From positions 992,001-1,056,000 of the forward strand of contig NW_027271524.1 in NCBI RefSeq assembly GCF_040938485.1: a DNA stretch of 64,000 nucleotides. The letters run 5' to 3'. The stretch is from Diadema antillarum (lineage: Eukaryota). The notes under the pieces were generated by a model. The model did not search any database, was not told the origin of the DNA, and saw nothing but the letters and a program-made list of their open reading frames with translations. The translations under genes were made by a program, and so were the position numbers. Positions within the stretch are counted from its first letter, which is position 1. Each line of letters starts with the position of its first letter. Below, piece by piece: positions 1 to 64,000 of the stretch.

Positions 1-504
1 GATTCAGCACACTTCCTGTTTTGTTTTGGTTTTTTTTTTTTTCCACAGGGGAAAATATCAAAAGCCAGATACAAAACTTGGAGTTTGGAGACTGAATGAG
101 ATTCTGGCCAAGAGGATAGATTCATGGATCATTTGTTAGGAGGATGGGATGTTCATCAAATATGACCCCTCACCAAGTCATCCTGATATGAGTGAGAGAG
201 GGCAAAGCAAAGGAAACTGCAGAACACCATTATTATGGAAAACGACTGGCTATAAAGTATTTCATTTTTATTTTTCCTATATCACTCGCTTGCTCTCTTT
301 TCAATATTTCAATTTGAAGAGTCATTCATCTACAGAAAGGCACATCGTCCACTCTGGTGTCCTCAATCCATCCCCTAGTTCAATAAATATAATAACAAGC
401 TAACAACAACACAGACTGAGAGTTCTCAATGTCAAGATTTCAGTTCAATCAGAGAGAGAAAATGGTAACATTTTCCCGGTTTTACCTTGTGCACTATGCT
501 TTAA

Positions 505-888
505 AGTGATTGTATAGTTTTGGTTGAGACTTAACTTCAGGTTTTTATCATTTTTTTGGTGAGATAGTGAGAAACCTCTTATGAAATATGAAAGAGCATG
601 TAATTCCATGAGGATTTCAACATTTATTTGATGAAAATTGATTTTGAAATGGCTGGGATATCTAAATCACAGTGATCCTAATAAAGTGTGGGACCCACAT
701 TTTATCACGATCGTTTTGTTTTACTTTGTTTTTGGATGTTTCAGCTATTCCAAACCCGATTTTCATCAAATAAACTTTGAAATCCTCTTAAAATGGTATG
801 CTCTGTACTATTTCATAAGTGTGTTCTTGGTATCTCTAAAAAAAAGTTAAAGCCCAATTTTTATCTCCACCAATACTGTACCATCCCT
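505..888. mobile_element. Kolobok-like foldback MITE, family A (copy 1 of 6)
   Basis: TTAA on both sides (501-504, 889-892); imperfect terminal inverted repeats AG(T/G)GATTGTATAGTTTTGGTTGAG / CTCCACCAATACTGTACCATCCCT; internally near-palindromic; homologous to 14358, 16264, 23885, 42267, 63141. TTAA with purine-start termini is the Kolobok signature. Confidence 0.8.
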
Positions 889-2386
889 TTAAATGTGGGC
901 GAATGTCATGATAAATGATCAATATTTCTGCTGACGTACACCAAATGGATTCAGGCTTGTGGGTGGCATGTGAACAGACATGACAATAACATCAAGCTGA
1001 ACTTGAACTATGGCTTCGACATACCCGTTTTAACAATAGCTGAGTACCTCAGGGCTTGAGCAAAAAAAAAGATTGCCTCTTTTAGCCATGCTGTTTAAAA
1101 CACCCACAGAGTACCAAATGTCATCATTCCTTGCAGCCAGAAATATAGAACAAGTACTGATATAGGCCCATTCACACTTACAAAGTATTACCACGTTATT
1201 TTGCGCATCATTTCGTAATGTGAATGCACATAGACCGCAAAATACTGTGGTATTCAGGATGGTAATTCAAACGTCATGCAAAATACGTATGTGACGTCAT
1301 GGAATACCACTCACAGTACAAGGGTATATTCATCACCTGACCTGACACATTTCTTGTCTTCTCCACGTAGGCGATAAACGTATACGCAGTGCCTACCTAG
1401 CCTACATGTAGGAGAGGTGTACTTTTGGGCCAGAAATGCCACGGTTATTTCGTGGATGAAATTGGTCTCATCTGAAATACCGCGGTAGCTATCATTGTGG
1501 CATTTGCTAGTGAGGAGGGCGACAACAAACTATCGTGGTATCTAATCATACTACGGTAGTTCCACTGTGCGTGCGCCTTACGTGATGGCGACAGAGACCA
1601 GGCTTTTAGCTTCATCAGGTGGTTTACATTCAGTCTCCCGACAGGGTTAACCCACAGGAAAGGGTGCTTTCCTGCAGGGCCACGGACACACCAATCCCAC
1701 AATGCCCCACCAGGAAGTTTACGTCCCATGATACTTTCACTTTCTCTTCACCGCATCTTGCTAATCAATCCACTATGAACAGCTGTGTAAGTAAATACAC
1801 AGCAGCCAGACTGCACGCAACTTTTATGAACTGTTAATACTAGTGTAAGGTGTCACGGTCAACACTAAAAAGTAAAGAGGCAATACTTCGTCCCAAGTTT
1901 GCTTCCTGTCTGATGGACATTTTTTTCCCATTTAATTTTGTGGGAAATTTTGTGGGAAATGAGACATAAAATGATGTCTAAGTTGGCATCAACATTGTCT
2001 TGCTGTATATATGTATATTAAATATATACGGATATACAGATATAATATATGAAAAATCAAAATCATTTCGAACTGGCAAGGGGGAAATGTGTAGTTGAGG
2101 TTTTCAACTTGAAATGACTTGAATGATTTTATACCATACTCTGGAACTGCATAGACATTTGGAATCAGTTTTAAAAGTATAAAATAACTTGTTAAAGGAC
2201 ATATGTCTATATTTCCAATTTATTTCTACATTCTCATGTAGGACAAGGACATCTGCTTAGTAACAAAAACAAAAACAAAAACAAAAACAAAAACCCATCA
2301 CCCATCCCTCCACCATGCTCCAGGAGAAGTTTGATAAAGTGGTCATATTTTCCTATTTCATATTAACTTGTGTGGTTAAATTTCAG

Positions 2387-2560
2387 AGGCAACATCCTGG
2401 TGAGGCTACGTCCGCCTTAATGTTTGTTACTGAAAATGGACCACATCCTCCCAGCTACGACACTCGCGATCTTTCCTCCTCATCACGCCCCGAGAACGAG
2501 AGTGCTTTCCAACTCTCACGGAATAGGGAAATCAAGCTGGGACGGCAAGCGGGCAAACGT
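2387..2560 (+). CDS. Possible 174-nt symmetric exon (RQHPGEATS...PPSY...GRQAGKR), unrecognised product
   Basis: tttcag acceptor at 2381-2386, GTGAGG donor at 2561, open frame and raised GC; no homology recognised. Confidence 0.15.
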
Positions 2561-4878
2561 GTGAGGGGGTAGGGCATCCAGCGTCACACAATACAGTGAT
2601 TCACACCATCGTAACCCACTCCACTTTCGCCCTGTCCTCCCTACCAGCATTAACAGAGTTTCACACATGTGCACACTCATCGGTCTGCATTTCTTGCAGG
2701 GCAATGGGTAGTCTCTCCATCATAACCCTTTACTTCCAAGCTCAACTCACTATTCCAGTTAACACTTACAAACTGGTTGTAGACCATAAAAAATGCTCGC
2801 AATTGAACTAGACAGAGATAGCCCAAAAGTAACGAGAGCATGAGTGAACACACAGTCAGCGGGACGACGTAATTGATACATCAATGCTTATTCAAGTTGT
2901 TCTGAAAGAGAGACTAGCTTTGGGAAGGGTGAAGCAAGGTTCACACACCAGTGCTTGACTCACGGTCCAGCGAGTTCCCGGTAATGATCGCCTACGTCAC
3001 TGTGCGTAACAGGGCGGTATGCATTCACAAGCATGTGTAGGTGGAGGGGAGGAACAAAGAGTCCCTCTTGGAAGAAGAGATGGGTAAGGGGAAGGGATGG
3101 ACACTCTAGAGCCAAATGGCCAAGCAAGCGGCCAAACTGGAAAAGTCCCCAAACAAAGGACAGTCTTATCTCTCTCACACACATGCTAAGTCTGGAAGAA
3201 TGTGGTAATCTATATCAAAGCACATGCAAATGCTAGTTCTTCATCCAGACTCTGATTAGTCTAGTTTCTGGACACATGATCCAAGAAGACCAATGTAATA
3301 TCTGTGATAAGTTCACAGATTTTTATGAGCTACCTACATGTAGTACCAAACCAGAAGCAAAACACAGCGCCACAAATCATTTTTCTAAAGTACTGTAAAA
3401 CCAGAAACTTTTGCATGAAGAGCCGCAGGGATTGCGAAAGGCTTTGTCTACACAATGCACTGAATTCAAGTGTTAATTCGTAAAAAAGTTTTGTGTCCTG
3501 GAAAAGGTCAATGGCTCTAATTCGTGAAAGTTTCATGCCGTGGATGTTTCTGGTTTAACAGTAGGGCCTATACCATTTATGAATGATAGATGCTCTGATC
3601 TCAGAATCACATTGTACACATTTGAACATAATATGTTAACAAATCTGCGTACACCCAACCAGTATAATAATGTGCCGACGAGAGCCAAATCTCCTGTATT
3701 GATGAGATGTAAGTTACAGCCAGCGGGATCATTCTCTCGCTACAAAAGGGGGCTATAAAATATCATCATACACACAGGTGATTCATCATGATAAACAAAG
3801 TCTGAATCAGCTAGACTAGTGGGGCATAGCAATTCTAAAGAGTCTATTGCTTCGTATTAGGGTCCAATAGTCACATTCACAGCAGCCAAAGTTATCCGCC
3901 TCGCTGGCCCTGGACAAAAGCACCCCCTACGTCACTTCCACCCACCAAGCCACCCCCAGCGCCCTCATACAAACAGGTCCTTCTGCTGGGTCCTGTAATG
4001 TGGCACAGCTCAAACAGAATGCCCGGAAACTGTCTCCACTTCTTGGAAGGCATGCCACAGCAATGACTCTGTATGTTCTCTGACTGGCTGAAAAGATATT
4101 CGCTGTAATTTTGGGGGCCACTAAAGCTGAATGGGCCCTCAAAACTGCACAGAATCTTGCCTAAGCCCTTGGTTTCAGTTTCATACCAAGTACAAATTCA
4201 GCATGGGACATATGGAAACTTTTTTTGTGTGGAGGTCCCATTACTGTGTATCAGCTCTCTTTACATTACACGCTTCTTCATTATCTTTAATTGTCTAGTT
4301 TCGTATTCATTGAAGGTCACCATTCATGGAAAACGAATTTAACTTGAGGAGAAGATGTATGAATGCAGTGGTTATGATTATTCAAGCTGGGTTGTAAGTT
4401 GTTCCATGACCAGTGTGAGAATAGGGACTTTTCAATCGTGTGGATGAGGACGCCAGTCTCTTTCTCTAGTGGTGCCAAAAGGCTGCGGTCCACACCCTTT
4501 ACGTCCGCCTAGTTAAAACCCATTAAAATTTTCAGTTCTCATGTTCACATCACGAACATCATGAACTCACAGGCTCTGCCCCGCAGCTAGTCTGATTTTT
4601 ACATCCGCGTACATCATCTGTCCTAGAACTGAAGAGACAATGAAATTCTTCACATACTTGCATTCTCGATTCTAGCACTGAATAGCCTATATGCCAGAGA
4701 ACCTTGAGCATGCACAATTACTTCAAGTCATCACCATGTCACCCATTACATGGACATGAAATTTGAATGCTGTTAATGATATCACCCCAACGCTCTCAAC
4801 ACCAATGGCCCCTAGTATGTGCACAATGTCAGCACATTTCAGGCAGGTGGGTGTGAAAGGGTTAATCCGTGACTGTAA

Positions 4879-4891
4879 AGGTCAAAGGTCA
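4879..4891 (+). promoter_or_regulatory. Perfect nuclear-receptor DR1 element AGGTCA-A-AGGTCA
   Basis: Exact motif match, with TAATCC at 4863-4868 just upstream; function not shown. Confidence 0.3.
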
Positions 4892-6212
4892 TGTGTGGTG
4901 TGGCATCTCTCAACACAAAAATCAATCTCAAAATCCCTTTTAAGGCAATTCAGGCTGGAAAAAAAAAGAAGAAGAAGAAGGAACACGGAGCACTTTAGAT
5001 CGTGATGCTTTGATGTGAACAGAATCTATCAGAATACCTCAAAGCAGATTCAGAGTAAAAGTCATTTGTGACGAGTGGAAGGGTTGATTTGAACACGCAA
5101 GCAATGCCATGCTCTTACTTCACTTTGGCGCAAAAAAAAAAAAGCAAAGTGGTGTGAGAGGTTAAAATGCACAGTACCTGACCTGGCACAGCAAAACAAA
5201 ACAAAACAAAGAAAAAAAACCATAAAACAAAACGAAACAAACAAATAAACAAATCAGCTTGATACCAGGATTTGCAAGTCACTAATCTTTGCAGCACAAT
5301 GTCACATGCTTGTCCCTGAAGCACTTTTGGTAATATTATCAGTAAAAAAAAAAAAGTCATTTTACAAGCGCTGTTGGGGTTGAACACGATGTTTTGGAAG
5401 TGTATAACAGAGCTTCAACTTCAGCTGCTCCTGTGCATGAAGAAAAATGGGCACTGTAAAATGTGGTAAATTATAGTACATTCCACTAATGATGTGTCTT
5501 CACTTTGAGCATAGTGGGATGGGGGGGGGGGGGGGTGGGGGGTAAGATACACAAATATGCATTACACTGCATCCCAGAACTAATACACAAAAGATCATGG
5601 ATTTTTACAAAGCCTGTGTAGCATATCATGCACACACATTCTTGTGGACAGTCATTCCTCTTTTTATCACAATCATTACAAAAAATGCACAATAATGACA
5701 CTAAAAACAAATACCAACATGGCCATGCAACTTCTGAGATATTTAAGATTTCCAGTAGAAGGTCCAATTGCATCTAGAAGACACACTAGTTAATAGGTTC
5801 ACATGATGTTTTATCTTTAATACAAAGATTAACTTGAAGTTTTTAAAACTTTGGTGATTAGCTTTAGGCTAGAAGTTTAGGTTCAATACTGTGGAGACCC
5901 AAGTGAAGATTTGGTATAGCAATCTTAACGATTAGTTGATGATTAGAACCACAATATATTTGGGGGTTTATGCTCTTTCCAGAAGTTACAAGGGTCCCCA
6001 CTCATAGGTTAGCATCATGTGGACACAATAATCAGCAAACTTTAAAGTTGGTGTAACCCTCCATGAACTCTAATCTCCCTCAGCTTCCGGGTCGACATCT
6101 ACTGCACATTGCAGACTGCTGTATCATCACTCGCTAGGACTGTGTGTACGTGTTTCTTCTGGTTCTGTGGTTTAAAAATCAAGTGGGACTCTCACTCAAA
6201 AGTTTAAAACCA

Positions 6213-6394
6213 CAGTCAAACCTGCCTTAGCAACTACCTGTCTACAGCGACAACCTGCCCTGTATAGCCACTAAAAACAATTTCTCCCAAAAGATAAGCC
6301 CCATTTAAAAAGGCCCTGTGTATTAATAGCGGTCACCTGTCTATAACAGCCACTTTTTGTCTCCCTTGGATGGCCGTATAGACAGGTTTGACTG
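6213..6394. mobile_element. pogo/Tigger-like (Tc1/mariner superfamily) MITE
   Basis: Perfect 12-bp TIR CAGTCAAACCTG / CAGGTTTGACTG; right flank TA, left flank CA. Confidence 0.75.
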
Positions 6395-6453
6395 TACATG
6401 CTTATCACTGAAGTTTTCAAACTTTTGAGTACCCAGTGAAGAAGAAAACCATT

Positions 6454-6795
6454 AGTTACGTTCAGACGACAGGCCTTAACCTCCAGGTTAGGAAACCTCG
6501 AGGTTAAGCTCTTGCCCCCTAAGTAGACGTGCGTCCACACGACGAATCTTAACCTCGAGGTTAAGCTCCTGCCCCTTTCAGTACGTTGATTTTTGTGTCC
6601 TCTCGGTGCGTAACTACAAGTGGGACCCCCCGCGGCTTGTAGCTAGAGCGCTAACCATGAGATATCTCGTGGCTCTGAACATCGAGCTAACCTCGAGGTT
6701 AGCTAACTACGAGTGTGTCTACACGGTCCCTAACTACAAACTTAACCTCAAGGTTTCCTAACCTCGAGGTTAAGGCTTGTCGTCTGAACCTAACT
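6454..6795. mobile_element. PIF/Harbinger-like MITE with repeated AACCTCGAGGTT palindromes
   Basis: About 30-bp TIR AGTTACGTTCAGACGACAGGCCTTAACCTC with near-perfect partner at the right end; 3-bp duplication ATT (6451-6453, 6796-6798). Confidence 0.8.
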
Positions 6796-7226
6796 ATTGT
6801 GAGAACCTAACTAATGCTTGGGGAAAAGGGGAGGAAGTAGAAAGCCAGAGCTAATTCTACGAAAACTTTCCTGAAGGAGGAAGTGAGAGGGGGTGGAAGG
6901 TTGGGGGGGGGGGGGGGGGTGGAGGGATACTGGGTCACTACTGCTTCCTTCCAAATCACTTCCTTGTTTGCAGGAAAGAAAGGGTATCGGTGTCAGGACT
7001 GGCAAGGGACACAACCTATAGTCCCATCTCCTATAGCTACTTTCTGAAAACAGTGGTTCATAAACCTGTACATCGTACTCTGTTGTGCGAACAAATCAGA
7101 ATAGCAAAATGTAATGATAGGTCTTCGTTTGATGACACATCTTGGAAATTGCAGTAAAAGATCTATTCGAAAAGACAGCAAAACTTTTGATATTAAAGAA
7201 ATCATGACACAAACTTAGCAGCAAGT

Positions 7227-7239
7227 GTTGCTGGGCAAC
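7227..7239. promoter_or_regulatory. RFX X-box (GTTGCTGGGCAAC)
   Basis: Matches the 13-bp EF-C/RFX palindromic consensus GTTGCYNGGCAAC. Confidence 0.5.
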
Positions 7240-9388
7240 TGTAGCAAAAGTCAGCCCAAACAGCTTCAGAATCACTGTGTGAAATTTGCTGTTAACATTT
7301 TCAATGTGAATTCTTCACTGCTGAGAAGTTGAAATTTTGTCATACCGTGACCTAGAGTCAATGCTTACATCACTCCCGCAGCCCAACATGAAAATGTTAA
7401 GCTGGCTTGTCAGATTACTGGTAATGTTATGTCCGTTTGTGAGCAGCAGACAGCAGAGTGTCCGTCAAGGTGGCAAAAAGTCACAATTTTTCTCTTGTGC
7501 TATAATATTGCCACTTTCTGTAATGATGCTGCACAAAAGAAAAGGTGGAACATTGCCATCTAAAATATGGTAAGCACTGTTTCCTGTGAAATTTGATTGG
7601 ACCAAGGCATACCCTCTTAAGCAGGGAGCTCACACTTTAAAAAAGAATCTTGGCCATACAATTTGTCAATATTGTATGTAAAGAGTGTCCGTTATGAGGA
7701 AAATCATGATAGTAACTATTGCAAGGTGTGTGCAATATTGTTGCTGTAATAGCAAGTTTCAAGAGAAAGATTAATGACATGATGGAATAGGTTGATTTCC
7801 TCTCACAGCATCAGTTTGAGCCAATCAATTGAACAAATTCAAAGGTCTATCATCTATTAAAGAGCAAGGCATGCAAAACAAATTTGTCATTAGTCTAGAC
7901 TTCTGGTCTTATATTACTGCAGCATGATGAGATTTTTTCACATGCACAGATGAATCAATTATGTGTAACTCACTTTCTGAAGTTCCTAGATGGAATACGA
8001 TGATATATATTTTGAAAACAAAAACAAAAAAGCAAGTGTGTCGAAGAATCTATATCACCAGAACATGTTCGTCAGCCATTTCTGCGGGTTTCCATTCTGG
8101 TTTCAGCGATTCCGTAGGAGCAATAAATGGGCGGCACTATCAGACGTTATCGCCAAATCTATCTACTTATCCCCGCAAATGAGTTGCCTTGATTGCACAG
8201 CAGCGATCCTTGCACCCATTCTCGGCAATAACCCAGCATTCTGGATCACAGCACACCATGCAACCAGTTTAAAGGACTGAAATCACGTATACAGATTTAA
8301 ATATATATGGGTCAGGGGAAGAAAGACATCCACACTAAGCTGTATCAAATGAGAGTGATGGCATGGCAAAATGGACAAAAAAAAAATTAGGTCTGGCAAA
8401 ATTTGCGGAGAATCATGCAAATGTTAGAATCAACTTAACAAAAAAATCACTGAATAATCACTTCCAGGCAATTCAGTTCTTTTTGATATCACTGATGTTG
8501 CTCTACCCATTTGTTTCATACCGAAGGGAAATTATCAACTTTCATGCATTTCGCTCTTTCGACATGCACTTTATTTATAAGGCGGCACTAGAAATTGATA
8601 ATACCGTTCAGATCATAACTAACTTCCCATGAGCACACAAATATGTGTGGATGGACGTGGGATTGAGGGGTGTCAATTTCCTCAAACTAGTACTTTCTAG
8701 AAATCAAACCAATTCTTCATTTGTATTTCTACTAAAGAACAAAAGAATAAAACTCAAACGGCAGATCTCCTTAACTATGAAAGAAGAAATCCTTACTATC
8801 TCAGTTCAAAGTTTCGACCCAAAAGCAATACCTAAGCGAATGTGTTCAGCATCAACAACTAAAACTTCAGTAACACTGACTATACCCCTTCTGACTTCTG
8901 TCTTTTCATTGCCAGAATATGTAGATGGTGGCAAACAAGATACAAGTACGAACTGCATGATAGAAGAGCGGAATACTATAGTATGTTCTGATTTGATAAA
9001 TCAGCAATGAATTTCCAAAGTGGTTTGCTGCTTTAAGCCACACAGGGAAGAAAATCCACCTACTGAGGACTGACCATTTGCAGAGTAAACAGATTTAAAA
9101 GGTTTAATCCTTGGAAAGAGGAACCACACAAACTCAAACAGGTCCTGATATCACTGAAGGATGGCCTATTCTGATTAGCTGCGTGCATGCTTCACGACAG
9201 GCACAATGGCATAACATTGATATCTCACAATTTAAATCCCACCACTGTTATCTATGAAGAAAACTTGCGGGAGGAAAAAAGACCGCTTATAATGTGGTCA
9301 TTCATGATAGAGGCCACACTGTTTGGTGGTTGCTTTAATATGAAAACCAAGACAGATGCAGAAGTTAGAACATTATGCCCTTTGTTAA

Positions 9389-9473
9389 CCCGTTGAGGAC
9401 GAGTCCCGAGAATACTCGGGCAAGCGTCTATGGGAAATGTGTGTTGTAGCAAAATCAAACCATCCTCAATGGG
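9389..9473 (+). mobile_element. 85-bp piggyBac-like MITE (1 of 8)
   Basis: TTAA|CCC...GGG|TTAA; 13-bp imperfect TIR CCCGTTGAGGACG; internal CCCGAG-N4-CTCGGG palindrome. Confidence 0.85.
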
Positions 9474-9819
9474 TTAAATATGATGTGCCAAGCACAGGTA
9501 GAAATGGATAAGAAAAAAAAAATCCTTTTGCTGATACTGCATAGCTAGGGCCTTTATAGCAATCAATCAAAATGTGGATGACATCTGCCAATCTCTCTAG
9601 ACTTAACATCATTGTCACTGTAATCTAGACTATCAGCTTAAATCCTCTACAGTTTTTTTTTTTAAGTTATAGAAAAATGAGCAAAGAAAATGGGATTCCA
9701 TCAGGATTTTTCAGTAAGATGTACACTTGCACTTTTTTTTCATCTTCTGCCTCTTTTTCAATCTTTTCTTCGATCTCTTTTTCTTCATCATCAGTTTCAT
9801 TGTTATCAATGTCGTCACC

Positions 9820-9862
9820 GCCTCCACCGCCTCCTCCTCCTCCTCCTCCTTCTTCTTCTTTC
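9820..9862. repeat. (CCT/TCT)n microsatellite within a low-complexity tract (~9730-9870)
   Basis: Direct reading; source of several spurious poly-P/poly-G/poly-S ORFs. Confidence 0.9.
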
Positions 9863-10827
9863 TTCTCAATTATGAATCCAACTCTACAGCAATACACAAA
9901 CATGCACAGCACGTGGGGTTGAGAACAAAATGAGTAGTGTACTACATTTCCCAGGACAACAAGCTGAAATGTATTTTCAGCAATTCAGAACAATTTGAAA
10001 AAGTGCATTTGCTTTTGCTGTGTTTTGCTTTTTTTTTGCAACAAGCAAAGACATTCCCAGTCAAATGTTTAAAAAAATCCTACCATGTCATTTGCTGTAA
10101 AGACATTATTGTATGATATCTATCTCGTTCAAATACATTAATAAAAATACAAACACACACACACATTCAAAATGTAAAAACCAAACTAGAAAACAAATGA
10201 TACTCCATCTGGTACTGGACTGTAAGCTCAGACTATTACTAAAACAGTCTAATTAACAGGTAACCTTTGTCAAAGCCCTCTCACTGTAGTAATTGCAGCA
10301 GAATCCAACAGCCATTTGTCACATGAGACAGAGTAAGGCCACCAGCGAGAGTCAAGCCCAATCAACCCTGTCTGAGGGTGAGTTTATGCACATATTTGCA
10401 AAGGCAGAATCACTGTTATGAAACTCTGATCTGAAATGCTGATCCAAACACCACTCGCAGAAGTACTTACTGTTTATGCTCAATTTTTGGAGCTCAAGAA
10501 TGATCCAATTTCCCAAACATTCGCTGCTCATTGTAGAAAAACTATAAAACTCTATTGTAGCTACACTGTACCTGTTCATTAAAATCAGCGCATGGGATGT
10601 TGCATTGAAAAGTCATTTTGGCTTCAACAACACAGTTCAAGAAATGGTGTTTTGGTCAACCTGAACACCGATATTTCATGCTACGCTGCGTGGCACAGTA
10701 CCGATGTCCTAGCGTGGTCCTAGTTTTCATGTACATGTATCTACAGTGTGTGTATGTAGATTTGTATGTTAAATTTCAGGCAGACTGGAATTTGACTAGC
10801 TCACCTGCATGATCTGAGGGGCAATCA

Positions 10828-10841
10828 GTTACCATGACAAC
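10828..10841. promoter_or_regulatory. RFX X-box (GTTACCATGACAAC)
   Basis: Full match to the 14-bp X-box consensus. Confidence 0.5.
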
Positions 10842-12873
10842 AAGATCATTTATAGCAGACCCCTATTCGAGAATACGCATGTATAGTACGGTTGTGGGCA
10901 TCACTGGAATCTAGCCACTGTTTTGGTGCATTTTTCTTATTATATTGCTGTCTTTTAAACACTCCCTAGCAGCCAAAACTTTCTTTTTTCATTCTTTTTA
11001 TATATGGCTCTTAAAACAGTCCACAGCAGCCAGAATTTCTGGTTAAAATGTTCGATGGAGCTATAATTGAATTGCTCTCTGATTAATAGCAGGGCACTAC
11101 AGAGGATATTTCTCGTGTTTGCCCTATGTAAGTGGGCAATTAGGCAAGAGCTTTGCACTCTTTAACAGGCAAATAATAATTTATCATACTTGCCCGACGA
11201 GTTTTAGTTGCCTAAGGTAAGTGGGTGAGTGGGTTTGTGTGGCACGCTGATTGGACTGGCTCCAAATTTCTCAAGGTAGACTTAACGAGTCAAAGATTTG
11301 TACGCAATATGTAAATCATCAGTAACAAGGTGTCAAACCGATTATGATGTCCATTTCTGCACAGAAACAATCAGTGGATCAATATAAGAATCATTTCACA
11401 ATGGGAGAAAAGCAGGTTTTCATGAATCAAGTGTAGAGCACCAAATGATGTGATGCACAATGATGAAGTTTGCAAATAAGAACTACAAATATTACCAAAG
11501 AATGCATTCAAACGGTATTGGTTTCTACAATGATCAATACTTCACCTTGTTCTGTTTTGTTTTGTTTTGTTTTGTTTTATGTGGAGTATCTACAGTGCCA
11601 CTTTACATGAAGAAACAAATGTGGTTGAACAGTCTGGCAGGGAAATATTCAAACAAAACTTCATTCTGCACTTTGAAGGGGTGGGTGGGTGGGTAGAGAT
11701 TCCGAGACACTACAAACCAAATGATTTTCATCGTAGCATCTAAAGCTTGCTCATACTACCACGAAATGCAGAAATGCATGCGGATATGATAAATAGACTT
11801 GAGCGGGTTTTCACCGCGTCCTCTCTCTCAAAACAAGAACAAAACAGAACGAACCATGGCCTATGCTCAATGACTCAAGAAGTATCTGAAAGCTGGCCCC
11901 CTTCCCCTTTCTCTGCACACCCTGATCCACATGAACTTGTGAACTGTGAGAGCACCCTATAGGATTACAATGCAAATTGTTCTCTCAATTTTCAAACGCT
12001 GCCACCATGAGAGGATCGGCACTTGCATACTAAAACTGCTCCATCCCGACACATACAGTCATGGGTCCGTGTCAAACAAATGACACATGCACAATCTATC
12101 ACTCTTTCTTTTTCTTTTCCATTCCTAAAAAGCAAATAACTAATTTCCCTTGTAAGATTTAGCATTGATAACAATATATTCAGATGTGTTATCGAAATAA
12201 CACTGAAAACACAATGATGTATGCACATTGTTCACTCTGTAGAAAAGATGTTGTGTTGTTTCAACGTTATACCTAAGATTTTTGTTCCTCTTTTGCCATG
12301 TGTTCAGGGAATGAAATTTTCCCATCTCATTTCATCCTCCTCCTCTACAAAGTTATAGACTGATTTTGCACAGCATTACCATGAAGCTCCTTGACATTAT
12401 GTGAGCATCACAAAACTTTGCCCTGATGAATTTTTTTTTTCTTTGCTGGAAAGACAATTACAAAAAAAAAAAAAATATGGCTTCACTGACATTTTGAATC
12501 AGAACGAAACTGCTTTCACGTTGGGTACCAATTCCAGCATCAGAAGCATTTGAAATTAAAAGAATATTTTCAAATAGTCACACAAGAAGCCATGAAAGAA
12601 AAGCTGCAAAAAAAAAAAAAAAAAATCAAATTCAAAGTTCAGAAAAAAAAAAGAGAGTGGTAAAGACTTTTTCAGTATCACGATGATCGAAACTTTCATG
12701 ATAGTGTAGCCCAAAGGGTTCATAACTTTACGTTTATATTGGGACTGTGTGAATGTAACTCATAGCTAGCTAGTAGCTAACTCCAGGTTAGCATAGACAC
12801 TCCAAACCACAAGAAATCTTGTGGTGAGGTTGTGGTAGCTTGATAGAAAGGGCACCCCTGCAGAGTAATCAGA

Positions 12874-13310
12874 AGGCCCGTTCACAAACAAGGGAAAAAG
12901 TGAGATTTAAAAATTGATTTTCTTATCGCGATTAAAATTTCGAAATTTTTTCCTGTGAGGACAGAAAAATCTCACTAATTTTCGCGATCCTAATCGTGAT
13001 CCAACTCGCACTATTAGGGCAATATTTCAGAAAAATTGTGATTATTTTGCCTAGCGTTGTGTGTGTGAGCACGATCAAGATTCGGAAATCAGTATTTTCA
13101 ATCCCATCGTTCGTAGCGCGCGTGAAACTCTATTGGAACCGTGGGGTCAGTCTTCGGTCATGCAAGTTTAGCGCATGCGCAATTTGGCCACTGATTGTTC
13201 TTTCCTTGCTGCGAAGTGCGATTTTTCCCTGTGTATGAACGGTCGAAAAAAAAAAATCAAAATTTGGATCGTGATTGTAATTTCGATTTTCGTTGTGTGT
13301 GAATGGGCCT
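12874..13310. mobile_element. PIF/Harbinger-like MITE
   Basis: TIR AGGCCCGTTCACA / TGTGAATGGGCCT; 3-bp duplication AGA; CpG-rich interior with ATCG(C/T)GAT repeats. Confidence 0.75.
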
Positions 13311-13496
13311 AGAGTTAGCCTGCCAGTGTGAACACATCTAAAGGTCATGGTGGAGCTCGACCCCTGTGAATGATTACCTTAAATTGTTTAAGCACTATTA
13401 GCTGCATTCCCACACACTTAAAATCAAATTTTTTTGATCATCTTTTTTCACAAAAAATAAACTTTCACAATCTGCATTGCCGTGTGAAAAACCAAA

Positions 13497-26552: not shown

Positions 26553-26695
26553 CTATTCTTCCTGTACACAGTGCCAAAGCGAGGCTGACTCTAGCAGATC
26601 CTCTTCCATTGTGCTGCTCAAGAATTTAGCCCTGGCTTGCTGGCATGAATGCGACCTCAACATGACCCGCTGACCCCTACGCCTGATTTGGCGCA
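26553..26695 (-). CDS. Possible terminal exon (VRQIRRRGQRVMLRSHS...LWHCVQEE*), unrecognised product
   Basis: Long polypyrimidine tract plus CAG acceptor on the minus strand; CpG-rich open frame to a stop; no homology recognised. Confidence 0.15.
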
Positions 26696-28516
26696 CTGCG
26701 CGGCAGGAAATAGAAAAAAAAAAGAAAAAAGAAAAGAGAAGATTGACCCCTACAGTTTGCATTAGCCTGCACTTTCCATGTATCAACTCGGTTTCGTTCG
26801 CTCGCTCGTGTACACGCTCCCAACGCTGGAATAAGTCAGCAGCAATTTGATTTGAATCTGATCTCTTCGACATCTTGTTTGCAGTTGATACATTTCATAC
26901 ACCAGTTTCTTCCGGTAGGCATATACTAATGAATAATGCATGTGCGAGAATGGATGAAATGCATCCCCGTGCCATTGTACTATTTTGGATGTTCATGTTG
27001 CAAGCTTTACAGCATTTTTGTATTAATGACAAAGATGAATTAAATGTTAAAGAGCACTATGTTTTACACAGGCTGTCCTTCCTTAAATGTGCAGACTGCA
27101 CTTTTCTGCCAGGAAAAAAAAAACAAAACAACAACAACAAACAAACAAACAAACATTTTTAACATCAAAATATTTCATTAAAGGAAAAGCTAGATCCTGC
27201 AGTTTCTTGGTAAACTGCTCTACTGGTAGCATTATTTCAAATTGATATTTCATGTCAATGATTCATTTCAATGACAGAGCATTAGGGATGCACACTAAAA
27301 GATGAAATGAGTTGTTATAGCAATTGACTTCTAGATCTATATCATCTAAAAAAAGACAACAACAAAACAAAACAAAACTATACAGCAAGATGTAAAGCAA
27401 TGACAACATCACCTCACTATTTGCATATATTCATATTGACTGTTTAAGAGCTGTGGAGTTGTGAAAATTAGCAAAACTTCACAATTTCATAACTTAGTCT
27501 TTATCCAACTTTGCTCAAATATTCACTGTTGTGCTTGTAAAATGTCATTCTTTCTATCTTAAACTAAAGTTTAACTGGTCTGAAAGTAAGGGCATGGTAC
27601 AGGAACATTTTTGCATTGTATGATATGCTCATGTTCGGTCATTTTCTTTTACAGTTTTTGGTACAGAAATGTCTACTGAATTTGCAGTATTAAATCTTGG
27701 ACTTGCACAAAGCCCAAGGGCAAAATTTAAATGATGTAGCATGCATTCAGACGTAGGATGGAGCATACCTGTAGGCCTTGCCTGACAAAAAGTAAACTCA
27801 GAATTCAAATATGAATCTTGTCTACTATTGCATGCATGACATCACCTAAGGGATGCTCAGGAAATAATGGTATTCTCAGCAAAGATGAATGTGGCTCTGA
27901 AATGTGGCAAATTGGTCGGTCACCTGAGAATCAATTGATCGATATTTCTGTCAAACATGTTCCACTGAATTAAAGGAAGCTTCAGCCAGATTGCATTTTG
28001 AATTTGCATCAGTGGTGTGACATGCTCTTATCAAGAATATTATGATCATCTTCTATCAAATTCGAAATGCTTTGTAAATGACTAATCTCCTATCCATTGA
28101 TAAATGATCAAAATATGAATATTGATGCTGGGGTGGGGGTTATTTTTCATAAATACTAACAATATGGCATTTTGGTAGCATTCACCTTCTACTCGAGAAA
28201 AAATCTTCACTCAATATCAACAAAAATGAAAACAATACAACCTTCTCAAAAAGGTTATTGATACAACATAATAACATCTCAAGTAAAAAAAAAAAAAAAA
28301 CAATAACAACAAACAAACCAGAAATGACTGTGTTTAAATACTTGAAACCATCGTGTGCCTGAATGGCAGGGTTTGCTGTGGCTTATGAATACAGCATACA
28401 TCTATTAAAACCGTATCATCTTCAGCCTATAAATAAAGTCAGCGAGACCTCCCTTCCATCTTATCTGAGACACGAAGTAAAAACAAATCAAGACACAGAC
28501 TCTGGTCATACTAATA

Positions 28517-28942
28517 CAGTTGAACCTCTCTTTAATATCCGGCCTCCCTTTATCCGGATCTCTCTGTTATACGGACGCAATCTCGCCGTGATTTTTTAAA
28601 AATAATTACGGGAGGAAAGGGGGATTCCCAACTCCTTGAGAACTCCTACACAAACACACATGAATTAAATATTACTTCCAACATGATTAACATACATTAC
28701 ATCAAATTTCCTTCCAAATTCTTGCAAACACGAACCTCTTTTTTTGGGTCTGTTACTGAGTGTAACAATGAAAAGGTTGCAGTATACACATTACTACATG
28801 TGGTTCCGGTACTACAATGGGCTACATCAGTACTGTGTATGTATATGTACATGTATAAAGCATTGAGTCTCCCGTATCCGGCCAAATCTCTTATCCGGAT
28901 GAGCCCCGGTCCCGACTTGTCCGGATACGAGAGGTTCAACTG
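28517..28942. mobile_element. pogo/Tigger-like MITE, 426 bp
   Basis: Perfect 14-bp TIR CAGTTGAACCTCTC, TA on both sides, subterminal ATCCGG(A) repeats. Confidence 0.9.
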
Positions 28943-29938
28943 TAATTGTCAATGCAGCGTGAAATAGCTTCAACCAAAATCACAGGCTCAGAAGCCCTAG
29001 ATTACAAGGTGCACTCCACAGTAGTGAAAACCATAGTATGCAAATGTAGCACATCCATGTATCATCACTCCGCTATCATACAGTCTTTTTCCACACGATG
29101 AACTATTTGGGTTTGTCAAAACAAAAACATTCGGGCTGATGATTCCGACTAAATCTGGCATGAAGTTTTGAGAACCAATACTGATGCCCCTACCTCAAAT
29201 TTCTACCACAGGGTGAAGACTCGGATGGTTTGGCCTGCGGACGTCTCTTTCCAAAATGCAGACGAGCAATAGTCTGAGAAGTGCAAATGTTCTCACGCCC
29301 TCTAGATCTACTTACTATAGTACCTTGCATCATTGACATTCAGGGCAATGGTATGCTCTGTAAGGATACGTTGTCGATGTCGTTACTCTTCCGCATGAAT
29401 GGGCACCATTGTGCCTCTGTGATCCGAGAAATATTTGGGAGCCACAATTATAGTAGCACACGATTATGATCTCCTATATGCCCCCGCACCAGTCGCCCCC
29501 ATACGAACACTCCTCTTGACCCCCACCTTGTTCGACAAGGAGCATACTTACGGCAACACAACACCGCCAAACAGAATTGAGGTCTTCTTTCTCATCTTAA
29601 TCCTGCATTCTTATACCATTCAGTCATTTTTTCTTTCATACTCCGTCTACCAGGCCTTATTCACTCTCAGCTCTATTTAAACCTCAATTTTGTACTGCTC
29701 TTTGGTCTTACATGTACCAGTCGTACAGACATTCAGCTGTACCCCGAATCCACCTGTTGTGTTTAGACTGGAGATGTGGATTAGATACTACTCTGATTTA
29801 CACAAAAGGATGGGAGGGATTTGTTGCTTTCAATACAGATCTGTAGCCCTGTGCCAAATATTATGAAATTAAAGATGTTGGGGAAATATTTGCTTTTATA
29901 CCCAAGTTTCTAGATTGACAACTACTTTGTATGATTAA

Positions 29939-30018
29939 CCCAATCAGGATGGTCTGATTTTGCTACAATATGCATTTCCCATAGATACCTGCCCGAGTAT
30001 ACACGGGACTTGTCCTCA
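29939..30018 (-). mobile_element. piggyBac-like MITE, reverse copy lacking 5 terminal bases
   Basis: Homology to the 85-bp family; TTAA on both sides. Confidence 0.75.
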
Positions 30019-32146
30019 TTAATAAGCATCTCTGGTTTCACTTCATTAATCTCTAATCACCCATACTGCCAGAAGTCAAAACTGTGCCAAAAGTTGCCAG
30101 ATAATTAGACAAATATTTTGAAACATGATGTGTGCATTGCATAATCCAGTGTGCATTGCATAATCCAGTGCACATATACCACTAGTGTGCAACTTTTTGA
30201 TACTGGTGAATAATGCACAACCTCATGACAATTTTTTTCAATGTGACAAGAAGCAATCAAGGTTAATGCATTTCTCGTGAAAGCCGCTTAATGAGAACAT
30301 TAAGCCCAAATTAGAATCTGCACTTTTCAAACAGGCAAGCTTGATATGACATCAAACCTTCGATACGTAGGTAAAGCCCAGATTTGCAAAGATTGTATAG
30401 CTCACACTAAAATTCACGCTACAATGCTTGATGTTTCTTTCATGCCAAAATAAACAGGATTGCACAATCACAAGCACTGCATTAGACTAAAAAAATGAAA
30501 ACGAAACGAGAGCAATCATTTGACAAATTGCTAAAAATCTCAATTTTAGCATGCACTTAAAAGAATGCTCATTCCTCATACTTATTTTGGAACTTTTCGT
30601 ACTCAAGGTCCTCTTTAAACTTACATACTTTTTGTTGCTATGTCCATTCGTTCCCTCATTATATGATGAAGAAATATGAATCTGAAGGTATGCCTCCAAC
30701 CATTTCCATTATCTGAATAAAGCCAATTGCTCTCAAAAGAACTATCTGCCACAAACCACAAAATAATATAGGGCTTCCATTTTGTAACAGAGGCCCCAAA
30801 ATAAGATATTTTAGCCAGTGTCAGGGTAGTTTATGTATTTAACTGTTTTCTATGTTTTCTAAAAGTGTGCTCATTAACATCATTAGAACCTGTGGGGATT
30901 CCTATAAAGCAAAGGATGTGTACAATAATATCTTCTCCATGACTGTCCATATAAACACAATCTTCCCACCCCCGCCATTGGCCGCCTCGAACGTCACTTC
31001 TCTTCAGAAACCGACATGTTCACCTCAAGAAAAACAAGGTTCCATGGGATTTCGTAACAACATGTTTGCGAGAACCGAGGGTGCTACGTGGTGTCAATTT
31101 GCAAGGCGTATAAAGAATTCCAGCACTGTGTTATGCTGGTTTCAGGCTCAACCAGTTCGAAAATATTTTAAAGTGAAATTTTGAACTGATGCCTCCTCCT
31201 ATTGGTATCCCTAATTATATAAATAGGCAAAAATATGGATGTGTGATATAAAATTCATTTGCATGCATGGGTGACCTCATGCGTCTCTCTTTGTGTACCA
31301 AATAGTATACTACAGCATGGTTTAAATGTACGGTACTTTAAAAAGACTCGCCTTTGTTACATAGGGTATGTGCAACACAATTCCCTCACATACAACATTC
31401 CCTTCATTCATTCATATATGTGGGAATGATGGAGGTATCTGCATGGGACGCACCATAGCTCTTCCCGATCCCTGGGCATGACTGGAATGTCTTTCACAGT
31501 CCCAGAGCAAAGGTGAGATTCCCTTCCGATTCGCCGCATACTGTAATTCATCACGAACTGCAAACAGCTGCTAAGCCAATGCAATATACTCTCTGCTGGT
31601 TACATTTTTAGAGCTGGAGCCCTCAGTATTTATAACCCTGCATTCCTGGCAAGCGCCATACCTGCATGGCCATGCCTTCTTTCAACTTGCAGGCGAGCTG
31701 CATTCACAGCCATTGCCACTGCTATGTTATGCCATGCCCTCAACTCAGCACAATAGAGACAGCCAGCTCGCTAGGCACCGCAGTGTTGTGAGCAGCATCA
31801 AGGTCCACGGCTGCATGCACCCAGCCCAATGCATGGCAGCCTCTTGCTTTCGATGTAAACAATGGAACGGCGGGCATGCCGCATGTGCACACATACACAC
31901 ACACACGACCAGGGAGCTATCTAGCCAAAACAATGCGCCACCGTACGATGGAGCGTTTTGCACCCTCTCTCCCCCTCTCTCTCTCTCGGCATAGTTTCAC
32001 AGAGACTGATGGGAAACCGAAATTTGATAAAAAGAAAATGAAGACCACTGCTCACCTCTTTGGATTTACCACTTTTTCCTGTATGTTGATCGGCAGCCTG
32101 TGACACCACACGGAAGATAAGCAGGTTGAAGCAATAGATTAGAAAG

Positions 32147-32309
32147 ATGGCAACAATGTCGTTGGGTAGAAATCTGGCTGCTCTCTGCGCAGTGCAGTGT
32201 TGTTGCCAGCGAACTCCCGTGATCCCGCGCTATCAGGGAAGTTCAGTGTGGGACACGCATCCAGCCTCAGAAAGCGCACAGGAGAAACATGGCATGGAAA
32301 GCAGTCGTG
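32147..32309 (+). CDS. Possible first coding exon (MATMSLGRNLAALCAVQCCCQ...MESSR), unrecognised product
   Basis: aagATGg start context inside a CpG-rich island; open frame; GTAATA donor at 32310 (phase 1). Confidence 0.25.
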
Positions 32310-32638
32310 GTAATAGTGTCTCTCTCCAGTATCTCACTGTTATAGAACACAGACATATAATATATGTACACAGATGAGATACCCAGCCAAGGTTGGGCAA
32401 TAGGCTTGTGGGAATGTTCGCAGCTGGTGCCCGTTGCTACATCAGTTTGTGAGTCTTGCTCTCTGCCTCCATACACGCACTGGCTAGAGGCTCGCTGCGC
32501 CAGAATCAGTAAACACCATGTTTTTCCCTATCTCTTTATTCCACGCTCTGCAGTCTCCTCATCTATTCTCTCTCTTCCCCTCTCTCTCTCTTCCCTTCTC
32601 CCTCTATTTACCTTGCTCTCTCTTCCTTTGCTGTTCAG

Positions 32639-32769
32639 CCATGCGGACTACGGTGGCGCTAGTGCAGATCTGCCGTCGCTCCCTCAACCACACGCTCAAA
32701 AGAAGAGAAGGGGGGGGGATCACTTCTCGTTTCGAGAGAGCAGAAAAAAAAGGCCATATGTTTCTGTAG
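32639..32769 (+). other. Strong 3' splice-site-like signal followed by a GC-rich segment
   Basis: About 70-nt CT tract then TTCAG|CCATG; two frames open for 40+ codons; no homology recognised. Confidence 0.2.
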
Positions 32770-34235
32770 TTTTCTGTTGCAGCATTTCATAAAGGGAGTT
32801 TAGCCTATTCTGCCCAATAGAGGGAGGCCTTTGCATTTCTTTGTTGTGAGGTTACTTGTATTTCTACTGCTTGCATATAATATAATAGATACTATGTGCA
32901 GAGAAAACAAGAGAGGGGAGAAGATTCTAGGAAAAAAAAAGGCTGTTGTCTTTGCTTCTGTTATATCTACATTAGTATATATATTTCTAATATAGAAATA
33001 AATAGTATATAGATAAGTATAGATATATATAATTATACATATGAATGATATAAATAAGTATAAGTAAAATCTGCAAAAAATCACAAATCATTAAAAACAA
33101 GGTCTTGTGAAGCAAATATGATACTCAACCCCTAATGTTGGGGAGGTCAAATACAGGGAGATCATCATCCACTTTATCACTCCCTCTTTTACAATGTCTA
33201 TCAATCAACATGGTAAGAAAAATGAAAAAAAGCACATGGACCTCAGACATCCCACAACATTCCATCATCACATAATGTGAAGTATCAATTGAGCTGTAGG
33301 CATAATATATAGAAGTCTATACCATATTTTACTCTTTCAAACATTTGTTTGTGTTGTTTTCTCTTGTTTTTTTTTTTTGTGAATTCAGCACAATGAGTAG
33401 ACAAGTAAAATGTAAATACATCTAAGATATGTATGAAGGTACAGTAAAAGACAATTTTGGCATGTTCAGTACATGGAAGAGAAGTATATTGTAATAATTA
33501 CAAGCATTTGTAGTCTAACAGAGAAGAATGTTTTGCCAGGTGTTGCATATTGTATTCTATTATCAGTTTTATATCTTTCTTCATGTTTTGTATTATTTTT
33601 TTATTCCTAGAAAATCAGGGAGATAAAAAAATAAGCACCTGCACAAATCAAGAATAAAAACTGAAATGTATAAACTCTTTCTCATAATTGATACATTTCC
33701 TTACAACATTGCGCTACACAGGCTTCATCTCCTTTATAGCCAATCGATTACCCCTTCCTCCATCTTCCTTTCTTCCCCTTCTCCTAATTCATTCCAATGC
33801 ATCCTTCATGGATAGGCCTACCCATGGGTACATCCCTTCATCTCCCCCTCCCTCCTACCTTTTTTTTTAATAACTTTATTGAATTTCTATATAGATCAAG
33901 AGGGCATAATGATACTCACAGAACTCTCATGCTCTCCGTTTTTAGCATCTTCTCCATCCAAAATAACATACACCACGGATGATGGGGATGGGGGGGGGGG
34001 GGGGGGGGTGTTGCTTGAGGAAAAAGGGGAGGGGGTGGGGAGAGGTGGGCTGGTGGGATGTTAATTGGATTTTTTCCAGTGCAAATTTAATCCTGTTCAC
34101 TCGGAAAGTGGATTTCAGTCTATTTCTCCTGACTAGCAAAGGCCAAGACGAGGGATCTACCACGCACTGTTCTCCAGGCAGAACCTCATCATGCACTGGG
34201 TGAAAATAGGAGATTTTTCACTCGATATTCCTTAA

Positions 34236-34320
34236 CCCACTGAAGGCTAGTCCTGAGTATACTCGGGCAGGTGTCTCAGTGATATGTATGCTACAGCAAA
34301 ATCAGCTTGTGCTCAATGGG
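34236..34320 (+). mobile_element. 85-bp piggyBac-like MITE (diverged copy)
   Basis: TTAA|CCC...GGG|TTCA; family homology. Confidence 0.75.
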
Positions 34321-35186
34321 TTCAAGGAATATTGCACATATACCTTTGGCAATGGTCCGAGAGAAAGGCTGGGAAGCATAACAAAGCAAAGCAAAACAAA
34401 ACTGGAACAAAACAAAAACAAACATGGAATGTATTTGGTATATGAATATAAATGATAATCATTTACATACACTTGTATGTTGCTGCAATCTTGTACATTG
34501 CACTCTCTTGAAATATTCAGAATTGCACATCCCTCCATACAATAAAGAATATTGCAAAACTTAAGGATTTGACTTAATTTGAGAAGGAAATGTGCATGTT
34601 TAAGTGTATGTGCATTCAATATTATGAAGATGTACATAATTGTTTGACTTACTCCCAAGTTTATGGAAACGAAAATTGTGTAACTCATGTACATACTGTA
34701 TGTTCCACATATTTTCATAATGTATGAAGTCATGTAACACTGCCGAGCACCTTTATAACTAAATGGGCCAACCCTACAGGATGATATAAAGAAAACAAAC
34801 AGATAAATGAATAGATGAATACAGTCTATAATGAAAGACAAGTGTTGTTGTTTTTTTCCATCATCTGTGTCACATATCGGGTATGGAAGAAAAGAAGCCC
34901 ACAGCACACAAAGAATGCTAGGATGTAGGTGCCTATTGTCTTGAGTAGAAAACAACAAAGACTTTTCACAATACAGGATGTTTTTAGTATCCCACGAATA
35001 AACAAGCATGTTGTCCTTCGCACTTGGTGTATGCATGTTGTCTGTATGCTTCATGTATGAACGTGTGTGTATGTAAATTTGTATGTATGTTGTCGCACAA
35101 TAAACAAAGACTCGAGAGAGAGAGAGAGACGAACTCATCAGACTAAAACTGCATGTAAAATCAAGTGACTTGAGTAGAACATACAA
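34302..35186 (-). other. Longest ORF in the window (294 codons from TTG), no recognisable product
   Basis: Stop-free from 35240 to 34305; intron-like composition; the stop codon lies inside the MITE at 34236-34320. Confidence 0.2.
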
Positions 35187-35682
35187 TTTATGACAAAATT
35201 TGTTTTTTGTTTTTAAAGATATTTGATATTCAACTAATTCCTACCCAAATTGAAATCTAAAGACTAATAAAAAGCACAAATTATTGATTTCAATGAAGTA
35301 CGTGGGTTTTCTCTGCATAAACCACCAGATTGAAAGAAGCATACTCTTGTGTGTGTGTTTTCACACCAGTGACTGACTTGGGAGATTTTAAGGATAAGCT
35401 CCTTTCTAACTCCACATCTTCACAAACAAGCATTCTAATGCATGTACATATTAAATCTCATCATCACAACTATATCACTAGGGCACCACTGAGCACAAAA
35501 AGAGATTCATTCAGCTTTAAAAATTGACTTTTAATATGACTCCCCTGCATGCAAAATAGAACACTCCCATTCAACCCAAATGCCCTGATGGAATATGCAT
35601 GAACTACAATATTAGCATAGCATCGCCCCCAATTACTATATGCCTCCAGTGTGTGCAACACACACATACTCTTCCTGTCTGA

Positions 35683-35817
35683 ACACAACAAACAACACAC
35701 ATGTGAGCGCGCACACACACACACACACACATAATATAGCTAACACACACAAACACACACACACACACTCACACACACTGGTCACATTGACCTAGTGCCA
35801 CACACAAACACAAACAC
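35683..35817. repeat. Interrupted (CA)n microsatellite
   Basis: Direct reading; further (CA)n tracts at ~43135-43180, 44558-44586, 44786-44838. Confidence 0.9.
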
Positions 35818-36796
35818 TGCACCCAATCTATACAGACTACAGACTGTGGATGGCCTCCCAAGTATACATAACTGGAAGGTTCGTTTACACACGCTCAATG
35901 CAATGCGCTCAATGCGCTCGCCCGCACAGTGCCGCTCTGTATACACATTGATCTGTGCTGGCATGCATTCATGCAGCATTAGAAGTGGGAACAAAGATGG
36001 ATTGGCTCACCCATTCAACTTTATAGGGTCAGTACGCTTTACTAGCCAGGCTTTACTGTACATTTTGAAACCATTTGCCCAGATGGCACGCTGACCGCAA
36101 GAGGCCTCTCTTCCTCTGTGAAAATTGTGGCAAGAAGAAAGAGAAAGCTATGTGGTGGTGGGGAGCGGTATACAGACAAAGCATACTCTTTCTAGCATAC
36201 CACCACTCCCTCACCTCTATCATGCATTGTTATGCCAAAGTTCCGGATTTAACCCATATGCTCTATAACAATAACAAAAAAGAAAGAAAGAAAAAAGAGG
36301 TATGAAAAATGACATGTGGAATACTTTTAGTATCTTCTTCTTAAATCTGATCCAATAATTCTTACTTGCAAAATTCCCAGATAATCTTAGATTTTGTAAA
36401 GATTTTGTATGTATTTCTCTCTTTTTCAAGTTGTTCAACCCTCTCTATAGTTTGTTATAGCACTAGCAGTGTGTGGGTTAAGAGCTCATTTGATTGAGCC
36501 TCCGTGGTTTCACAGTTGACAAAGAAACAGAAAAACCGAGGGGGAAAAAAAATGACTCATTTCTCCATCACAACAAATAAAACCTGCACCCAAATCCATC
36601 ATTCTGTATCAGTTTCTGTTCTTCACATCTCCTCTCCTTCTCTCTTCTTTCCACCTGTTCTCTTTCTTTTTTTTTCTGTCCTCCCTCATCCTCCCCCCTC
36701 CCCATCTCATTTTTTCTCTTTTTTTCCCCCTTTTTGTGGGGGTGTTTCTTTTCCATACTATGCATCTAACACTGTTTTTCATACATATTGACAAAG

Positions 36797-37245
36797 ATGG
36801 CATACTCGTCAGTAGTGACGCAGAAATCCGTCTGAAACAGAAACAGACTCTCGTTATGACAGGGCCTACCACTACACGGAGTTTCGGCTACACCCAGAGA
36901 CTCCAACTCTCCCGTTTTCGACGGGAGATCTCCCGCCGAAAACCCGTTTTTGCAAAATCTCCCGTTCTCCCGTTTGAGATTTAATTTCTCCTGCCCTGGA
37001 TCAATGTTTCCCGTTTGAGAGGATTTCTTACTTATTGCTATCGTATGTTGCAAAAATAAGCCTTTAGATAGCACCAGAGAGCATCTATAACCCTAGGAAC
37101 TTCGCGCTTCGCACACATAAACTTGGGTCTCCCGTTTGCTAGGGGTTTCAGGCGGGAGAATCTCCAGATCAGAAGGTGCTTGGGGTTGGAGTCTCTGTAC
37201 ACCATCAGCAGAGAGCTGGAAGAATGGGACATTATTCAGTATAAT
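36797..37245 (+). pseudogene. Exon-like 140-nt frame split by a hAT-like insertion
   Basis: AG at 36795-36796, GTATGT donor at 37246; removing 36895-37203 restores DGILVSSDAEIRLKQKQTLVMTGPTTTRSFGYTISRELEEWDIIQYN without a stop. Confidence 0.3.
36895..37197. mobile_element. hAT-like MITE with a 6-bp target duplication
   Basis: Perfect 13-bp TIR CAGAGACTCCAAC; TACACC at 36889-36894 and 37198-37203; subterminal CTCCCG(TT) repeats. Confidence 0.85.
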
Positions 37246-37592
37246 GTATGTTTGTTTGTGTGTACATATGCATACATGTGAATGCGTGTATAGTGTATTG
37301 GTGCATTTGCATCATGTACAACATATGTATCTCTGTATGTATCTTACCTACTTACTTATTCATTTATTGTTACTTATACAGGTATTTCATACATATTTTG
37401 TCAAGTTGGCGTAATTAATATGACCTTTATTGTTGTTGTTGCTGGGGTTTTTTCAGGAAGTCTTTGTCAAATATGTGATATAAATGAAAAGGAAAGGTGG
37501 TCACTGACAAAACTCAAGGTCACCTGTTACAACAGAAAGTCACTGAATAGGCCTAGTCAAAATTACCTCAGTCCATCAGTTAAAAGCAACTA

Positions 37593-37809
37593 CTGTACAG
37601 CCGAATATTTAATGAGGTTATTATTTTTGCGAATTTCGCGAGTCAGCTGCTATTCACGAAATTAAAGACACGCGAAAATATTTACTCTGTGTGTATACAT
37701 TTCTCCATTCAGTACAGGACTCCATGATCGCGAATTTAACCACCCGCAAAATCGTCAGGAAGTCTCGATTCGTGAAAATTTAGACTCGCTAAATATATGA
37801 CGTATACAG
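37593..37809. mobile_element. TA-flanked MITE with TTCGCGA repeats
   Basis: TA|CTGTA...TACAG|TA; same architecture as 24621 and 47441. Confidence 0.75.
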
Positions 37810-38518
37810 TAAACTAAGGGGAAGACTAAACCGAAAACAATCCACATACCGTTTAACAAGATCCCTTCGATACTAATACTACAAACATGGGTTTAGCTGC
37901 CACTACTATTAAAGGTCCTACACAGGTGGTTGCTGAGGACAGGTGGCCACACTGAGAGGCCTATATCTTGGGACTGACAATGATCGAATGGAATGATGGA
38001 ACGTGGACGAGGGACCAAGCTGCATTTCACAATGATACTAGATTCAATGAATACTAAATACTATTAAAATGATTGTTACATAACTTCCTGAGTTACTACA
38101 TACTGAATGAATATTAAAAAAGGGGAAGTTTGGCTGTAAATTATCATCCAATCAGATGTGGAACTTTAATGAAATAACAGAATGGCCTCTCTATCACGTA
38201 CAAATGATAACACTATGGCTGCATGTAAGGTACATACTTCTTTACAGATGTGAACAAACCCACAATTATCATTTTAAATAAAAAATTTATGGTACAAATG
38301 TCTCAAAGAATATGTTCTTTCAAGTCCATGAGCATAGTCCATGATTTATGTTTCACAAGGTTCCTCTAATTCAGCATAATAGAACTATCACTGAAGGTTT
38401 TACCTGCGATTTCATTGCAATGCGGGTAATAAAATGCATACTGATAGGCAAATATTTTTGGAGAGACACTGGGCATACTTTCTTTTAAAGATTAAGAATT
38501 TGAATATTCTGCACACAT

Positions 38519-39185
38519 GTGACCCGCTACAACAAAAGGATCTGAATGTCGGGGGAGGACGATTTTCAGAAAATGACATGGCCTTATTCCCTTACTCTTC
38601 CGCTTTAATTTCATATGTAACATGACTCATAAAAATACTCGGTTGTGGAGATATCAATGATTTTATGAGAACGTGTTGAGTGGTCTATGAATTCAGCATT
38701 TCAAGAAAACCACCTTCACAGTTTTCCTTCCAATGCAATCGTGATCAAGGGGAGGTAAGACAGTTTTCACCTCTTGACAATAGAAGGTATGTTCCCAGCA
38801 AACCTCCGCCATGATCATTCAAGCTTAGCGCCAGCGGTCTACACATGACCAATCAGTAACCAGGATGCCATGCACTGACCAATGAGATCACTCCCTCATT
38901 GTAAGGGGCGGAGTCTATCTGCGGAGCTGAATCGGAATCTTTGGACACATTTCTGTTCAGCTGAAAGTCAGAAAATCATGGCTCAGAAAAACGCTTATTT
39001 CTTGCCTTTCCTTTGATCATTTAGCTTCAAAATTTCAGCAGAAGATAGAGAAAACATCAGACTACAAAATTCTGTCGAAAACAGAAATTTGATGGTTTTG
39101 ACCGATTTTGATGATCTGACTTGAAATTTGATTTTCTCGGCTCAGCCGTCAGCGACTTTCATATTCTTTTGTTGTGGCTGGTCAC
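38519..39185. mobile_element. Non-autonomous DNA transposon, possibly Sola1-like
   Basis: TIR GTGACCCGCTACAACAAAAG / CTTTTGTTGTGGCTGGTCAC (2 mismatches); 4-bp flanks ACAT / ATAT. Superfamily assignment is tentative. Confidence 0.65.
38849..38913 (+). promoter_or_regulatory. CCAAT-CCAAT-GC box module inside a transposon
   Basis: GACCAATCAG (CCAAT at 38849), GACCAATGAG (CCAAT at 38879), GGGGCGGAG (38905-38913). Confidence 0.4.
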
Positions 39186-39853
39186 ATATTGTGAAAAATG
39201 ACAGCAGTAAACACACAATATACACAAATTACTAAAATATGGGAAAAAGGGACTGACATTTTTTTTTTCATTTCATTCATCAAATTCAAATACCCAACAT
39301 ATTCGTAAATAATCAACAAAATATCTGCTACTACATCAGTCTTCAACAATTGTCCTATGTCAAATTAAGTGAAATTTTGAATTCATATTTTAAACTGGTC
39401 ATTCTCCTAAACTTGATTCAGGCTCTATAGACACTGAACATCTTTGATAAAAATGATACTCCTCTTTTTTTTTTTTCTTCTTTTTTTTTCTTTTTTTTTT
39501 TTTTGGGGGGGGCTCTTTTCTATACATCAAATACTTTTTTAAGAGTACATAATAAGTTTATATGATTAATGCAATCAATTAATGTAAAGTGGATATTTTA
39601 TTAACCAACTATTGTATTCACATTATACAAGAAACCTATTGAGGCAGAAAATATTTTTTATTCATATGCATTCTATTTAAGTGAATTTCGGTTTTCTAAC
39701 TGACACATCTACTATTTTACATTATTCATAATTACATGAAGCAAGCATACATACTATAGCATTTGTACTACCATCCTATTATTTCCCCCTAAGTTTAACT
39801 TCAGTTTTAGCCCTGCTGGTTCATTTTCTCTTCAACTGCATAAATGTCCTTAA

Positions 39854-40613
39854 AGGAGAATTTTACCCTGAAAATTAGTTAATGTGAATAGAAGCAGAAA
39901 ATTACAGGAATGTACAAGATACTGTAACAGTGACATTTTTAGCAGATTCTAATAAAAACTCAGAAAGCTATTTTTTTATTTTTTTTTTACTTCAAGTTGC
40001 AGGGGCGGATCCTGGAATTCTGTAAAGGGGGGGGGGGGCGCAACTAATATTTCTGGTGCCACTTCCGGGTTTAATCTCATTTTTTTCCTTTTATTTCTTT
40101 TGTTTTTAACAAAAAAATAAAGGGGGGGGGCGTGCGCCCGGTTGCGCTCCCCTCTGGATCCGCCACTGAGTTGTGATCAATCAAACACAAATTGGCAACT
40201 TGGTGATGCAGCATATGCAAACTCACCTTAAAACTGTACTGTGCAATGACATTCCATAAAATCTTGTTTTCTTCATTGATGATGACAAATATATTTTTTT
40301 GCAAACACAGCTTGATGTAGAAAATTATCTATAATATCTGTTTTACGGGTGCAGATACATGCATGACTGGAATTTTACTTGATGGGAAAATGAAAATTTC
40401 TTAAGCTAAAGTACAGAGCAAAATGGGAGACATATACACGAGTTTGTGTATGACATCACAGAATTGCCAATTTGTGTTTGATTGATCACTTCAAAAAAAT
40501 CATAACTCTCTTTCGTTTTGATCAGAATTTGCTTAAATTTTCACCATCCCCCTCTTCTAAATTTTCCGCTTCTATTCACACTAAACTAATCTTTTATTAG
40601 GTGGATTTCCCCT
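39854..40613. mobile_element. Kolobok-like foldback element, family C, carrying a nested insertion
   Basis: TTAA|AGGAGAATTTTACC...GGTGGATTTCCCCT|TTAA; inverted internal arms (GATCAATCAAACACAAATTGGCAA and its reverse complement). Confidence 0.75.
40000..40168. mobile_element. hAT-like MITE with a 5-bp target duplication
   Basis: TIR CAGGGGCGGATCC / GGATCCGCCACTG; AGTTG at 39995-39999 and 40169-40173. Confidence 0.8.
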
Positions 40614-40910
40614 TTAACTCTCAGTCCCATGAGTAACACATAAATTTACATACAATGTCAATACAATTTTAGGATGTTGATCTTGGGGCAACAGGGGAGC
40701 TGGTCGATTGGCCAAGGGTACAGAAGACAAAGACACACAAAATAAAAACTTACGGCCCATGTATTCTGAAATACCACTCACCCAGTTATAGTGAAAGACA
40801 ATATTTTTCTATTTATGGGAAAAGATTATTTTATTTCTCACCCTTTGATGAAAGAGCAGTTTCCTCTCCTTTCATAGGATATTGCCAAGACACATGTTTG
40901 AATTTCTATA

Positions 40911-41341
40911 AGGCTGCATTTATCACTCTTTCCCATGTTTGAAACACTTTTCAATACCCACTATCAAAATGCATTTGCAAAGGCCTTTCTGATTGCGTTT
41001 TTTGAGTTGTTGCGTTTATCATCTCTCTATCACAAGTCGAAAGGAAGGCCTTTTCAGAGCGCAGCTCATATTGCGCTGCTTGACCTGAGGAGCAGAGATC
41101 ACATAGTTGGAGTAGGTAGGTTTGAGCTATAAACACATTTCCTAATGACTTTGCTTTTATCATCTATACAGAAATGCGTTTCTGGCTTGAAAGTGTTTGA
41201 GATTGCACTGTTTTCAGCATTTCAGGAAGTGTTTCTAACCCCATAATCAAAACAGCTTTGCGTTTATCATCTGCCAAATCTCTTTGAAAGTCGTTTAGAA
41301 ACCTTAATTCTACACCAAAAGTGCATTGATAAACACACAAT
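40911..41341. mobile_element. Degenerate Harbinger-like MITE
   Basis: Starts AGGCTGCATTTATCA, ends TGATAAACACACAAT; internal GCGTTTATCATCT repeats. Confidence 0.45.
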
Positions 41342-41708
41342 AAATAATGAATTTGAATTGCAATGATTTTGAAATGTTTTTCACTTTACTTAATTTACAT
41401 AAATTTTCATCATGTCATCTTCGTAAAGATTGGTGTTTTCTTTATTATTTTTGTTCTTTGAATAGATGAATGATAAAAACAAAATCATTGTCTTCCTGCT
41501 CGTATGTCGCCCTCTGACAGATATAGAGTGCACTGATATTGCATTATTTGTATCTAGAATCTCATTAAACTCACAGAGAACAGTCACGAAAGATTTATTC
41601 CACACTTTTGATTGTTCCCTTTAACTCAGCCACCTCGATAGTGAAGTCTCTTCAGCACTTGATCTACGCACGCACACATAGTGGTTTACCCTGGCACAGA
41701 GCCGACAT

Positions 41709-41775
41709 TGGGCCAGGCACTGAACCAGTGCTTCTGGCTCTAGAGTGAGCTGCTCTCTACCCAAGCAGCCATGTC
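41709..41775 (-). mobile_element. Degenerate tRNA-derived SINE head
   Basis: Minus strand reads TGGCTGCTTGGGTAGAG (A-box-like) ... GGTTCAGTGCC (B-box-like) at tRNA-like spacing. Confidence 0.3.
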
Positions 41776-42266
41776 AGTCTCACGTTTTCAAACTGGCATT
41801 TGGCCCCGCTTCATGTATCAGATTCAAACTGCCTCATGTGACGGCATCAAGTCAAAACAGTTGTGAAAGTAGGCCTTCTATCTAAAAAAGCCAAGTGAAG
41901 CAAGGGGTGGACATCATCTGGGTTTTTGTTTTGTTTTGTTTTTTGTTGTGGATTGTGCACAACAATGAAAGAGTGGACTACATGCTAACAGGCTTCCCAG
42001 TCCATCACAAACAGATTTGTACAGGATGTACATGTACATGCACTGATATACACATTTACTGTACATACAAAACACACACAAAAAAAGATGAATTCCACAT
42101 ATAAACTCCTTATTTGTAGTTTGAGTCACTATAGTTTTAGTCGCTGCACTGAAGTGAAACAAACAAACAAGCAAACAAGCAAACAAAACAAACACAAAAC
42201 AGAAAGAAAAATGCCCCGCACCATGTAGTCATTGCATAGTCCTCTGAATGTTAACCATACATTTAA

Positions 42267-42628
42267 AGGGATGGTATAGTTCTGGTTGAGATGGGCATTA
42301 AGACTTTAATACTTTAACATATGAAATATTAAAGGGCATACAATTCTAAGAGGAACTAAAACTTTATTTGATGAAAATCAGTTTTGAAAAGGCTGAGATA
42401 TCCACATTTGTGAACAAAGAGGTCCTACTAAAGGGTGGGATTCATCTTTTATTAGGACTACTTTGTTTTGCTCTGTTTGTGGATACCTCAGCCATTTCAA
42501 AACTGATTTTCTTCAAATTAACTTTTGATTCCTATCAGAAGGTTTCATATACTTAGTAAGTGGTTTCTAATTATCTCACACAAAAGTTAAAACCTGAATC
42601 CCTGTCTCAACCAAAACTATACCACCCC
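42267..42628. mobile_element. Kolobok-like MITE, family A (copy 5)
   Basis: TTAA flanks, family TIRs and body. Confidence 0.8.
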
Positions 42629-42900
42629 TTAAAAGACCAAAGGATATCATTATGGGGAAGGTACAGTTCTGTGCATAATATCTTGCCTTTGAGTGATAAC
42701 GTCTTTGTCCATGAAATACATGTATGAAATGCTAAATTGCCTGAGGTACAGCATCTGAGTCATGTAACAGTTGGTAAGTCAGTTCTTTATCCTGCAGAAA
42801 ATGAGATAGCTCTCAAGATCACTTCAAAAACAAGCACTGACCACATATTCAATAATGTGACATAACGCTGTGGTTATGATATCATGTGGAAAGGACCGAT

Positions 42901-42960
42901 TTCAATATTATCCAGCAAGCTTTTTCCCCTTTCAGCACATTCTGGGATGCAATCATTTCA
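42901..42960 (+). repeat. Left arm of an isolated 60-bp inverted repeat (partner 45875-45934)
   Basis: 58/60 identity to the reverse complement of 45875-45934, with abrupt boundaries. Confidence 0.95.
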
Positions 42961-43071
42961 TAGAGGGCGCTACACGGCAGGCGGTCACAAGAGTCTGCAT
43001 GACGCCATCTCACATACAAGCCCGCTGGCTAACATCGATCGCCGCTTCAGCGAATCAGCCTCGCACGAACA
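42936..43071 (+). CDS. Candidate 136-nt internal exon (AHSGMQSFHRGRYTAGGHKSLHDAISHTSPLANIDRRFSESASHE), unrecognised product
   Basis: CTTTTTCCCCTTTCAG acceptor, GTATGA donor at 43072, GC/CpG-rich; a second frame (HILGCNHF...) is also open. Confidence 0.35.
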
Positions 43072-43600
43072 GTATGACTCAACTCTCTGTATGCATGGGT
43101 ATATCACACTGGCATATACATTGCACAGACATACGCACACACACATACACACACAGACACACACACGTACGCACGCACACAGCGCAGCCTCTCGCAGTCT
43201 CTCCCTGGCGACGCACGATGCCTGCCCAGCCAGGCTTGACGTCGCTCATCTTGATGTCTTTCTCGCCTTGCGCTCCCCGGCATCAGCCAGATGGCTAGGT
43301 AGTTGAAGGCGATGCTGAAATGAGCCTACCACAGTCGTTTCTTTGTTCGATACCTGCAGCAGCGGGAGTATGGCAGAGTCGTCTGAGCGGCAGCGGGGGG
43401 AGACTTACCCCGTGTCGCCATCGAACAGGTTATTATACACGCAGGGATGATATGTATACGGAGCGCTCTCTCTCTCTCTCTCCTTCTTCCTCTTCCCATC
43501 TCCTTCACTCTAGCATTTACGTAGCCATGCTTCGCTGCACAGCTGGGATTATGTTCACCGAGACAGGGTTTGCACATGGCATCACATATATCATACCAGA
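42960..43600. promoter_or_regulatory. CpG-rich, transposon-free island
   Basis: Visibly high GC and CpG relative to flanks; contains a (CT)n tract and a minus-strand ATG...GGG|GTAAGT. Confidence 0.4.
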
Positions 43601-43697
43601 GTCATTATGAATTGACCAAAATGTTAATATCCACACAAAGAATTGATGCTATAAAACCAGTCACAAAATTCTCCATTTAATAGGATGTTCCCTTAAA

Positions 43698-43782
43698 CCC
43701 ACAGAGGACGAGTCCTGAGTAAACTCGGGTAAGTTTCTATGAGAAATGTGTGTTGTAGCAACATCAGTTCATCCTCAATGGG
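43698..43782 (+). mobile_element. 85-bp piggyBac-like MITE
   Basis: Family homology; right flank TTAA, left flank TAAA. Confidence 0.8.
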
Positions 43783-44119
43783 TTAAAATGACATCAACGA
43801 TCCCACATCAACTGAGACAATGAAATCCATTGGCTGGAATATGAATTGACTTCTTGTCTATTATTCCTTCAAGGATTAACTTGTGTTTGGATGACAATCC
43901 TGCACAGTTCTCTCGTAATTACAGTGAACATGATTACAATCGCATCTATCTCTCTTATAAAAGTTAAGCTATGATAAGCAAGAAATTACTAGGATAACTA
44001 AAAACACACAATAAATACAAAAAAGTTTCGATGAAATTCCATCATACACACATGAAACATCAAAAGTTACAGACAACTAGACTTTTACATTCCAAGTCCA
44101 TCACAAAATGCAGTCCACA

Positions 44120-44470
44120 GGCCACAAACAAGACACCAAGAGAAATATAACCTTTGACCTTAAAGGCTAAACACTGAGGGCAGCATCAAAATGATGCTGC
44201 CCTTTTAGTGATGTTACCATCTTCACAAAATTTGAACAAAATTCATCCAGAAATATGACTAGCAGAATGCACACAAGCAGACCCTAAGAAATTGACCTTT
44301 TCGTGTGTAAAGACTGAATGAGCCAGGGCACTACACCAAATTCGTAGGTGGCTAGATTCTTTAAACTACACCTCCACAGCAAATTTGGATAAAATCCTTC
44401 AAGAAATGTGGCAAGTATTGCACACACAAACTTTGGTGCGTGGGCAGTGCTCAGCATATTAACACTGCTA
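44120..44470 (+). mobile_element. Modular repeat with ~150-bp degenerate tandem units and hairpins (pearl/Tsp/HINE-like architecture)
   Basis: Two related units (CACAAAATTTGAACAAAATTC...GCACACAA and CACAGCAAATTTGGATAAAATCC...GCACACACAA), a 12-bp hairpin at 44177-44203, a terminal GCAGTG...CACTGC stem; similar TGACCTT-rich fragments near 5800-6070, 45230-45420 and 61840-62600. Confidence 0.4.
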
Positions 44471-44558
44471 TATAAAATCTAAAATATCCTCTGGTCCTAT
44501 GGGGGGGGGGGAGGGAATAAGATGAACATATCACTGCCTTTAATGCGTGTAATGCTTG

Positions 44559-44590
<32 letters not shown>

Positions 44591-44660
44591 AAGACTATTC
44601 AAACTGCCAGTGAAAAATCACATTATTGGAAAAAAAAATTCCTGTGGCAATACAGTAAAA

Positions 44661-44673
44661 GTTGCTAGGCAAC
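44661..44673. promoter_or_regulatory. RFX X-box (GTTGCTAGGCAAC)
   Basis: Canonical 13-bp RFX site (reverse complement GTTGCCTAGCAAC). Confidence 0.55.
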
Positions 44674-44781
44674 AGTGCCAATAGCCATTCGATTGCAGAA
44701 AAACTGCAGACCAGCTGTGATTTTTTTTCTTAACTTTGTGTAAAGAGTGCTCCAATGATTTGCAGTGAGACCGTTCATTCC

Positions 44782-44825
<44 letters not shown>

Positions 44826-45874
44826 ACACAAACACAAATCACTTTTAATACAGTATATCATCTATGAAATATGTAGCTAGCCAGCCAGGCTTTTTGTTAA
44901 ATCATAGTCATAGTTGCAGGCAGCAAGTTCTCAAGCCAACTGTGCGTGTGCACTGCAGAACAAAAAACCTGCAATTCCGCTCTAGCGCCCAGTGCCATTT
45001 TCAAGAACAATGGCTGATTAAGGATTGTTTTTTTTCCATTGAAGTATTAGTGGACAGGTAAAATATCATAATTTTCATTATGTGGAAATAATTTCCTATG
45101 AAAATAGGCTAAAGCATTTCTTTTTTCTCCATCGAGATTTTCTTTGGCAAGGATATGAAAACTTTTCCATTTTCTCACATTTCCTGTATATTCAGGCTAA
45201 CATGATCTCTTGTAATTCCAGTGAAATATACACCATTCCAAAACTACATAAATTTAAGTTTTCCCCGTGCTGAAAGTTAACACTGATGATGATATCAGCT
45301 ACTCTCCTGGCATGTGGTATACTTATCTGGTCAGGATTCAAGCCAAACATGTACCGGGTATGCAAGATTTGGTAAAGATCATTTTATTTGAACAACTTAT
45401 ATTTTGGAAAGTTTCTGTTTTTCTTCAAAAGTATGCATTGCCATGAAAACTAAGTTTAATATGGGAATATTTTTCCTGCAAAATATGGTAGTTAATGGGT
45501 GTCCCTATAAATGGAAGCATTGATTTGAATCAATTCTTCTTTTTTTTTCTGTTGACACGATGAAGTATTAGACCTCAATACGTCACCACCTGTTTTTGCT
45601 AGTTTGTTGGAATAAAATCTAATTTCATAGCAAAGACAAAGATGCATAACAACTGAGTAGTCAATGCCTGGACTAAGCAAATAGAAGAATATTTGTATAA
45701 ATATAAATCAAAAGCAGGGCAAACAGCATGCATGGCCCAAAAGGGCTGCCTGAAAGGGAATTCACCCCAAACAATATGCAGAGCCAATTAATGCCAAAAT
45801 GTTAAAACACATCAGAAAAGTTTGACAAATCAGATAATGACCATTCTGAAGTAATTAATTTTAAACATTTGCGG

Positions 45875-45934
45875 TGAAATGATTGCATCCCAGAATGTTC
45901 TGAAAGGGGAAAAGGCTTGCTGGATAATATTGAA
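45875..45934 (-). repeat. Right arm of the 60-bp inverted repeat
   Basis: TGAAATGATTGCATCCCAGAATGTTCTGAAAGGGGAAAAGGCTTGCTGGATAATATTGAA is the reverse complement of 42901-42960 with 2 differences. Confidence 0.95.
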
Positions 45935-46299
45935 GTCACAACAGTGCAATTATATTAAAAAAATAAAAGGAGAATTCCAAATATCTTCATTTTTCTCGCA
46001 CAATGATGAAAAATCTTTTGACTAACTTGATTCATAAGGAAGGGAGAATACAACTACCCTTGGCATATGTCTCTAACAACCTTTAGAAGAGATCATAAAC
46101 TTTTTCACACCAAACGAACCACCCTTGTTTGCTTTTAAAAACTTCACTGAGGCTTTCAACCATTTCAGCTCTGAACATGAAAATAAGAATGGACATAGTA
46201 CGCAAACCATGGCTATGAAAGGTCCACATCTGATGATATACTACAAATTTTTTTTTAATGTATATAAAAAGGCATTTAGTATAACTGATGACTGAAACA

Positions 46300-46570
46300 T
46301 AAAGATGATAGCACTGATGCTAATCACAATCATGAAAATACTTGTCACTGTCATCACTGCAATGACTATTATAATTAGTAAAACTGCTATATGTATGCCC
46401 ATTACTTATTACTACACAGACGTGGTTATCATTGCTATTGTTATTACAGTCATCATCATAATCATTGTAATATTGTTAACATTATCACCATCATCATCAT
46501 CATCATCACTATTGTCATTATTATCATCTTGATTATCACCATTATAACTGTGATCACTGCAGCTGTTATT
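46300..46570. repeat. Degenerate (ATC/ATT)n low-complexity tract
   Basis: Direct reading; source of poly-Ile/poly-Ser ORFs. Confidence 0.85.
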
Positions 46571-46842
46571 GTCATATAGACCTGCTCAGTTATTCAGGGC
46601 ACTTTCTATGTTAATGTCTATTTTAGCCGTAATTTGGAGGGGGGAGGGCAGGCTTCAGTATGCCTATCAATAGTTGACTTATGCGCTGATATAGCAATGC
46701 ATCTGACTCATTACATAATCGACTGAATCACATTTTGTTCTTATACGTATTTTGATATAATGAATATAAAATGATATTTTGTCCCCAGTTATGGCCAACA
46801 TAAGTTACAGTGCTTTAAAAGCAAATAGGTCTATGACAATAA

Positions 46843-47388
46843 AGGGCTTTTTACACTTGTGTTTCTTAACCCCGGACTTTCTCTGACCCAGGACTATCGT
46901 TAGTCCCGTACCAATTTTTTCAGCTTTTTACACTCGCCAATTAGTCCCGTACTATCTCTTGTCCGGGGCTAAGGAGAAAACTAACCTTTTTACACTCATA
47001 TTTCTTAGCCCCGGACTTTCCAAACCACATGAATATTCATAATTACGCTGTGTACTGTATGCGTACACGCACGCACCGGCAGCACTTGATAACCTCGTTT
47101 CTGATTGGTCAGTGAGGGTCGCACTTCGTCTCCGTCGCTTAGCCCAGGATTATTTTTTCGTTCTGTTTACACTCACTTGCTTGGCACCGCAATTGCGGTG
47201 CTAACCCCTGCTATTTTGCAGGGCCAGATAGTACCGTACTATCGGTGGGGCTAGCCCACTTTGGCAAAAACGAGTGTAAACAGAAAGTGGGCTAAGGATA
47301 GTCCCGTACCAACGGTGGGGCTAAGGCCCCCCCTTAGCCCCACCGTTGGTCCGGGGCTAAGCAAAAATTTACAAGTGTAAAAAGCCCT
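46843..47388. mobile_element. PIF/Harbinger MITE, 546 bp, intact
   Basis: Perfect 18-bp TIR AGGGCTTTTTACACTTGT; TAA duplicated on both sides; internal TTACACT and TAGCCCC/GGGGCTA reiterations. Confidence 0.9.
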
Positions 47389-47440
47389 TAAGAGACCATG
47401 GTCTTCCCGGCCAGTCTGCATATGTGCCATTACTTGTATA

Positions 47441-47646
47441 CTGTATAAGCTGTTATTTTCGCGAATTTCGCGAATCTCAATTGGACCGCGAATTTAACAA
47501 CACGCGAAAATGTTACCATACGCTAAGGTAGTAGCGCACTTTAATGTAGGCCTCTGTGTCAATTCGCGAAAGCAACATCTTGCGAAAATGTCCGTGACCT
47601 CCTCATTTGCGAAAATATCTGTACGCGGAAATAACGGCGTATACAG
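47441..47646. mobile_element. TA-flanked 206-bp MITE with TTCGCGAA repeats
   Basis: TA|CTGTATA...TATACAG|TA. Confidence 0.8.
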
Positions 47647-48939
47647 TAACAAGCCTCGTGAATATTGATTCCTCGATTTAACTCACAGAGATGACACGAT
47701 CACCACACCATCTACACATGTACAGTCCTAACAAGGTAGGCAAGATTGCAGGAAGGTGGCCTTTGCGAGAATTCCCTGCCAAGATGGCCGACTCGCTCCC
47801 AAGGCTCAGATGTGCTAATAGGAGGACTTGCTACCTTTTGCACACACTATCTGTGCCTTCTTCCCATCCTCAAACTTTACCGCTTCTTTCTTTCTTTTTA
47901 CTTTCTGTCTTTAATATTCTTCTTCTTTTTTCCCATCTCTTTTTTGGCAGTTACTGGCTGACATGGCTTATCTCTGCAGTCTCCAGTTCTGCTCAGTTCC
48001 TGCTTACAATTAACCCCTGGCTCTCTTCTGCATTCCCTTGGCAGCTCTGGGAGGAAAGACTCGCTCTCCTCCTCTGGTACAGTGAAGCTGTGTTCATGCT
48101 CCATTTTTTTCTCCCCAGAATCATGGTTTTCAAACACATTTAGTTTAAAACACAGTTGCATTGTTGCAATCTCTTTTTTTTTTGTCTGTTGCAAGAGTAC
48201 ACACATATCAAAACGGCAACATGAAATGCTGAAATACGTGTATGTGCATTCTCCATCAATTTTTTATTATTTTTTTTTGCCAGAATCAGCTTTGCCAAAA
48301 TTGCATGAATGCAACGAAGTTTTCAATCAAGATTCTATGATGCCACTTTCTGTCCGGATTCAGAGTTGGTGAAAAAACAACAACAACAACAACAACAACA
48401 ACAAAATTGAGAAAGTGCACGCTGAAGTTGACCTATACTTCCTGGGTCAAACTGCGCAGTATGCTGTGCAATGGCAGACCTTGAGTTGAGGTAGAATCAG
48501 CATCAATGAAAAGTTGAATTAATGCTACATGTATCTCACAGTAAATGAGTTTCATGTCCGCATTTTGAATCATGATTCATGTTTGCATTTCTGGCTTCAA
48601 AAATTACATGAACGCAGCCTAATTACAGCAGGAACACACTGAAAAGATGGTTGGGGAGGGGGTGATGAACTCTTTGAAAACCATGGCGAGTCATCACTTT
48701 TAAAGCCATTAAGTAGTGCTAGAAGTTCAAAAGGGCTATAAAGCTACTTGGGCAGGTGAACAAGAATGATGAAATTGTCAATAGCAGGGTGCAAGAAAGG
48801 CGCTTGCCCATTTGCCAAAGGCAAATCAAAGTTAGACAAGTGTTTTGGAACAATGGGGGAAAATTTGGACAAGTTAGAGGTTTAGCAGTCATCTTTTTTT
48901 TCCCACTTTCCCCTCCCTCTTTAACTCTTTATGTGCCAC

Positions 48940-49060
48940 GTTCGCACGTCCCACTCAGTCGACGGCGTGCCAACTTTGCATATTCTGCTCAACAAACAAA
49001 GCCGCCAAAACCGATCGATAAATCGCTAATCACTGCTAATCCCGCGGCACAATGAAAGCG
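48940..49060. promoter_or_regulatory. Candidate enhancer: dense POU/Sox/Onecut/K50-homeodomain-like motifs
   Basis: TTTGCAT 48975, AACAAAG 48995, ATCGATA 49014, TAATCA 49027, TAATCC 49037, CACAATG 49048 in a CpG-rich non-repeat segment. Confidence 0.35.
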
Positions 49061-51581
49061 TTTCTAGTGCTTTTGTTCCTCTCATATACGGCTCGCATTC
49101 TATGTGGTGATTGATTATGAAGCGGTGTAACCCAACTAGATTTGCTCGTACATTCTTTAAATTTCTGTCACGGTTTTATGTGCAAAAGTCACGCCTTTAC
49201 AGTAATGTAGCAACTTGTCATTCTAAAGAAAAATTCAAAAAAGATTCGTCATACAATTTATATCAAAACAAAGGTTGGTATTCCTCTTTAACTATGCCTA
49301 CTATTATGTCCATCTTAACAGAAATTTGTAGAAGTTATAAAATTATTGGAAAAACAGAATTCTTTCTCAAAGCATGACTACCTTAGTGTCTCAGAATAAC
49401 GTGGCACACAGGGGGTTTCCACCATGGCACATAAAGAGTTAAACCCATGAAGTCAATCATACAGAAGCCCAAAGATAATGACTGTTTAGTGATGCTCATT
49501 TCAACAACGTACCAGCACTTAGATGAGAAAGCTCTGATGCCATGCAACACAACACTCGATCAAGCAATAAGTGTGCAAACCAACATGTGCTGGTTATTCA
49601 AATGATTGTGCTTTATCATGCCCTTGACTTAAAAGTGATTTTAATTTTCTTACATCTTTGGACTTTCTTTTCCGGCAAGTAAAATACATGTTCGCGTATG
49701 TGTTCTGCAACAATTTGAAAATCTGTTTGTGCGACTGGGTAAGTGGTTAAAAAAAAAGTAATGTAGCACCCTGCAATAGCAAAAAATAGGTGGCTGCATA
49801 AACATAAATATAGTGGATTAAAATAACTGGATATACATACATAGAAACTATCACTAAAACAATAAGGGATGAAATGTCTAAAAACTTCTTATTTTAAGAA
49901 GAAGCGGACAGAAATCCCTGGTACTAAAGACAACTTGCAGTAAAATGATGTATCCAAACCATATTTCACTTTGCATCTGACATGAACATCTTTATAACAT
50001 GAATCCAAATTACATATTGGGTTTTTTTCCCCTCAAAAGTCACACAATATTAATCAGGAGCTCCCTTCTCTCCCACCCCTGACAGGCTGAATGAATTAGG
50101 CAGTGATGCCGATTGTTATACACAAATGAGTAATCAATAATTTATTGTGTGATTATGCAGTCATTTTTGCCTCCCCCTACGGCAACACATATCCCCCTGT
50201 TCCCTCTCATTACCATAATTTCATCAAGCCAGCAGAAATCGCTGCACGATGACTTGAATACATCAAATTGGCAATTACCAAACTGCAATTTTCCCCCCTC
50301 GCTCATTCTGGTCTCTCCTTCCTCACTCAATTTCCCCCCTCACTCTCCCTCCATCTCTTCCTCTCTCTTTTTCTGCCTCCCATCAATTTCCTTTGCTCAC
50401 TTCATCTCTCCATCTACGAACATAATCTATGTTGTGATTCGAGTCTTTTCTTTTCTCTATCCTTCTTTCCCCTTCTTTCTCTTTCTCTCTATCTCTTCCT
50501 TCATCCCCCTTGCTCTCTCTCTCTGTTTTTTTCTCCACCGCCATCCCTCGACTGCCTCCTGATTTCTCCCTCCATCTTCATGTTGCCATCTCCTGGGATC
50601 TGTTTCCTGCTTTTTCTTTTACGGGGCAACGCTCTGATTACTGGAGGGGCGGGTGAATGGACGGCGCAAAAAACAGCGGATAACACGAGCTCTCTCCCCC
50701 CCCCCCCCACCCTCCCCCCTTTCCCTATCCTTAAAAAATGAATCACATTCATCCGTGTCTGACAGCAGCTTTTGCGGCCAAAGACATCCAAGTTAGCCGG
50801 AGATCTATTAGGTGGATTTGGGGGGACTCACTTTGTCCTATTCCATACACATTTAGAGAGAGTCCTAATTAATTAGAACAGGCTAGTGCATGACTCTCGG
50901 GAGTGATACAAACACCATGGCAACCTACGAGGCTACGTGGGCTTAGATGTTTCTTTGTTGTCAGCCAGCGCCCTGATGCCGCTAATCTTGGTAAAAGAGT
51001 TGCGGAAAATTTCAGAGAAGGGATAAGTATAATATCACAAAAGCAATTTCATATAAAGACTCACAACAGTGTAAATATTTTTATAAAGAAAACATGAAAT
51101 GTATTTTCTTCTCTTTTTTGTAAACAAAAGACTTGTGACTTTGAAATAAAACCAGTAATTCTTCCTGGACTTCAAAATAATAACAATACTTTCTCTTCAT
51201 CATGCCTGGAGAATAAGTTCAACTATGTGTTTCACGGAATATAGTCTGTATACACAGAAACTTATGATTAAAGCAAATTGTATTACTCTGTGCAGAGAAA
51301 TCAATTCCCCCCCCCCCCCTTGCAAAATTAGTATGAACTTAAAGTTTCAAATTGCACTTTCTTTAAAAACACATTCCTTTGGAAGCTAATCTCACTTTCT
51401 CAAAGAGAGCTACACAAAACAAATAATGCTTAAAATATCAGAATTGACAAACTATCTCACTGTTGAAGGTTAGCAGATGTAAATAACGATGATGGATAAT
51501 ATATACGATGTGCAGTATCATACCACAGCCAAAGAGTCCACAAGACCTTTCACTATGACACACATAAGTCTTCAATCTTTT

Positions 51582-51595
51582 GTTGTCATGGTGAC
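51582..51595. promoter_or_regulatory. RFX X-box (GTTGTCATGGTGAC)
   Basis: Reverse complement GTCACCATGACAAC matches the consensus. Confidence 0.45.
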
Positions 51596-53112
51596 CAAAT
51601 GAAAAGCCATTGGATGATGATGAGGAGGAGGAGGAAAATTATGATGCACAGTATCACCTACTGGCCTCAATCGCTCTCAATCTCTTTTATTCATCTTGCG
51701 CTTAGATTCGGGAGGGTGATGTAACGTGATCAATCATTTTTAGTGAAAGAGAGGGGGATATATTGAATTAAAAGTTGACCTTTCCAACCAAAAAATGGTT
51801 ATAAGCTCATAATACAGTCCAAAATTATTTCAAATCATCTGTTTTACTTGTTAGCGCATGTATACTGCACTCCCTCAATCAAATTTCACAAAAAGCACAT
51901 ATTGCATTCCAAGAACATACAGTATTTTCCTCTTTTTTTCAAGAAAAAACTTCAAACACGCTTGACATTGTAAACAGCTGGCTAGTTAGCAGCTCTGAAT
52001 ATTCACATGTAATCGGCAATTAAATTACTGTTTTGTGAAATAGTGGTAATCCTGTAAATGCAGGGTTGTCATTTTTTGCATGTGCAGCATTAATTACTAA
52101 TCTTTAGAATTTTGCTCGTTTCTATGGTCTTTACACTCCTAATGATATCAGACTGTGTACAGAGAAAAAGAAAGCGAAAAATTGAGATAGAAGAAATGAT
52201 TTACATATGTTGTTTGTTTTTTGAAACCAAGACAGTCATCATTAAGGTGCCTCACATCCATTTTAAAGCATGCATTGTCTGATTCATTTTGCCGTACCCA
52301 AGTATTTACATTGACGATCTGCAGCAAGTGTTCCAAAGTGTCCACAATCTCAAACTTCATGTGTAATCAAAAATGTTATTTCATAGTTTGCCCAATTGAA
52401 GAGTCTGACTACGTACAATGTATGTTGTACTCTCCCATTTTTTCTGATTACAATTTTTTTTTGCAAATTTTTCACAAAAAACTAGGGAAAAAGAACTTGG
52501 CAGGGGCTAAAAGGTAGCCATTCCATTCCCTTGTGCCTGTTGCCATCCAGTCTCTTTGCATCCTCTCACAACTCTTATTGGCTGACTCACTTCCCAAGAC
52601 ATAGTGCCAATTTGCAGGCACTGTTATGCCATTCTCATTGCCACCAAAATAATGTTTTTTTTTTTATAGTCATGATCCAGATTGCGATCGAAATTTCAAA
52701 AGTTTTACAGTGAGAACAGAAACAACAGTGTGTGTTGATTTTTTTTTTGCAAGCTTAGGGTCACAATTCAAATCACACAAATTTGTGTGATTTTTTTTTT
52801 CAAAAAGATGCAGTGTTGTGCAGTGAGAAAGTGACCTCAAAAAATTTTGAAATGTTATATCCCCCAATGCACCGCGCATGTCGCTCCTTGATATTTTTGT
52901 TTTTTCTTTTAGCATTCTTTGGCATGCCATGGCTTATTGAATTGGCCTTAAGACATAGACTAGTATTAAGAAACCATTCATAAAATGCGCGACCCAGCTC
53001 TTCGCGTATAATCGCTATCCAAAAAGATTCACATTTTTTTGTTTACACTGACAATGCTGAATCAAAACGACACCCACCCTGATCGCATCCAAAATGTTGA
53101 AATTTTTGCAAA

Positions 53113-53223
53113 AGGCGTTTTCACATCAGCCCGATGTTTCGAAATAGCGCGTTATTTTGCTGACTATTTTCTGCGAAAAATATCTCGAGCTTGGATTTTT
53201 ATCGGGCTGATGTGAAAACGCCT
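53113..53223. mobile_element. 111-bp Harbinger-like minimal MITE
   Basis: Perfect 23-bp TIR AGGCGTTTTCACATCAGCCCGAT; shares subterminal sequence with 55034-55877. Confidence 0.75.
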
Positions 53224-53689
53224 AATGAGAAAGGCACTATTATCTCATAAAAGCATTCTGAGAGGGAAAAAAAGGGGGGGGGGAGTGGCATAGTGAAAGA
53301 GGGAGAGATAGACAGACAGACTGACAGACAGAACAACAATGACAAATACTACGAGAAGCAAAAAAGCTACTGGAAGAGGTAACATCATATATGAAGAGAT
53401 AAATGACAAAAAGATAGAGAGGTTGAGAGCTCATGAAAGACCAGGAGTAAATTGCAGACAGAGGAGTAGTGAGACAAAGGCAGAGACAACAGTCCAGTTC
53501 TCCGGAAAATTATACTGCTTCTGTTGCAGACACCATACTGTACGGACGGCAACGTTCAGGTTTCAGACATAGGAGGCGACGACCCGTCTGTAAATGCAAA
53601 GGATGCTCACTAACCATAAAGTCCTGGCGACGACGATGCTAGTTCACCCAAGGATTCCATTCTTCCCTCTGGCCTATTTCCTCGTCATC

Positions 53690-53832
53690 CTCATCCCCAC
53701 ACCCCTTCCTCCCTCCCTCCCTCCTCCCTCCTCCTCCTCCTCCTCCTCCTCATCTCCACACCCCTCCCTCCCACATCCTCCTCCTCCTCATCCCCCTCCC
53801 TCTCCATCTCCTCCTCTTCCAAAGCATCCTCT
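53690..53832. repeat. (CCT)n-rich polypyrimidine tract running into the gap
   Basis: Direct reading. Confidence 0.9.
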
Positions 53833-54333
53833 NNNNNNNNNNNNNNNNNNNNNNNNNNNNNNNNNNNNNNNNNNNNNNNNNNNNNNNNNNNNNNNNNNNN
53901 NNNNNNNNNNNNNNNNNNNNNNNNNNNNNNNNNNNNNNNNNNNNNNNNNNNNNNNNNNNNNNNNNNNNNNNNNNNNNNNNNNNNNNNNNNNNNNNNNNNN
54001 NNNNNNNNNNNNNNNNNNNNNNNNNNNNNNNNNNNNNNNNNNNNNNNNNNNNNNNNNNNNNNNNNNNNNNNNNNNNNNNNNNNNNNNNNNNNNNNNNNNN
54101 NNNNNNNNNNNNNNNNNNNNNNNNNNNNNNNNNNNNNNNNNNNNNNNNNNNNNNNNNNNNNNNNNNNNNNNNNNNNNNNNNNNNNNNNNNNNNNNNNNNN
54201 NNNNNNNNNNNNNNNNNNNNNNNNNNNNNNNNNNNNNNNNNNNNNNNNNNNNNNNNNNNNNNNNNNNNNNNNNNNNNNNNNNNNNNNNNNNNNNNNNNNN
54301 NNNNNNNNNNNNNNNNNNNNNNNNNNNNNNNNN
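53833..54333. other. Assembly gap (501 N)
   Basis: Run of N. Confidence 1.
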
Positions 54334-55033
54334 CCCCCTCCTCCTATGGCTAACATTGAATTTGAATACATAGAGGGACATATAATACAGAGCCTGAGAC
54401 ACACAAGTATTTGTACACACATGTGTACAATCCTGAATACAGTATCCTGTCTTAACCTCATCCCAATGTATTTTTTTTTCTCATTCACTTTTCCTTTGCC
54501 ATTTTCTTCTATTTGAGTATCTGCAGCTTTGTCTTCCCTTCTTTAGCCATACCTTTCCAAATGTTGTTGTTGTTGTTGTTGTTGTTGTTGTCAGCCTGTA
54601 ATGATTTTTTTTTCATACAGCTACCACATGGTCAAGGGAGTATTTCTCATGTGCTATAAAGAACTCTTGATCAGAAGATGAATATCTATATATCATTTTT
54701 TTTTTCCTTTTTCAATGTCAGAGAGGAAAAATATTGGTTCAAAAGCATGATATTGGACATGTTATGCACAGTCTAGCTTTTGTCTTTCCATGAGAAAACA
54801 TTGTTTGTAAATTTACTATGCATATCCATCACTGTGCATCTGTGTGATTTACACATAGCAGCTCTTCAGAATAACAATCCTGAGCTAGAGCACAGCATCT
54901 CGGTAAACCTCCCATCCCCACCCCCTCCAACCACAATCAAGATGCTTGAACTACCCAATGTAGCAAAGATTCTGATCAATAAGATTTGCTGTTAACCATT
55001 TCCTGGAGTTACAAGAGAGAGAGTAGTAATAAT

Positions 55034-55877
55034 AGGCGTGTCTTCATCAGCCCGAAGTTTCGAAATAGCGCGCTATCTTGCGGTTACCAAACTAGTCCGA
55101 TGTCAAAATAGCGCGCTATCTGTGTAGTGAAGACGCAGATAGCGCGCTATTTGATCGGGAAAATTTCCCCCAAAATCTTGGTCTAGTTCGTCAACTAGAG
55201 CGCTAATTCGTGAAATAGCGCGCTATCTTGGGTGCGTCTCCATCAGCCCGAAATTTTCTCGATCCCTCCACGCTTCTGGTTAGCCAGCTGGCAATGGAAA
55301 GCGCATGTACAAGCAGCTAGTGATTGTGTATAGTACATTACACGCACGGTGTATTCAAGGATCACATGTGTGTACTATAGGCCTGTTGTTGTCATCTTTA
55401 AAACCAGGGAGGTGATTTCTCTCACCTCCCTGTTAAAACTCAGTGCCGTGCATGCTAGCTGTTCTTTTGTAAACTTCTTCTGGTCCACTCTACCTTAGCT
55501 GAAGATTCTTGCAGATTGTGTGCATTTTGGATTTGTTTAAACATTGCAATTCGTTAATTTCATATAAGATGCCTCACTGGACAGAAGAAAGAGCAGCGTT
55601 ATTAATATCCCTTTGGAGAGAATTTGCTGTACTGCTCACCTCCCTGGTTGCAGAATCGTACATACGGTGATATAGGAGATTTTGAGCGGGGAAATCCACT
55701 TTCGAACCGCGAGCCAGGCAGAGTAATATTGCAAAGTGCGCATGCGTCAATTTTCGGACTAATTTCCCGAAGCACGCTGTTCGAGCTGATGAAGACGCAC
55801 ATTCGCTGTATCGGGCTATTTTCTAAGACCGCAAAATGTCCCGCTAGTTTGAACTTCGGGCTGATGAAGACACGCCT
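55034..55877. mobile_element. PIF/Harbinger-like non-autonomous element, 844 bp
   Basis: Perfect 26-bp TIR AGGCGTGTCTTCATCAGCCCGAAGTT; flanks AAT / ATT; four ATAGCGCGCTAT palindromes near the left end. Confidence 0.85.
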
Positions 55878-56168
55878 ATTGAGAAAAACAAAAACTTAAT
55901 ACTGCTCTGAACAGAGGAGTCACAGAGACCAGAGATAAGACGCAGAGACTGTCTTTCCACGGAGATGATATCCCTTTTCCCTACATTTTTTTCAGATCAT
56001 TCCAAAGAGAAATGCCTTGTCAAGCCGTAATCAGATGTAGTGTCAGGAGTGGCGTCGCCACTTTTTGAGCCCAAAGTCTGTGAAACTTGAGGGATTTCTT
56101 TGAAAATGCAAATTTTGCCTCTCTCTCTCTCGTTCTATCTCTCTTCGTCCATTCTTTCCTCCTTCCAG

Positions 56169-56343
56169 CCATGCAGTTCGCCAAGTCAGTCAGGATGCGA
56201 AGAGATTCCGCGATTGGCTACTCTGCGGACATCCAGACTTCAGTGCTGGACAGGATTTCAAGCACAAGGAATCACTGACTACCCCACAACAACAGAGGCA
56301 AGAGGCTGCATCAGCAAAGCTTGAATATACAGCAAAATCTTAG
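56169..56343 (+). CDS. Candidate terminal exon (HAVRQVSQDAKRFRDWLL...LEYTAKS* or MQFAKSVRMRRDSAIG...RNH*)
   Basis: About 50-nt polypyrimidine tract then CCAG|CCATG; GC-balanced segment with all three frames open for 35+ codons; no homology recognised. Confidence 0.25.
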
Positions 56344-58569
56344 GGGGGGGGGGCAGGAGGCACACCATTCTATATCCTCCAGCATTTTGCTAAAAGAAAG
56401 TGTTAAATGTAACTCTCGGAGGTGATAATCCTTTTTGAGGGGTAAAAACATGGCAAAAGATCTGGATGAGAAATGGGATCTACAATATGCTGAGCCCAAA
56501 CTGGCATCTAATGGAGTAGCATAACTACACATTGATATTGATAGTCAATAGATTTTAGTCATTGTGTCTACTACCCAGTGAACTAGACCTAAACTCTCCT
56601 CAGCTGAAAGAAAAAAAAAATATGCCTGGATGAGAAATCCATACAGCACAGATGCAGTAAAACACAGGTACAACTACGCAGATCTTTTTCTCATTTTCAC
56701 AAATATCATTCTATGTACCTGTACATTGTACATGTATTATGGCTGAATAATAAATGTGACGTGCACTCGGCGCATATCAAGACAACTGAAAGATATGTGT
56801 AGTTTGAGTCAAGTTAATACAAATGATTAAAGTTTCATTTGTACCAAAGGTGATCATCGACATCATGAAGATTTTGTAATCACTGCAAAAATATACAGCA
56901 ATAGGCTATAGGCGAGTATCCTAAATTATGTCATGATCTTGTCCTACATGTCGATGCAGATAATACAAGTACTTAGAATTACAAGGTAGTTTTTTTGTTT
57001 TTGTTTCGTTTTTTGTTTTGTTTTTTAATAGCGAATGCCCAGTATAATGACAGTGACCACAGTGGAAAATATTAGTTTCCAACTTAGTGTGTTCACATAT
57101 GAGTGTCGATTCTTTCTTTTGGTTTGGTCTTTTTTTTTCCAAGAAAACCTGTGATTCAAAGATTTGATAATATTGATAAAGATGGATGCTTTAAACTTTG
57201 CACTAAACTGATCCCACAATAATGTGAGGCTAGTATCTACACAATTACAGCTTACAATTCTGACAAAAAGACAATATACCAGTTATACCTCAAAGTTAAT
57301 GTGTTACGAAAGCAAAGCCACCTGAGCAGCACTACAGTATACATAGTAACTGGGACTATACACTCTGAGTGCACTGCATACATTGCCTCCACGCATGTAA
57401 TGGTTCAATTTATCAAGCAGCTGTGTGTATGTATACAGATAAGGCGCTTCCCCAACCAGTGTAAAGAGGCCCCCATGCAACCTACCACTGTCGAGCAGCC
57501 TACACGGCAGCAAAGCAGCAAGTAGCATTTGTCCCTTGCCGTGACAGCTTTATGCCTGACCAGCAGCCGACCCGACCTGGGAATGCGCATTTTTGCATGA
57601 ACGGTGGCTCGGCCGAAGGCAGTGGCAGCCTCGCCTACGGGCGACTCTTATCTCTCCGGGTCACGGAAAGATCCATGCAACAGCGAGAAAATGTGACCCA
57701 GCTTTGACTAATAAAATCTTGGCAGGGTGGATAAGAACGCAGAAAATAAAGTAGGCAGTTAGTTACACCAAGCCTTTTTCCATGCTGTACATTAACAAAA
57801 TAATCTGTACAAAGAAGCTTAGAGGGAAAAAAATGAAGAAACTAGCAAACTATGATAAAGCGTTACTGGTCTGCAAATACACAAATCAATGCATCATACA
57901 CTTGCACAGAAGGAAGATGAAGCAAAAAAACACCAAAAAAAATGTAATACGTATCTTCCACCATTTTTTTTCCGGTATTCCCCTAATGGCACATGAACAT
58001 TTATATAAATCAGCTCTTGCATCAAAAGTTCCATGACAAATATCAAAATGATCTTATATACAGAGCTTGGTCATACAAAAAAACAACAACAACAACGCAG
58101 GTCCCTGCAATCATACATATTATTATTAAGAGGTATGAATCAAGATATCTAATCTGAGTTATAATGCCAGTGAAACTAAAGCCAAAGATCTGTGAGAGCC
58201 AAAGGCAGACAAATGATAAACAATTGAGAAAGTTCCTCAAATTGTAAACAAATCATCATAGTGGGCTGCATAACAATCACCTCCACATACTCATTTTGAT
58301 GACAGGACTGTGACATCATAGTGCCACATATATGTATTTCTTGGGCAAATTTGGTGCAATTATTCCTTTAATGATTCTAAAATTATCAACCTTCTTGCAC
58401 ACATACGTAAATGTATAAAGTGCAAGGTACTTCTCAAGATGGCCACCACTGCACTGCAGCACCCGTAACACATCCTATCAAGCAATCAATATGCTGGAAT
58501 CAGAAATAGCTTCATGGATTCATACTTTAAAGTGACATTTGGTGAATAAATATGTCCTATATGTTTTAA

Positions 58570-59138
58570 AGGACAAGTTCACCTTCATAAACATAAGGAT
58601 TGAGAGAATGTAGCAATATTAGTAGAACACATCATTGAAAGTTTGAGGAAAATCAGACAATCCGTTCAAGAAATATGAATTTTTGAAGTTTTTGTGCAGT
58701 ACCCGCTGGATGAGAAGACTACAGCAGTGTATGAATAACTTAGATGTCACATGCGTACAACAATATAAGGAAAATATAAAGAGAATTTCACAAAATTCCA
58801 TCTTTTGAAAAAAGTACACATTCCCCTGACTCGTTACCGACAAATGTTATGGGTAATATTATTCCCCCTGCCTTTAGAAAGAGGCAAGTCAAGTGCTCTT
58901 TTATTATGCGAAAAAAGTGAAAATATGTTGAATTTTCTTTTACATTTTCTTTATAATGTTGTACGCATATGACTCACAAGCTGTAGTAGTCTCCTCATCC
59001 AGCGGTTCAAACACAAAAATTTAAAAAATTCATAACTTTTGCATCGATTGTCCAATTTTCCTCAAACTTTCACTGATGTGTTCTGCTAATATTGTTGCAT
59101 TTTCTCAATCCTTATGTTTATGAAGGTGAACTTGTCCT
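58570..59138. mobile_element. Kolobok-like foldback element, family D, 569 bp
   Basis: TTAA flanks; 36-bp perfect TIR AGGACAAGTTCACCTTCATAAACATAAGGATTGAGA continuing as ~230-bp imperfect inverted arms. Confidence 0.9.
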
Positions 59139-59280
59139 TTAAGGACTAAAATAACTTAGTAAAGTCCTTATTGCAGTCAACCTAAGAAATGAAAGTAAAG
59201 TGTTATTATGTCTCACAAAAATACTGACAATCTGGTTACCCCTGAAAGTGAGAGACACCTGTACAAGCCCTCTTCTTTAA

Positions 59281-59365
59281 CCCGTTGAGGACGAGTCCCG
59301 AGTATACTTGGGCAGGTGTCTATGGAAAGTGCGTGTTGTAGCAAAATCAAACCGTCCCCAACGGG
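59281..59365 (+). mobile_element. 85-bp piggyBac-like MITE
   Basis: TTAA|CCC...GGG|TTAA; the right TTAA is shared with the next element. Confidence 0.9.
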
Positions 59366-59369
59366 TTAA

Positions 59370-59731
59370 AGGTCCTGTTTACCTTTTGGAACAGTGATTT
59401 AAAAAATGTTCATGATACATTTGATACATACCATGTGTAGTAGGTCTGTTGTATCACAAAACATCCTACCATATAAAATTTTTCGCACTCAAGCTTTGAA
59501 TATAAGGAGATATCACTATTTTTCTCATTAAATGTAACTGTAGACGGTTTAGTCTGGCAACATTTTTATTAAAACTATTGTTCACATTTTGTCTATTTAA
59601 CAATACTCAGCATTGATTATATGGGCTCAAATTTCTACAGTGGTTGTTTCTATCCTAAACTCACATTTTGGAACTATTCTAAAGCACTAATGCTGGGTTT
59701 TTGTTTCATCTGCAAATAATAAATTATGCCT
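59370..59731 (+). mobile_element. TTAA-type element, family B, intact 362-bp copy
   Basis: TTAA|AGGTCCTGTTTACC...ATGCCT|TTAA. Confidence 0.8.
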
Positions 59732-61177
59732 TTAATGTGAAGTATGCATCCAGTGCATTTATTCTATATACCATCAAGAAAATAGATGTTTACTATTTCA
59801 CAGGCTTGCTCTACCATGTATGAACCATGCACTGATAATGAAGAATTTCGAAAGAATTTAGGCAGATCTACAAGTAGCTAGTGTGTTGTAAATCTTACCC
59901 AGGGATCATTTGTTTCTGGCGAAAGCATTTGGAGGGTATTAGTTAAAAACATACTACACTGTTCTCAAAACATGGGACTCTATCCCAAATTCTTCAGTCA
60001 GTTGCTGCATTATTGTTGCTTTCATTTCTTTGAATACTTGTCTTCAATGTGCTCAATGGAAGACTTTACTTTCCGTGTCTATTTGTCTATCTGTCTATGC
60101 AAAAGTTTATTCTTTTTTTTTTAAATTATATTCAAATTTGGAGGGTTTTGACTGTTTCTTTTCTATTTATCTTTTCACAGCCCTGTCCATGGATTATTGT
60201 CACTACAATCACACTAACACAGCAAAGACATGTTTTCATAGTGTAAAACAGTCTGCGTAATTATCCACAGTTGCCCCTGGTTTGTTGAAGTGAAATGGCA
60301 GTTGTTGACATTGATCCTCAGCAATGGGATGGGGGGGGGGGGGTGCAAATGGACAGCCAAGAACACAGTGTTAAGCCTTAACTCGAGGCTCAACCAGGGA
60401 CTGATTTGCAGAATGCAAACATTCTGTCAACAACCTTCTGCAGATACATCATTTAATCTCAAATACATTAAAGCAACAGGCACAGCTTTCTACTCTGTCC
60501 CTCCAATGACACTCAATATAACTACCGCTGCAAACAAGCATTATTGTGTTCGCCCAAGCTCCACTTGTGTACGTGTACTTCATTCACGAATCAATGAACT
60601 CATAACTCCATTGAATGGTCAGACTGCAGAACTTTTTTCGTCAAAACAGAAACAAAACAAAAACATGACAGAAAAATAATCACATCACAAGCATTCCATG
60701 GCCGTATCTTGAACAGACTGCATAATTACAAGATCTGGGCTCATCAGCCCATTGGCAAAATTTGAAATTTATATCTTTTAGTATGATAATACTCAAGCTT
60801 GGTGTTTCAAATCAACTTGTTGACATCACTGTTATGCACTGCATGCCACTACTACAAACAGTGTGGCATCTACTACACCATTTTATACATTGGTGCAAGA
60901 GAAAAAACAATGAAGCAGAAAAGAATTACGAAAGTAGAATTCATATAGTTTTGACAATTCTATGACTTCTCTGTAGAGCTTGTGCAATAACTAGCACAGT
61001 GGAAGCACTACACTCCAGTCAGACTCCATAGAAGCCATCTCCCTAGTACCAATCTCCCTCTCTCGGGCGCGTCACCTCTCTCTGACCCGCACAAAAATTG
61101 AGCATGCATGCACTCCACTGGCCTTTTTTTTTTCTCTCTCCCTCTCTTTCCCTCCATTCCTCTCTCGTATTTGACAG

Positions 61178-61256
61178 CCTCACGGAGCAGCTACATGCTG
61201 CGCATATGACCTCGAGGGGCTCCAGCTCTTGTGCTGAACAGGAGAACGAAAAATAG
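61178..61256 (+). CDS. Candidate short terminal exon (LTEQLHAAHMTSRGSSSCAEQENEK*)
   Basis: Long CT tract then TTGACAG|CC; GC-rich open frame; no homology recognised. Confidence 0.15.
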
Positions 61257-61357
61257 GCAGAGAGAGGGAGGGGAGGGAGAGAGTGACAACTCGTATCCCA
61301 CTCCCATCTATACACAAGCCTCCACTCCTCTCCACTGTCAACCACTGGAGAAAGCAT

Positions 61358-61371
61358 GTTGCCATGGCAAC
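61358..61371. promoter_or_regulatory. Perfect palindromic RFX X-box (GTTGCCATGGCAAC)
   Basis: Exact 14-bp palindromic consensus in a CpG-rich island. Confidence 0.6.
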
Positions 61372-62207
61372 CCATCCTCACCCAGTCTGTCTCCCTCCAT
61401 CCCCCTGGTCTCATTTCACTGTACACGCTATACGCATCTATCTTGAATGCAGTTCCATTCATTCATATCTTGGCCAGCTAACAGACCCAAAGGCCATATT
61501 CTGCTGTTCAAGAAAATCTCTTCACTATTCAGGGTTTGGGTGCTACAGAGCATCACCCCACACAGAAACTGATGGAGAAGCATTGTAGTTTGAGTCTAAC
61601 ACTGCTACGTGTGGAACTATTCCGAAACAAGACGGGAGAAACCCTACTGAAGTCATACAGTTGTACATACTGCATGACTCATCTTGCAGAGCTGGATATC
61701 GACACCAGCAGAAAACTTTGACAGAAACCTGTCAATGAGTCTCCACTCATCCAAACATGATGAGCTTGAGGAAAATACTTATAAATTTTATGTGCCAATG
61801 CTCCAGTTGCACACTTGATAAAACTGGCAAAAGTTAATGACCCTGACAAATGACAGTTCAACAATCAAAATTTGCCACGTGTTCATATCAACTTTTATAT
61901 ATGAAGGATACGAAAGGAAACCGGGTGGTAAATGGGTCATAACATGTTCCTAGCAAAAGTTATAGCTGGAAGTGACCTTTGAGCTTCAACATTTTCTTTT
62001 GCATGCAACTGATTGACTATTCATTTTATTCCTTCTTACCACATCACATCACAATTGGACATTCTCAAACCTGAAGTCGTAGTGGGAAGAATATGCCAGT
62101 TGTAATCAGACTATGGTGACCTTTGACCATTACTGTTGACCACACACCACTTTGATATCATGAATATTGTCTACTAGTACTTCTAAACATTCTTTTCGAT
62201 ATCTTAA

Positions 62208-62292
62208 CCCGTTGAGGACGAGTCCCGAGTACACTCGGGCAGGTGTCTACAGGAAATGCATGTCGTAGCAAAATCAGTCCATCCTCAACGGG
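62208..62292 (+). mobile_element. 85-bp piggyBac-like MITE
   Basis: TTAA|CCC...GGG|TTAA. Confidence 0.9.
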
Positions 62293-62350
62293 TTAAATCA
62301 TCATTGCACATGCAGAGCAAAAGTTTTGGCAGGAAAAAGACACTGTTTAA

Positions 62351-62435
62351 CCCGTTGAAGACGAGTCCCGAGTATACTCAGGCAAGTGTCTAAGGGAAAT
62401 GCATGTTGTAGCAAAATCAGCCAGTCCTCATCGGG
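62351..62435 (+). mobile_element. 85-bp piggyBac-like MITE, 58 bp from the previous copy
   Basis: TTAA|CCC...GGG|TTAA. Confidence 0.9.
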
Positions 62436-63140
62436 TTAATAGCCCAAGTTTGATGACCCTTGACATTTGAGCTTTGTTAGACACTTCTGATGAATCACTC
62501 TCACCTGTACAGTTCCAACCAGTTTAAAAGACGTAACTTTTAACATTTGAAATAGAGCTTGTCGGAGGATTCTTTCCATTTTTTAAGTCAATGGAACATT
62601 CATAAACATTCTCAAATGACCTTTTGCTTTGCATATGTGTAAGTCATATCCATGAACTAGCTTTATATACATGAGTCATCTGAAAAAAAAACACTTTTGA
62701 CCAATGCAGGTACCAAAAATCACACAAGAATCTCCACATCCACACACTTTTTTTATTTTTTAATTTGATTTTTTAAATCACATCACACTTGAGTCATCAT
62801 AATATATGTGACACATATGCTTGATACATGTCTCATAAACACAGTCCCCGATAAACATTTTATTCACTATCGAGGACTCAGCTCAGCAGAGAAGCACAGC
62901 TATTTCATTAAGGTACCTGCATATTGAATTATCATTTCTCATTTGAGGTCAGTTGGTACGTAGGATGGCTCGTTAGTCACTGGGAACCAATAGCAGACTC
63001 TTATCCAATTTAACGCTAAATACATGCACGGAGTACAACCACATTTTGGTCATCTCAAATTGGCAACGGGACTACGTACATGTACATAAACTCCCCACCC
63101 CCTTCATTTGATGGTAGGAATCTCCTCTCCCATTTTATAA

Positions 63141-63512
63141 AGGGGTCATATAGTTCTGGCTGAAATCAAACTTCAGGTTTCTAACATTTCTTGGTGAGAT
63201 AATGACAAACCTCTTATGAAATGATTCCATGAGGAATTCAACATTTATTGGATGAAACTTGGTTTTTGAAAAGGCTAAGATATCCAAACAGAGCGATCCT
63301 AATAAAAGGTGGGACCCACCTCTTATTACGATCAATTTGTTTTACTTTGTTTTTGGATGTCTAAGCCATTCCAAAACTGATTTTCATCAAATAAACTTTA
63401 AATTCCTCTTTAATAGAATGGTATGCTTTGTACTATTTCATAAGTGGTTTCTTAATATCTCGCAAAAAGTTAAAAGCCCAATCCTCATCTCCACCAGCAC
63501 TATACCATCCCT
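63141..63512. mobile_element. Kolobok-like MITE, family A (copy 6)
   Basis: Family body and right TIR with TTAA; left end diverged (ATAA flank). Confidence 0.75.
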
Positions 63513-64000
63513 TTAATCATTGGTCTATCTTTCGGAGACAAAATCTGTGCTTTCACAGCGAGTGGAACCTTTGCAATCTTGTGTGCTTGTGCTGGTTGCA
63601 AGACAAACTTCTTGGTTTAAAAGCATATAGTTGTTAACTTCAACGCGTATATTGTTTTTGCTTTGTCGTCGATTTTAAGAGTGTCATTGATGATATCATT
63701 ACATCTTTACCTGGTTCGTTTCTTTTTAAAGGGTATCACAGTTACATAAAGTTCAACTTACGACAGCAGGCTCATCAATTCACAAGCCAGAGGGAGTTCA
63801 CCTCTAGTTTGAAGCACTTATATATCTATTTTATATAAACATCCTGATTTTCATCTAATAAAACACTGGCTGAAATTGGCTGAGTTTGCTCACTGGCACC
63901 GATTATTGTTAGGGCCCCCAATTGGGGGGGGGGGGGGATCATTTTATGCAAAAAAGCCACCAAATTTTACAATTTTCTGGTAAAATTTCAGCTTTTATAT

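What the first reader, a model, noticed from the sequence alone, without database searches (positions are those of the whole stretch)
42901..45934. 60-bp downstream antisense element that could mask a candidate exon's 3' splice site: a possible long-range RNA splicing switch
Seen: 42901-42960 and 45875-45934 are inverted copies (58/60) with sharp edges, no target duplication, no transposon termini and no other copy in the window. The left arm covers exactly the polypyrimidine tract, the CAG acceptor and the first 25 nt of the 42936-43071 candidate exon. In a plus-strand transcript one difference becomes a G-U pair (59/60 paired), and the only true mismatch falls on exon position +1 (42936). 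Known: long-range intronic duplexes that sequester splice sites control exon choice (for example Dscam docking/selector pairing) and create ADAR substrates. Inference: either a functional structure-based skipping or editing switch, or a recent templated inverted insertion from DNA repair that has created one. A decayed TIR pair capturing 3 kb of host DNA is a third option.
Basis: partly seen in the sequence, partly recalled or inferred. Interest (0 to 1): 0.75.

Follow-up and report, generated by a model that had tools for sequence, protein, structure and literature searches.

The report
Lone short inverted copy, sea urchin
A 63-base stretch at the edge of a CpG-rich island in this sea-urchin genome has one near-identical upside-down copy 2.9 kb downstream; the pair is real and unique, but nothing shows it covers a used exon, so it is most likely a harmless copying slip in DNA repair or replication and not a splicing switch.

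Summary
42898-42960 and 45875-45937 are inverted copies (60/63; core 58/60) with sharp edges. They are the only repeat pair of at least 92% identity and 40 nt in the 64-kb window. In DNA contigs of two species the arms lie at single-copy depth, while transposable elements nearby pile up 1,000 to 100,000 times deeper. A second individual carries the right arm. A relative about 8% diverged carries the left arm in place, so the left arm is the older copy.

The splicing-switch reading has no support. No RNA run holds the stretch. The "exon" 42936-43071 is as diverged from the relative (8.6%) as the sequence upstream of it (7.3%). A neighbouring block, 43187-43454, is clearly conserved (2.6%). A frame-0 peptide of the "exon" found no real protein relative. 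By my simple criteria, similar acceptor + open frame + donor candidates occur about 25 times per strand in this window.

The pair has no target-site duplication, no transposase and no extra copies, so it is not a transposon. The best reading is a DNA-level templated inverted insertion, probably neutral, which could form a -106 kcal/mol RNA duplex only if both arms are transcribed together. Whether the relative also has the right arm could not be read. Interest is low.

The parts
42898..42960 (+). Left arm, the older copy and the likely template. It consists of 38 nt of pyrimidine-rich sequence ending in CAG plus 25 nt beyond, and it lies at the left edge of a CpG-rich island.
   Evidence: It is present in place in the relative organism B: contig record 17 covers 42503-43102 without a break, with 6 differences inside the arm.
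45875..45937 (-). Right arm, an inverted copy of the left arm (60/63) set in AT-rich single-copy sequence.
   Evidence: It is spanned with both flanks by a contig of another individual (X2 record 14, 45681-45986, 1 difference). There is no microhomology at the inner junction and at most 2 nt after a mismatch at the outer one.
42936..43071 (+). It is unverified and probably not an exon.
   Evidence: Frames 0 and 2 are open. A-B divergence is 11/128, against 20/273 upstream. Frame 0 shows 5 synonymous and 4 non-synonymous codon changes, which is weak. There is no real protein hit and no Pfam hit.
42900..43550 (.). CpG-rich, GC-rich island (GC 0.47-0.56, CpG observed/expected 0.8-0.9, against 0.1-0.4 around it). 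The left arm sits on its edge.
43187..43454 (.). The best-conserved block of the 5-kb stretch: 7 differences and no gaps in 268 nt against organism B. It may be a promoter or a first exon. There are ATGs at 43320 and 43370 and a GT at 43430 on the plus strand. There is also an ATG at 43249 on the minus strand.
   Evidence: (record 18). The exon reading is inference from the sequence only.

Best explanation
This is a one-off DNA-level event. [quoted passage not shown] The copy has since picked up one or two changes and the source one. The pyrimidine tract and CAG inside it are incidental. The pair is probably neutral. If a transcript ever runs through both arms, they would pair into a very stable duplex. 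Shown: the repeat, its uniqueness, its sharp edges, the older status of the left arm, and the presence of the right arm in a second individual. Inferred: the copying mechanism and the neutrality.
For: The pair is unique in the window and far beyond chance. Both arms lie at single-copy depth in DNA contigs of two species, while neighbouring transposable elements reach 10^3-10^5. The edges are sharp with unrelated flanks, and there is no target-site duplication. The left arm is contiguous with both its flanks in the relative B, so it is the ancestral copy (record 17). At 42921 the right arm carries the letter that B's left arm has, so the copy was taken before the left arm of A changed there. 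At 42936 A-left and B-left agree and the right arm differs. The arms differ by 3/63, no more than the 7-9% neutral A-B divergence, so the pair fits a young or moderately old neutral duplicate. Reverse-complement copies of nearby sequence with dissimilar flanks are the known product of template switching (PMC5453318, PMC8421209), and such events can create RNA hairpins with no selection involved (PMC8794818). Nothing marks the covered site as a real exon.
Against: Microhomology, present at most junctions of described templated insertions (PMC8421209), is absent at one junction here and is at most 2 nt after a mismatch at the other. The distance of 2.9 kb and the length of 63 nt exceed the short-range events those papers model. 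I could not show that the right arm is absent from the relative. Depth figures hint that B has alignable sequence from about 45898, inside the arm. Both transition differences give G-U rather than A-C on the plus strand, the pattern expected if pairing mattered; with two sites this happens by chance one time in four. No RNA data could be examined, so neutrality is not shown.
Confidence: 0.6

Rival explanations
1. This is a functional long-range RNA duplex. In a plus-strand pre-mRNA the distal arm pairs with the pyrimidine tract, the acceptor and the first 25 nt of exon 42936-43071. That would hide the 3' splice site or loop the exon out, or make an ADAR substrate.
For: The arms can form a 62/63-paired duplex of -106.2 kcal/mol and neither arm is tied up in local structure. 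Both transition differences are G-U on the plus strand. Frame 0 of the candidate exon shows 5 synonymous against 4 non-synonymous codon changes versus organism B. Long-range pairs that obstruct splice sites are a known class (PMC8052449, PMC7797038, PMC12962786).
Against: No RNA run holds the stretch. The exon is as diverged as its flank (8.6% against 7.3%), while the neighbouring block 43187-43454 is conserved at 2.6%. Neither a real protein relative nor a Pfam hit was found. By my simple criteria, exon-like sites of this kind number 23 on the plus strand and 28 on the minus strand in 64 kb, so a random 60-mer covers one about 5% of the time. The island with its candidate start codons at 43320/43370 may be a promoter, which would leave the left arm upstream of the transcript. 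Base skews give no sign of plus-strand transcription. Known functional pairs are much shorter, with a median of 13 nt (PMC8052449).
Confidence: 0.05
2. This is a scar of a 2.9-kb inversion made by staggered breaks, which leaves an inverted duplication of the staggered stretch at the two ends of the inverted segment.
For: The geometry fits: two inverted copies with sharp edges bracket a segment, with no target-site duplication. The mechanism is known from Drosophila inversion breakpoints (my own knowledge, not checked here).
Against: In organism B the left arm runs straight into the same interior sequence as in A (record 17 covers 42503-43102). Contigs of B also lie on 43187-45704. A post-split inversion in A is therefore excluded; only an event older than the A-B split remains possible.
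Confidence: 0.07
3. This is an older inverted repeat that predates the split from organism B and is kept alike by gene conversion or template switching between the arms, with or without function.
For: In run X4 the depth in bin 45908-46074 (53.6) and in its two neighbours fits one contig lying on about 45898-46077, which would begin inside the right arm. The right arm shares five letters with A-left against B-left (42939, 42940, 42956-42958). That pattern is what concerted evolution would give.
Against: The same five sites are explained equally well by two clustered changes in B's left arm. The contig in question is not listed, so its extent rests on arithmetic from depths. B's listed contig stops at 45704 with 94 unlike letters beyond it, which points to a structural difference next to the arm.
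Confidence: 0.15
4. These are the terminal inverted repeats of a decayed DNA transposon that captured 3 kb of host DNA, or a fragment of a dispersed repeat family.
For: The two inverted ends bracket a segment.
Against: There is no target-site duplication of 2-10 nt. Both arms are at single-copy depth in two species. No third copy exists in the window even at 3 mismatches. Pfam finds no transposase in the window's ORFs of at least 60 aa up to 60.1 kb. The interior holds a conserved single-copy CpG island.
Confidence: 0.03
5. Reverse-transcriptase-mediated capture: a piece of unspliced host RNA was copied onto the end of a retroelement insertion or into a break.
For: An earlier first-reader note on this genome (s1-215035, unchecked) reports a Penelope element carrying an inverted copy of a host exon. 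The copied piece spans what would be an intron-exon border, so it did not come from spliced mRNA.
Against: Neither a reverse-transcriptase or other Pfam hit nor any Rfam hit such as a hammerhead ribozyme turns up beside the right arm or elsewhere in the window. The flanks of the right arm are single-copy.
Confidence: 0.05

Closest known systems
Templated insertions from polymerase template switching (MMBIR-type MMB-TI, PMC8421209; four-point template-switch mutations, PMC5453318; hairpin-creating switches, PMC8794818)
   Same: A stretch is copied in reverse complement from nearby sequence on the same chromosome. It is inserted with sharp edges between dissimilar flanks. The result is a near-perfect inverted repeat that could fold as RNA without any selection.
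   Different: The template lies 2.9 kb away and the copy is 63 nt long. The described classes are mostly shorter and take their template from within about 100 bp to a few hundred bp. Junction microhomology, usual in those classes, is 0 nt and at most 2 nt here. Absence from the ancestral allele was not shown.
Long-range complementary regions that regulate splicing (human PCCRs, PMC8052449; ATE1, PMC7797038; Dscam1 docking and selector sites, PMC12962786)
   Same: Two complementary boxes lie kilobases apart, one of them over a splice-site-like motif. If transcribed together, they would obstruct that site or loop out the sequence between them.
   Different: The known cases are short (median 13 nt, about -17 kcal/mol), conserved across species, often carry compensatory changes, and lie in genes with documented alternative splicing. 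Here the pair is 63 nt long and near-identical, like a recent duplicate. Its conservation is unknown and there is no evidence for a gene, an exon or a transcript.
Inverted repeat pairs of mobile elements in introns (for example inverted Alu pairs that drive A-to-I editing, exon skipping and circular RNAs; my own knowledge)
   Same: A long, near-perfect intramolecular dsRNA would form from two inverted DNA copies as a by-product of DNA-level duplication.
   Different: These arms are not mobile elements. They are a single pair at single-copy depth, much shorter than an Alu.
Inverted duplications flanking inversions made by staggered breaks (Drosophila; my own knowledge)
   Same: Inverted copies with sharp edges and no target-site duplication bracket a segment.
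   Different: The segment is not inverted relative to the sister species at the left junction.

Membership tests
Templated insertion by template switch (MMB-TI / four-point model) | The inserted stretch is a reverse-complement copy of a nearby stretch on the same molecule | tested here: met
   60/63 identity to the reverse complement of a stretch 2.9 kb upstream
Templated insertion by template switch (MMB-TI / four-point model) | Sharp edges with dissimilar flanks | tested here: met
   Flank identity falls to random level at both ends
Templated insertion by template switch (MMB-TI / four-point model) | Microhomology or microhomeology at the switch junctions | tested here: inconclusive
   0 nt at the inner junction; 2 nt (TC) after one mismatch at the outer junction. 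Later mutation may have blurred this.
Templated insertion by template switch (MMB-TI / four-point model) | The insert is absent from the ancestral or outgroup allele, while the template is present | tested here: inconclusive
   The template (left arm) is present in organism B (record 17). The state of the right-arm site in B could not be read: the listed contig stops at 45704 and an unlisted one lies in 45908-46074.
Templated insertion by template switch (MMB-TI / four-point model) | The template lies within short range (about 100 bp to a few hundred bp in the described sets) | tested here: not met
   2,914 nt lie between the arms. This fits only the longer-range FoSTeS/MMBIR-type switches, which those papers do not model.
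Long-range RNA structure regulating splicing | The two boxes can pair stably | tested here: met
   -106.2 kcal/mol with 62/63 paired on the plus strand. The arms have no strong local fold.
Long-range RNA structure regulating splicing | Both boxes lie in one transcript and the covered splice site is used | not testable with these tools
   No RNA run holds the stretch. The one run of unknown kind that was laid (X16) has no contig on 42735-43569.
Long-range RNA structure regulating splicing | Complementarity is conserved across species, ideally with compensatory changes | tested here: inconclusive
   B's left arm differs at 6 sites. B's right arm could not be read.
Long-range RNA structure regulating splicing | The regulated exon is under constraint or annotated | tested here: not met
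   Exon divergence is 8.6% against 7.3% for the upstream flank. No real protein hit and no Pfam hit.
DNA transposon (TIR pair) | Target-site duplication directly outside the arms | tested here: not met
   None for 2-10 nt, at either the 63-nt or the 60-nt boundaries
DNA transposon (TIR pair) | Multiple copies in the genome, and a transposase or related autonomous copies | tested here: not met
   Single-copy depth at both arms in X2 and X4. No third copy in the window. No transposase domain in the ORFs.
Dispersed repeat family | Many copies, with contigs piling up on the stretch | tested here: not met
   The bins with the arms read 0-26 (left) and 5-54 (right), against 10^3-6x10^5 on the transposable elements at 42234-42734, 43570-43903 and 46743-46900

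The most novel reading that the evidence does not exclude
This is a newborn structure-based splicing or editing switch. A template-switch insertion in this sea-urchin lineage made a 63-bp antisense box 2.9 kb downstream of a real 3' splice site. The pre-mRNA now folds over that site and skips or edits the exon. It would be a caught-in-the-act example of how long-range RNA regulatory structures arise from a single mutation.
Probability: 0.04. Interest if true: 0.6.

Novelty: new member of a known kind. Interest (0 to 1): 0.18.

Why it matters
As it stands it matters little. It is one more example of a short templated inverted duplication, a known mutation type. It does show that such events can place a very stable potential dsRNA stem in a genome in one step. 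It would matter only if transcripts run through both arms and use 42936 as an acceptor. In that case it would document the birth of a long-range RNA structure over a splice site, at a length (63 bp) far above the known conserved cases. The practical lesson for the scan is that an acceptor-like motif plus an open frame plus a GT is common in this genome, at about one per 2.5 kb per strand by my simple criteria. That combination should not be taken as an exon without RNA or conservation evidence.

Tried and rejected
- **RNA evidence.** The single run search found no RNA holder. Reads were laid on two DNA runs and two runs of uncertain kind. X16 has only two short unique pieces here. One of them ends in a small hairpin at 44181-44205, which I read as a contig break and not a splice.
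- **Protein identity of the exon.** An 87-aa frame-0 translation was searched against 1.84 billion representatives. It gave one hit, at 23% identity, to an internally repetitive 413-aa protein, which I judged spurious.
- **Exact look-up of ORFs.** Ten ORFs around both arms were looked up in the 15-billion-protein collection, in the hope of fetching the relative's contigs. None is on record, so I did not spend search for homologous proteins on them.
- **Gene context.** Pfam scans of 300 stop-to-stop ORFs of at least 60 aa (window 1-60,121) gave nothing better than E = 0.002. Exons shorter than 60 aa would be missed. Rfam at gathering thresholds gave nothing.
- **Metagenome scan.** A 29-nt core of the arm had no match.
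- **Larger decayed duplication.** Sensitive BLAST of both arm regions against the window found nothing beyond the 63 nt.
- **Transposon ends.** There is no target-site duplication.
- **Base skews as a strand indicator.** They are dominated by CA microsatellites, so I do not rely on them.
- **Earlier notes of the scan.** There are none for this window.

Full report
**Observation.** The sequence is as described. 42901-42960 and the reverse complement of 45875-45934 agree at 58 of 60 positions. The match runs three bases further, to 42898-42960 / 45875-45937 at 60/63. A search for the 60-mer with up to three mismatches finds just these two places, with none expected from shuffles. A self-BLAST of the whole window shows this is the only pair of at least 92% identity and 40 nt in 64 kb. 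All other repeats in the window are multi-copy element families at 60-91% identity. The flanks become unrelated at once on both sides, even with sensitive settings. There is no target-site duplication. On a plus-strand RNA, two of the three differences are G-U pairs and one (42936) is a C-U mismatch. The predicted duplex is -106.2 kcal/mol on the plus strand and -98.4 on the minus strand. Neither arm folds on itself.

**Is it a repeat family or an artefact?** Earlier notes of the scan say the genome is a sea urchin. I laid contigs of four public runs on 41900-46900.
- The bins holding the arms have single-copy-like depth in a second individual of the same species (X2) and in a relative (X4).
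- Neighbouring elements at 42234-42734, 43570-43903 and 46743-46900 reach 10^3 to 6x10^5.
- X2, from another sample and study than the best holder, has a contig on 45681-45986 with one difference. It spans the right arm and both junctions, so the right arm is not an assembly error.
- The relative (organism B) has a contig that covers 42503-43102 without a break. The left arm therefore sits in the same context there and is the older copy.

**Direction and age.** Inside the arm, B differs from A's left arm at 42921, 42939, 42940 and 42956-42958.
- At 42921 the right arm of A has B's letter, so the left arm of A changed after the copy was made.
- At 42936 both left arms agree, so the right arm changed there.
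- At the other five sites the two arms of A agree against B.

This fits a copy made on A's lineage. It fits equally well an older copy plus two clustered changes in B, because three sequences have no root.

The arms differ by 3/63. Neutral A-B divergence in this stretch is 7-9% (pieces 17 and 19-24). The duplicate is therefore about as old as the species split or younger.

I could not read whether B has the right arm. B's listed contig stops at 45704 with 94 unlike letters beyond it. An unlisted contig lies in 45908-46074. Arithmetic from the depths would start that contig near 45898, inside the arm, but that is a hint only. The table of differences was truncated, so my counts are lower bounds.

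**Is the covered site an exon?** I found no support.
- No RNA run holds the stretch.
- A-B divergence in 42936-43063 is 11/128 (8.6%), against 20/273 (7.3%) just upstream. By contrast, 43187-43454 has 7 differences in 268 nt and no gaps.
- Frame 0 has 5 synonymous and 4 non-synonymous codon changes, which is the best of six frames but not significant. Four of the changes are CpG transitions.
- An 87-aa frame-0 peptide found only a spurious repetitive hit among 1.84 billion representatives.
- 300 ORFs of at least 60 aa across the window have no Pfam match, and Rfam finds nothing.
- By my own simple criteria, strong acceptor-like sites number 57 on the plus strand and 64 on the minus strand in the window. 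Sites followed by an open frame and a GTR donor number 23 and 28. A random 60-mer would therefore cover one about 5% of the time.

**Context.** The left arm sits on the left edge of a CpG- and GC-rich island at 42900-43550. The conserved core of that island, 43187-43454, has stops in all frames around 43296-43325. It also has candidate start codons at 43320 and 43370, followed by a GT at 43430, and an ATG at 43249 on the minus strand. I read this, by inference only, as a possible promoter or first exon. If a plus-strand start site lies there, the left arm is upstream of the transcript and cannot pair with the right arm in cis.

**Mechanism.** The anatomy is a reverse-complement copy of nearby single-copy sequence, with sharp edges, no duplication of the target and no element features. 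That is the product of a template switch with return, or of fragment capture at a break (PMC5453318, PMC8421209). Such events are known to create RNA-hairpin-capable repeats without selection (PMC8794818). Three points do not fit neatly:
- the 2.9-kb distance,
- the 63-nt length,
- the near-lack of junction microhomology.

An inversion by staggered breaks is excluded for the time since the split from B, because the left junction is colinear in B. A transposon reading fails on target-site duplication, copy number and coding content. A retroelement-mediated capture, suggested by an unchecked note on another piece of this genome, has no support here.

**Comparison with known systems.** The pair would work like the long-range complementary boxes that obstruct splice sites (PMC8052449, PMC7797038, PMC12962786) if it were transcribed as one RNA. 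It is not shown to be a member of that class. Co-transcription and splice-site use are untested, conservation is unresolved, and the exon shows no constraint. It is also several times longer than the typical conserved pair (median 13 nt) and looks like a recent duplicate.

**Verdict.** The repeat is real, unique and unlikely to be functional. I put 0.6 on a neutral templated inverted insertion and 0.15 on an older pair kept alike by conversion. The inversion, retro-capture and transposon readings get small shares, and the splicing or editing switch gets about 0.05. Interest is low.

Noticed in passing
window 42262-42634: A palindromic, MITE-like element with nested inverted arms (42262-42309/42587-42634 and 42344-42406/42478-42540). 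Related copies lie at about 504-892, 14356-14744, 16262-16650, 23991-24272 and 63201-63516. Contig depth on it is 10^4-6x10^5 in both sea-urchin species, and many contigs switch strand at its centre.
   Followed up: partly
window 43689-43787 (also 9380, 16740, 29935, 34227, 59272, 62199, 62342): A roughly 99-nt element bounded by TTAACCC...GGGTTAA, with at least eight copies in the window at 73-88% identity and high contig depth (bins 43570-43903). One copy lies between the two arms.
   Followed up: no
window 46845-47385: A CpG-rich repeat block with CTTTTTACAC-type units at 46847, 46925 and 46986, and an inverted unit at 47366-47385. Internal GTCCCGTACCAACGGTGGGGCTA motifs form hairpins (47299-47359). 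Contig depth is very high from 46743 on.
   Followed up: no
window 43187-43454: This is the best-conserved block of the stretch (2.6% against 7-9% versus the relative, no gaps), inside a CpG island at 42900-43550. It has candidate start codons on both strands and may be a promoter or first exon.
   Followed up: partly
window 42939-42940 and 42956-42958: The relative's left arm differs from this genome by two clustered multi-base changes (AT>GC and TTT>CCC). These look like single multi-nucleotide events and not like independent substitutions.
   Followed up: no
window 45704-45900 and 46080-46575: Contigs of the relative stop aligning at 45704, with 94 unlike letters beyond, and are almost absent from 45705-46575 except for about 45900-46080. 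There is a structural difference between the two species right next to the right arm.
   Followed up: partly
window 13500-13572: A tRNA-Arg(TCT) gene lies 136 nt before an assembly gap at 13709-13843.
   Followed up: no
window 44181-44205: A small perfect hairpin (GGGCAGCATC...GATGCTGCCC). A contig of run X16 ends inside it, which is probably a graph break and not a biological end.
   Followed up: no
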